This document shows positions 1 through 18,636 of a stretch of 18,636 bases of DNA, one piece after another. A program made the translations under genes and the position numbers. Positions within the stretch are counted from its first letter, which is position 1; the number at the start of each line of letters is the position of its first letter. This DNA comes from a virus (Duplodnaviria > Heunggongvirae > Uroviricota > Caudoviricetes), in IMG/VR virus record IMGVR_UViG_2690316267_000010. The stretch is one strand, 5' to 3'. Below the pieces are notes generated by a model. It was given only the letters and a program-made list of their open reading frames with translations, had not been told where the DNA came from and made no database searches.

Positions 1-7958: not shown

Positions 7959-8966
7959 TCACCCCCTGAATCCTTCCGGGATCTGGCTGTAGTCCACGTT
8001 GTCGTAACTGGCTTTGAAGTACGGGTCCTCGCGTCTGGCTGCAGATACCGCAGGAACTTCCCAGGATTCTTCGAAATGACGATCCGGACCAAAGAACGTC
8101 GACGCCTGCTTCACGAACTGGGTACCGGTATTTCCAGAGACACGCACCCAGGCGGCATAGCGTTTCACACCGTCGAGCATGGTTTCGGGTGTCACACCTT
8201 CCCTGATTCGGGCTTTCCAGGCTTTAAAAGCGGCGGATTTTGAATTACCACCAGCACGTTTGGGATATTCCTGCCAGGCCTGTTCAAATTCCGGTGAATA
8301 TTCCTGTCTGGCAGAACGCGCTGGTGCAGACGCGTCAGCGGATGCGCCAATAGTGTTTTTAGTCTCCGTTGTAATCTCTGTAGTAATCTCTGTAGTAATC
8401 TCTGTAGTAATCTCTGTATTTGTATCAACATTCGGCGTATCCCCTGTTCCGTTATGACGTCGGGGGGTGTTCCGTTTTAACGTAATAGCTGTATCGCTGA
8501 TTGCATTATTGCTGTTACTTTCTGGCGAAACAGAAGAAGGTGTGGTGATGGCCGCAATTGCCTGTGGGTTGATCCCGACAAACAAAATATTGCTGCATTT
8601 CACCCCATCGAGCATTTCCACCGTGCGTAAATCCAGAGTAATAAACCCTGCATCGCGCAGACGCTTCAGCGCATCTGCGGTTTCCCTTTTCCCGAAACCA
8701 AACTGCTCAGCAAACGCCTGGTAGCTTCTTTGCAGTTTGTCGCCCTGAAAACGCTTGCGATATCCCAGCAACGCTCCGGTGTGCTCATCCCTGACCTCTG
8801 TCGGGCGGTACCAGTAAACGATCTCTGAAAGCAGAGCGATAGCCGTCGCATCCGGACGCCCACTGGGTAGTCGAATATATTTCCACCAGGTCGCAGGTGT
8901 AACATTGCCGGAAATATTAATTTGACCAATAGCCATAACTTCCGGTGTGGGGGCGTAACGGCTCAT
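7959..8966 (-). CDS. Putative replication-initiation protein (lambda O-like domain organisation)
   Basis: ATG with GGAAGGAGG RBS; N-terminal domain, central TEITTEITTEITTEITTE linker encoded by 12-bp DNA repeats, and a conserved-looking C-terminal domain (EFEQAWQEYPKRAGGNSKSAAFKAWKARIREGVTPETMLDGVKRYAAWV). Position in the operon matches a replication gene. Confidence 0.5.
   Translation of the reverse strand: MSRYAPTPEVMAIGQINISGNVTPATWWKYIRLPSGRPDATAIALLSEIVYWYRPTEVRDEHTGALLGYRKRFQGDKLQRSYQAFAEQFGFGKRETADALKRLRDAGFITLDLRTVEMLDGVKCSNILFVGINPQAIAAITTPSSVSPESNSNNAISDTAITLKRNTPRRHNGTGDTPNVDTNTEITTEITTEITTEITTETKNTIGASADASAPARSARQEYSPEFEQAWQEYPKRAGGNSKSAAFKAWKARIREGVTPETMLDGVKRYAAWVRVSGNTGTQFVKQASTFFGPDRHFEESWEVPAVSAARREDPYFKASYDNVDYSQIPEGFRG
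8371..8418. repeat. Four perfect tandem copies of a 12-bp unit (GTAATCTCTGTA); candidate origin iterons inside the O-like gene
   Basis: Directly visible at 8371-8382, 8383-8394, 8395-8406, 8407-8418, with a degenerate copy upstream (TCTCCGTT). Confidence 0.6.
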
Positions 8967-9262
8967 ACAACCTCCTTCCGCAGCATGAGAATTGTGTAGC
9001 CACGCGCAGGTTGTAGTCTGGCTTTTGCATCAATAGTAAGCGTTGCAATTTTTCGGATATGAAGATAACCAGCTCTTTCCAGTGCCAGGGTTTCCCTGAA
9101 TATCGCTTGCTTAGAACAACAGCAGAAATCAGCAAGCACCTGATGATCAATAACTCTCTCGCCTTCACCGTCTGAAGAACCCGACATCAAAACACGCAAC
9201 ATAATCAGGCGCTGAATCGGGTTATCGAAAGCACATCCGCACACAAACTGAAAACAGTTCAC
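8963..9262 (-). CDS. Hypothetical protein (99 aa), possible winged-helix DNA-binding
   Basis: GTG start with GGGAGGTG RBS; GTGA overlap with the upstream gene; HTH-like segment QVLADFCCCSKQAIFRETLALERAGYLHIRK. Confidence 0.45.
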   Translation of the reverse strand: MNCFQFVCGCAFDNPIQRLIMLRVLMSGSSDGEGERVIDHQVLADFCCCSKQAIFRETLALERAGYLHIRKIATLTIDAKARLQPARGYTILMLRKEVV

Positions 9263-9483
9263 GCCACACCTCCCAGACGCTTAAACATTTTTCCGGAGCA
9301 AAAGGCTATAAGCGGCATACTGACGCGGTAATTACGGCCCAGCGGTTCACAAACCACCTTCTGACATTCACGGTCAACCAGGCTAACACGTAGAACATGC
9401 CCAGCAGGCGTGGTGTACCACTGACCCGGACGAGGACAACGGAAAGTATGATTGGTAAACCGTTTGAAAATATTCCGGATCAT
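9259..9483 (-). CDS. Hypothetical protein (74 aa)
   Basis: ATG overlapping the stop of the upstream Rha-domain gene (ATGA); sits inside a tightly coupled operon. Confidence 0.45.
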   Translation of the reverse strand: MIRNIFKRFTNHTFRCPRPGQWYTTPAGHVLRVSLVDRECQKVVCEPLGRNYRVSMPLIAFCSGKMFKRLGGVA

Positions 9484-10640
9484 TTGCGCCCCCTTACCTC
9501 TGAAGGGTTCAGCGACAAATTTATGAGACTGGCCAGCGCCGAAGCATCATTAATATAGTCATATAAGCTAACAGCCAGCGGAGATTCGGCTTTTGCCAAC
9601 ATAGGATAAAGCTGCTGCAGCCAGACCTGATGAATTGATGAAATGTAGGAACAGAGAACGCTGGCGTTATGTGCAACGTCGCTCGGTACAGCGGGCTTTG
9701 AAAGCTGTTTCTCCATCTGGTTAAAGGCATTTATGTATGCCTCTTTGAACCGGGCAGCACGTTTACCCGTGAAACCCATAGCAAGAAACGCAAAACCGTC
9801 TCGTGTGATTTGATAGCAAGGGAGCTTGCGTGTACCACCGTTCGGTTGATTTACCGAAATCGATGTCTCCGCAAAATTGCGGGCACAAAACTCTGGGGAA
9901 CAATCCAGAGTGCGGATCTTTTTCAGCACATCGTCGTGACGCTTGGAGAAGAAGTTGGCAACAGCCAAAGAAGTGGTAACGGCCTGGCCGTTGTCAATGG
10001 TGATTTCAGGTTGAGTGAGGGCTGGGATCGTAGCCATGATGGCAGCCTCCGTTGACAGTGAAAAACTTCCACCACCGGAAACGCCAATTTCACTGGTGGT
10101 GAACTGGACGGGGTTGGCGTAACCGGCGTCAACGGAGACCGGCGCACCTTTCGGTGCCCCCGCCCAGCCCACCATAATCTGGATGTGAGCAAATGCGGAC
10201 GATAAAAAAGACGCTGGCGCGTCATACATCGCCGTTGACAATTTCAGGACGCCAATCCCGGCACCCGCTTTATAAGGTGCCTGAGCAGTGTAACGTCCCG
10301 GAATTGCAGAATCAATATGCTGGTGGTCCTTCACACTCAACAAAATCACGCCTGAATTTCCACAAAGGACTAAAGCACTCATGCGGGTAGTCTTTGCGAA
10401 GATAGATAACGCGCTGTGTTTCTGGCTCCCAACGAATAACATGGACATAAAGCCCTCTTCCGTCACGAAACCAGCGGTTAAGTTCCTGCACAACTCGCCC
10501 CCCACAGTCAGGTAAAGTTCTCTGTGGTTACTTACAGCCAGGTGATTTGGTAATCTGCATTCATGCCGTAACAACAGGTGTTCAGCGACGCTGACCACCA
10601 GCTGTTGCGACAAACGGTTATTTGCCGTTAAACTATTCAT
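9480..10640 (-). CDS. Rha-family phage regulatory domain protein with a long unrecognised N-terminal region
   Basis: 386-codon stop-free frame; ATG overlaps the YdaT-like stop (ATGA). Residues ~220-320 (VTTSLAVANFFSKRHDDVLKKIRTLD...CYQITRDGFAFLAMGFTGKRAARFKEAYINAFNQME) match the Rha domain; the first ~215 aa were not recognised. Confidence 0.55.
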   Translation of the reverse strand: MNSLTANNRLSQQLVVSVAEHLLLRHECRLPNHLAVSNHRELYLTVGGELCRNLTAGFVTEEGFMSMLFVGSQKHSALSIFAKTTRMSALVLCGNSGVILLSVKDHQHIDSAIPGRYTAQAPYKAGAGIGVLKLSTAMYDAPASFLSSAFAHIQIMVGWAGAPKGAPVSVDAGYANPVQFTTSEIGVSGGGSFSLSTEAAIMATIPALTQPEITIDNGQAVTTSLAVANFFSKRHDDVLKKIRTLDCSPEFCARNFAETSISVNQPNGGTRKLPCYQITRDGFAFLAMGFTGKRAARFKEAYINAFNQMEKQLSKPAVPSDVAHNASVLCSYISSIHQVWLQQLYPMLAKAESPLAVSLYDYINDASALASLINLSLNPSEVRGRK

Positions 10641-11194
10641 GCGTTAGTTTCTCCACAACCAGAAGCAATCGACGCCACGACGCCCGGAGCTGCACACTCG
10701 CGGGCGTTACTATTTTCTGGAGCGCAGAAGATTTTGTAGACCAGTGCTGCATGCTCCTGGAGCTTCGAAATTGAAAGATACAGTTCGTCGTTAATTGCTG
10801 TCTTCTCATGCGGTTCCACTACACCGTCTTCGATTGCTGAACGAATCTGTTTTGAATAACTGCCGATCTGTTCAATGACTTCCAGTAAACGCTGGTTAAT
10901 ATCGGCATTGTCCACATCCTCGACGTCAGGAAGAGACACAAAGACGCCATTTGCAGACTGCGCCACAGCGTCAGCAATGAAGTGAGTGCCACCAGCACGT
11001 TGTAAAATCATTGCCCATCCCAGCGGGAAAATCTGATCGCCATCGGCACGAAGGCGGTTAAATAATGCGTTCTCTGTTACATCCAGCCACTCAGCAGCTT
11101 CAGCGTAACCCTCCGGCAACGCCGCGATAGTTTTTCTGACAGCTTTCACGTACCACTCAGGCTGTTTTTCCACTTTCCAGTGATGATTACCCAC
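10637..11194 (-). CDS. cII-position regulator, putatively YdaT-like
   Basis: GTG start with AGGAGG RBS 6-7 nt upstream; 185 aa; second gene after cro, the position occupied by ydaT in Rac/CP-933P-type prophages. Family call is from memory. Confidence 0.45.
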   Translation of the reverse strand: MGNHHWKVEKQPEWYVKAVRKTIAALPEGYAEAAEWLDVTENALFNRLRADGDQIFPLGWAMILQRAGGTHFIADAVAQSANGVFVSLPDVEDVDNADINQRLLEVIEQIGSYSKQIRSAIEDGVVEPHEKTAINDELYLSISKLQEHAALVYKIFCAPENSNARECAAPGVVASIASGCGETNA

Positions 11195-11447
11195 GGCTTA
11201 CCTCCTGTTCCTGTGGTTTAAACCCATTCTGGTTTTGGCTAGATTGAAAACGTGCCGGATAAAGAATCTGCATTTCGCTGATTTCACCCTTAAAAAAATT
11301 GGCCAGACGTTCTGCAAGATCGATAGATGGAATTTGTTCCAGTCTTTCAATACGACTCAGCGTCGCTGGATTGACCTGAACGCCAGCAGCAACATGCTGC
11401 AAAGTAAATCCGTGCGCCTTACGCACATTCCGTAATGGTGATTGCAT
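11187..11447 (-). CDS. Cro-like HTH (XRE-family) repressor
   Basis: 86 aa, GGAGG RBS, HTH segment FTLQHVAAGVQVNPATLSRIER; transcribed divergently from the CI-like repressor. Confidence 0.7.
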   Translation of the reverse strand: MQSPLRNVRKAHGFTLQHVAAGVQVNPATLSRIERLEQIPSIDLAERLANFFKGEISEMQILYPARFQSSQNQNGFKPQEQEVSRG

Positions 11448-11544
11448 ATGACCTCCACATATTGCGTGATGAGCATATTATTTCACGCAAATATTTTGCG
11501 CAAGTTGATTTGCTTAACGCGCAATAAAGAAATGTAATAAACGC
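11448..11544. promoter_or_regulatory. OR-like divergent control region between cro-like and cI-like genes
   Basis: 97-bp AT-rich intergenic region with repeated TTGCG/CGCAA half-sites: TTGCGTGATGAGCAT (11462-11476), TTGCGCAA (11496-11503), TTGCTTAACGCGCAA (11510-11524). Confidence 0.5.
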
Positions 11545-12237
11545 ATGAACATAGGAAACCGAGTCAGACAACTTCGCCAGGCGAAGAACATGAAAATCGC
11601 CGATCTCGCTGAAGCAATAGGAGTGGATGCGGCGAATATCTCACGCCTGGAAACAGGTAAGCAGAAACAATTCACTGAACAAGCCCTGAGTAATATTGCC
11701 AGGAGCTTAGGTGTTGATATTGCTGATCTCTTTACCTCAGACGTCAAAAGTAATACTGTATGTAAAAACAGTATTAGTGAGGATGTTGCGCAGGTGAAGG
11801 ATGTATTCCGTATTGAAATGCTGGATGTCAGTGCCAGTGCGGGAAATGGCCTTATCCAGGGCGGTGATGTCATTGATGTGATTCATGCCATTGAATACAG
11901 AACTGATAATGCTGTATCGATGTTTGGCGGACGGCCAGCCAATCACATTAAAGTTATCAACGTTCGTGGGGACAGTATGTGTCCAACCATTGAGCCAGGA
12001 GATCTCATCTTCGTTGATGTCAGTATCAATCAGTTTGATGGAGATGGTATCTATGTATTTGGTTTTGATGATAAAATTTATGTCAAACGACTGCAAATGA
12101 TACCTGACAAACTACTGGTGATTTCTGATAACCAGATTTACCGTGAATGGGGAATTACCAGCGAAAATGAACACCGGTTTATGGTCTTTGGAAAGGTCTT
12201 AATCAGCCAGTCACAAACCCTTAAGCGACACAATTAA
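11545..12237 (+). CDS. CI-type prophage repressor (N-terminal HTH + C-terminal LexA/S24 peptidase-like domain)
   Basis: 230 aa; N-terminal XRE HTH (KIADLAEAIGVDAANISRLETGK); C-terminal S24-like region with GDSM (Ser) and downstream KR (FVDVS...YVKRL). Confidence 0.85.
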   Translation: MNIGNRVRQLRQAKNMKIADLAEAIGVDAANISRLETGKQKQFTEQALSNIARSLGVDIADLFTSDVKSNTVCKNSISEDVAQVKDVFRIEMLDVSASAGNGLIQGGDVIDVIHAIEYRTDNAVSMFGGRPANHIKVINVRGDSMCPTIEPGDLIFVDVSINQFDGDGIYVFGFDDKIYVKRLQMIPDKLLVISDNQIYREWGITSENEHRFMVFGKVLISQSQTLKRHN

Positions 12238-12257
12238 CCCTTACCTCCTCATCAATT

Positions 12258-12281
12258 AGCCACCCAAAGGTGGCTTTTCAT
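12258..12281 (+). terminator. Intrinsic terminator after the repressor gene
   Basis: AGCCACC-CAAA-GGTGGCT hairpin followed by TTTT, 21 nt after the stop codon. Confidence 0.6.
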
Positions 12282-12292
12282 TACCCTTTAAA

Positions 12293-12331
12293 TTGCATAT
12301 CTCGCAATAAAAACACTTGCATAATGCGCAA
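12293..12331 (+). promoter_or_regulatory. OL/PL-like operator pair
   Basis: Two 15-bp near-palindromes TTGCATATCTCGCAA (12293-12307) and TTGCATAATGCGCAA (12317-12331), same TTGC-N7-GCAA pattern as the site at 11510-11524; promoter hexamers not confidently placed. Confidence 0.5.
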
Positions 12332-12776
12332 CTTCATTTTATCTTTCTTTCCAGACAAACAAACAAGGTACTAACAAAATTTGGTTGTAACACGGCGTAT
12401 GGCACATGCGTCGTTAGCGGTCTGGGGACGTTAAAGGGGACAATCCACTCCTTGCTCGAGCAAACAAACCAGGTAGCCGGAATGTGCAAGTCAATGATGA
12501 TGCTGATAAGACGCCTAACCAGCGTGGCGGTTCGGTTTGACACCTGGGAAGAGACCAGGGTGCAACGATGAGGGCATTTATGGAACCGCGACAAAGTGTG
12601 GTGCCGTAACTGGCTAAGTGCTCTCAGCGTTGTGGTGAATGCGCAGGCTGATGCGCGAAAGACATTGCAGCTATTGCGGAAAAGAGCTGTTCGGCGGGGC
12701 AATTAAACGCCCGTGAGAGTCTGAAATAACCGCAAGCCGGAGATCAGCACCGGTCACCACAACAGCCACTGCTTTG

Positions 12777-12822
12777 GCGGTACCAGTTTGTACACTTGCT
12801 TCCGGCTGGTACCGCTCTTTTT
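12777..12822 (+). terminator. Intrinsic terminator within the early-left leader
   Basis: Perfect 10-bp inverted repeat GCGGTACCAG ... CTGGTACCGC (loop 19 nt) followed by TCTTTTTT. Confidence 0.5.
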
Positions 12823-12911
12823 ACAAAACAGAGAAGAGCATCACCGGCCGACGGGCTCATAACCCAATCCATCCGGGCGGCTGCCACCGCAGGTGTTCTT
12901 CTCTGTTTTGT
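12823..12911 (+). repeat. Long inverted repeat (17-bp arms, 16/17 matches, ~55-nt spacer); possible structured leader RNA
   Basis: ACAAAACAGAGAAGAGC (12823-12839) pairs with GTTCTTCTCTGTTTTGT (12895-12911); lies between the leader terminator and the first early-left gene. Confidence 0.5.
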
Positions 12912-12959
12912 GGAGAAACCAACCGACCTTGCAGGGTCGATATGATGAGGAGCAGCAAA

Positions 12960-13322
12960 ATGGCTAGCGAACGCAGTACTGATGTGCAGGCATTTATCGG
13001 GGAGCTGGACGGCGGCGTATTTGAAACCAAAATCGGCGCTGTTCTCAGTGAAGTCGCTTCCGGTGTGATGAATACGAAAACCAAAGGTAAGGTCTCGCTC
13101 AACCTGGAAATCGAACCATTTGATGAGAACCGTGTGAAAATCAAACACAAACTCTCATATGTTCGCCCGACTAACCGCGGGAAAATTTCCGAAGAAGACA
13201 CCACCGAAACGCCGATGTATGTCAATCGCGGTGGTCGCCTGACTATTCTGCAGGAAGACCAGGGACAATTACTGACTCTTGCCGGTGAACCTGACGGAAA
13301 ACTCCGCGCAGCAGGTCATTAA
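12960..13322 (+). CDS. Hypothetical protein, 120 aa (same size and position as CPS-53 YfdP)
   Basis: ATG with GAGGAG RBS 8 nt upstream; the longer track ORF (TTG at 12774) is rejected because it begins inside the terminator hairpin. Confidence 0.5.
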   Translation: MASERSTDVQAFIGELDGGVFETKIGAVLSEVASGVMNTKTKGKVSLNLEIEPFDENRVKIKHKLSYVRPTNRGKISEEDTTETPMYVNRGGRLTILQEDQGQLLTLAGEPDGKLRAAGH

Positions 13323-13387
13323 TATCGTTTTTAATAAACTGATTATTTCTCTCATCACTGAATATTTTTATATAGTGAGGACTTATT

Positions 13388-14212
13388 ATGTCTCAGAACT
13401 TAGACGCAACCGCAATTAATCAAATCCATGCCCTTATTTCTGCTCAGGGTGTTAATGAAATTATCAGTAAGATTGGTGCCGATGCTGTGGCATTGCCTGA
13501 GAATTTCCGCATTCATGATCTGGAAAAATTTAATTTAAATCGTTTCCGTTTCCGTGGTGCGCTTTCCACTGCCAGCATCGATGACTTTACTCGTTATTCT
13601 AAAGATCTTGCAGATGAAGGCACCCGCTGCTTTATCGATGCCGATAATATGCGTGCCGTCAGTGTGCTTAACCTGGGTACTATTGATGAGCCAGGTCACG
13701 CAGATAACACTGCCACTCTCAAACTGAAAAAGACAGCACCGTTCTCTGCTCTGTTGTCTGTTAATGGCGAGCGTCATTCCCAGAAGTCACTGGCAGAATG
13801 GATTGAAGACTGGGCCGACTACCTTGTGGGCTTTGATGCTAATGGTGACGCTATTCAGGCAACAAAAGCGGCTGCGGCTGTCCGTAAAATCACGATTGAA
13901 GCAAACCAGACCGCTGATTTTGAAGATAATGACTTCAGCGGCAAACGCTCCCTGATGGAGTCTGTCGAAGCGAAAACCAAAGATATTATGCCAGTGGCAT
14001 TTGAATTTAAATGCGTTCCGTTTGAAGGTCTGAAAGAACGTCCATTTAAATTACGCCTCAGCATTATCACTGGCGATCGTCCTGTACTGGTTCTGCGCAT
14101 TATTCAGCTGGAGGCGGTGCAGGAAGAAATGGCTAACGAATTTCGTGATCTGCTTGTTGAGAAATTCAAAGACAGCAAAGTAGAAACCTTTATTGGTACT
14201 TTCACCGCCTGA
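13388..14212 (+). CDS. yfdQ: DUF2303-family protein (YfdQ-like)
   Basis: 274 aa, GTGAGGA RBS; N-terminus [57 protein letters not shown] matches CPS-53 YfdQ as recalled. Confidence 0.7.
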
Positions 14213-14339
14213 TTTCATTACTGCAAATGCCCCTGCGGGGGCATTTATGGAAACGTAATTGACTCAATAATCGCCGGATGGTGAGGGCTTCCTTTTACCA
14301 GAATTCAGCGTGGTGCAGCACATATACGCGGAGAACAAA

Positions 14340-14864
14340 ATGTCATTTATTAAAACTTTTTCCGGGAAGCATTTTTATTATGACAGGATAAATAAAGACG
14401 ACATCGTGATTAACGATATCGCGGTTTCCCTTTCAAATATCTGTCGCTTTGCCGGTCATCTTTCACACTTCTACAGTGTCGCCCAACATGCGGTGCTTTG
14501 CAGCCAGCTGGTGCCGCAGGAATTTGCTTTTGAAGCGTTAATGCATGATGCAACAGAAGCGTATTGCCAGGACATCCCCACGCCGCTGAAACGTCTTCTT
14601 CCTGACTATAAACGGATGGAAGAAAAAATAGACGCCGTAATCCGTGAGAAATACGGGTTACCCACGGTTATGAGCACGCCTGTGAAATATGCCGATCTCA
14701 TCATGCTGGCAACCGAACGCCGCGATCTCGGGCTTGATGATGGCTCTTTCTGGCCTGTACTGGAAGGTATCCCGGCAACAGAGATGTTCAAAGTTATTCC
14801 ACTGTCGCCAGGCCATGCCTATGGGATGTTTATGGAACGCTTTAAAGAGTTAACTGAGTCGTAA
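14340..14864 (+). CDS. yfdR: HD-domain phosphohydrolase (YfdR-like 5'-deoxynucleotidase)
   Basis: ATG with GGAGAA RBS; 174 aa; HD motif (EALMHDATEAY); follows the YfdQ-like gene as in CPS-53. Confidence 0.7.
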   Translation: MSFIKTFSGKHFYYDRINKDDIVINDIAVSLSNICRFAGHLSHFYSVAQHAVLCSQLVPQEFAFEALMHDATEAYCQDIPTPLKRLLPDYKRMEEKIDAVIREKYGLPTVMSTPVKYADLIMLATERRDLGLDDGSFWPVLEGIPATEMFKVIPLSPGHAYGMFMERFKELTES

Positions 14865-14972
14865 AAATCAGCACGTACGAATTCAAACTCTGCCATAAAA
14901 GAACATATAAGTAATTTATTAACATATAGATATAGGTTATATTACAAATTGAAAAATTATTGGAGAGCAACA

Positions 14973-15839
14973 ATGAATCAAAATCCATTCTCATTCTATG
15001 ACTTTCTTGGATATTTAATACCAGGTGGTTTTTTTATCCTATTAATGTATTTCTGTGGTTTGACATTCGATCTAGATATTGTTATTGACTTAACTGAATT
15101 GCTCAGAGGTCAAAGTCAAATCTTTGGCATTTTGAACTATGGTTCAATAGTAATCATATCTTACATAGCTGGACACTTTATATCTATCACATCCGCATTT
15201 TTTATTGAAAAATATATGAACGAAGAATTGCAATATCCATCAGAATATCTATTTAATAAGTTATCAGATGACAAAAAAAACGTCTTAACACCATCAAGTG
15301 ACAAACAGAACGAAGACACAAAGAGAAAAATAAAATACTGCATAATCAAAGTAATGTTATTCCCGATAATACCATGGGATTACGCCACTCAAAAACTATG
15401 TTATTCACAATCATTGCCATTTCAATTAGCTAATACCACATGGCTAATGATCAAAGAAGGTTATGAAAAAAAATTCAGAATAGACGATAAATTATTAAAC
15501 ATCAGGACAGGTCTTCATGATGATCTTTTCAGATTGGCTTATCATTACGTCTATGAATTTTCTAATCAACATCAAACAAAAATTCAAAACTATGTTGCAT
15601 TATATGGTTTTTGCAGAAATATTTGTTTAGTATTTGTAATTACATTTTGGATATCATTTCTAACATTAATTTATCGTGCTATAGAAGGTGGGGCGGTGTC
15701 TTATATTTCTATTTCGACGCTACTTAGCTTTTTCTTCGTCTATGTTTTTTATGTTGGATTCGTTAAGTTTTATAGACGATATACTTTAGAGGTATTAATG
15801 GCATTTGCTGTACTTCAGAGCAAAGATGCTATTAATTAA
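14973..15839 (+). CDS. AT-rich multi-pass membrane protein (288 aa), function not recognised
   Basis: ATG with GGAGAG RBS; hydrophobic segments FLGYLIPGGFFILLMYFCGL, IVIISYIAGHFISITSAFF, ICLVFVITFWISFLTLIY, ISISTLLSFFFVYVFYVGFV around a hydrophilic central region; much lower GC than its neighbours. Confidence 0.6.
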   Translation: MNQNPFSFYDFLGYLIPGGFFILLMYFCGLTFDLDIVIDLTELLRGQSQIFGILNYGSIVIISYIAGHFISITSAFFIEKYMNEELQYPSEYLFNKLSDDKKNVLTPSSDKQNEDTKRKIKYCIIKVMLFPIIPWDYATQKLCYSQSLPFQLANTTWLMIKEGYEKKFRIDDKLLNIRTGLHDDLFRLAYHYVYEFSNQHQTKIQNYVALYGFCRNICLVFVITFWISFLTLIYRAIEGGAVSYISISTLLSFFFVYVFYVGFVKFYRRYTLEVLMAFAVLQSKDAIN

Positions 15840-15879
15840 TATATTACCCTCGGGTGCAGCCGGGATAATGGAGAAATTT

Positions 15880-16161
15880 ATGAACACCTTGTTTTTACTG
15901 ATGGCTGAATTCAATACCTCAAACATTGAACTCTCAGCAGTTAGCCAAAAGTACTTTGGTATGAGTCCAGCCACAGCAGAAGCAAAAGCAAACGCTTGTA
16001 AGTTGCCCGTTCCAACATATCGCATCGGCACATCACAAAAAGCAAAACGTTGCATCAATATTCAGGATCTTGCGGAATACATAGACAAAAGACGAGAAGA
16101 AGGACGTATCGAGTGGGAACAGGTCAGAACAGGCAAACAGAAGGGCAAAGAACATCACTAA
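15880..16161 (+). CDS. PrtN (pyocin-activator)-family small DNA-binding protein
   Basis: ATG with GGAGAA RBS; product MNTLFLLMAEFNTSNIELSAVSQKYFGMSPATAEAKANACKLPVPTYRIGTSQKAKRCINIQDLAEYIDKRREEG resembles PrtN-family proteins as recalled. Confidence 0.55.
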   Translation: MNTLFLLMAEFNTSNIELSAVSQKYFGMSPATAEAKANACKLPVPTYRIGTSQKAKRCINIQDLAEYIDKRREEGRIEWEQVRTGKQKGKEHH

Positions 16162-16163
16162 AG

Positions 16164-16189
16164 AAAAAACCCGCCTAAAGGCGGGTTTT
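16164..16189. terminator. Bidirectional intrinsic terminator
   Basis: AAAAAA-CCCGCC-TAAA-GGCGGG-TTTT between the convergent PrtN-like gene (plus) and the 57-aa ORF (minus). Confidence 0.7.
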
Positions 16190-16208
16190 CAAAAAGCACC
16201 AGCTATGA

Positions 16209-16382
16209 TCATGCTGCTTTGCGACGACGAAGCTTACCCTGCTGCTCTTTACCAGAGACAGTAGCGTGAGTGAACGCATTAGGAGCAGCCTTCATCAGAA
16301 CTTCAACAGCAGCCCCCATACCTGCGAATGCTTTCATTGTGTCGAACTTAAGCTGTGGCTTGGTTGCTTTTTGATCTTCCAT
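16209..16382 (-). CDS. Small basic protein (57 aa), last gene of the minus-strand Panacea operon
   Basis: ATG with GGAG RBS, 40 nt downstream of the 139-aa gene; product MEDQKATKPQLKFDTMKAFAGMGAAVEVLMKAAPNAFTHATVSGKEQQGKLRRRKAA; stop lies 20 nt before the bidirectional terminator. Found by hand. Confidence 0.4.
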   Translation of the reverse strand: MEDQKATKPQLKFDTMKAFAGMGAAVEVLMKAAPNAFTHATVSGKEQQGKLRRRKAA

Positions 16383-16421
16383 AGAAAACTCCAGAAGTTA
16401 TACCGAAACAATTCCTGTTGT

Positions 16422-16841
16422 TTACTCATCATCAATAGATGATACGCAATATTTATTTTTAAATTTAAGGTTCTTTGGCGTAACTTCATCAGAGATATCA
16501 AAACCGTCCAGAATTCTATTGAATGTAGCTTCTGGCATATCATCATGAACAGAAATCTCACCCGATCGCTGCTTTCTAACCATGTTATCCACTCGCCAAA
16601 TTATAGCTTCAGCGTAAACAACATAACTTGGATGCTTGATAAAGCGATGATCACCAGAATTCAAGACGCAAGACGGATCGTGGGGGACACCATCCTTGAT
16701 ACTAGAAATATTAACAACTAAAACACAATAACAATCGTTAACGGGGTAATAAACAGGATCATTACAAATCACATGAAGATGATTGCATGGTCCAGTTGGG
16801 GCAAGCACAGTTCCTTTCCTGTATGGCTGATAATCCGTCAT
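16422..16841 (-). CDS. Unrecognised 139-aa protein, candidate toxin/effector partner of the Panacea-domain protein
   Basis: ATG overlaps the stop of the upstream DUF4065 gene (ATGA); AT-rich; Cys/His-rich N-terminus (GPCNHLHVICNDPVYYPVNDCYC); no family recognised. Confidence 0.55.
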   Translation of the reverse strand: MTDYQPYRKGTVLAPTGPCNHLHVICNDPVYYPVNDCYCVLVVNISSIKDGVPHDPSCVLNSGDHRFIKHPSYVVYAEAIIWRVDNMVRKQRSGEISVHDDMPEATFNRILDGFDISDEVTPKNLKFKNKYCVSSIDDE

Positions 16842-17410
16842 GATAATTGCAAAGAAAATTCCTTAAGTTTCTGAGATTCTTCCATTTTGCCAATTATGCG
16901 ATTAGCCTCATCCTCGCTTTTACCCTCACTGATCAGCATTTCTTTCAGGTCTATAGGCTTACGAGAATTGCCAGGATCGTGCCACTCTGGACAAACGCTT
17001 TCTAAATGCGTCATATTTGCGAGATCAAATCGGTTCATATGCCCATACCGAGAATAGATTTCATCTAAAATCCGGATATCTGCACGACTCAATTCATCAA
17101 AGACCTCGTCTGCATCCATTTCCCTCGGATCTGAACGCAACGATACATTATGCCCGTTCGTCTCTATCAAGTTGTACCAGTAGTCACCAATGCCTTCAGC
17201 CTTACCGCGAATCAAGTTCAGCGTATTCGACATGACTGGTCCAAATTTCATAGAGTAAAGGCTATCTTCGCCGATCATCCTGCCATGCTTCAAAATCGAC
17301 TGGCGGTTAGACAGATAGAGCAGCTTCATCAATTTCAGATATGCCATGCGCCCACCTCTCTTAAGAAGTAGGTATGCAGCCATTTGAGCTACTTTTTCTT
17401 CGCAAAACAT
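16838..17410 (-). CDS. Panacea-domain (DUF4065, GepA/SocA-like) protein, candidate antitoxin
   Basis: 190 aa, GAGG RBS; N-terminal region AYLLLKRGGRMAYLKLMKLLYLSNRQSILKHGRMIGEDSLYSMKFGPVMSNTLNLIRG resembles DUF4065/Panacea proteins as recalled. Confidence 0.6.
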   Translation of the reverse strand: MFCEEKVAQMAAYLLLKRGGRMAYLKLMKLLYLSNRQSILKHGRMIGEDSLYSMKFGPVMSNTLNLIRGKAEGIGDYWYNLIETNGHNVSLRSDPREMDADEVFDELSRADIRILDEIYSRYGHMNRFDLANMTHLESVCPEWHDPGNSRKPIDLKEMLISEGKSEDEANRIIGKMEESQKLKEFSLQLS

Positions 17411-18061
17411 ATAAGAAACCTCAAAGATAGTGAACTTTATAATTATTCTCGATACTTCATGGGTTGCTTCATCACCAACATGAGCTTCTTATGGTGTGCC
17501 CACTTGGGCCTAAGCAACCAGTTACCTCGTTTGTCAAGTTTATAGCTGGCTTTAACCATGGTCAATTGAAGTGATGAGCAAATGATGCTTTCTAAGAATA
17601 ACAGGTTCCCAATAGGCTCCCACAAAGTGTATAACTAGTTGTTTTTCAAAAATGGTACATCCTATCGAGCATTGGTGCAACGCTAAACCGACCACTCCAG
17701 TGAACGTCAGTTTTTTCAGGCATTGCGCTGGTTTGGTTGATTTTTTGCATTTCAGAATTACCGTGCATTTTCAAATGTAGAGATTATTTTATCGATATAT
17801 CATGGGGTTATGTTATTCAGCATCACTATTCAGGAGGCTCAATAGCGGGGTACTATACCATAACAACAGGAAGCGCCTGTCTCATTGCAAAAGAAAATTG
17901 AGATCCTCTCAAGGCATGAAGCTCTCACGAAGTGATGGAAATAATCTTATTAGCCGTTAACTTTGTTAAGGCCAATGATAAACAATCCAGGTTCGACGAT
18001 AAATAAAAAATCACACATTAAACTCTGGTGATATATCTCCCTGCTAATAGCATTGATAGAG

Positions 18062-18095
18062 AAAAAAGAACCCAATAAATATTGGGTCCTTTTAT
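18062..18095 (-). terminator. Intrinsic terminator downstream of the IS1-disrupted gene
   Basis: GAACCCAATA-AA-TATTGGGTCC hairpin flanked by A6 and T4; on the minus strand followed by TTTTTTCTC. Confidence 0.4.
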
Positions 18096-18130
18096 ATAAT
18101 GCCTTCCATACTATCGAAGAACTTCACATA

Positions 18131-18532
18131 TTATTTCTCCGATTTAACCCCGAACAAATCATAAATTAATTTAGAAGTGTCTGTAAGTATTTTAATCTCT
18201 TCCTTTGAGGTTGGGTCAAACGACTTCGCGAAGCTAATTAATTGTGGTGCAGCATCTCGCATTTTGCTTAAAATATCAGGATCGAGCGTTCCTTCATTCA
18301 CCAGATGTGACATCTTATCCAGATAGCCATCAAAATTCATTTCTCCCCCATCAGCCAGACGCTTCATCTCTCCCAGGTACTTCTTCATATCACGTTGAGA
18401 TAATTTTTCAAACTGAGCTTTCAGGTAGCTCTCATTATTTTCATTAATATACACTGTTTCTGATAAATCTGCGTAGGCACTAGAATATGAAAGTGAAATT
18501 AACAGCGAAGCAAATAATTTTAAGCTGTTGTC
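18131..18532 (-). pseudogene. Secreted/periplasmic protein gene truncated at its 5' end by IS1
   Basis: Reading frame is open from the IS1 junction (18532) to the stop at 18131; the sequence before the track's GTG start encodes a signal-peptide-like stretch ...SLKLFASLLISLSYSSAYA|DLSETV... with no in-frame start before an in-frame TAA inside the IS1 inverted repeat. Confidence 0.5.
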
Positions 18533-18636
18533 GGTGATGCTGCCAACTTACTGATTTAGTGTATGATGGTGTTTTTGAGGTGCTCCAGTGGCTTCTGTTT
18601 CTATCAGCTGTCCCTCCTGTTCAGCTACTGACGGGG
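18533..18636 (+). mobile_element. IS1 left end (terminal inverted repeat and start of insA), continues beyond window
   Basis: GGTGATGCTGCCAACTTACTGATTTAGTGTATGATGGTGTTTTTGAGGTGCTCCAGTGGCTTCTGTTTCTATCAGCTGTCCCTCCTGTTCAGCTACTGACGGGG matches the canonical IS1 left terminus as recalled. Confidence 0.85.
18588..18636 (+). CDS. insA: IS1 InsA (N-terminal fragment, continues beyond window)
   Basis: GTG GCT TCT GTT TCT ATC AGC TGT CCC TCC TGT TCA GCT ACT GAC GGG = (M)ASVSISCPSCSATDG, the InsA N-terminus. Confidence 0.7.
   Translation, partial: MASVSISCPSCSATDG

What the first reader, a model, noticed from the sequence alone, without database searches (positions are those of the whole stretch)
8371..8418. 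Four perfect 12-bp tandem repeats inside the putative replication gene (candidate ori iterons)
Lambdoid origins lie within the O gene as iterons bound by the O N-terminal domain. Here GTAATCTCTGTA is repeated four times exactly, with a degenerate fifth copy, in the middle of the O-like gene, where it encodes a TEIT-repeat linker. A 12-bp unit is shorter than lambda's 19-bp iterons, and no obviously AT-rich segment follows, so the repeat may instead be a hypervariable linker.
Basis: partly seen in the sequence, partly recalled or inferred. Interest (0 to 1): 0.5.

Follow-up and report, generated by a model that had tools for sequence, protein, structure and literature searches.

The report
Conserved 12-mer array in phage origin
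The four 12-base repeats are real and belong to a replication origin hidden inside a prophage's initiator gene, but they are probably the origin's shared DNA-opening segment rather than the initiator's own binding sites, and the same 12 bases recur in thousands of phage initiator genes across bacterial phyla.

Summary
There are four exact copies of GTAATCTCTGTA at 8371-8418, with an 8/12 fifth copy at 8359-8370. They lie in a 335-aa replication-initiator gene (7959-8966, minus strand) of an E. coli lambdoid prophage.

The repeat is a DNA-level element, not just a sloppy linker. In homologues from other phyla, synonymous third codon positions of the unit are 84-96% fixed. The only free position is a second codon position, which changes the amino acid.

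The 12-mers are probably not the initiator-specific iterons. Directly upstream lie repeats spaced 22-23 bp apart with the core ACGTTnnAACGT (8427-8483). At least 18 initiator N-domain subfamilies each have their own such iterons, yet all are followed by the same TACAGAGAnTAC array.

The array occupies the position of lambda's AT-rich tract and is the least stable stretch of the gene. The peptide it encodes is predicted to be disordered. Copy number runs from 1 to 4 among close relatives, most often 2.

Best reading: a lambda/SPP1-type origin inside the initiator gene, with the array as a sequence-specific unwinding or helicase-entry element. This is inferred, not shown. What reads the 12-mer is unknown.

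The parts
7959..8966 (-). Replication initiator gene (335 aa) of a lambdoid E. coli prophage. It holds the whole origin-like region.
   Evidence: ORF, translation. PHROG 270 'replication initiation protein' at 3e-77. Homologues are named 'replication protein'. It sits after the cro/cII/Rha-like genes and before the Dam, RusA and KilA-N genes.
8535..8966 (-). Coding region for the N-terminal winged-helix-like domain (aa 1-144), the presumed iteron-binding domain.
   Evidence: AlphaFold2 pLDDT is about 85-96 over aa 11-140. The best PDB fold matches are winged-helix proteins (TFIIE, MarR, CodY), all weak at E>=0.008. The family has 2337 cluster representatives.
8307..8534 (-). Coding region for the disordered interdomain linker (aa 145-220). 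All the repeats lie inside it.
   Evidence: pLDDT is below 50 for aa 145-220.
8468..8483 (.). Iteron 1: coding sense ACGTTAAAACGGAACA. The core 8472-8483 matches ACGTTnnAACGT with 1 mismatch and starts 65 bp before the array.
8445..8460 (.). Iteron 2: coding sense ACGTCATAACGGAACA. The core 8449-8460 has 2 mismatches. It lies 23 bp from iteron 1, so the two are read in different frames (KRNT versus HNGT).
8427..8438 (.). Degenerate third iteron core (ACGCCGAATGTT), at the family's fixed distance of 20 bp before the first 12-mer.
   Evidence: The position is inferred from the register seen in relatives. As a sequence match it is weak.
8371..8418 (.). Four exact tandem 12-mers (coding sense TACAGAGATTAC). 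This is the shared origin module and the proposed unwinding or helicase-entry element.
   Evidence: Nucleotide-level conservation. Least stable 36-bp stretch of the gene.
8359..8370 (.). Degenerate fifth unit (AACGGAGACTAA, 8/12). It is present in all close relatives whatever their copy number.
7959..8306 (-). Coding region for the C-terminal helical domain (aa 221-335). It is an exchangeable module, 88% identical to SfV orf39, cdtI, mEp460 and Stx2c phage replication proteins. It is presumed to recruit the helicase.
   Evidence: PHROG 26426, 1701 and 9327.

Best explanation
Window 8359-8483 is a replication origin embedded in the initiator gene, built like lambda ori and SPP1 oriL. Its upstream part (8427-8483) holds two to three initiator-specific iterons with a dyad-symmetric core (ACGTTnnAACGT) spaced 22-23 bp apart. 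Dimers of the initiator's winged-helix N-domain are expected to bind these. The 12-mer array (8371-8418, plus the degenerate unit at 8359-8370) is a conserved module shared by many initiator subfamilies and sits where lambda has its AT-rich tract. I propose that it is the segment that melts when the iteron-bound initiator distorts supercoiled DNA, and that the replicative helicase is brought in there through the exchangeable C-domain. Its strict sequence suggests that something recognises it, probably as single-stranded DNA, by analogy with the 13-mers of oriC and RK2. Shown: the repeat, its nucleotide-level conservation, its independence from iteron type, its low duplex stability, the disorder of the encoded peptide, and the copy-number range. 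Inferred: binding, melting, helicase loading, and origin function itself.
For: 1. Selection acts on the DNA, not on the peptide.
- Between Enterobacterales and Firmicutes, codon identity given an identical amino acid is 36% in the N-domain (992/2776) but 78% in the TEIT block (269/343).
- A logo of 56 units from 20 loci collected by protein similarity gives T.95 A.98 C.98 A.91 G.79 A.98 G.84 A1.0 n T.96 A.95 C.71. The third codon positions are fixed, and the only free position is a second codon position.
- Firmicute N-domains use GAA for 82% of their Glu codons, yet the block uses GAG.

2. Family-specific iterons lie next to the array.
- ACGTTnnAACGT occurs 2-6 times at 22-23 bp spacing in Serratia, Yersinia and Xenorhabdus and in Geobacillus phage PT9.1, Acinetobacter phage IME-AB2 and others.
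- In at least 11 loci the last core starts exactly 20 bp before the first 12-mer. The copies are read in three frames.
- Both motifs occur only in the rep gene in the complete genomes of PT9.1 and IME-AB2.

3. The array is independent of iteron type.
- An exact DNA scan of IMG/VR gave at least 120 loci, all inside initiator-like ORFs in the same reading frame.
- These fall into at least 18 N-domain subfamilies, each with its own upstream repeats.
- In a second subfamily collected by protein only, 80 of 80 loci carry the array behind GGGCAAATTGCCC-type iterons.
- The presumed recognition helices differ between subfamilies, and so do the C-domains.

4. The position matches lambda and SPP1.
- Lambda has four iterons spaced 20-24 bp apart, followed by a 40-bp AT-rich tract (PMC5043065, PMC7466680).
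- SPP1 oriL has repeats plus an AT-rich unwinding element inside gene 38 (PMC5737612, PMC6316719).
- Flavobacterium phage Fpv5 has a plain AT-rich Asn/Lys-coding stretch at this place instead.

5. Physical properties fit an unwinding element.
- The array is the least stable 36-bp stretch of the gene: -39.2 kcal/mol against a mean of -50.1 (sd 3.8).
- In 89 of 104 distinct loci it is among the 5% least stable stretches within 500 bp either side.
- As a single strand it has no predicted secondary structure.

6. Initiators are known to bind single-stranded unwinding elements: lambda O, and RK2 and F Rep (PMC5043065, PMC7466680).
Against: - There is no experiment. Binding, melting and origin activity are all inferred.
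- At 65% A+T the array is only moderately AT-rich. Such strict sequence conservation is more than a passive unwinding element needs, and is what one expects of a protein-binding site.
- All N-domain subfamilies are remotely homologous and share one helix, so a common double-strand contact by the initiator cannot be excluded.
- SPP1's initiator-bound boxes are themselves tandem repeats of about 11 bp.
- The window's own iterons are degenerate (1, 2 and 4 or more mismatches to the core), and single cores at up to 2 mismatches occur about once per 2 kb by chance.
- Some close E. coli and Shigella relatives keep only one exact unit plus the degenerate one.
- Part of the cross-family evidence comes from loci picked by the DNA motif itself. 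mitigate this.
- Some members lack the array: Aaphi23, Fpv5 and Staphylococcus phage P954.
- The prophage may be defective, and no helicase or helicase-loader gene lies next to the rep gene.
Confidence: 0.6

Rival explanations
1. The 12-mers are themselves iterons, that is, double-stranded binding sites of the initiator N-domain. They could act alone or as a second site class beside the palindromic repeats.
For: The 12-mer is conserved as strictly as a protein-binding site. SPP1 G38P binds tandem boxes of about 11 bp inside its own gene (PMC5737612). All N-domain subfamilies that carry the array are remote homologues with a shared helix, LLSQIVYW. The array always travels with the N-domain when C-domains are exchanged.
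Against: The same 12-mer accompanies at least 18 N-domain subfamilies whose presumed recognition helices differ and which each have their own dyad-symmetric repeats at two-turn spacing. The 12-mer has no dyad symmetry. A 12-bp period would put successive sites on different faces of the helix. The array occupies the position of lambda's AT-rich tract, not of its iterons.
Confidence: 0.2
2. The conserved element works through the transcript or through transcription. For example, the fairly purine-rich RNA (ACAGAGA) could form an R-loop or a pause that opens or primes the origin, in the manner of transcriptional activation of lambda ori.
For: Conservation at synonymous sites fits RNA as well as DNA. 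The array is always transcribed in the same sense as part of the initiator mRNA. Lambda ori needs transcription through or near it, and its AT-rich tract is strongly strand-asymmetric (PMC5043065).
Against: Nothing in Rfam matches. The strand has no predicted structure. Purine bias is modest, at 7-8 of 12 bases. No promoter-like or terminator-like signals lie in or beside the array.
Confidence: 0.07
3. The array is a conserved module-boundary sequence that persists because it promotes homologous exchange between N-domain/iteron modules and C-domain modules of different phages.
For: C-domains are exchanged within about 30 nt downstream of the array. The lambda record marks recombination points right after its AT-rich tract.
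Against: The flanks have diverged to 36-45% amino-acid identity while the 12-mer stays almost invariant across phyla. That requires direct purifying selection in each lineage, which a benefit from occasional recombination is unlikely to supply. A run of 24-48 bp is very short for homologous recombination.
Confidence: 0.05
4. The repeat is only a slippage-prone coding repeat that makes a flexible Thr/Glu-rich linker and has no function as DNA.
For: Copy number is 1, 2, 3 or 4 among proteins that are more than 87% identical, with identical flanks. The 3-copy allele occurs on two flank backgrounds. The encoded segment is predicted to be disordered.
Against: Third codon positions are 84-96% fixed across phyla, while an amino-acid-changing second position is free. 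Codon identity is 78% against a 36% background. Firmicute copies use GAG despite a GAA preference.
Confidence: 0.03

Closest known systems
Bacteriophage lambda ori (four iterons plus a 40-bp AT-rich tract inside gene O)
   Same: The origin lies in the middle of the initiator gene, in the part that encodes the interdomain linker. Its repeats have dyad symmetry and lie about two helical turns apart (lambda 20/24/23 bp; here 22-23 bp). Downstream in the coding direction they are followed by a stretch of about 40-50 bp of low stability. The N-domain and its iterons are exchanged as one unit, and the C-domain as another. The gene occupies the same place in the early operon (PMC5043065, PMC7466680).
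   Different: The initiator is not a Pfam Phage_rep_O member and the iteron sequence is unrelated. The low-stability segment is a tandem 12-mer of fixed sequence rather than a purine-asymmetric AT tract. Its best register against lambda's tract is only 7/12 by my own count on the lambda sequence. No P-like gene follows in the window.
Bacillus phage SPP1 oriL and G38P (the 'replisome organizer')
   Same: oriL is embedded in gene 38. It consists of direct repeats (AB boxes) bound by G38P plus an adjacent AT-rich unwinding element. The gene is followed by a loader (G39P) and a DnaB-type helicase, exactly as in Geobacillus phage PT9.1, whose initiator is a homologue of the window's protein (PMC5737612, PMC6316719).
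   Different: BLASTP finds no similarity between G38P and the window's protein. SPP1's repeats are GAAACGACAC-type 11-mers, and its unwinding element is a plain AT-rich Asn/Asp-coding stretch with no TACAGAGAnTAC.
Tandem 13-mers in the DNA unwinding elements of oriC and of plasmids RK2 and F
   Same: Short AT-rich repeats lie head to tail next to the initiator-binding sites. Their sequence, not just their composition, matters, and iteron- or box-bound initiators bind them as single strands (PMC5043065).
   Different: Those elements are non-coding and specific to one replicon or host. This array lies in a reading frame, has a different sequence, and is shared by phages of several bacterial phyla. 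Nothing is known about who binds it.

Membership tests
Lambda/SPP1-type origin located inside the initiator gene | Lies within the gene of the replication initiator, in the segment between its DNA-binding and partner-binding domains | tested here: met
   PHROG 270 at 3e-77. Position in a lambdoid early operon. The repeats fall in aa 160-203, inside the disordered linker aa 145-220 that separates two folded domains.
Lambda/SPP1-type origin located inside the initiator gene | Several repeated initiator sites in helical phase, with dyad symmetry in lambda | tested here: met
   The family has 2-6 ACGTTnnAACGT cores at 22-23 bp spacing. The window has two 16-mers 23 bp apart (14/16 identical) plus a degenerate third, and all are weaker matches to the core.
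Lambda/SPP1-type origin located inside the initiator gene | An adjacent easily melted (AT-rich) segment | tested here: met
   The array is 35% GC against about 50% around it. It is the least stable 36-bp stretch of the gene, about 2.8 sd from the mean.
Lambda/SPP1-type origin located inside the initiator gene | Supports replication in cis when the initiator is supplied, and the initiator binds the repeats | not testable with these tools
   Needs a plasmid origin assay and footprinting.
Lambda O protein family (Pfam Phage_rep_O) | Sequence membership of the initiator | tested here: not met
   No Pfam or NCBIfam hit for the 335-aa protein. Only weak PHROG 391 and 678 'O-like' hits at 4e-8 and 4e-5. 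The fold is winged-helix-like.
Iterons (initiator-specific binding repeats), applied to the 12-mers themselves | The sequence co-varies with the initiator's DNA-binding domain | tested here: not met
   The same TACAGAGAnTAC occurs with at least 18 N-domain subfamilies that have different presumed recognition helices and different upstream repeats.
Iterons (initiator-specific binding repeats), applied to the 12-mers themselves | Bound by the initiator as double-stranded DNA | not testable with these tools
   No binding assay or protein-DNA modelling tool is available here.
Repeat-bearing DNA unwinding element (like the oriC and RK2 13-mers) | Tandem short AT-rich repeats directly beside the initiator sites, with a conserved sequence | tested here: met
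   Two to five units start 8 bp after the end of the last iteron core. The logo is conserved at 11 of 12 positions.
Repeat-bearing DNA unwinding element (like the oriC and RK2 13-mers) | Melts on initiator binding, and one strand is bound by the initiator | not testable with these tools
   Needs KMnO4 or P1 nuclease probing and single-strand binding assays.
Neutral hypervariable coding repeat or linker | Copy number varies among close relatives, and the peptide is unstructured | tested here: met
   Among 80 close loci, 68 have 2 copies, 11 have 3 and 1 has 4. Some proteins have 1 copy. pLDDT is below 50.
Neutral hypervariable coding repeat or linker | No constraint on the nucleotide sequence beyond the encoded peptide | tested here: not met
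   Synonymous positions are 84-96% fixed, and codon identity is 78% against 36%.

The most novel reading that the evidence does not exclude
TACAGAGAnTAC in tandem is a near-universal, sequence-specific origin-opening or helicase-entry (or priming) signal of a very large superfamily of phage 'replisome organizer' initiators. It would be shared across Pseudomonadota, Bacillota and Cyanobacteriota whatever the iteron specificity, C-domain or helicase partner. It would be read by a conserved surface of the initiator or by a universal replisome component, making it a phage counterpart of the oriC 13-mers or DnaA-trios that has gone unnoticed because it hides in a reading frame as a 'TEIT' linker.
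Probability: 0.4. Interest if true: 0.8.

Novelty: new variant of a known kind. Interest (0 to 1): 0.62.

Why it matters
Origins that lie inside initiator genes are textbook for lambda and SPP1, so this window on its own is a new member of a known design. What seems not to have been described is the shared module. A full-text search found the motif only in unrelated papers, none on phage replication. The module is a 12-base unit fixed even at synonymous sites. It recurs behind many unrelated iteron types in phages of distant hosts. One N-domain family alone has about 2300 cluster representatives.

If the array is the opening or loading site, three things follow.
- It gives a simple sequence marker that pinpoints the origin in thousands of phage and prophage genomes.
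- It separates the 'specificity' part of phage origins from the 'mechanics' part in a way that swap and recoding experiments can test directly.
- It poses a sharp question: which conserved protein surface or replisome component reads this sequence?

It is also a clean example of a DNA signal dictating a protein linker rather than the reverse.

Tried and rejected
- Pfam and NCBIfam gave no hit for the initiator.
- A sequence search of the PDB gave nothing. The Foldseek PDB search gave only weak winged-helix matches, so the fold assignment is tentative.
- SPP1 G38P was tested as a homologue. No similarity was found, so it is kept as an analogue only.
- Lambda's AT-rich tract was compared with the 12-mer. 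The best register is 7/12, too weak to claim homology, so only positional equivalence is claimed.
- No Rfam family matches. Promoter-like and terminator-like signals are at chance level. The single strand has no significant fold, z = -0.7.
- Other copies of either motif were sought as a possible second origin or operator. None turned up in the window, in the complete genomes of PT9.1 and IME-AB2, or in the IMG/VR stretches.
- Clustering the N-domains at 30% identity joined everything into one group, so 50% was used to define subfamilies.
- Literature searches for the motif strings and for general descriptions found no paper on this array. The main review of phage replication modules is not in the library, so prior description cannot be excluded.
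- A DnaA-box reading of the array was considered and dropped (about 5/9 matches by eye).
- The primase-trinucleotide idea (CTA and CTG in every unit) would arise by chance about 1 time in 10. It is left as a note only.
Full report
**The observation**

The window holds four exact head-to-tail copies of GTAATCTCTGTA at 8371-8418. No other match occurs in the 18.6 kb even with one mismatch, against 0.06 expected. Tandem Repeats Finder reports 8363-8418, period 12, 4.7 copies. A fifth unit at 8359-8370 matches 8/12. The repeats lie in a 335-codon ORF on the minus strand (7959-8966), where they encode TEITTEITTEITTEITTET.

**The gene and its setting**

- Pfam and NCBIfam do not recognise the protein.
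- PHROG 270 'replication initiation protein' matches at 3e-77. The C-terminal third matches several 'replication protein', 'DnaD-like' and 'primosomal' PHROGs.
- The neighbours are those of a lambdoid early-right operon. Upstream are an HTH_3 (Cro-like) gene, a CII-like gene and a Rha/Ash gene. Downstream are Dam, RusA, KilA-N and DUF968 genes.
- The best genomic match is a prophage of E. coli G1/2 at 99.8% identity, with yfdN/P/Q/R-type neighbours.
- The last 114 residues are 88% identical to the replication proteins of SfV, cdtI, mEp460 and Stx2c phages, whose N-terminal parts are different. The protein is therefore modular.
- AlphaFold2 gives a confident N-domain (aa 1-144), a disordered stretch (aa 145-220, pLDDT below 50) and a helical C-domain.
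- The N-domain's best PDB matches are winged-helix proteins, all weak.
- Everything discussed below is encoded within the disordered stretch.

**Copy number**

Among proteins more than 87% identical to the query, the TEIT unit occurs once, twice (by far the commonest) or four times. Among 80 close IMG/VR loci, 68 have two exact units, 11 have three and one has four. Flanks are identical, and the three-copy allele occurs on two flank backgrounds, as expected for recurrent slippage.

**Selection acts on the DNA**

I collected homologues by protein patterns in the N-domain, so they were not chosen for the repeat. They came from Serratia, Yersinia, Rosenbergiella, Xenorhabdus, Arsenophonus and Providencia. 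They also came from Syntrophomonas, Caldanaerobacter, Peribacillus and other Firmicutes with only 36-45% N-domain identity. Nearly all carry the same nucleotides at the same place. So do cultured phages: Geobacillus PT9.1, Acinetobacter IME-AB2 and qsb1, Bacillus Athena, Exiguobacterium EauM-23 and, in degenerate form, Eggerthella LE2-3.

- Between Enterobacterales and Firmicutes, an identical amino acid is encoded by the identical codon in 36% of N-domain cases (992/2776) but in 78% of cases in the TEIT block (269/343).
- A logo of 56 units from 20 such loci reads T.95 A.98 C.98 A.91 G.79 A.98 G.84 A1.0 n T.96 A.95 C.71.
- In codon terms, the synonymous third positions are 84-96% fixed.
- The single free position is a second codon position, which switches the residue among Ile, Thr, Asn and Ser.

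This is the reverse of what selection on a peptide produces. The 'merely a hypervariable linker' reading is therefore rejected, even though copy number does vary.

Just upstream in the coding direction the window has TGTTCCGTTATGACGT (8445-8460) and TGTTCCGTTTTAACGT (8468-8483). They are 14/16 identical and 23 bp apart, so they are read in two frames, KRNT and HNGT. In relatives this resolves into a dyad-symmetric core, ACGTTnnAACGT, repeated 2-6 times every 22-23 bp. The last core starts exactly 20 bp before the first 12-mer. In PT9.1, four perfect copies are translated in three frames as MTLERQG, CDVETSG, VLRSNVRG and VTLERQ. In the complete genomes of PT9.1 and IME-AB2, both motif types occur only here.

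Dyad symmetry, two-turn phasing, frame-independence and uniqueness in the genome are the hallmarks of initiator-binding iterons. Lambda's own iterons are spaced 20, 24 and 23 bp apart and bind O dimers (PMC5043065). In the window the cores are weaker: 1, 2 and 4 or more mismatches at 8472-8483, 8449-8460 and 8427-8438. A single core at up to 2 mismatches is not rare by chance. Their identification rests on register and on the family.

**The 12-mer is shared across iteron types**

All lie in initiator-like ORFs in the T-E-x-T frame, yet only 67 have the window's N-domain. The rest fall into at least 17 further N-domain subfamilies at less than 50% identity. Each has its own repeats at 21-23 bp spacing directly in front of the same array. 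Examples are GAGGGCAAATTGCCCTC, CCAACAAGTTGG, GGTCAAAAACGACC, CTTAACAATGGA, GGCGGAAAGCGCCAA and GTTCCACAGTGAAAC.

To remove the ascertainment bias, I collected one of these subfamilies by protein only. All 80 of 80 loci carry 3-5 units in the same frame, behind GGGCAAATTGCCC-type iterons that themselves vary.

- The N-domains are remote homologues that share one helix (LLSQIVYW) but differ in the presumed recognition helix.
- C-domains differ as well: Phg_2220_C, lambda-O-C-like, SfV-type and others.
- Named phages with a clear array include Synechococcus Ssp-JY37, Burkholderia DC1 and E. coli mEp460_4F5.
- Lactobacillus mv4 has a degenerate array.
- Aaphi23 and Staphylococcus P954 essentially lack it.
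- Flavobacterium Fpv5, like SPP1, has a plain AT-rich Asn/Lys-coding stretch at that place.

The window's N-domain family alone has 2337 representatives at 50% clustering. Of the 132 best full-length ones, 80 show a TxxT-repeat peptide at the expected position, and many of the rest show degenerate versions.

**What the array most likely does**

The array sits where lambda has its 40-bp AT-rich tract, immediately after the last iteron and before the C-domain. In lambda that tract melts when O binds the iterons on supercoiled DNA, and O and P then contact the single strands (PMC5043065, PMC7466680). SPP1 oriL has the same plan inside gene 38 (PMC5737612, PMC6316719).

- The array is the least stable 36-bp stretch of the window's rep gene, at -39.2 kcal/mol against a mean of -50.1 (sd 3.8).
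- In 89 of 104 distinct loci it is among the 5% least stable stretches within 500 bp either side.
- As a single strand it has no predicted structure.

I therefore read window 8359-8483 as a bipartite origin. The subfamily-specific iterons are bound by the winged-helix N-domain. The shared 12-mer array is where the duplex opens and the helicase is brought in through the exchangeable C-domain. Its strict sequence implies a reader, by analogy with the oriC and RK2 13-mers that initiators bind as single strands (PMC5043065). None of binding, melting or origin activity has been shown.

**Rivals**

SPP1's bound boxes are short tandem repeats, and the N-domains share ancestry. Against it are the independence from iteron type, the lack of dyad symmetry and the 12-bp period.
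- An RNA- or transcription-based role fits synonymous conservation but has no positive support.
- A recombination-linker role fits the module junction just after the array. It cannot explain near-invariance across phyla.
- A neutral linker is contradicted by the codon pattern.

**Novelty and caveats**

As a locus, this is a new member of the lambda/SPP1 kind of intragenic origin. The shared, frame-embedded 12-mer module appears to be undescribed. No phage-related paper in the searchable library holds the motif strings, and general searches found nothing on it. The principal review of phage replication modules is not held, so prior description cannot be excluded.

Other caveats:
- The prophage may be defective.
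- No helicase or helicase-loader gene lies beside the rep gene in the window.
- The window's iterons are degenerate.
- Part of the cross-family evidence was selected by the motif itself.

Noticed in passing
window 8963-9262 (-): A 99-aa ORF overlaps the initiator's start codon (ATGA). It matches only the N-terminal part (positions 3-93 of 223) of PHROG 4617 'replication initiation protein' at 4e-29. It looks like the remnant or N-domain of a different initiator, left in front of the complete one.
   Followed up: partly
window 4999-7959: No helicase or helicase-loader gene follows the initiator gene. The next genes are Dam methylase, RusA, KilA-N and DUF968. Relatives such as PT9.1, IME-AB2, Athena and DC1 have G39P-like, DnaB or DnaC-like genes next to it. 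The SfV-type C-domain may recruit host DnaB-DnaC directly.
   Followed up: no
window about 8322-8345 (peptide GASADASA), and homologues P0006-P0017: A second small coding repeat lies just after the array. It varies among close relatives between DASADASA and GASADASA, with occasional loss of residues.
   Followed up: no
L110, L124 (IMG/VR loci): Some initiators that carry the array have an HNH nuclease domain inserted between the N-domain and the iterons (Pfam HNH at 2e-8 and 4e-9).
   Followed up: no
proteins P0079, P0139: Both read the same DNA repeat in another frame as QRLLQRLL. They are apparently frameshifted or truncated copies of the initiator gene.
   Followed up: no
window 11865-11894: A 9-bp tandem repeat, TGATGTCAT x3.3 (76% matches), lies near the divergent repressor/cro-like region. 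It could be operator-related or chance.
   Followed up: no
L229 (lambda) 558-567 = lambda 39157-39166: The lambda record marks two recombination points immediately after the AT-rich tract of ori. This is the same relative place where C-domains are exchanged after the 12-mer array in this family.
   Followed up: no
window 8371-8418, every unit: Each 12-mer carries 5'-CTA-3' on the coding strand and 5'-CTG-3' on the other strand. From memory, these are the preferred start trinucleotides of Firmicute and E. coli DnaG primases. By chance this would occur about 1 time in 10, so it is speculative.
   Followed up: no
window 7909-7959, compared with L001 8510-9004: In the near-identical E. coli G1/2 prophage a 164-aa yfdN (PerC family) gene follows the initiator gene. 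The window has no ORF of 50 aa or more starting there, and the Dam-like ORF is longer (232 aa). This looks like a local rearrangement or deletion.
   Followed up: no

Follow-up and report, generated by a model that had tools for sequence, protein, structure and literature searches.

Among the phage immunity systems closest to the locus described here, the immI region of P1/P7 (c4-icd-ant) reportedly encodes an antisense RNA with two loops, the targets of which form one pair upstream, namely a1b1, and one pair downstream, namely a2b2 (Citron and Schuster 1990; Rfam families C4 and c4-a1b1). In P1, the a2b2 pair reportedly covers the ribosome-binding site ahead of the antirepressor, the site targeted being that of icd, which is translationally coupled to ant. 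In the isrK-orf45-anrP region of Gifsy-1, orf45 begins at the AUG located at the 5' end of C4 (Hershko-Shalev et al., 2016; PMC4825925). Respective to the neighbouring genes, YmfM (b1148) of prophage e14 has been identified with SfiC, an inhibitor of cell division (Ansari et al., bioRxiv 10.1101/2020.11.19.390815), and the association of Ash with Rha in a single gene product is already found in the literature (PMC8951638; PMC10111431), where the Ash/Rha genes of Stx phages were treated as proteins of unknown function (PMC8951638).

The window, i.e., the whole stretch of DNA analysed, comprises 18,636 nucleotides of a virus of the Caudoviricetes (IMG/VR record IMGVR_UViG_2690316267_000010), and all features given below lie on its minus strand. 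As an earlier note on this DNA had stated, it contains a stop-free frame of 386 codons, stop included (9480..10640), and the coupling of its start to the upstream gene is confirmed, the ATG (10640-10638) overlapping the TGA of a ymfL/CII-CP76-like gene as ATGA. A GGAG Shine-Dalgarno sequence (SD) precedes this ATG-1 and, at the other end, the stop of the frame overlaps the ATG of the next gene, also as ATGA. In RefSeq, the identical 386-aa product is registered as one protein, a "Rha family phage regulatory protein" (WP_001087333.1), the homologues of which, 382-387 aa in length, make up more than 100 clusters. Most probably, this long ORF is the concatenation on one strand of (i) a YmfM-type ORF, (ii) an embedded DUF4222 gene, (iii) an RNA immunity cassette, and (iv) a Rha antirepressor starting from ATG-202. 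Compared with described systems, the locus appears as the P4 CI / P1 C4 / Gifsy-1 IsrK antirepressor switch, ordinary in kind and over-merged in its annotation.

The Rha domain had been placed at residues ~220-320, and it is indeed there that PF09669 (residues 222-311; 9708-9977; E 8e-28) and TIGR02681 (residues 213-315) match, both above their curated cut-offs, i.e., 97-99 bits for a cut-off of 29.9 and 91-93 bits for a cut-off of 45.95, respectively. The domain is followed by a conserved C-terminal region (residues 312-386), pN/pS amounting to 0.30 for Rha and 0.26 for this region, and it is in the Rha part only that AlphaFold attained a pLDDT of 57-78. In the earlier note, initiation at an internal Met ahead of the Rha domain was named as a result that would speak against a fused protein, and the alignments largely point that way, as M202, which is preceded by a strong SD, corresponds to residue 1 of many diverged Rha proteins, nine of which were aligned to it. 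From these data, we infer that the Rha antirepressor proper, 185 aa in length, starts at codon 202 (ATG-202; 9480..10037).

Upstream of this start, pN/pS along the long frame is 0.33 for codons 1-49, 1.06 for codons 52-108, 1.13 for isrK and 0.83 for C4. The lack of a coding signature, which the earlier note had likewise regarded as adverse to its proposal, thus holds for most of the upstream part, codons 1-49 excepted. The latter (10494..10640) represent the conserved N-terminal part of a YmfM-type ORF, with an MNSLT start, and pN/pS is 0.34 for the same codons in an independent set of 18 diverged loci of another sequence type. Codons 50-102 (10335..10493) represent the YmfM tail, which runs out of frame across the DUF4222 gene, matches the tail of e14 YmfM (phrog_1170, E 1.8e-10, residues 47-98) and displays a pN/pS of 1.06-1.57 in the ymfM frame. 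On this measure, protein-level purifying selection within codons 1-102 bears on codons 1-49 only; judged by the same ratios, the N-terminal ~50 residues of YmfM are a selected peptide and the tail is kept open, otherwise unconstrained. Considering its membership of the YmfM group, the ORF sits right after ymfL, is ATGA-coupled, starts with MNSLT and has a tail overlapping DUF4222, but over the N-terminal ~50 residues its sequence is of another type, MNSLT alone being in common with e14, and it lacks the stop by which ymfM usually ends, some 20 nt ahead of the stop of DUF4222 and corresponding to codon 103.

In frame -1 relative to the long ORF, and overlapping its codons 50-110, lies a complete DUF4222 gene of 59 aa (10312..10491) with a GTG start and a G-rich SD, i.e., a run of six G (G6; 10498..10503). 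Its product is matched by PF13973 (E 9.4e-14; 51.1 bits for a cut-off of 27; profile positions 4-51 of 53) as well as by phrog_1343, and the gene is annotated by PGAP in UPEC129 and phage 1720a-02, while it is unannotated in e14 of K-12, where the start consists of AGGAG + TTG. With a pN/pS of 0.18 in its own frame versus 1.06 for codons 52-108 in the long frame, the frame under selection in the ymfM/DUF4222 overlap is, as far as these ratios tell, that of DUF4222. The conserved overlap of ymfM with DUF4222 constitutes in itself an interesting side finding.

From codon ~103 to codon 201, the features predicted are those of an RNA immunity cassette of the P4 seqA-CI-seqC / P1 c4 / Gifsy-1 isrK-orf45 type. 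A putative sigma-70-type promoter for the sRNA (10287..10315) consists of a -35 box TTGATT (10315-10310), a 17-nt spacer and a -10 box TACACT (10292-10287); its position corresponds to PisrK in Gifsy-1 and is kept in diverged relatives while the sequence changes. This promoter was missed by a generic scan (8/12 matches, below the scan threshold), and the call rests on its positional conservation respective to Gifsy-1 and the relatives. Downstream, an IsrK / P4 seqA-like sRNA with its terminator is predicted at 10204..10280 (Rfam RF01394; 62.2 bits for a gathering score of 50), comprising target copies b1, TTGGCGT (10255-10249), and a1, GTCAACGG (10239-10232), and ending in a predicted intrinsic terminator (10223-10204), also found by a terminator scan. 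From a MAFFT alignment of the sRNA region, RNAalifold recovered the two 5' hairpins, with covariation, and not the terminator, since differences in loop length misalign it; the terminator call rests on the Rfam alignments and on the separate terminator scan. With the Rfam c4-a1b1 model, a score of only 22.5 bits was obtained, i.e., below the gathering score.

Next to this sRNA, a C4 / P4 CI-type antisense RNA is predicted at 10092..10179 (Rfam RF01695; 81.4 bits, gathering score 45; the 87 model positions all covered), having the long closing stem and the two internal hairpins of this RNA type, the fold of which (MAFFT and RNAalifold, 64 sequences) comprises 27 pairs, including 10 with compensatory changes. 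It carries loops a', CTCCGTTGAC (10137-10128), and b', ACGCCAA (10120-10114), and codon 156 of the long frame (10175-10173), an ATG situated at its 5' end, is homologous to the orf45 start in Gifsy-1. Based on complementarity to these loops, seqC-like downstream target copies are located at 10041..10087, namely b2, TTGGCGT (10087-10081), and a2, GTCAACGGAG (10056-10047), which shares bases with GGAGG (10050-10046), the SD of the rha start ATG-202. Loop a' pairs with a2 over 10/10 positions and with the a1 copy in the sRNA over 8 nt; loop b' pairs with both TTGGCGT copies, b1 and b2, the match to b2 being 7/7. Among relatives, the C4 loop and its targets co-vary: in each immunity type, a1 and a2 occupy fixed positions and are matched by the a' loop of that same type, and the mean pairing of a' with the two targets over 100 sequences is 7.6/8.2 nt for own targets versus 4.8/4.2 nt for cross combinations.

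At the protein level, the Pfam Phage_ASH family (PF10554) matches residues 117-212 (10005..10292; E 3.7e-21, 76 bits for a cut-off of 26). The N-terminal part of the frame had been said to match nothing; its glycine-rich stretch VSGGGSFSLSTEAA is found at residues about 187-200, but the Ash match stands above threshold and, at the DNA level, two Rfam families exceed their gathering scores on the same stretch. The Phage_ASH span runs from the -10 box through IsrK, C4 and the targets into rha, of which it takes in the first 11 codons, and both here and in P4 it corresponds to the isrK and C4 RNA genes. The properties of a protein domain are not found for Ash, with pN/pS of 1.13 and 0.83 and a pLDDT of about 20-25. 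To dismiss it as purely spurious translation would nevertheless go too far, given a class of 55 unique sequences in which the frame is free of stops and is provided with proper signals for its start; a pN/pS of about 1 in the RNA genes is compatible with translation, because RNA-level constraint touches all codon positions.

These 55 unique sequences (25 clusters) are the class B members of an unbiased C4-pattern sample, and none has a stop in the long frame over 300 nt, against about 3-5 stops (3.5-4.8) in each of the other two frames, although the sequences counted are related and not phylogenetically independent. The class B sequences differ heavily within the RNA region. Their ORFs begin 52-57 codons ahead of the orf45 ATG, immediately before the -35 box, with an ATG that is either provided with an SD or ATGA-coupled. 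Further upstream, the unique loci all (31/31) keep the ymfM frame open across DUF4222, where the protein sequence of DUF4222 would lead one to expect about 5%, and synonymous divergence in this overlap is saturated (pS 0.66). As judged from these patterns, early transcripts are probably translated along the whole of the stop-free long frame, which would act as a read-through leader and not as a folded domain.

By analogy with P1, P4 and Gifsy-1, the internal promoter would, in a lysogen, give rise to a short IsrK-like sRNA stopping at its own terminator and to a read-through RNA, from which C4 would be cut by processing. By blocking the rha ribosome-binding site, C4 would keep the antirepressor off, and the IsrK-like RNA, with its decoy target copies, would modulate this block. 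Whether IsrK activates or represses may differ between Gifsy-1 and the present locus; it activates in Gifsy-1, but seqA of P4 is a termination target. Upon transcription of the early operon (cro-ymfL-ymfM), ribosomes from ATG-1 would meet no stop and would translate through the terminator and the C4 region, so that termination would be suppressed and the antisense block overridden, and the same ribosomes would be delivered to rha and the downstream replication genes. With such ribosome read-through, we infer that the frame would be kept stop-free without amino-acid constraint. More generally, it is tentatively proposed, as a possibility we would not yet favour, that the two stop-free overlaps, i.e., the RNA-cassette frame and ymfM/DUF4222, are actively maintained devices and not accidents. 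The first of these, running through promoter, IsrK terminator and C4, may then serve as a translation-driven override of the RNA immunity switch, in which case a YmfM-leader-Rha polyprotein may be made in this lineage, and ymfM/DUF4222 may be a true dual-coding pair across Enterobacteriaceae, K-12 e14 included.

Unlikely as we consider it, the alternative that survives best takes the long frame as an incidental artefact, where only Rha (185 aa), DUF4222 and a short YmfM peptide matter and openness is inherited and unselected. It agrees with M202 having the best SD and being the C4 target, with PGAP dividing the locus in some cases, and with the Gifsy-like class A, which has about 4 stops over the region and presents stops in every frame across the same RNAs; the non-independence of the sequences also works in its favour. 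It accounts poorly, however, for the complete absence of stops from the class B frame when the other frames hold several each, for the proper starts, SD/ATG or ATGA-coupled, that are retained immediately before the -35 box, and for a ymfM frame open in every locus across DUF4222 despite saturation and the low expectation. Besides, a ribosome starting at ATG-1 physically meets no stop.

The proposal of the earlier note, i.e., a single protein of 386 aa with a new folded domain, residues 1-215, fused to Rha, is very unlikely. As a fusion of reading frames it stands, since the frame is open, ATGA-coupled and annotated as one protein, stops are avoided along its whole length, and codons 1-49 have a coding signature and are under purifying selection. 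As a novel protein domain it does not: codons 52-201 show no amino-acid constraint, codons 50-110 read the wrong frame of the selected DUF4222 gene (codons 52-108 being DUF4222 out of frame), codons ~103-201 consist of promoter, RNA genes and targets, with codons 121-183 corresponding to two structured RNAs that show covariation and include a terminator, and in relatives the cassette lies behind unrelated upstream genes or in standalone ~280-aa ORFs. No match below E = 0.4 was returned by the PDB sequence search, and nothing by the NCBIfam search for residues 1-116, the Ash span, DUF4222 or e14 YmfM. Of the other checks that had been suggested, structure prediction gave a pLDDT <50 over residues 1-216, which is weak evidence because the AlphaFold alignment was shallow (21 close sequences), the third homologue search having yielded only relatives of at least 85% identity, and the comparison of GC1/GC2/GC3 by segment was weakly informative, the RNA span being flat (0.57/0.57/0.54).

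A programmed -1 frameshift at the G6 run, leading to a YmfM-N-DUF4222 fusion with the zero-frame product as a by-product, is more improbable still, for although G GGG GGC occurs exactly at the junction, the segments under selection, codons 1-49 and DUF4222, occupy frames 0 and -1, respectively, and G7 variants joining the YmfM N-terminus in frame to DUF4222 as a 109-aa fusion exist (P0036, 19 members), these variants may be homopolymer sequencing or assembly errors, e14 uses AGGAG + TTG, and most diverged loci have no G run but an SD and ATG for DUF4222 at the homologous position, on which ground the frameshift was judged unlikely.

With the locus read instead as a concatenation that includes an RNA cassette, the implications extend to hundreds of E. 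coli and Salmonella prophages, where the annotation gives one gene product, named "Rha family regulator", "peptidase" or "antirepressor". An Ash span that is an RNA immunity switch would change the study of prophage induction control, including in Stx-converting prophages, as well as the start codon to annotate and the reading of the Pfam Ash family. As for the ymfM/DUF4222 overlap, it bears on a published K-12 phenotype, namely SfiC filamentation, which was traced to the ymfM segment of DNA, the two frames not being told apart; if dual coding were true, the SOS-inducible division inhibition by SfiC could be due to DUF4222.

Respective to known systems, the upstream part compares with YmfM of e14 (b1148; the SfiC cell-division inhibitor), which has the same place after ymfL, the same ATGA coupling, the MNSLT start and a homologous tail, but stops 20 nt before the DUF4222 stop, whereas the frame here runs 284 codons further. 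A linked cell-division inhibitor gene is also a feature in common with P1, i.e., icd there and ymfM here. Like the present locus, immI of P1/P7 has a two-loop antisense RNA with upstream and downstream targets, but the ribosome-binding site targeted is that of icd in P1 and that of rha itself here. Among lambdoid and Stx phages, the Rha/Ash proteins (Eru6/7/9; PMC8951638), together with ST64B Sb41, cdtI orf44 and mEp460 gp41, are annotated with this same architecture and are close homologues (nucleotide identity of 78-92%); in earlier reports on Stx and lambdoid phages, Ash is a protein domain of unknown function, whereas here it would be an RNA cassette.

In satellite phage P4, the Rfam matches to isrK (seqA) then C4 (CI) occur in the same order as here, the CI RNA likewise lies inside an ORF belonging to Pfam Ash, namely the historical "cI", and the cassette is likewise upstream of replication genes. 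The differences are that P4 relies on premature termination of the replication operon, that its Ash ORF is not fused to Rha, and that seqA is outside the Ash ORF, whereas the sRNA is inside the Ash span here. Gifsy-1 is alike in order and spacing, with a promoter, the IsrK sRNA with its terminator, a C4-like RNA (STnc1160) and an antirepressor gene, both RNAs being found by the same Rfam models in the two loci, and there too a leader ORF overlaps the C4-like RNA, starting at the AUG of its 5' end. It differs in that orf45 is a separate ORF of 45 codons, in another frame and ending as ATGA on anrP, whereas the frame here is stop-free and in frame with rha; in that the region upstream of orf45 carries stops, whereas here the frame is open through the sRNA and its promoter; and in its effector, AnrP being an ORF6N protein and the one here a Rha-domain protein. 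Unlike in Gifsy-1, the cassette lies here within the early operon, with ymfL/ymfM on one side and the replication genes on the other.

The minus-strand frame at 9480..10640 was delineated by an ORF scan of the window as 386 stop-free codons, whose ATG shares an ATGA with the TGA of the upstream YmfL/CII-CP76-like gene and whose stop forms the same kind of ATGA overlap with the start codon of the gene that follows. With the Rha domain positioned at residues 222-311 by Pfam and 213-315 by TIGR02681, the frame, the coupled ATG and the Rha location put forward in the earlier note were correct. The DNA is 100% identical to prophages of several E. coli chromosomes, where the RefSeq product is exactly this long ORF, namely 'Rha family phage regulatory protein', and the same ORF is annotated in phages cdtI, ST64B (Sb41) and mEp460. 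In UPEC129 and phage 1720a-02, the locus is split into a 59-aa DUF4222 protein and a 287-300-aa Rha protein; the gene model is disputed even between annotators, and a single 'Rha protein' annotation obscures how the locus works.

As for the ~215-aa N-terminal extension once viewed as unrecognised and maybe a novel domain fusion, this description was not supported: all of the following were matched within the 201 codons ahead of M202, the start of Rha proper: (i) residues 1-102 are the counterpart of the gene following ymfL in the K-12 e14 prophage, i.e., ymfM, 'cell division inhibitor YmfM', (ii) a full-length Pfam DUF4222 domain lies at 10312..10491 (minus) in a frame other than that of the long ORF, (iii) Pfam Phage_ASH matches residues 117-212, and (iv) within the Ash span, Rfam identifies above gathering score isrK (RF01394; 10280..10204, minus) and a C4 antisense RNA (RF01695; 10179..10092, minus). 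An intrinsic terminator (10223..10204, minus) forms the 3' end of the isrK match and was also found in an independent terminator scan.

Pairwise Nei-Gojobori counts over 53 unique full-length ORFs from viral contigs, which are not phylogenetically independent, gave a pN/pS of 0.33 for codons 1-49, 1.06 for codons 52-108, 1.13 for the isrK segment, 0.83 for the orf45/C4 segment (orf45 being a Gifsy-1 ORF), 0.30 for the Rha domain and 0.26 for the C-terminal region. Protein-like behaviour is limited to the first ~50 codons and to codon 202 onward. When 1.84 billion representative proteins were searched, residue 1 of nine diverged Rha proteins aligned to M202, and standalone Ash-Rha ORFs of 274-301 aa began at about residue 100-108 of the long ORF. 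AlphaFold scored residues 1-216 at pLDDT 20-32 and the Rha domain at 57-78, which is weak evidence given the shallow alignment; no sequence relative was found in the PDB. Within the first 50 codons, at 10560-10625 (minus), E. coli phages and ST64B share blocks that do not differ at any codon position, among them a small inverted repeat AACGG-N7-CCGTT. Between these blocks the sequence diverges, with a 6-nt indel. A nucleotide-level signal may exist here besides coding.

The DUF4222 overlap was further considered by scanning one genome per species with a DUF4222 alignment, which yielded 32 loci from Citrobacter, Enterobacter, Kluyvera, Kosakonia, Raoultella, Phytobacter and others. In all 32 as well as in e14 and the window, the +1 frame relative to DUF4222 begins at an ATG directly behind the upstream stop (MNSLT/MTSLT...) and stays open until 20 nt short of the DUF4222 stop. 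At nearly all loci, the third frame is closed within 5-11 nt. For 18 diverged loci sharing an N-terminal type, pN/pS was 0.34 (pS 0.37) in the non-overlapping part of ymfM and, in the overlap, 0.18 (pS 0.66) for the DUF4222 frame versus 1.57 for the ymfM frame. The latter is open in 31/31 unique sequences, which are not phylogenetically independent, against ~5% expected among synonymous recodings of each DUF4222 protein with E. coli codon usage. The two genes, ymfM and DUF4222, are therefore regarded as a conserved overlapping pair, in which a selected YmfM N-peptide leads into a tail that has to remain open but is otherwise dictated by DUF4222. In K-12 e14, the DUF4222 ORF (L007:3502-3681, i.e., NC_000913.3 1204001-1204180) is complete and unannotated; it lies within ymfM b1148 in the -1 frame, has an AGGAG SD and starts with TTG. 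Of the two overlapping frames, that of DUF4222 is under purifying selection. The published ymfM expression (filamentation) clone corresponds to the whole ymfM ORF (bioRxiv 10.1101/2020.11.19.390815) and so carries most of DUF4222 too; the SfiC phenotype is thus not frame-resolved. The stop that usually ends ymfM is absent from the window lineage, its position being exactly codon 103 (GTG), where related cassettes have an ATG start (ATGAAGCGCCACCAGCATATTGAT in locus L138 versus GTGAAGGACCACCAGCATATTGAT in the window), and ymfM runs on into the Ash-Rha frame.

Just upstream of the DUF4222 GTG lies a G6 homopolymer (10498-10503). In cluster P0036 (19 database sequences, 44 contigs) it is G7, by which the YmfM N-terminus is fused in frame to DUF4222 (109 aa), and viral contig L106 is likewise shifted at the G run; such variants could reflect real slippage or phase variation, or else homopolymer sequencing error. 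Relatives without the whole DUF4222-IsrK-C4-Rha block bear a 78-aa ORF (P0064, P0085), in which 45 YmfM-N-like residues continue in frame into the final 28 residues of the 386-aa ORF, so the block behaves like a cassette that is inserted or deleted in frame. Downstream of rha, a 74-aa gene (MIRNIFKRF...; 9259-9483, minus) has no Pfam match; its first 7 codons lie directly 5' of the IsrK promoter in some relatives (loci L048-L052), which suggests recombination hot spots at the cassette borders.

Regarding the RNA genes, an independent alignment of 64 C4 sequences supports a fold of 27 pairs, almost none broken and 10 with compensatory double changes, and the two 5' hairpins of the isrK-like sRNA co-vary too. 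Upstream of the sRNA, TTGATT-17 nt-TACACT matches the TTGACA-17/18-TATATT of Gifsy-1 in its distance to the RNA 5' end, and promoter-like hexamers are kept at this position in diverged relatives despite sequence change. The C4 a' loop (CTCCGTTGAC, 10137-10128) is perfectly complementary to the a2 target (GTCAACGGAG, 10056-10047), which overlaps the SD (GGAGG, 10050-10046) of ATG-202 at 10037, and an 8-nt copy of the target, a1 (GTCAACGG, 10239-10232), lies within the sRNA; besides these three, no copy of the a motif occurs in the window. Similarly, b' (ACGCCAA, 10120-10114) pairs with b1 and b2 (TTGGCGT, 10255-10249 and 10087-10081), and the antisense logic is intact. Across 100 unique relatives, the a' loop varies between types and each type's own a1 and a2 match at fixed positions, with a mean pairing of 7.6/8.2 nt for own versus 4.8/4.2 nt for cross combinations. 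A viral contig (L153:9712-11106) harbours three C4 cassettes, spaced by 656 nt and differing in their a' loops, and proteins P0141 and P0147 are Ash(-Rha) ORFs in tandem; such loci are arrays in which the RNA-immunity cassettes differ in specificity.

Gifsy-1 was scanned with the same models, locating isrK, the C4-like RNA and isrJ. There, the C4-like RNA carries at its 5' end the AUG of orf45, which comprises 45 codons and ends as ATGA on the anrP start (sequence read against PMC4825925). In the window, the counterpart of this AUG is codon 156 (10175; MVGWAGAPKGAPV versus MVGRMGEPKGSPV in Gifsy-1) but, unlike Gifsy-1 orf45, the frame continues without stop in frame with rha. C4 elements sampled by a DNA pattern blind to ORFs, and not phylogenetically independent, fell into two classes. 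For class A (31 unique, Gifsy-like), the orf45 frame holds ~4 stops in 300 nt. Class B (55 unique, 25 clusters, several different downstream genes) has this frame fused to the downstream gene, with zero stops starting 52 or more codons ahead of the orf45 ATG, against 3.5 and 4.8 stops in the other two frames. The ATG at which class B ORFs start lies 52-57 codons upstream and either overlaps the stop of the preceding gene as ATGA or follows a GGAGG/AAGG SD. This argues that the Ash-X ORF, i.e., the Ash frame fused to some downstream gene, is maintained; it has start signals, though its amino-acid sequence is unconstrained, and the ymfM tail is in the same position.

Elsewhere in the window, AgvB, an anti-GcvB sponge sRNA (1467-1528, plus; Rfam 96.5 bits), lies back to back with STnc100 (1529-1722, minus; 142.7 bits), and three tRNA genes occupy 2496-2742 (minus). 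A 12-nt unit repeated 4.7 times (8363-8418) in the replication-protein ORF 7959-8966 encodes TEITTEITTEITTE and resembles an origin with iterons inside an O-like gene.

From the observed anatomy, RNA folds, complementarity to the rha SD, covariation, selection pattern and stop avoidance, a switch can be proposed. By analogy with P1, P4 and Gifsy-1, the sRNA and C4 would be made constitutively in the lysogen, C4 would block initiation at ATG-202 and possibly promote termination ahead of the replication genes (7959-9262), the IsrK-like RNA would work via its decoy a1/b1 copies, and Rha would be an antirepressor against the LexA-like CI encoded at 11545-12237. Once the early promoter is derepressed, we infer a translation-driven override from ATG-1, where early-operon ribosomes would translate through the sRNA terminator and C4 region, preventing termination and antisense occlusion on early transcripts; the frames would be kept open to allow this passage. 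RNA made from the internal promoter would carry no ribosomes ahead of codon 156/202 and so still be subject to the RNA switch.

In P4, the historical ORF for the 'cI gene product' belongs to Pfam Ash and contains the CI RNA (C4 match), with seqA (isrK match) just upstream. Pfam Ash is therefore the conceptual translation of the seqA/IsrK-CI/C4-seqC cassette. Rha/Ash proteins have been described in Stx phages, with the Ash function called unknown (PMC8951638). Every component of the locus belongs to a described family, and CI/C4 RNAs embedded in Bro-network (Ash) genes are already noted in the literature; as far as the literature searched reaches, what may be new is (i) the quantitative evidence for frames being kept free of stops across the RNA genes and DUF4222, (ii) the in-frame ymfM-Ash-Rha fusion of the window lineage, and (iii) the ymfM/DUF4222 dual coding in e14.

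Follow-up and report, generated by a model that had tools for sequence, protein, structure and literature searches.

The immunity region and a recurrent 15-bp dyad

The window analysed here, that is, the whole stretch of 18,636 nucleotides (18.6 kb), belongs to a lambdoid prophage of the E. coli type. Its immunity region is organised around two divergent genes with 97 bp between them. On the minus strand lies a cro-like gene (11187-11447) for a protein of 86 aa with an XRE-type HTH (Pfam HTH_3, 5.8e-10), whose relatives in SfII and PhiR63_1 are annotated Cro, and on the plus strand a gene for a cI-type repressor of 230 aa (11545-12237; Pfam Peptidase_S24, 6.4e-19, and HTH_3, HTH_26 and HTH_31). 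The stop codon of cI, at 12237, is followed by a program-called intrinsic terminator (12258-12275, plus strand; an AGCCACC/GGTGGCT hairpin and a T-run), which is retained in 9 lineages with compensating changes in the stem. A cII-like gene of the CP76/YmfL family (Pfam) lies just downstream of cro, and the predicted promoter PL, past the terminator, is followed by yfdP, yfdQ, yfdR, a hypothetical gene and a PrtN-family gene (RefSeq annotation).

The repressor combines an N-terminal XRE/434-type HTH, assigned by its sequence matches to the five-helix XRE domain, with a C-terminal S24 peptidase. Residues Ala99-Gly100, Ser144 (within GDSM) and Lys181 are placed as would be expected for LexA-like self-cleavage, and the Ser-Lys spacing of 37 matches that of LexA (LexA numbering). 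A sequence search of the PDB matched UmuD and, for the HTH, the 434-type dh434, ClgR and a PbsX-family regulator; no solved structure is nearer to the repressor than these generic HTH and UmuD domains, and its names in the databases are generic.

The first-pass annotation had proposed TTGC-N7-GCAA as the operator motif of this region. The two near-identical 15-bp sites that it placed past the repressor terminator are indeed there: a distal OL site of conserved position (12293-12307, TTGCATATCTCGCAA) and a proximal OL site (12317-12331, TTGCATAATGCGCAA), both candidate operators, are exact matches, have 12 of 15 bases in common and stand 24 bp apart start to start. The third site, in the cro/cI intergenic region, has the sequence described (11510-11524, TTGCTTAACGCGCAA; an exact match, hereafter candidate site C, OR3-like). 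TTGCG/CGCAA half-sites are likewise present at 11462, 11486 and 11496/11499, but what had been listed as a loose half-site at 11462 is in fact a full, imperfect 15-bp site with one mismatch to TTGC-N6-CGCAA (11462-11476, TTGCGTGATGAGCAT; candidate site A, OR1-like).

When the motif was searched over the whole 18.6-kb window, the exact pattern occurred 4 times against 0.77 expected, a number reached in 1 of 200 shuffles, and 3 of these matches flank the repressor gene. The Poisson probability of 3 matches within the roughly 210 intergenic bp on either side of one gene is about 1e-7, as estimated from the window density, and such clustering exceeds chance by far. The fourth exact match (2527-2541) is attributed to chance, since it lies within a tRNA gene. 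A repeat search that was given no motif returned the same three 15-mers as its first direct-repeat family (D1), and the repeat finder also described the whole OR as an imperfect palindrome centred at 11493. Rfam gave no match in OR or OL, and none in the PL leader even at E values up to 1.

Conservation of the sites and replacement of the cassette

Fifteen loci with repressors 66 to 100% identical to that of the window were compared, from Escherichia, Shigella, Salmonella, Klebsiella, Citrobacter, Pseudescherichia, Buttiauxella and Trabulsiella. Sites fitting TTGC-N7-GCA[AT] start at -83 (or 84) and -35 (or 36) nt from the cI ATG in all 15. Downstream of the cI stop codon, two perfect sites are found at about +54 and +77 nt in 10 loci, and one perfect site in 4, 3 of which have a near-match at the distal place; the remaining locus, possibly a remnant, has no downstream site. 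In alignments of 11 and 9 lineages the half-sites, TTGC(R) and (Y)GCA(W), show no or almost no variation, while the central 5 bp and the stretches that separate the sites differ. Each unit spans a constant 15 bp, but the distance between the two downstream units ranges from 22 to 24 bp, and this marks the 15-mer as the unit that would be recognised.

A symmetrised PWM was derived from 34 sites of the relatives, any core identical to a window site being left out. It placed the four window sites at ranks 1 to 4, with 20.9 bits for 12317, 19.0 for 12293, 17.2 for 11510 and 15.7 for 11462, against maxima in shuffled windows of 9.4 bits (median) and 15.6 bits (95th percentile), and the ranking is partly circular because the sites of the relatives had been chosen by regular expression at pre-specified positions. 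Of the 68 symmetrised sites, 66 have A or T at position 8. Another match, at 2106-2120 (15.5 bits), is put down to chance: it lies in a tciA/TerB-like coding sequence far from the cassette and scores at the 95th percentile of the shuffle maxima.

A second sample came from viral contigs. IMG/VR was scanned with TTGCGCAAGT-N4-TTGC-N7-GCAA, a pattern that covers positions 11496-11524 only, and 120 contigs were retrieved. A cI homologue starts 49 to 50 nt after the start of the pattern in 111 contigs, and 109 of these homologues have 230 to 231 aa; wherever the downstream open reading frame was complete (111/111 OR-pattern loci), it encodes a homologue of the window repressor. There are 61 distinct cI homologues, 55 to 100% identical to that of the window, and their recognition helix reads xDxANISRLETGKQ throughout, with conservative changes only. 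Site A, which is outside the search pattern, fits in 94 of 94 distinct OR/OL pairs, in 23 sequence variants, and at least one site follows cI in 93 of the 94 loci, with exactly two, 22, 23 or 24 bp apart, in 79; such counts among relatives are not independent events, because the loci are homologous, but they do reveal purifying selection on the half-sites amid a changing background. The motif had been open to the objection that it might not be conserved in phages with the same repressor, and this objection fails, since the sites are found at fixed positions in the 15 loci and in the 94 viral-contig loci.

Phage cdtI and e14, an element of K-12, provide a natural swap control, as they carry a different cassette (YmfK-YmfT) in the same genomic slot. 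By blastn against both, homology stops at 11222 and restarts at 12373, the flanks being otherwise 88 to 94% identical, which delimits in the window a non-homologous immunity cassette of 1150 bp (11223-12372) made up of cro, OR, cI, the terminator and OL/PL. The left flank (cII/ymfL region) is common to the window, cdtI and e14 at 88 to 92% DNA identity. The right flank, a conserved PL leader, begins at 12373 and is shared in full with cdtI (94%), and e14 has only a 176-nt piece of it; the antirepressor region is also shared with cdtI. At 99% identity, the repressor of cdtI is nearly the same protein as e14 YmfK, and its DNA-binding N-terminal part is unrelated to that of the window repressor. 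The 'YmfL' annotation had led us to expect e14 YmfK as the repressor of the window; this identification was rejected, YmfK being of the cdtI type.

No TTGC-N7-GCA[AT] was found in the cdtI and e14 cassettes, which carry other dyads at equivalent places, for example ATGTACC...GATACAT, and all four candidate operators of the window fall inside the swapped block. Because the motif is absent from the swapped cassettes, it follows cI and cro, and not the cII-like gene or the flanks. Since sites and repressor travel in one 1150-bp cassette and co-vary in this comparison, the earlier suggestion that the motif would define the immunity specificity of the prophage gains support from the sequences.

Could another phage regulator bind these sites in place of CI? 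The cII-like gene, of the CP76/YmfL family, is just downstream of cro, and lambda CII binds TTGC-N6-TTGC; a protein of the Rha/Ash antirepressor module would be a further possibility. The repeats here are inverted, however, and not direct, and the CP76 family is unrelated to lambda CII. Moreover, the cII/YmfL gene is common to cdtI and e14, and the antirepressor region to cdtI, yet the motif is absent from their equivalent intergenic regions. We therefore regard a regulator of this kind as exceedingly improbable.

We thus favour the reading in which the 15-bp dyad TTGCR-N5-YGCAW is, very probably, the operator of the CI-type repressor and most likely also of the divergent Cro-type protein. How far the two proteins use the same sites is a question in itself, as the sites might serve Cro only or CI only, the other protein having a different target. 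The comparative data cannot distinguish CI from Cro, which the cassette always keeps together, and because BLASTP could not align the N-terminal domain of CI with Cro and so found no similarity of their HTH domains, the case for common sites rests on the likeness of helix 3 and on analogy. When helix 3 is aligned through the Pfam HTH_3 coordinates, AANISRLE in CI faces PATLSRIE in Cro, with A-x-(I/L)-S-R-(L/I)-E in common. In addition, no second conserved dyad was seen in OR besides the promoter hexamers in the 11-lineage alignment, and, to our knowledge, both proteins share their operators in all characterised lambdoid switches (lambda, 434, P22). Separate targets for the two proteins accordingly appear improbable.

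Predicted promoters and the middle of OR

From the invariance of the hexamer-defining bases and from their spacing, we infer three promoters. PR, on the minus strand, would consist of a -35 hexamer TTGCGC (11498-11503), within the invariant TTGCGCAAGT, and a -10 hexamer TAATAT (11475-11480), with 17 nt between them, a spacing held in the lineages inspected. In 11 lineages the plus-strand columns of the latter, AT(A/G)TTA, either do not vary or vary between purines; the -10 accordingly reads TAAYAT across all aligned lineages, A2 and T6 being retained only when it is read on the minus strand. A plus-strand promoter at nearly the same place (TCCACA-16-TATTAT, 11454-11481) was rejected: its -10 keeps A2 and T6 in the window lineage only, whereas the minus-strand TAAYAT holds in all. 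PRM, on the plus strand, would have TTGCTT (11510-11515) as -35 and, 17 nt further, TGTAAT (11533-11538), invariant in 11 lineages, as -10. PL, also on the plus strand, would use TTGCAT (12317-12322), which is the left half of the proximal OL site, and TATCTT (12340-12345), whose first T, A and last T do not change in 9 lineages; the promoter is predicted to drive rightward transcription towards yfdP-yfdQ-yfdR. None of the three passes the threshold of a sigma-70 consensus scan, because the -35 hexamers match TTG alone and the PRM -10 is without an A at position 2.

The TGTAAT of PRM ends 6 nt before the cI ATG, and the bases between hexamer and ATG vary in the 11 lineages. Because of this distance, and with no Shine-Dalgarno sequence ahead of the cI ATG in the window, the maintenance mRNA of cI transcribed from PRM is probably leaderless, as in lambda.

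The candidate operators overlap these promoters. Site A covers the last 2 bp of the predicted PR -10 and the predicted PR start near 11468, site C covers the predicted PRM -35 and spacer, and the proximal OL site covers the predicted PL -35. This proximity raises another possibility, namely that the TTGC blocks are merely the -35 elements of three promoters and the dyads their by-products, no repressor recognising the 15-mer: a sigma-70 -35 element has TTG at its core, and three of the four sites either start with a TTGCNN that can be read as a -35 (11510, 12317) or adjoin one (11498-11503). Such an explanation would not account for the distal OL site (12293-12307), which is conserved and has no hexamer partner at promoter spacing, nor for site A, which lies downstream of the PR -10 and not at a -35. 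Conservation of the right half-sites, (C/T)GCA(A/T), equals that of the left ones, over a constant 15-bp span, and cdtI and e14 lose the motif along with the repressor yet keep promoters in the same places. We hold it to be highly improbable that the blocks are -35 elements only.

The first-pass annotation had seen in these sites the operator set of a CI-type immunity system. The computational evidence bears this out: an HTH and S24 repressor and a Cro flank the sites, the sites co-vary with the repressor, their positions are conserved and they overlap the promoters. For the working of the switch we infer a protein preference at each site, cooperativity and autoregulation. In the lysogen, repressor dimers at site A and at the OL pair would silence PR and PL. 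At site C they would hold down further synthesis of the repressor, or else this site would be the target through which Cro shuts off PRM. When DNA is damaged, RecA would stimulate the repressor to cleave itself at Ala99-Gly100, which would lift repression and induce the prophage.

The middle of OR is less regular. The sequence TTGCGCAAGT (11496-11505) is invariant in all 11 aligned lineages, and the PR -35 accounts for part of this invariance. Positions 11496-11510 (TTGCGCAAGTTGATT) comprise a perfect left half-site and a degenerate right half, and in Citrobacter amalonaticus the same position holds a full site, TTGCGCAAGTCGCAT. Among the 94 viral loci the right half reads TGATT, TGCTT, CGCTT or TAATT and never fits the regular expression. 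The centre of this uncertain site is 42 nt upstream of the cI ATG and predicted PRM start, and the site has 1 bp in common with site C; lambda CI activates PRM from the -42 position. A weak OR2 at 11496-11510 is a tentative candidate, to which we give somewhat less than an even chance.

Two other arrangements were considered here and rejected. An 'inside-out' unit CGCAA-N5-TTGCG (11486-11500), midway between sites A and C, was set aside as the CGCAA at 11486 is conserved in the closest lineage only (cI 91% or more identical) and the equivalent spacing in OL varies from 7 to 9. The left half of a 15-mer ending at 11503 is not conserved. A separate observation concerns many sister lineages, which have a further full operator-type site inside the cro coding sequence (-133).

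The OR therefore has two strong sites, 11462 and 11510, 48 bp apart, and at most one degenerate site. It is conceivable, although unlikely, that it functions as a two-site switch together with an invariant fused pair of half-sites, TTGCGCAA (11496-11503), which extends into the degenerate 15-mer with its one bp shared with site C, so that occupation activating from -42 and occupation repressing PRM would be mutually exclusive or obligatorily coupled. If such a two-site fused layout were true, its logic of autoregulation would be unlike that of lambda, 434 and P22.

Distribution and comparison with known switches

A 1.4-kb region is 96 to 98.6% identical in mEp460, PhiR63_1, phiSTEC1575-Stx2k, Stx2a_1447, Stx2a_WGPS2 and 1720a-02, and 91% identical in the Shigella serotype-converting phage SfII. 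Of 5426 complete E. coli genomes, 1040 (about 19%) contain at least 80% of this region, and the cassette is among the commonest prophage immunity types in E. coli. Judging by its sequence, homoimmunity is to be expected between the prophage and mEp460, SfII and several Stx2 phages. In the open-access literature we found no paper that defines these operators, an older description in a subscription journal being possible, and the operators of this very common immunity type seem not to have been written down before. With an operator consensus, homoimmune prophages become predictable, reporters or inducible systems can be designed from this repressor, and variation in the inducibility of Stx phages becomes interpretable.

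Every feature of a lambdoid CI/Cro switch that can be looked for in a sequence was found at this locus. As in lambda, cI and cro are divergent with operators between them, and a second cluster lies past cI at a promoter with the same orientation as cI. The repressor likewise joins an HTH to a LexA-like self-cleaving domain, the centres of neighbouring sites are about 24 bp apart, a -10 directly ahead of the cI ATG implies a leaderless maintenance transcript, and there is a candidate activating position at -42. In contrast to lambda, the operator has 15 bp (TTGCR-N5-YGCAW) and not 17, OL has two sites instead of three, and OR has two strong sites and, adjoining site C, no more than a degenerate third. 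Site A lies on the PR start and not between the -10 and the -35, the HTH is of the XRE/434 type, and the cII-like gene is of the CP76/YmfL family. The strongest OR site by PWM, site C, overlies PRM and not PR; if the PWM score tracks affinity, the affinity order in lambda is opposite to that of the OR sites here. For SfII, SfV and SfIV, which are related Shigella phages, a published comparison reports no homologue of N, cII or cIII (PMC3851460).

With 434 the prophage shares the XRE-type HTH, the designed 434-repressor variant dh434 (1sq8) being among the best PDB sequence matches, as well as an operator whose outer 4 to 5 bp are invariant and whose centre is variable and A/T-rich. In the 434 operators (14 bp, ACAA-N6-TTGT) the central bases are read indirectly, and by analogy the same would hold here. 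The half-site sequence differs, however, and the similarity of the proteins is at the domain level only (E about 2e-4). As the operator length is odd (15 bp), the dyad axis passes through a base pair, unlike in 434.

The closest classically studied homologue is P22 C2: the repressor is 43% identical over its full length to the C2 protein of the P22-like phage ST160 and has the same domain plan. P22 operators are 18-bp dyads of unrelated sequence, and because the recognition helix differs at this 43% identity, C2 and the window repressor would be heteroimmune. A precedent for two OL sites may be found in the Stx phage 933W, which, according to Tyler, Mills and Friedman in 2004, reportedly has only two; 933W is a lambdoid phage of the Stx type, and its repressor and operator sequence differ from those of the window.

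The lambda paradigm gains no new concept from this prophage, unless the unusual layout of OR works differently. The switch is best read as an ordinary lambda-style one and its description as a sound and useful annotation of a system that works like those of lambda, 434 and P22.

Symmetry of OR and operator-like sequences outside it

The whole of OR (11460-11526) is an imperfect palindrome centred on 11493, with arms of 32 nt that are 72% complementary. As a consequence, the predicted promoters PR and PRM are nearly mirror-symmetric around TTGCGCAA, which is invariant.

A dyad in operator register, GTGCGCCTTACGCAC, is found within codons 8 to 12 of cro (11412-11426), 50 bp from site A, a predicted CI/Cro operator. 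Of the 94 distinct related viral-contig loci from IMG/VR, 31 match the operator fully at this position, TTGCGATTTTCGCAA being one example, and there cro retains its TTG codon for Leu and its TCG codon for Ser. The outer bases of the dyad were lost in the window lineage. In sister lineages, this position may thus hold a fourth operator that is intragenic.

Outside the immunity cassette and some 9 kb away from it, TTGCGCTAATCGCAT (2106-2120) scores 15.5 bits with the operator matrix built from the sites of relatives, near the score of site A. This match lies within a tciA/TerB-like coding sequence, and is probably due to chance.

The leader of the predicted PL

About 600 nt extend from the predicted promoter PL to yfdP (12346-12960, + strand). 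They contain no convincing ORF, and are not annotated in RefSeq, SfII or cdtI; an Rfam search with E-values up to 1 gave no match. The segment is 94% identical to that of the heteroimmune phage cdtI, and folds better than shuffled sequence (z = -3.7, 20 shuffles). A 176-nt part of it (12774-12949) is also kept in e14 (ymfH region), SfII and Eeyore. In it, a GC-rich hairpin precedes CTCTTTTT (about 12776-12822), and a long hairpin has ACAAAACAGAGAAGA/TCTTCTCTGTTTTGT as its 15-bp arms. It could be a leader terminator or serve in antitermination; N is said to be absent from this phage group.

Further RNA and protein genes

Rfam places isrK (10204-10280) and a C4 antisense RNA (10092-10179), both on the minus strand, inside the 5' part of a 386-aa ORF (9480-10640), which is a single 'Rha family phage regulatory protein' in RefSeq and Ash plus Rha in Pfam. 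Downstream of cro-cII, the 10092-10280 region looks like a P1 immI-type c4/antirepressor module, so that the 5' end of this long ORF may be an over-call.

Beside the prophage end, a Panacea-domain protein (16838-17410, minus strand; RefSeq annotation of an identical prophage) is adjoined, with a 4-nt overlap, by a 139-aa ORF (16422-16841, minus strand). The pair (16422-17410) may be a PanA-type toxin-antitoxin system.

Finally, AgvB, an anti-GcvB sRNA (1467-1528, plus strand), STnc100 (1529-1722, minus strand) and three tRNA genes (2496-2742, minus strand) are clustered at 1467-2742, and EHEC-type lambdoid prophages likewise have such an AgvB/STnc100/tRNA cluster.

Follow-up and report, generated by a model that had tools for sequence, protein, structure and literature searches.

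The whole stretch of DNA that was analysed here (the window, 18,636 nucleotides, to which all positions refer) is from a lambdoid prophage of the SfV / mEp460 / cdtI type. A gene for a cI-like repressor (HTH plus S24 peptidase) lies at 11545-12237 on the + strand, and the - strand has cro (11447-11187) and a gene similar to CII/YmfL. Behind the repressor gene there is a terminator at 12258..12279 on the + strand, composed of a 7-bp GC-rich stem and then a T-run, the equivalent of which is annotated in the SfV record. It is followed by the OL-type operators (12293..12345 region, + strand), with TTGCATATCTCGCAA at 12293-12307 and TTGCATAATGCGCAA at 12317-12331. Their motif TTGC-N7-GCAA, present at 12293 and 12317, recurs twice between cI and cro, at 11462 and at 11510. 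Based on these operators and those in the cI/cro spacer, it is reasonable to infer a rightward PL promoter at about 12317-12345, which would have its -35 element TTGCAT at 12317, a 17-nt spacer and its -10 element TATCTT at 12340. The first early-left gene, of the yfdP family (12960-13322, + strand), is preceded by the Shine-Dalgarno sequence GAGGAG at 12947-12952, and downstream of it the + strand carries yfdQ (DUF2303), a yfdR-like gene and an excisionase gene. The ATG at 12960 is 629 nt away from the second OL-type operator, in agreement with the gap of about 630 bp that had been given in an earlier note on this DNA. The early-left leader from the putative PL to that ATG, about 610 nt long, is untranslated, and it is left unannotated by RefSeq/PGAP in an identical copy. 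In order, it holds an element X, sRNA-17 with a terminator T, a long hairpin E, a small hairpin F and the SD sequence of yfdP. The interval of main concern here, 12777-12911, holds two adjacent RNA elements, T and E, inside this one leader.

The terminator T (12776..12824, + strand) is where the earlier note had placed a strong terminator, at 12777-12822, and the folding calculations bear this out. The hairpin at 12776-12816 has a 13-bp stem and a 15-nt loop, with dG of -20.8 kcal/mol and z = -5.1, none of the 200 shuffled sequences being as stable, and is followed by C-UUUUU-AC at 12817-12824 (U-tract 12818-12822; sequence CUUUUUAC). T thus has a hairpin with a direct U-tract (UCUUUUU), as an intrinsic terminator should, and a 3' end mapped in vivo by RACE (PMC7719688). 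It is noted that a simple consensus scan for terminators, in which only loops of 3-8 nt are allowed, missed T because the loop of T is 15 nt. The sequence CGCUCUUUUUACAA at 12813-12826, across the junction of T and E, resembles the boxA consensus CGCUCUUUAACAA; the homologues do not keep its GCUC part, and the resemblance is therefore probably due to chance.

The RNA that ends at T has been described before. sRNA-17 is a 193-nt RNA from an mEp460-like prophage of E. coli K1 RS218, which was characterised by 5'/3' RACE and northern blot and was published as having no Rfam homologue (PMC7719688). The 16 published sRNA-17 oligonucleotides, among them those for the full-length RNA, RACE, northern blot and knockout, all match the window exactly; the full-length primers bracket 12628-12821, and those used for 5'-RACE and northern blot have the antisense orientation relative to the + strand. 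From these exact matches it follows that the terminator of the earlier note is the 3' end of sRNA-17 (12628..12821, + strand), and this half of the finding is already known. While the published work concerns the same locus, with the 193-nt RNA stopping at T, it presents sRNA-17 as a free-standing ArcA-regulated sRNA and makes no mention of the PL-leader context, the tRNA-like fold, the relation to STnc100 or hairpin E (PMC7719688).

The predicted fold of sRNA-17 is a tRNA-like cloverleaf closed by the helix GUUGUGGUG/CACCACAAC, followed by a linker and the terminator. The STnc100/PasD prophage sRNAs (RF02076) share this build, in which a closing helix and internal hairpins are followed by a linker and a terminator. 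With the Rfam STnc100 model, the homologue of sRNA-17 in SfV gives a full-length match of 39.5 bits and that in ST64B a match of 35.1 bits, both below the cut-off (47 bits), and the model gives no match to the window's leader even at E <= 10. Since the two homologues are below threshold and the leader copy is unmatched, sRNA-17 appears to be related to STnc100 but not to be a member of it. Its location is also different, namely in the early-left leader and not downstream of late-region tRNAs. A canonical STnc100 is present elsewhere in the window (1529-1722, - strand), where it lies tail to tail with AgvB (1467-1528, + strand), downstream of three late-region tRNAs (2495-2742, - strand).

Viral contigs of the phiV10 type have tRNA-Arg(UCU) in place of sRNA-17, with a homologous trailer and terminator after it, and Phytobacter has another tRNA there. 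sRNA-17 occupies the slot of a tRNA gene in related phages. In phiV10 itself (L127 2742-2818) this tRNA-Arg(UCU) is called by ARAGORN and is unannotated in the record, and it overlaps the hypothetical gene PhiV10p04 on the other strand. sRNA-17 can also be likened to IsrK of Gifsy-1, a prophage sRNA of which terminator read-through yields a longer mRNA isoform with structured control downstream (PMC4825925). Unlike in that system, a search for complementarity of sRNA-17 to E or to the yfdP 5' UTR and ribosome-binding site gave no signal above shuffles.

Upstream of sRNA-17, the 5' part of the leader is the conserved structured non-coding module that we call element X (12379..12627, + strand). 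X is 78-82% identical to the trnI-ban spacer of P1 (L126 2501-2685) and to the region of phiV10 just 5' of tRNA-Arg(UCU) (L127 2501-2745), and it is also present in D6 and SPC32H. It occurs in at least 120 viral contigs with a length of about 165-250 nt, is unannotated everywhere and has no match in Rfam. Its hairpins show compensatory changes, for example CCUGGGAAGAGACCAGG / CCUCGGAAGAGACGAGG / GCCGGGAAGAGUCCGGC, and non-triplet indels as well. Mapping of the published qRT-PCR primers of sRNA-17 gives an amplicon of 12379-12774, which spans both X and sRNA-17, and therefore X is co-transcribed with sRNA-17; the same X served as a 'promoter fragment' in that study (PMC7719688). X is located where putL is located in HK022, and we regard it as a candidate for the element that lets the polymerase past T. 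A likeness of 12393-12460 to putL that is seen by eye (ACGGCG..CAUGCGUCG) finds no support from the put model described below. The leaders of SfV, ST64B, Flotzy and phiNP begin, just after PL, with a different covarying module, AACAGGCAGGACGCCCACGAAGUAGCCGCC-NGG-GGCAUAUGAAG-NCC-NGGAUGAUUCG (L033 2200-2290, L034 2440-2510, L035, L036); it is absent from the window and has no put-model match.

The second element of the interval is hairpin E (12818..12916, + strand), a 99-nt hairpin with a three-way junction and a 25-bp lower stem, as delineated by folding, covariation and the covariance model R2. The earlier note had recognised in it an inverted repeat with 17-bp arms directly after the terminator. 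These arms, 12823-12839 and 12895-12911, pair perfectly as RNA, with one G-U pair, and form the core of E, the base of which is made by the U-tract of T and its pairing partner GGAGA (12912-12916). E has dG of -48.2 kcal/mol and z = -6.5; a weaker fold is obtained for the opposite strand (z = -3.6). RNA folding, which had been suggested as a check, thus places both the terminator and the repeat far beyond chance.

yfdP loci were gathered from one genome per species, and the structure was assessed across Enterobacterales in an alignment of 20 sequences, A1. In this alignment 97.6% of the cells of E that should be paired are paired, a share that drops to 43-58% once the partners are shifted against each other, and 9 pairs have changed on both sides, with none of 500 shuffles reaching the observed values; the covariation in relatives on which the earlier note had made its proposal depend is therefore present. 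Among the pairs, U-G are plentiful and A-C almost none, and R2 scores 140.6 bits in the window while the mirror match scores 33 bits. Because U-G pairs are common, A-C pairs are rare and the mirror score is low, E is an RNA of the + strand. Only one copy is found by R2 in the window, at 12818-12962, and a second, putR-like copy in the PR operon is not found there by the same model. Against Rfam 15, E belongs to no family, the sole overlap being a chance-level fragment of the hairpin ribozyme with an E-value of 6.3. E is thus a conserved, single-copy, + strand RNA structure that is coupled to a terminator and is not a put RNA, and the hairpin half of the finding is a real and widespread RNA motif that is so far undescribed.

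The architecture around E is also conserved. In most yfdP loci a terminator with its U-tract comes first, then the long hairpin, then GUGGAGAAAC, then a small hairpin and finally the ribosome-binding site. The lower stem of E is 22-25 bp long in 24 of 24 loci, with 0-3 interruptions, and the length of the third arm varies by 1, 2, 13, 16 and 25 nt. Two Providencia loci have the same hairpin with unrelated sequence. In every locus examined a terminator precedes E, also where the sequence of T is unrelated (Flotzy, Providencia), and in phiV10-type cassettes the U-tract is likewise the base of a small hairpin that follows. At the 3' foot of E, the conserved GUGGAGAAAC (12910..12919, + strand) contains a Shine-Dalgarno-like GGAG; the nucleotides G95 G96 A97 G98 A99 are invariant in A1, and GUGGAGAAAC is kept in Providencia and in a Buttiauxella variant that is without E. 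Between E and the ribosome-binding site there is the small GC-rich hairpin F (12924..12939, + strand; helix 6, 96% paired), in which a G-U variant among the E. coli copies fits an RNA of the + strand.

The unit is found in 2492 of the 5426 complete E. coli genomes (about 46%) and also in many Enterobacterales other than E. coli. A comparison of 80 E. coli viral contigs places the mosaic joint immediately 5' of T, which implies that T, E, F and yfdP travel together; E is retained where yfdP and yfdQ are deleted. Variant loci include L007 2944-3003 of Buttiauxella, the contigs L015/L016, and L003/L011. One variant is a clean loss of T and E, with the tRNA-like domain joined to GUGGAGAAC; yfdP is kept without E in Buttiauxella L007 and in L015/L016, some variants have T and no E, and in some E. 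coli loci iteron-like TCTGACGG repeats stand before yfdP in place of the leader. A duplex between the conserved linker UGCUGUGUGUAGUC and the 5' arm of E is inconsistent across lineages, and this linker is absent from the window. Inspection for a promoter inside E gave no credible -10 element.

The apical arm of E, CGGGCUCAUAACCC (12852..12865, + strand), agrees in all of its 14 nt with the anticodon stem-loop of the E. coli initiator tRNA-fMet, a sequence that was verified as 'tRNA-Met' in 5426 of 5426 genomes with about 4 copies per genome. The pattern GGC..A...CCCAA.C is invariant in A1, GGGCUCAU..CCC being near-invariant while the neighbouring helices covary, and Providencia keeps UCAU-type loops. 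It should be noted that the mimicry is imperfect, because in several genera the anticodon-like arm has two and not three G-C pairs and because positions 37-38 of the apex loop, which in E is CUCAU, vary (AA, UC, UA). The arm is different in the tRNA(CAU) that the phage itself encodes, and a complete tRNA fold is found in 12240-13000 neither by ARAGORN nor by the Rfam tRNA model. A pairing of the loop CUCAU with the start region of yfdP does not hold, since positions 37-38 do not covary with -1/-2. The thrS operator is a mimic of a tRNA anticodon arm in a 5' UTR, and E is similar to it in that a hairpin of an mRNA leader copies such an arm. The two are different in that the arm in E is that of the initiator tRNA-fMet, at a distance of about 95 nt from the start codon.

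We now consider how the early-left genes are entered. The SfV / ST64B / mEp460 / LLS lambdoid group is without N, and the early-left control in this group is an open question in the literature. In the recent work on LLS (Genome Research 2025, PMC12315714), N is stated to be absent in the group, and a put-like RNA was only speculated, for LLS, ST64B and phiNP. The earlier note had likewise seen no N-like antiterminator gene. A check of the small ORFs in 12340-12960 gave no conserved N-like ORF, and for a lambda N/nut system, which has N as the first PL gene and a boxA-boxB nut site, there is in this region no arginine-rich N gene, no conserved ORF, no antiterminator match in Pfam or PHROG, and only the unconserved boxA look-alike at the junction of T and E. 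Both observations that the earlier note had named as counting against its element, a conserved N-like ORF in the interval and lack of covariation in relatives, were thus looked for and neither was found. Its proposal of a cis-acting RNA element in the early-left leader is upheld by the conserved, covarying structure after a genuine terminator. By contrast, the more specific suggestion of put-like antitermination or of an attenuator is unsupported. E resembles putL and putR of HK022 in that a structured RNA, acting in cis, stands in a PL leader and in that the lambdoid phage is without N; the HK022 put RNA, however, has two short stem-loops (CGAACGGC..GUCGG..GGCGGG..AGGAUGA..GCAAU) and E is one long hairpin with a three-way junction that matches it neither in sequence nor in structure. 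The covariance model R1, made from 7 put RNAs (HK022, HK639, phiEt88, CobraSix, S9-5), recovers all its training copies with 65-101 bits and gives nothing with an E-value below 3 in the window, mEp460, SfV, ST64B, Flotzy or phiNP. The put RNAs, which work through the zinc-binding domain of the polymerase beta' subunit, stand upstream of the terminators that they suppress and are in both early operons, whereas E begins at the U-tract of T, downstream of the terminator hairpin, and is in one copy. Since E is not yet transcribed when the polymerase decides at the U-tract, E cannot antiterminate or attenuate T.

Based on these results, we put forward, as a tentative reading to which we give somewhat less than an even chance, that E is an element of the 5' UTR that is formed only in read-through transcripts and acts after transcription, on processing or on translation. 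T would stop most of the transcripts coming from upstream, making sRNA-17 and shielding the early-left genes. The polymerases that read through T, a passage that would be independent of E, would transcribe E, and the U-tract would then become the bottom of a 22-25-bp duplex capped by the three-way junction. This two-turn duplex would be a substrate of the RNase III type, the cleavage of which would part sRNA-17 from the yfdP-yfdQ-yfdR mRNA and would set the 5' end and the stability of the latter. The apex with its loop CUCAU and the GGAG at the foot of E would tune the translation initiation of the first gene.

Several features are consistent with this reading. RNase III acts on near-perfect duplexes of about two turns (>= 20 bp), which is the case for the 22-25 bp in the 24 loci, and the constant length of the duplex may suggest recognition by this enzyme, while the conserved apex and GGAG suggest an added link to translation initiation. 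Two systems of lambda are the closest analogies. One is the N-leader RNase III hairpin of lambda, which is a long duplex in the early-left transcript, as E is, the cleavage of E being a prediction. The other is the sib/tI retroregulator, of which the full structure is present only in terminator read-through RNA; E also needs read-through for its full structure because the U-tract is part of it, though E is a separate hairpin next to the terminator and not an extension of the terminator stem, and has in addition a conserved apex. On the other side, an RNase III site alone leaves the conserved apex unexplained, the anticodon-arm mimicry is imperfect, and the Buttiauxella locus and L015/L016 with yfdP and no E imply that E is dispensable for yfdP expression as such. 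Moreover, sequestration of the yfdP ribosome-binding site by the leader, through long-range pairing with the stretch 5' of T, is predicted in the E. coli copies and is not conserved.

It could be argued instead that E is a decayed remnant of a phage tRNA cassette with no specific role, an inert structure that for example shields the leader from Rho or nucleases. The leader as a whole is indeed pieced together from tRNA-associated modules, the apex looks like a piece of a tRNA and some yfdP loci do without E. This is nevertheless unlikely, considering that compensatory changes occur across genera, that the stem length and the loop sequence are constant and that the coupling to a terminator survives the replacement of both sequences; such a maintained structure with constant stem and loop and with terminator coupling indicates purifying selection on specific features.

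A rather unlikely explanation is that the apex engages a factor recognising tRNA-fMet. The anticodon arm of tRNA-fMet is recognised by the 30S P-site with IF3, by MetRS and by anticodon nucleases such as the enteric VapC. Correspondingly, the apex could engage the P-site with the help of GGAG, MetRS as in the thrS operator, or an enteric VapC-type nuclease for which E would be a decoy or sensor. The identity over 14 nt, the near-invariant GGGCUCAU..CCC amid covarying helices, the invariant GGAG at the foot and the UCAU-type loops even in Providencia would all be expected from such an engagement. But only the arm is present, with no match by the tRNA model or ARAGORN, several genera have two G-C pairs and U or C at 37/38, no published precedent was found for an initiator-tRNA anticodon-arm look-alike of this kind, and a stoichiometric decoy is a weak strategy against an enzyme. 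A more speculative form of the idea, which we consider quite unlikely, is that E presents the initiator-tRNA arm mimic, borne by the mRNA, on a rigid two-turn helix beside GGAG, so as to dock to the 30S P-site/IF3 for an IRES-like loading or parking of the ribosome, or else to serve as bait or sensor for tRNA-fMet-specific anticodon nucleases such as VapC, and that it is made only on escape from the sRNA-17 terminator.

Equally doubtful is that E belongs to a new class of processive antiterminator or anti-pausing RNA, put-like in function and not in family, which would modify the polymerase after T against Rho and later terminators. A phage group without an N homologue, for which a put-like RNA has been speculated (PMC12315714), a conserved structured leader RNA and a long untranslated leader exposed to Rho speak for such a class. 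It would need, however, terminators to overcome, and E lies after the only strong one; in the consensus scan (with loops of 3-8 nt, by which T itself was missed) the + strand shows no strong terminator from 12960 to about 16160. In addition, the put model is blank, there is one copy with none in the PR operon, and a perfect duplex of 22-25 bp is unlike the V-shaped put RNA of 70 nt.

That the region codes for protein, by a 49-aa ORF on the + strand (12796-12945, phrog_33599) or a 134-aa ORF on the - strand (12744-13148, phrog_3651; annotated in mEp460 and cdtI), is very improbable in spite of the PHROG families and of the annotation in some phage records, as neither frame is conserved, the indels of 1, 2, 13, 16 and 25 nt fall in the variable arm, Providencia and many other genera have stop codons within the frames, a periodicity of three is not clearly seen, PGAP leaves the leader blank and neither ORF has a Pfam match. 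These two ORFs overlap T, E and yfdP antisense, and the two PHROG families probably come from over-called genes, because the frames are unconserved across genera. Finally, att sites often carry tRNA-gene identity, and the inverted repeat, its 14-bp identity to a tRNA gene and rare recombinants that break inside E could point to a cruciform, a protein-binding palindrome or a recombination or att-like site, but action as DNA is hardly credible when its conserved U-G pairs would in DNA turn into mismatches (T-G and A-C), the covariation is strand-specific (33 bits for the mirror against 141) and E is far from int/xis.

With these results, the leader of the SfV / ST64B / mEp460 / LLS group can be described as a chain of RNA modules: first X, then a tRNA-like sRNA that ends in its terminator, then a conserved hairpin specific to read-through. 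The 'orphan' sRNA-17 gains a context, as a product of the PL leader that is tRNA-derived and STnc100-related. E is a new, testable motif backed by covariation, of which the coupling to the terminator and the initiator-tRNA-like loop are targets for mutation.

In addition, it is noted that elsewhere in the window the Rfam models of C4 antisense RNA and isrK have matches at 10092-10280 on the - strand, inside a 386-aa 'Rha' ORF (9480-10640, - strand), and that these matches coincide exactly with the Pfam Phage_ASH domain of this ORF (aa 117-212). Either the start of the 'Rha' ORF is over-called, or translated RNA genes make up part of its protein family.

Follow-up and report, generated by a model that had tools for sequence, protein, structure and literature searches.

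A stand-alone prophage membrane protein distantly related to Csx27 is a candidate single-gene anti-phage factor

Introduction

Csx27, the Cas13b accessory of type VI-B1 CRISPR systems, has been known since 2017. It repressed interference by Cas13b up to 10^5-fold and brought no gain in defence (bioRxiv 10.1101/092577). Later reviews add nothing on its mode of action (PMC12669027, PMC13288109). As far as the passages that cite Makarova et al. [quoted passage not shown] Csx28, the other membrane accessory of Cas13b and a component of type VI-B2 systems, forms an octameric depolarising pore (PMC12669027, PMC13288109).

A further system of relevance resides in P2-like phages, where the interval between gpA and gpQ has been described as a defence hotspot, old/tin (Rousset et al. 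2022, PMC9122126). The prophage is believed to express the cargo of this hotspot, which also houses non-defence genes such as those of StbA/ParM partition systems (PMC9122126). A pair consisting of a DUF4760 protein and a protein with four transmembrane helices (4TM), termed system 3, is the third commonest cargo with 1102 occurrences (PMC9122126, Table S5B). The motifs of system 3 are missing from the table of cloned systems in that work (PMC9122126), and we found no published test of the pair.

Results

Gene call and composition

The DNA analysed here, called the window, is a stretch of 18,636 nucleotides from a virus of the Caudoviricetes (IMG/VR record IMGVR_UViG_2690316267_000010) that carries genes of a lambdoid prophage. 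The gene under study lies between two backbone genes:

14340..14864, + strand: yfdR, upstream backbone gene, from neighbour annotation
14962..14965, + strand: Shine-Dalgarno sequence GGAG, 7 nt 5' of the ATG, read from the sequence
14973..15839, + strand: CDS of the gene under study, ATG start, 288 aa, predicted Csx27-family inner-membrane protein with four TM helices (PHROG 12528)
15880..16161, + strand: PrtN-family protein at the xis position (Pfam PF11112, E 1e-22), backbone

The same CDS is present in E. coli E2, where RefSeq lists it as the hypothetical protein WP_001075213. An alternative in-frame TTG start at 14949 would yield 296 aa; the GGAG preceding the ATG is identical across 6/6 aligned alleles. 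A previous sequence-only reading had described a 288-aa ORF more AT-rich than its flanks, a YfdR-like and a PrtN-like gene. All of this was borne out: YfdR, a 5'-deoxynucleotidase, is encoded on the 5' side and the PrtN-family protein on the 3' side, and the gene has a GC content of 29.9% (GC3 0.256) compared with 43-47% in the adjacent genes (GC/GC3 0.465/0.497 for yfdR and 0.426/0.404 for the PrtN-family gene). No other stretch of the window, whose overall GC content is 0.469, is as low in GC. Since dN/dS between alleles is 0.17-0.23 and hundreds of diverged homologues exist, we conclude that this is a real gene and not a chance ORF.

Topology and conserved residues

Hydropathy analysis revealed hydrophobic segments at about aa 12-34, 53-78, 208-236 and 244-266 with a hydrophilic core between the two pairs. 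The arrangement of two N-terminal and two C-terminal helices around such a core, proposed earlier from the letters, is thus supported, as it is by AF2 models and the charge profile of the family. The following elements were assigned:

14982..15029, + strand: conserved N-terminal motif NPFSFYDFLGYLIPGG (aa 4-19), the anchor of the matches to the Csx27, tm_4 and PDC-M48A models
15006..15074, + strand: TM1 (aa 12-34), from hydropathy, an AF2 helix at 5-31 and the family charge profile
15129..15206, + strand: TM2 (aa 53-78), from hydropathy and AF2, with invariant Y64, G67, H68 and S74
15207..15593, + strand: predicted cytoplasmic helical domain (aa 79-207, ~125 aa), from net positive charge, AF2 helices 116-196 and conservation
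15594..15680, + strand: TM3 (aa 208-236), from hydropathy and AF2, with invariant G212, R215 and W226
15702..15770, + strand: TM4 (aa 244-266), from hydropathy and AF2
15771..15836, + strand: conserved basic C-terminal helix KFYRRYTLEVLMAF, net positive, with invariant R269, E273, M276 and A277

Averaged over 116 family members, the core contains 16.9 K+R versus 12.1 D+E and the C-terminal tail 3.9 versus 2.1; loop 1 carries a net negative charge, and loop 3 comprises only about 4 aa. These charge and loop statistics fit a four-TM topology with both termini inside. Predicted periplasmic exposure is minimal, with loops of ~16 and ~4 aa.

Invariant residues in the N-terminal motif of the 116 sequences are P5, F6, S7, Y9, D10, L12, G13, Y14, P17 and G18. 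The cytoplasmic domain contains invariant E79, P89, S90 and P131, a variable linker (aa 96-115) and a conserved block from D184 to N206 with H191, E195, H200 and K203. Purifying selection is strongest within the conserved polar blocks, and dN/dS drops to 0.02-0.05 in aa 184-216. When placed by the predicted topology, a polar cluster formed by D10, H68, E79, H191, E195, H200, K203, N206, R215, K265 and E273 would lie at or near the cytoplasmic membrane face.

Family assignment

The sequence-only reading had recognised no known family. This has to be revised, as the protein belongs to PHROG 12528 (E 5e-161, aa 1-288 on profile positions 1-288), a PHROG without assigned function, and is a remote homologue of Csx27. 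The PADLOC Csx27 model (PDLC01605) matched with an E value of 1.8e-5 (aa 6-257 on model positions 4-182 of 206). Among 79 diverse family members, 63 matched this model (best E 2.2e-10) and 20 matched tm_4, another type VI-B-associated model. The register was constant, with residue 5-6 on model position 3-8 in 9/9 members tested, and none of 40 reversed-sequence controls matched Csx27 or tm_4. The link was drawn one-way within a single HMM library (PADLOC), with no reciprocal search with authentic Csx27 sequences. From the profile similarity and the four TM helices, the protein appears to be a distant member of the Csx27 superfamily.

The family comprises 961 clusters at 50% identity and extends over several bacterial phyla. 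No Pfam entry covers it, no match to a solved structure was obtained, and the search of Pfam and NCBIfam enzyme families found no similarity. An NCBIfam daptide metalloprotease model matched at chance level only.

SieB and RexB of lambdoid prophages had been named earlier as comparable proteins. A Pfam scan and hhalign comparisons reduce this likeness to one of analogy, not homology. The SieB model (PF14163) matched aa 53-107 with an E value of 1.3e-3 and 18.8 bits, below the gathering cut-off of 26, and we regard this as a chance match; only 1/79 family members matched it. In hhalign, the family profile reached a probability of 0.5% against lambda SieB and of 0.6% against RexB. No rexA-like gene is present at the locus, where the order following cI is yfdP, yfdQ, yfdR.

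Cassette, slot and operon

Comparison of alleles in different contexts delimited a mobile unit and its surroundings:

14908..15848, + strand: mobile cassette, approximate limits, the CDS together with ~65 nt of conserved DNA 5' of it, ~0.94 kb
14915..14943, + strand: weak candidate promoter of the gene's own, TTTATT-17 nt-TATATT, positions conserved between alleles in different upstream contexts
15848..15879, + strand: junction CCCxGGTGCAGCCGG-GATAATGGAGAAA, conserved, directly 5' of the xis start codon
12258..12275, + strand: terminator-like site after cI, followed by an operator-like repeat
12288..12311, + strand: operator-like 24-nt repeat, candidate OL, 79% identical to 11505-11528 between cro and cI

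Similarity between the window allele, preceded by yfdR, and a Salmonella allele without yfdR starts ~65 nt 5' of the start codon. The yfdQ-yfdR homology shared by ~3000 genomes ends at window position 14859, at the yfdR stop codon. Downstream of the cassette, the conserved junction is where similarity to unrelated contexts sets in again; this junction is common to the window, N62, Salmonella and EC11 despite differing upstream cargo and xis type. The PrtN-family gene lies outside the cassette. Its position is that held by torI in K-12 and by a small pre-integrase gene in N62 and Enterobacter, which makes its product the likely excisionase.

The expectation that the slot is variable among CPS-53-like prophages was confirmed, as these carry yfdS/yfdT or yfdS, a hypothetical gene and an exonuclease gene instead. 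Among 5426 complete E. coli genomes, ~3035 contain yfdQ-yfdR and ~205 the gene under study. Between N62 and the window prophage, yfdR is 96.8% identical and the cassette just 81.5%. Our findings bear on the proposal that the gene is a recently acquired moron in two ways. Deviant composition and presence or absence among prophages agree with a moron; recency does not follow, since the entire family is low in GC, with members AT-richer than their flanks in 75/76 loci across phyla, and composition therefore does not date the acquisition.

The placement in an early-left operon suggested earlier is plausible, given cI, a terminator, an operator-like repeat and then co-directional genes; past the candidate OL no terminator is predicted before 16165-16190. 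On the strength of the cI terminator and the operator-like repeat, a repeat of two copies, the operon appears to be leftward and repressor-controlled. A consensus scan called neither a sigma-70 promoter directly upstream of the gene nor a terminator of its own. In a repressor-controlled operon and with no convincing promoter of its own, the gene may be silent in the lysogen.

Relatives in other phages and genomes

Relatives directly 5' of xis-int were found in N62, in Salmonella and Enterobacter prophages and in Klebsiella phage P7641. In P2-like phages, a homologue lies together with a DUF4760 gene between gpA and gpQ, with divergently and convergently oriented neighbours, and this pair occurs in 289/5426 E. 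coli genomes. A tblastn search with the DUF4760 protein yielded matches only at P2-type loci and none in the window, from which an 8xMP-like partner is also absent. Distant viral relatives adjoin genes for AIPR, PIN_8 and C5-methylase proteins, and a Pseudomonas relative forms a single-gene island after nrdB.

All-against-all clustering of the neighbours at 80 genome loci revealed no conserved partner gene. When 142 immediate neighbours were scanned with Pfam and PADLOC, they fell into 139 different Pfam families, with integrase as the most frequent, in only 4 proteins; no Cas family was among the 25 commonest neighbour families of the 80 loci. By raw counts, the neighbours outside enterobacterial phages are mostly ordinary genes, few being restriction-modification or integrase genes. 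Only prophage genes are present in the window and in E. coli E2, where the locus is identical. Literature searches with the accession numbers, the PHROG and DUF4760 returned nothing relevant, and no published experiment on any member of the subfamily was found.

Discussion

Proposed function

Our tentative first choice is that the protein is a stand-alone, mobile membrane protein of the Csx27 family that would act as an anti-phage membrane effector, by abortive infection or exclusion, triggered from the cytoplasmic side. We thus regard the gene as a good candidate for a single-gene anti-phage factor. The self-contained cassette of ~0.94 kb encodes a solitary four-TM protein of the Csx27 superfamily, and temperate phages swap it as cargo, which is placed at the end of the leftward operon before xis-int in lambdoid prophages and in the old/tin hotspot in P2-like phages. 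There it would guard the lysogen or the induced cell from other phages; as an effector that senses from the cytoplasm it would collapse membrane function, and a block of DNA entry from the periplasm appears less likely. What the analysis shows is the gene, its topology, its family, its mobility and its hotspot positions; the anti-phage role and the mode of action are inferred. Circumstantial support comes from the homologue in the P2 old/tin hotspot and from phage relatives near AIPR, PIN-like and methylase genes. Counted against this reading are the repression of Cas13b by Csx27, the single HMM library behind the Csx27 link, the possible silence of the gene in the lysogen, the presence of StbA/ParM in the P2 hotspot, the mostly ordinary neighbours and the invariant residues that might belong to an enzyme.

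In a broader proposal, which we put forward as a possibility of rather low likelihood, stand-alone Csx27-family proteins would constitute a widespread form of single-gene membrane immunity with the polar cluster as sensor and trigger. A phage-exclusion gene that was already autonomous would then have been taken up both by type VI-B1 CRISPR systems and by the P2 DUF4760 pair. If this were true, the E. coli prophage copy would be a native and tractable model for the action of Csx27.

Alternative explanations

P22 SieA, T4 Imm and HK97 gp15 are superinfection-exclusion proteins that block entry. A comparable function, constitutive in the lysogen and blocking genome entry at the inner membrane without killing, is unlikely for the protein studied here. 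The inner-membrane site and carriage by a prophage would suit it, and the ssDNA channel role predicted for the Csx27 family in the passages cited above could be turned on phages. Evolution is fastest (dN/dS 0.5-0.9) in TM3 and TM4, over their outer halves, and in the loop joining them, although this may reflect no more than interchangeable hydrophobic residues. Only ~16 + 4 residues are exposed to the periplasm, however, and the strongly conserved part is cytoplasmic. Across several phyla the family keeps its motifs nearly invariant, and the injection blockers that we know of are narrow and phage-specific. Moreover, exclusion needs expression in the lysogen, yet the consensus scan calls no promoter of the gene's own.

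The protein could instead benefit the phage in lytic growth after induction, through anti-defence or host takeover, for example by inhibiting a host membrane or RNase-based defence in analogy with the repression of Cas13b by Csx27. The gene lies downstream of the cI terminator and the operator-like site, is co-directional with the early-left genes and xis and possesses neither a strong promoter nor a terminator of its own; the PL operon of lambda is rich in accessory genes (ral, gam, kil, cIII). We still consider this improbable, as many members reside outside prophages, in a Pseudomonas island and among housekeeping neighbours in many phyla, and as we know of no Cas13 system in E. coli. The up to 10^5-fold cut in Cas13b interference caused by Csx27 (bioRxiv 10.1101/092577) argues for such a role, whereas the homologue in P2-like phages argues against it, because it shares with DUF4760 a slot, old/tin, whose cargo the prophage is believed to express (PMC9122126).

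The invariant His, Glu and Asp positions may instead be the signature of an enzyme: D10, H68, E79, H191, E195, H200, R215 and K265 are reminiscent of a catalytic or metal-binding set. A membrane enzyme or transporter-like protein with a lipid-linked or envelope substrate, serving in lysogenic conversion or as a fitness gene, would be in keeping with the wide chromosomal distribution and with several non-phage loci amid glycosyltransferase, epimerase and WecG genes. Such polysaccharide-cluster neighbours occur in only ~3-5/80 loci, however, no enzyme family of Pfam or NCBIfam and no solved structure is similar, and the sole consistent profile matches are defence-associated membrane proteins, so that we rate this explanation, too, as improbable. 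Finally, the sub-threshold Pfam match and the similar position in the leftward operon might point to a diverged SieB or RexB, an idea that the Pfam counts and hhalign refute at the level of homology, that lacks the RexA partner and that we deem barely credible.

Significance

As this family shows, solitary mobile genes for Csx27-like proteins far outnumber those that accompany CRISPR systems. Taken together, its lambdoid and P2 forms occur in ~9% of complete E. coli genomes, the family is present in several bacterial phyla and its members occupy recognised phage cargo hotspots. If the protein proves protective, the catalogue of defences would gain a membrane system of one gene, a very common unannotated cargo of P2-like phages would be explained and Csx27 would receive a function testable in a standard host. 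Even without protection, it represents a large conserved membrane family that has neither a Pfam entry nor a structural relative.

Comparison with known systems

Lambda and P22 SieB and lambda RexB are small inner-membrane excluders of prophages encoded in or beside the leftward operon. They resemble the protein studied here by analogy of position and function and differ from it in size and domain plan. Csx28 is likewise a Cas13b-linked membrane protein and sets a precedent for a membrane effector that halts infected cells (PMC12669027, PMC13288109). However, it belongs to a separate family with one TM helix and a divergent HEPN domain (bioRxiv 10.1101/092577), its activation requires Cas13b, and PADLOC gives no match of our protein to it.

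Protein 2 of P2 system 3 is 44% identical to our protein from end to end (E 4e-66). The two have their motifs and the four TM helices in common, and both are phage-borne accessory cargo of E. coli. In system 3, the 4TM gene is always preceded by a gene for a DUF4760 protein with one TM helix and the host phage is P2-like, whereas here the upstream neighbour is yfdR and the element is a lambdoid prophage.

Compared with Csx27, our protein is longer (288 aa versus a model of 206 positions), its TM2 and TM3 are separated by a conserved helical domain of ~125 aa in the cytoplasm, and it stands alone in a prophage with no cas13b or CRISPR array nearby. Its family occurs in Enterobacteria and many other phyla, whereas the Cas13b loci described are notably those of Porphyromonas and Prevotella (bioRxiv 10.1101/092577). 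In spite of these differences, profile similarity extends over nearly the whole Csx27 model, from the N-terminal motif and TM1-TM2 to TM3-TM4, and both proteins have four predicted TM helices (for Csx27, PMC7642515).

Reading frame and protein anatomy

The gene at 14973-15839 (+), which the sequence-only reading took to encode a multi-pass membrane protein, is a real gene for a four-helix protein of this kind: its frame comprises 288 codons from an ATG, GGAG lies 7 nt 5' of this start, and the product has four hydrophobic stretches on the Kyte-Doolittle scale (approximately aa 12-34, 53-78, 208-236 and 244-266). An alternative in-frame TTG start at 14949 makes the protein 8 codons longer. In RefSeq, the identical CDS of E. 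coli strain E2 is a hypothetical protein. A chance ORF is ruled out by dN/dS values of 0.17-0.23 when the allele of the window is compared with two others and by the 961 cluster representatives (E<=1e-3, library clustered at 50% identity) that were recovered with a profile of 13 relatives; 210 of these reach E<=1e-30.

AlphaFold2, run with 116 sequences, gave a confident, all-helical model (pLDDT 85, pTM 0.85).

Segments of the protein (residues; helices from AlphaFold2) and positions that are invariant or nearly so
5-31: TM1
35-46: short helix
52-86: TM2, continuing into the cytoplasm
87-115: poorly conserved linker
116-196: five helices within this segment
198-238 and 243-287: TM3 and TM4, very long helices with cytoplasmic extensions
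P5-F-S-x-Y-D10-F-L-G-Y14-x-x-P-G18: conserved N-terminal motif
Y64, G67, H68, S74, E79: conserved
P89-S90, P131: conserved
D184..H191..E195..H200..K203..N206-Y-V-A-L-x-G212..R215: conserved block
W226: conserved
K265-F-Y-R-R..E273..M276: conserved

In the family as a whole, the central domain and C-tail carry a net positive charge and loop 1 a net negative one, and loop 3 is about 4 residues long; the topology is therefore N-in/C-in with very little of the protein in the periplasm. Placed on this predicted topology, most charged conserved positions would lie at or near the cytoplasmic membrane boundary. Values of dN/dS are 0.02-0.08 in the conserved blocks as against 0.5-0.9 in the outer halves of TM3 and TM4.

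Family assignment

Pfam returned one match for the protein, SieB (E 1.3e-3, 18.8 bits with a cut-off of 26), and an NCBIfam scan gave nothing meaningful. The earlier statement that no known family is recognizable no longer holds, as the protein matches PHROG 12528, a family of unknown function, over its full length and the PADLOC model for Csx27, the accessory membrane protein of type VI-B1 CRISPR-Cas13b, with E 1.8e-5 (aa 6-257 on model positions 4-182 of 206). To decide between SieB and Csx27, 79 diverse members (25-53% identical to the window protein) were each scanned singly. Csx27 was matched by 63 of them (best E 2.2e-10) and SieB by one, the window protein itself; 20 members also matched tm_4, another type VI-B-associated model, and a few the candidate model PDC-M48A. 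In all nine members scanned individually, the Csx27 alignment starts at residue 5-6 and model position 3-8, and several of the nine extend to position 179-192. None of 40 reversed sequences, used as control for hydrophobic composition, matched Csx27 or tm_4. When the family profile was aligned with lambda SieB and with RexB by hhalign, the probabilities were 0.5% and 0.6%, respectively. SieB membership is rejected on bit score, on the single match among 79 members and on hhalign, and RexB kinship on hhalign, so that the suggested likeness to these proteins is not one of homology. The common register, the clean reversed control and the solitary SieB match argue that the protein is, by sequence comparison with the PADLOC model that alone represents Csx27 here, a remote Csx27 homologue unrelated to SieB and RexB. 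Csx27 relatives are said to have been linked by Makarova et al. in 2019 to natural transformation, ubiquitin-like and DNA-modification genes. Of the proteins listed by two database searches, none has a Pfam domain, and all names supplied are "hypothetical".

Genomic setting in the prophage

The window is part of a lambdoid prophage.

Gene order in the window
First block (-): Q antiterminator, replication/Rha/YmfL genes and cro
11545-12237 (+): cI
12258-12275: terminator-like hairpin after cI
After cI (+): yfdP, yfdQ, yfdR, the four-TM gene and the PrtN-family gene, in this order
After the PrtN-family gene (-): three genes, including one for a Panacea-domain protein
Beyond these: dusA fragment and chromosomal genes

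Following the hairpin, a 24-nt sequence at 12288-12311 is 79% identical to 11505-11528 between cro and cI. Both copies have a TTGC...GCAA core and are candidate OR and OL operators; 12288-12311 is a candidate OL/PL, a two-copy repeat being weak evidence. From yfdP up to a hairpin at 16165-16190, the sequence has no predicted terminator. The assignment of the gene to an early-left operon is thus plausible from the terminator after cI, the operator-like repeat and the lack of a predicted terminator up to 16165-16190; it is not proven.

Further features were noted in the window. An overlap of 4 nt joins the Panacea-domain (SocA-like antitoxin) gene at 16838-17410 (-) to a downstream 139-aa ORF of unrecognized family (16422-16841, -; 38% GC); neither protein has a PADLOC match, and by sequence the two genes (16422-17410, -) resemble a toxin-antitoxin pair of the PanA type, located where the prophage ends. 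Near the Q antiterminator gene, a 148-aa ORF without Pfam match (4089-4535, +) lies in a second low-GC patch (36-38% GC) and opposes its minus-strand neighbours, and for these two reasons looks like another moron. A prophage tRNA cluster at 2495-2742 (-) was read by ARAGORN as Arg(tct), Arg(tcg) and Met(cat); RefSeq annotates tRNA-Ile for the third, which would be consistent with modification of the CAT anticodon for Ile decoding. At window positions ~17660-18454 (-), the record of the identical E. coli E2 locus has a 105-bp tRNA-dihydrouridine synthase gene fragment, then a DUF2713 gene with a frameshift, and zur. The annotation here includes no integrase, which argues that this is the border of the prophage and that any integrase is at the far end.

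A swappable cassette

A 2.8-kb query from yfdQ through prtN matched 3035 of 5426 complete E. coli genomes. Among the matches listed, most stop at query base 1472 (window 14859), which is a few bases short of the stop codon of yfdR, and at least 80% of the query is covered in only 201 genomes. The gene itself is present in 205 genomes, in 24 with at least 99% and in 181 with 80-90% identity. Different cargo occupies this slot elsewhere: yfdS, yfdT and then torI in K-12 CPS-53; in strain EC11 (same dusA-side locus), yfdS and genes for a 269-aa protein and a 3'-5' exonuclease, with the same PrtN gene next; and a decayed methyltransferase/exonuclease set in O157:H7. The slot is thus variable.

In strain N62 (locus L005), a 78%-identical allele precedes a small gene of 68 aa and an integrase; yfdR is 96.8% identical to that of the window, the cassette only 81.5%. 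The first 52 codons (14973-15128) show zero synonymous differences between the two alleles, the remainder a dS of ~0.5-1.3, a pattern that indicates a putative recombination breakpoint inside the gene. About 65 nt 5' of the start codon accompany the gene into a Salmonella prophage without yfdR, and a ~30-nt junction directly before the xis start (15848-15879, CCCxGGTGCAGCCGG-GATAATGGAGAAA) is conserved in prophages that differ in upstream cargo and downstream xis genes. These two observations would place the cassette at about 14908-15848, and the junction may be a recombination linker for cargo exchange.

Distribution and composition

In Salmonella, an 84%-identical allele is very common (1282 blocks in the index) and is the main gene between cI and xis-int. 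The genes of Enterobacter (51% identical) and of Klebsiella phage P7641 (50%) directly precede a small DUF4224 or 75-aa gene followed by an integrase. IMG/VR yielded 77 loci; neighbours in distant viral loci include lambda-type integrase, RecT, C5 methylase and Mu-like protein I, and one DUF1367-flanked slot has an AIPR or PIN_8 protein beside the family member. In the three related viral contigs L164, L165 and L168, one flank of the family member is common to all (a DUF1367 gene and a 103-aa gene) and the other differs (AIPR, PIN_8, or a 112-aa ORF then DnaB); this slot may be a further hotspot for cargo. The most telling context is that of P2-like phages, which have a homologue with 44% identity (E 4e-66) in the gpA-gpQ interval and a DUF4760 gene ahead of it; P2 itself has old and tin there, and precisely this interval is defined as a hotspot of anti-phage systems (Rousset et al. 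2022, PMC9122126).

Eighty loci from a one-genome-per-species collection span Gammaproteobacteria, Bacteroidota, Bacillota, Acidobacteriota, Chloroflexota and others. Clustering of all flanking ORFs found no neighbour conserved in more than 5 of these loci. Among the 142 immediate neighbours, 139 Pfam families are represented, most commonly phage integrase (4), glycosyltransferases (3) and type I RM specificity, ResIII and AAA_21 (2 each). In one Pseudomonas lineage, a 156-aa membrane protein (L097 6882-7352; also L067, L098 and L099) is encoded 38 nt downstream of the family member. Its match to Pfam 8xMP ('octameric membrane protein family') is sub-threshold (27.3 bits, cut-off 30); the protein was seen in no locus outside this lineage and might be a lineage-specific partner.

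The gene is the GC minimum of the window (29.9%, GC3 25.6%; whole window 46.9%) and, as first noticed, much more AT-rich than its flanks (yfdR 46.5%, PrtN-family gene 42.6%). Recent acquisition does not follow from this: in 75 of 76 loci the family gene has a lower GC content than its flanks (median difference -8.8 points), and the Pseudomonas copy just after nrdB is a 1-kb island with 34% GC in DNA of 62% GC. Low GC is therefore a family trait that marks mobility, not recency.

Possible function

The gene is a mobile cassette on its own; its four-TM product belongs to the Csx27 superfamily and faces the cytoplasm, and temperate phages of at least two unrelated types carry it in accessory slots. 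Its presence in the P2 hotspot, occasional AIPR, PIN or methylase neighbours, patchy distribution and kinship with a CRISPR-associated membrane protein suggest a role in phage-phage conflict; to the defence reading overall we give an even chance at best. Serious points against defence are the report that Csx27 itself repressed Cas13b (bioRxiv 10.1101/092577), the mostly ordinary genes of non-phage contexts (raw counts, 142 immediate neighbours) and the sequence-based suspicion that the gene may be silent in the lysogen.

With less assurance still, we propose that the protein would be an abortive-infection effector acting from the cytoplasmic side of the membrane. Csx28, the accessory protein of type VI-B2 systems and a depolarising pore, is a precedent for this mode (PMC12669027, PMC13288109). 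The invariant His, Glu and Asp residues could instead be the mark of an enzyme. A block of injection is less favoured, because the protein has almost no periplasmic exposure, its conserved and selected part is cytoplasmic, and motifs conserved across phyla are easier to reconcile with a generic biochemical output than with the recognition of specific ejection proteins of phages.

Comparison with known systems

The family is already on record through its PHROG number, a homologue in a 2022 supplement and computational analysis of its remote relative Csx27; two later papers refer to Makarova et al. 2019 for the prediction that the Csx27 family forms an ssDNA channel (PMC7642515, PMC11662929). 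What is new is that a large subfamily of stand-alone proteins with an extra cytoplasmic domain is recognized, which has neither Pfam entry nor structural relative and is carried as a swappable cassette by lambdoid and P2-like prophages of Enterobacteria. We consider the gene a worthwhile and easily testable candidate.

Table S5B of PMC9122126 lists system 3 as "DUF4760: 1 TM in protein 1, 4 TM in protein 2", with 1102 occurrences and a protein 2 starting MTQNPFSFYDFLGYLIPGG. The family motifs are absent from the table of cloned systems of that paper, which gives no sign that the pair was tested there. We found the pair in 289 of the 5426 complete E. coli genomes. The window lacks the DUF4760 gene of P2 system 3 and shares with it the four-TM protein, homologous at 44% identity.

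Follow-up and report, generated by a model that had tools for sequence, protein, structure and literature searches.

A predicted panA-panT toxin-antitoxin cassette of the T6 family in a dusA-integrating lambdoid prophage of E. coli

The DNA analyzed here (the window) is an 18,636-nucleotide stretch from the virus IMGVR_UViG_2690316267_000010. It is an E. coli lambdoid prophage, with 99.9-100% identity to prophages of poultry and bovine strains (e.g. E2). Three ORFs on the minus strand encode proteins of 190 aa (panA, 16838-17410), 139 aa (panT, 16422-16841), and 57 aa (orf57, 16209-16382, phrog_2741). The stop codon of panA and the start codon of panT overlap as ATGA at 16838-16841, as the initial annotation reported, an arrangement that indicates translational coupling. 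No Shine-Dalgarno sequence occurs within 15 nt of the panT ATG. The bidirectional terminator reported at the end of the operon is also present. The terminator scan identified a hairpin at 16165-16190 (11-bp stem, 6 G-C pairs) with an A-run on one side and a T-run on the other; it is common to orf57 and a convergent PrtN/excisionase-like gene at 15805-16161.

The prophage ends at 17664, because 17665-18532 is 99.9% identical to K-12 and contains yjbM, the dusA promoter, and the first 35 dusA codons. This displaced 5′ end of the chromosomal dusA (minus strand, 17665-17768, annotated in RefSeq as a partial dusA) reads toward panA and marks the prophage/chromosome junction (17664/17665). The panA start is 254 bp from the junction, so the location at a prophage edge holds, but the IS1 that was placed next to it is chromosomal. 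The left end of the IS1 (plus strand, 18535-18636, annotated as an IS1A/IS1B transposase) lies inside yjbM (DUF2713), 1.1 kb from the operon, and is unrelated to the module. The closest genomes match the window only as far as 18532 and lack the insertion. Given both its chromosomal location and its absence there, the IS1 provides no evidence for accretion of cargo at the prophage edge. The phage has its own mimic of the dusA 5′ end, 82% identical and beside int (positions 3063-3172 of locus L068), in agreement with the model for dusA integrases (Farrugia et al. 2015).

Alignment of the window to phages mEp460 and Lys8385Vzw (blastn) delimits a swappable panA-panT cassette, or moron, at 16396-17596 on the minus strand. 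The mEp460 genome shares its backbone and orf57 with the window, and has a gene for a 177-aa protein (phrog_4350) where the window has panA-panT. Homology to mEp460 is lost at about 17596; it returns at 16395, which is 13 nt ahead of the orf57 ATG. This contradicts the view of the three genes as one module, as orf57 falls outside the swapped cassette. The operon was also described as AT-rich, which is true of the cassette (40.7% GC for 16396-17596, vs. 49.3% for the backbone at 1-14800; 38-43% for the pair) but not of orf57, which has a backbone-like 48.9%. The best explanation is that panA-panT is a moron of a dusA-integrating lambdoid prophage, located between attP and the excisionase-like gene. 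In phages that integrate at dusA, cassettes are thus exchanged at one moron site beside att, which holds PanAT here and the unrelated 177-aa gene in mEp460 and Salmonella prophages.

Elsewhere in the window, a gene at 14949-15839 (plus strand, 29.9% GC) encodes a predicted membrane protein of 296 aa with a match to phrog_12528 and weak matches to SieB (PF14163, E 1.4e-3) and the PADLOC Csx27 model (E 2e-5). It is located between yfdR and the xis-like gene, in a stretch without homology to Lys8385Vzw or mEp460. It appears to be a second moron, and may be a superinfection-exclusion gene.

A consensus scan identified one sigma-70-like promoter candidate upstream of panA, within the cassette (minus strand, 17537-17565; TTGACC, 17-nt spacer, TAAACT). 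It is a weak candidate, with a weak consensus match, and promoter-like sites are fewer in this region than in shuffled controls. The -35 hexamer overlaps a near-palindrome, TTGACCATGGTTAA (17552-17565), that could be an operator. Conservation of the palindrome does not extend to other genera, and PanA lacks a DNA-binding domain. Local inverted repeats upstream of panA are short and unconvincing, and no promoter or operator is conserved in this region across genera, only the ribosome-binding site (GAGG, 17419-17422 in the window). The displaced dusA promoter and codons 1-35 point into panA, and the terminator scan found no terminator-like site in the intervening 17411-17664. Read-through from the host dusA promoter into the cassette is possible in lysogens, and orf57 may be co-transcribed with panA-panT.

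The 190-aa protein was thought to be DUF4065/Panacea-like, and the profile search bears this out. PF13274 (SocA_Panacea) matches residues 27-137 of PanA with 70.9 bits (gathering cut-off 25.7, E 2.2e-19), and a 53-aa C-terminal extension follows the domain. RefSeq names it "Panacea domain-containing protein." In comparison with E. coli copies of the cassette (DNA about 97-98% identical), PanA has 10 synonymous and 5-6 nonsynonymous codon changes. All three changes in PanT are synonymous, which is consistent with a constrained toxin.

The RefSeq/PGAP record for PanT (WP_014640052.1, labeled hypothetical protein) starts at a GTG at codon 12, giving a 128-aa protein and no overlap with panA. The record for Lys8385Vzw starts panT at the ATG. 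The ATG start is supported by 32 homologues in which PanT residues 1-11 (M-T-x-Y-x-P-Y-R-K-G-T) are conserved. The RefSeq start (16808-16841 region) is probably a start-site mis-annotation. The -4 overlap (ATGA) also occurs in the Enterobacter and Proteus pairs and in many of the genome loci described below.

PanT has no match in Pfam, NCBIfam, PADLOC, or the PDB (the latter also searched with the family profile), and none to PF02452 (PemK/MazF) at E<=1. Its sole match is PHROG 19071, to which no function is assigned. Fragment matches to ICMT, DapC, an antibody, and a coat protein were at chance level in sequence searches and were rejected. The initial annotation had proposed structure prediction for this protein. 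The AlphaFold2 model, based on the homologue alignment, is confident (pLDDT 92.8, pTM 0.85), and the first 47 Foldseek matches are all MazF. MazF and Kid rank above CcdB in both fold searches. Given the confident model and these matches, PanT has the MazF/CcdB fold, to which two C-terminal helices are added. It was described as an unrecognized protein with a Cys/His-rich N-terminus. The N-terminal part is indeed Cys/His-rich (C19, H21, H23, C26, C37, and C39) and no sequence match was found, but the protein is not new; it escapes recognition by sequence only, has a MazF fold, and belongs to a described family (T6, below).

Compared by hhalign with one E. coli MazF sequence, PanT gives a probability of 0.2%, which is not significant. 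This non-significant alignment pairs L22 with R29, the invariant H21 with H28, and S46 (S/T in the family) with T52 of MazF. The signature of the PanT family is H21, L22, D55, (C58), G63-[D/E]64-H65-x-F67, S72, Y76, G113, and S117. Conservation of H23 and C26 is limited to the close subfamily, and 15 of 63 distant members have Val in place of C58. We considered a zinc site formed by H21, H23, C26, C58, and H65 and rejected it, as H23 and C26 are not widely conserved and C58 is variable. The variability of these three residues indicates that the Cys/His richness is not an obligatory metal site.

Among 1.84 billion cluster representatives (50% identity clustering), a profile search identified 2689 PanT relatives at E<=1e-3, nearly all of about 130 aa. 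A scan of species-representative genomes returned 65 PanT loci, 64 of which were analyzed, and an upstream ORF on the same strand could be called in 61. This ORF is a homologue of the window PanA in 58 of the 61 loci, with gaps mostly of -8 to +10 (typically -8, -4, -1, or a few nucleotides). The loci span Gammaproteobacteria to Acidobacteria, Nitrospirae, and Planctomycetota. By the measures used in the catalogue of PanA-associated toxins (Kurata et al. 2022 PNAS, PMC8832971), the window has a putative toxin within 100 nt of panA (-4), a conserved two-gene order, and occurrence in more than one species.

Of 5426 complete E. coli genomes, 207 carry the cassette, as a single chromosomal copy. 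The free phages Lys8385Vzw and SKA5 carry an identical panA-panT pair; the gene order in Lys8385Vzw is dinI, int, the dusA 5′ mimic with attP, panA, panT, orf57, the xis-like gene, and exo. Close pairs with 73% toxin identity occur between tail genes in Enterobacter and Klebsiella, and a pair with 63% toxin identity occurs after tail-fibre genes in Proteus, all with the -4 overlap. Judging from these sequence comparisons, panA and panT move as a pair. The tail-gene cluster with the 73%-identity pair is found in Enterobacter, Klebsiella, and Citrobacter (positions 2432-3453 in loci L080-L085). There the pair sits between a gpK-like gene (JAB/NlpC-P60) and gpI/gpJ-like genes, an unusual position for a moron.

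The window family matches cluster T6 in the portion of the Kurata et al. toxin table considered here. That portion lists Photorhabdus namnaonensis PB45.5, Corticibacter populi DSM 105136, Malikia spinosa 83, Rodentibacter pneumotropicus DSM 21403, and Rodentibacter genomosp. 2 Ppn422 as T6 members (PMC8832971). Homologues of the window toxin were recovered by tblastn in all five genomes (46% identity and E 2e-36 for P. namnaonensis PB45.5), and for four of them the distance to panA is the one given in the table (-1, -8, -8, and +2). The assignment is made through these shared cluster members and not through alignment to the Pseudomonas moraviensis toxin; a search for related loci with the pattern GDHPFIxHxS did not retrieve P. 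moraviensis. The same portion of the table does not include the window accessions.

P. moraviensis LMG 24280 is the only T6 member marked as tested in that portion of the table. According to the paper, its T6 toxin causes growth arrest and a specific block of protein synthesis, with inhibition of 35S-methionine incorporation and not of thymidine incorporation. The P. moraviensis PanA neutralizes the toxin and co-purifies with it in a pull-down (PMC8832971). Placement of the window family in T6, together with this validated member, supports the toxin-antitoxin reading. The window pair is thus, as far as homology can tell, a new member of the described T6 family of PanA with a MazF-fold PanT.

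We predict, with a probability of about 0.75, that panA-panT (16396-17596) constitutes a mobile type II toxin-antitoxin cassette of two genes, of the T6 kind. PanA would bind PanT directly and hold it inactive. Loss or inactivation of PanA would free PanT, and translation would stop. PanT is most likely a metal-independent endoribonuclease, an activity that is predicted for T6 members. Our best guess is a His-based active site instead of the MazF Arg/Thr pair. It may include the invariant His21, at the start of strand 2 in the place of MazF His28/Arg29, and Asp55, His65, Ser72, and Tyr76. In a lysogen, the cassette may be involved in prophage retention (addiction) or abortive-infection defence. 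The locus was initially proposed as a candidate toxin-antitoxin or anti-phage module; the MazF fold, the adjacency in 58 of 61 loci, and the T6 assignment support the first of these.

The anti-phage proposal is tentative and rather doubtful. Here the Panacea domain would sense an incoming phage and release PanT, which differs from a plain addiction module in role and not in mechanism. A sensory role for Panacea has been hypothesized (Ernits et al. 2023), one homologous pair in Proteus adjoins an Abi_2 gene, and the cassette is a prophage-edge moron beside the AT-rich gene for a membrane protein with weak similarity to SieB and Csx27. Against this, the defence models in PADLOC-DB 2.0.0 have no match at E<=1 to PanA, PanT, or the 57-aa protein, and the placement in tail operons of other prophages says nothing about defence.

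A broader and unlikely proposal is that the T6 PanT proteins, with at least 2689 clusters at 50% identity, make up a large and so far unannotated MazF-fold branch in which the Arg/Thr pair is replaced by the invariant His21/Asp55/His65/Ser72/Tyr76. As this constellation is unlike that of MazF, the substrate or chemistry may differ from mRNA cleavage by MazF, and the Panacea partner in prophages may sense infection. If true, about 4% of complete E. coli genomes carry, in this cassette, an abortive-infection system that is not yet catalogued.

It is improbable that the cassette is a non-toxic phage accessory module, in which PanA and a MazF-fold protein do not arrest growth and serve the phage in other ways, e.g. 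in regulation or the binding of nucleic acids. The catalytic Arg of MazF appears not to be conserved in PanT, and the cassette occurs in inducible, apparently functional phages. In addition, the part of the Kurata et al. data considered marks as "not Toxic" two PanA pairs of cluster T1, from an E. coli prophage (MOD1_EC5558) and Salmonella phage Emek (PMC8832971). However, those pairs belong to another toxin cluster, and the sole T6 member marked as tested in that part is toxic and neutralized. The strict coupling of antitoxin and toxin across phyla also argues against a non-toxic module, as do the synonymous-only changes in PanT, which are those of a constrained active protein. A type II toxin-antitoxin cassette remains our preferred reading.

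A three-component system, in which PanA-PanT would work with the 57-aa protein as a regulator, chaperone, or second antitoxin, is very unlikely. orf57 is a real, conserved small gene with its own GGAG ribosome-binding site. It has the same orientation as panA-panT, starts after a gap of 39 nt, and one terminator follows the three genes. This arrangement is kept in Lys8385Vzw, SKA5, and 3/3 E. coli prophage copies examined (E2, UPEC_U013, and EC12). However, orf57 occurs without PanAT in mEp460 and in Salmonella prophages, where it always follows the gene for the 177-179-aa phrog_4350 protein, in Salmonella at the dusA prophage edge. In Enterobacter prophages, both genes are found again, there after the Q antiterminator, with the larger one at 66% identity. 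No orf57 was found beside the close PanAT homologue families checked (P0004 and P0017; Enterobacter/Klebsiella and Proteus), and the ORFs downstream of PanAT vary among the genome loci analyzed. The point at which mEp460 homology resumes, ahead of the orf57 ATG, and the backbone-like GC content of orf57 also argue against a third component. In a tripartite system (e.g. TAC or the paaR-paaA-parE type) the third gene is conserved along with the pair, and orf57 is absent from other PanAT loci and occurs elsewhere without PanAT. Structure prediction, which was also proposed for the 57-aa protein, gave a model with a pLDDT of 60.5, and for this reason no fold was assigned.

orf57 and the upstream phrog_4350 gene form a mobile two-gene cassette (L067 2771-3674; L071 2274-3174; L076 2283-3174). 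The cassette is found at two prophage moron sites, adjacent to att (Salmonella and mEp460) and after Q (Enterobacter). A GNAT identity for the 177-aa protein was dropped, as it has no Pfam match even at E<=10. In the window, PanAT appears to have taken the place of phrog_4350, the larger gene of this cassette, and orf57 most plausibly is a partner or remnant from the other cassette and not a PanAT component.

There is very little chance that PanT is CcdB-like and poisons DNA gyrase or another non-RNA target without cleaving RNA, given the higher rank of MazF and Kid in both fold searches and the inhibition of methionine but not thymidine incorporation by the P. moraviensis homologue.

With the type II cassette as the preferred reading, a gene labeled "hypothetical protein" in RefSeq gains a name and a testable function, and is linked to a toxin family that has experimental validation. 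Conceptually this adds little; work from 2022-2023 had already described both the pairing of PanA with MazF-like toxins and the mobility of these pairs on phages. What is possibly new is the T6 catalytic constellation in a large branch of the MazF fold and a potential role in defence.

The founding Panacea/DUF4065 antitoxin is SocA of the Caulobacter SocA-SocB system (type VI). SocA is a ClpXP adaptor for the unrelated toxin SocB. SocA carries PF13274, as does the window PanA, but PanA scores only 14.4 bits with the NCBIfam SocA equivalog model (cut-off 190), and nothing at the window locus suggests the SocA mechanism. CcdB, the gyrase poison of the F plasmid, ranks below the MazF proteins as a fold match to PanT, and the T6 relative of PanT targets translation and not replication.

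PanT shares the CcdB/MazF SH3-like barrel fold with the MazF/PemK/Kid proteins (PF02452; E. coli MazF 5CK9/1UB4, Kid 1M1F), with 8-17% identity and no HMM match. The strand 1-2 loop of PanT is shorter, and the two C-terminal helices are extra. PanT has a conserved His/Asp/His/Ser/Tyr set, apparently in place of the Arg29/Thr52 pair of MazF. The partners also differ, being of the MazE/AbrB type for MazF/PemK/Kid and Panacea for PanT.

The P. moraviensis PanAT pair is like the window pair in that a stand-alone Panacea antitoxin gene is upstream of the gene for a toxin of about 130 aa, and the genes overlap or abut. Both toxins have a MazF-like fold and no CDD/Pfam match. The N-termini of the antitoxins are alike (MFCEEKVAQ in the window and MIFSEQKVAQ in the validated P. 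moraviensis PanA). In the portion of the table considered, the P. moraviensis pair is flagged "NotPhage", whereas the window pair is carried by a dusA-integrating lambdoid prophage of E. coli.

Follow-up and report, generated by a model that had tools for sequence, protein, structure and literature searches.

An IS1-disrupted, frameshifted DUF2713 (yjbL/yjbM) pseudogene next to a dusA prophage in Escherichia coli

Introduction

In Escherichia coli K-12 BW25113 a gene of the DUF2713 family lies between dusA and zur, where it is annotated as one frameshifted pseudogene of 986 bp (L001 4232-5217). Older K-12 annotation divides the same sequence into two genes, yjbL (b4047) and yjbM (b4048). A phylostratigraphy study (PMC12218254) lists the pair yjbL-yjbM as a young operon whose function is unknown, and in the literature on the E. 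coli genes we found no account beyond that listing. Most publications retrieved with the name yjbM concern the (p)ppGpp synthetase of Bacillus subtilis, which is unrelated, or a Yale journal.

The second partner in the locus described here is the insertion sequence IS1. On transposition IS1 duplicates 8-10 bp of its target, usually 9 bp. The element also makes adjacent deletions without a duplication (PMC9330008, section 5.2.1), and its inverted repeat contains an outward -35 box which is able to form hybrid promoters (PMC8764528; PMC9330008).

The DNA analysed, called the window below, is a stretch of 18,636 nt from the virus record IMGVR_UViG_2690316267_000010 (Caudoviricetes). An earlier reading of its last part, made from the letters alone (the sequence-only reading), proposed that IS1 had removed the initiation region of a gene for a small secreted protein. 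Comparison with E. coli genomes leads us, with high confidence, to a different description: a simple IS1 insertion into an already frameshifted chromosomal yjbL/yjbM pseudogene, the remnant of which is most likely silent. The feature is ordinary and already explained; RefSeq records the gene as a pseudogene in this lineage, and a public assembly contains the same junction.

Results

The minus-strand frame next to IS1 is open from the stop codon of the gene (18131-18133) up to the junction at 18532, and the translation from 18634 reads ...HHHTLNQ*VGSITDNSLKLFASLLISLSYSSAYADLSETVYINENN...GVKSEK*. The only in-frame stop upstream is a TAA at 18548-18550, inside the inverted repeat of IS1, and the first ATG, GTG or TTG after it is the GTG at 18454-18456. 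In these respects the frame is as the sequence-only reading had described it. The GTG is indeed the first start available to an ORF finder, and yields an ORF of 107 aa; as an annotated start it does not hold, since the codon specifies the internal valine 222 of the 328 residues of intact proteins. The sequence preceding it, TTATCAGAAACAGTG, contains no Shine-Dalgarno sequence. Just past the stop codon, at 18064-18093 on the minus strand, there is an intrinsic-terminator-like hairpin followed by a T-run.

The product of about 104 aa, which had been considered unrecognised, belongs to the DUF2713 protein YjbL/YjbM. The open frame at 18131-18532 (minus strand; 133 codons and the stop) matches Pfam PF10897 with E=2.7e-88 and 296 bits against a cut-off of 27, and the match is limited to profile positions 103-235 of 235, as for a C-terminal fragment. 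The fragment can be equated with residues 196-328 of P0050, an intact protein of 328 aa that represents a cluster of 2579 member sequences; one of the 133 residues differs. At the DNA level, 4268 out of 5426 complete E. coli genomes contain a match to 17900-18532, in every case at a feature that is annotated as DUF2713 protein or yjbM, and 17665-18532 aligns with K-12 (L001 3766-4633) at 99.9 % identity. The gene is flanked by zur and dusA, the latter being split by a prophage here, and thus occupies the same position as yjbL/yjbM of K-12. Intact homologues from O157:H7, WP4-S17 and D72 have 318, 320 and 330 aa, respectively, and all share the same N-terminal start; the overall length range of intact homologues is 318-340 aa. 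The gene has therefore been cut from its 5' end by IS1, as proposed, but the loss is not confined to the initiation region: 195 codons are missing.

Searches of DUF2713 against NCBIfam and PADLOC gave no matches, and against PDB sequence profiles nothing was found even at E <= 10. In PHROGs the matches were to unnamed families, which probably contain the DUF2713 gene as a neighbour of dusA prophages. Residues ~249-289 of P0050 (window ~18250-18370, minus strand; FDGYLDKMSHLVNEGTLDPDILSKMR) resemble the SHOCT-like repeats (DYAARLxQLVKEGKLTPEQAKKLL) of P0155, a TrbI-domain protein.

The left end of IS1 begins at 18533, in agreement with the earlier claim. The plus strand from this position reads GGTGATGCTGCCAACTTACTGATTTAG..., or in a longer reading GGTGATGCTGCCAACTTACTGATTTAGTGTATGATGG..., and the terminal inverted repeat GGTGATGCTGCCAACTTACTGAT... 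is present at the end of the element. All 104 bp of 18533-18636 (plus strand) are identical to the left ends of annotated IS1 copies in the complete E. coli genomes J2, EC931, S171-1, LHM10-1, TUM1881 and R18 and to the copy in the assembly L011 described below (0/104 mismatches). The insA start codon, a GTG at IS1 position 56, is located at 18588, and the element then runs off the window. The bases adjoining it, GCTGTTGTC at 18524-18532, are present once in uninterrupted genomes.

As the window ends 104 bp into IS1 and includes the left copy of GCTGTTGTC only, the duplicate copy and the 5' portion of the gene can be seen only in a sister assembly. This assembly, L011 (GCA_977064715.1, a contig of 4.87 Mb), was retrieved by look-up of the product of the 107-aa ORF. 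It is 100 % identical to window positions 8131-18636 (10,506 bp, with no mismatch or gap), junction and prophage included. The gene order in L011 is zur, yjbL (84 aa), a 131-aa DUF2713 ORF, InsB, InsA, the 107-aa ORF, the Panacea-domain gene and the prophage. The element is 768 bp long and carries genes with PF03811/PF12759 and PF03400 (DDE_Tnp_IS1), i.e. InsA and InsB. Beyond it the target is repeated over 9 bp and the gene resumes with the 5' portion absent from the window: L011 has GCTGTTGTC, the 768-bp IS1, a second GCTGTTGTC and then ATCATGTTCC..., where K-12 has a single GCTGTTGTC directly followed by ATCATGTTCC. Read further, the sequence past the second copy, ATCATGTTCCTGGCAGGC..., is the exact continuation of K-12. 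The element has the terminal sequence of IS1 of the IS1A/IS1B type from E. coli and Shigella, and the L011 copy resembles that type in its length, in having insA and insB and in its 9-bp duplication in AT-rich DNA (GC content of 36.8 % at 18131-18532). Its right end is GGTAGTGACTCC, compared with GGTAATGACTCC in IS1A, which makes it a minor sequence variant with nothing distinctive.

When IS1 and one copy of the duplication are removed from L011, the result is the 986-bp gene with 0 differences from K-12, including the frameshift. The frameshift is due to a run of seven A residues in K-12, at about nucleotide 238 of the gene, compared with eight in the intact allele of D72. RefSeq labels the gene as frameshifted in the strains that most resemble the window, among them SCPM-O-B-12142, which is 99.9 % identical over window positions 1-18532 and has the same prophage. 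Since the sequence before insertion already carries the K-12 frameshift, IS1 is the second lesion in a pseudogene, and the gene in the window differs from yjbL/yjbM of K-12 in being additionally split by IS1 at a point 402 nt before the 3' end. A -1 slip on the AAAAAAA of the K-12 run would restore the full-length frame (HARKK followed by NVFLI...).

The remainder of the window, 1-17664, is one arm of a lambdoid, Stx-phage-like prophage in dusA that lacks stx. Positions 1-18532 are 99.9 % identical to E. coli chromosomes that bear a prophage and have phage annotation. Homology to K-12 starts at 17665, and 17665-17780 (minus strand) contains what was originally the 5' end of dusA (the first ~104 nt of the gene), now separated from the remainder by the prophage; in near-identical strains RefSeq annotates a partial tRNA-dihydrouridine synthase there. 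At the position that stx occupies in Stx phages, between three tRNA genes (2495-2742) and a gene for a DUF6645/NanS-like esterase, TerB-family and DUF3927 genes are found instead, according to near-identical strains. Related prophages at the dusA site carry stx2 in other strains. Rfam matches above the gathering score were obtained for the AgvB anti-GcvB sRNA (1467-1528, plus strand), STnc100 (1529-1722, minus), C4 antisense RNA (10092-10179, minus) and isrK (10204-10280, minus). At the end of the prophage beside dusA, a Panacea-domain (SocA-like, PF13274) gene at 16838-17410 overlaps by 4 bp with a 139-aa ORF at 16422-16841, both on the minus strand; the two could be a toxin-antitoxin pair.

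Discussion

The comparison with K-12, D72 and L011 gives the following course of events. A K-12-type allele was first split by loss of one A from the run of eight, giving yjbL (84 aa) and yjbM (235 aa). Simple transposition of IS1 then took place at codon 195/196 of the ancestral frame, with duplication of the 9-bp GCTGTTGTC, and left in the window the distal 402 nt of the DUF2713 gene joined to the first 104 nt of IS1. We infer that the far side of the insertion in the genome from which the window derives does not differ from that in the L011 assembly, which is 100 % identical to the window where the two overlap. It would accordingly be expected to hold a 768-bp IS1 ending ...AAGTTGGAGTCACTACC (also read as GGAGTCACTACC), then GCTGTTGTC, and then ATCATGTTCCTGGCAGGC (or ATCATGTTCC).

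The proposal of a small secreted protein was based on the segment K-LFASLLISL-SYSSAYA upstream of the GTG. The segment is present; followed by D, it has the n/h/c layout and the AXA motif typical for a signal peptide, and the 11-residue Kyte-Doolittle window reaches its peak of 2.05 there. For it to serve as one, the gene would have to encode a Sec-secreted protein of ~104-130 aa from which IS1 took the start codon and the extreme N-terminus only, and this we regard as refuted. In every uninterrupted homologue about 195 further residues precede the segment in the same frame, and the intact proteins start neither at the GTG nor near the segment. The fragment amounts to the C-terminal 133 codons out of about 328, and the Pfam match begins at profile position 103. 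The intact protein lacks a hydrophobic stretch at its N-terminus (Kyte-Doolittle mean of -0.06 over the first 19 residues) and probably has no signal peptide. The best mean over 19 residues anywhere in the protein is 1.39, and as no such window exceeds this value, a membrane span is unlikely too. In the public collection, 957 blocks have the 107-aa ORF as a gene of its own. At all ten loci of this kind that were examined the K-12 gene still aligns upstream (complete in six, interrupted in four), which marks the separately called ORFs as remnants and not short genes.

The same segment has a different place in the family. The hydrophobic stretch LKLFASLLISLSYSSAYA (in the longer reading LKLFASLLISLSYSSAY) comprises residues 199-216 of 328 and is the most conserved motif of DUF2713. 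When 1.84 billion representative proteins were searched exhaustively with HMMER, few real relatives emerged apart from close copies in E. coli and fragments. In the distant relatives P0151, P0153, P0166, P0169 and P0174 (19-24 % identity, 313-426 aa) the motif is internal in all cases, with the form LLISxSYxSxxAD, and S210 and D217 are among only ten columns that are invariant. A first AlphaFold model had a pLDDT of 45.5 and was too poor for use; the model made with the distant relatives reached a mean of 62.7, with 73-93 over residues 190-320, and places the motif within a helix (197-221) of an all-helical C-terminal region. The conservation and the model together indicate a conserved helix, buried or structural, which the truncation has left exposed at the N-terminus. 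Caution is warranted more generally, as an internal amphipathic or hydrophobic helix, once exposed in this way, can mimic a signal peptide.

Two further alternatives accept the DUF2713 identity of the fragment. In one of them IS1 adjoins a deletion or inversion that it has caused in the window's genome, and the gene has lost its 5' part or has it elsewhere. An arrangement of this kind exists in EC931, where IS1 is located at the identical nucleotide in the same orientation and is followed by sequence from just upstream of zur with no duplication, the 5' part having been deleted. EC931 belongs, however, to a different lineage, with no prophage in dusA and with a 92 %-identical allele (4 of the 70 adjacent bases differ; 92 % identity over the 254-bp junction query), whereas L011, identical to the window over 10.5 kb including junction and prophage, has a clean insertion with the 9-bp duplication. 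A rearrangement in the window's genome is therefore very unlikely. In the other alternative, the remnant has been re-activated by a hybrid promoter and gives a transcript, perhaps even a 107-aa C-terminal helical fragment from the GTG at 18454. A promoter-like site does straddle the junction on the minus strand (18517-18546): the outward-facing TTGGCA of the IS1 inverted repeat (18541-18546) as -35, a spacer of 18 nt and TAAAAT in the gene remnant as -10, a match to consensus only, at 10 of 12 positions. Hybrid promoters formed by IS1 have been described (PMC8764528; PMC9330008, Table 1), the terminator-like hairpin lies past the stop codon, and the model is predicted best over residues 190-320. 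The weight of these points is reduced by the frequency of such sites, five in the region against 3.3 +/- 1.6 in shuffled sequences, and by the suboptimal spacer; the GTG has no preceding Shine-Dalgarno sequence, and the fragment is without the N-terminal two thirds of the conserved core of the family. Expression of the remnant thus appears very unlikely. A remnant in which no start codon has a ribosome-binding site most likely makes no protein, and a simple insertion into a silent, previously frameshifted gene is the reading we retain.

The use of one nucleotide by IS1 in both EC931 (L004 2648-2656) and the window (18524-18532) is most simply taken as independent use of the same site, and it suggests a preferred IS1 target at GCTGTTGTC; as evidence for re-use of one exact nucleotide by the element, it is suggestive only. 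Other IS1 copies in the gene, each with its own duplication, are at CGAAGCGAA in S171-1 (18 nt from the site in the window), AGATTCCTC in LHM10-1, CGGTCAAC in TUM1881 and CAATAATTA in R18, and strain 700481 has another IS1 in the same gene. In J2 the element is located just downstream of the gene, with the duplication GAAGTGATG. With the exception of EC931, which has the exact site, the IS1 insertions within the gene and the IS4/5-type insertion of L009 differ in position and duplication from the insertion in the window. All IS1 copies recovered have one orientation because of the design of the query. None of the complete E. coli genomes in the collection carries the insertion of the window in the allele of the window. 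Eight records cover the junction query: EC931 has IS1 at the identical site in a different allele, and the others have the element elsewhere in the gene. The exact junction gave 0 matches in GTDB contigs with one genome per species, a collection that holds a single E. coli genome and is thus uninformative on this point. A statistically significant hot spot for IS1 extending over the whole gene was considered and rejected: where the median genome contains ~10 IS1-end matches, about 8 insertions across 5426 genomes are not clearly above expectation.

Decay of the gene is recurrent. At the ten loci with a separate 107-aa ORF the lesions include an 85-bp deletion (L008), an IS4/5-type element (L009), the IS1 of L011 and, elsewhere, point lesions with a nonsense or frameshift pattern. 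The independent inactivations comprise the slip in the A-run, a deletion, point lesions and no fewer than seven IS insertions, of which two occupy one and the same nucleotide. The GC content of the DUF2713 gene is 34 %, compared with 52-54 % for zur and dusA, and the gene is essentially restricted to Escherichia. The identity of allele proteins at the same syntenic site goes down to 45 % (P0178), or to 41-51 %, depending on the alignment (P0122), and an N-terminal repeat of 10 residues (DATKDKLDNx) is present in 1-3 copies. DUF2713 is in this sense hypervariable at a fixed site, with protein identities from ~41-45 % to 100 %, while the flanking gene order is kept (L023 8001-8894; L025 4001-5005; L005-L007). 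Such a pattern would be in keeping with antagonistic or diversifying selection on the protein, which might for instance be effector-like or a surface- or host/phage-interacting factor. We regard it as unlikely that either this or expression of the C-terminal fragment from an IS1 promoter accounts for the locus.

The importance of the insertion itself is small, as it is a textbook case of IS1 transposition, and its practical value lies in correcting the annotation, in which the 107-aa ORF ought to appear as a 3' fragment of an IS1-disrupted, frameshifted DUF2713 (yjbL/yjbM) pseudogene and not as a small secreted protein. The hypervariable and recurrently decaying DUF2713 locus between zur and dusA may merit a population-genetic look. 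Among the distant relatives, P0151 (397 aa) is encoded on a 6.3-kb metagenomic contig (L024 1187-2380, 3842-4777) near a pentapeptide-repeat/SopD-like gene, which is type III effector-like, and a KfrA_N gene.
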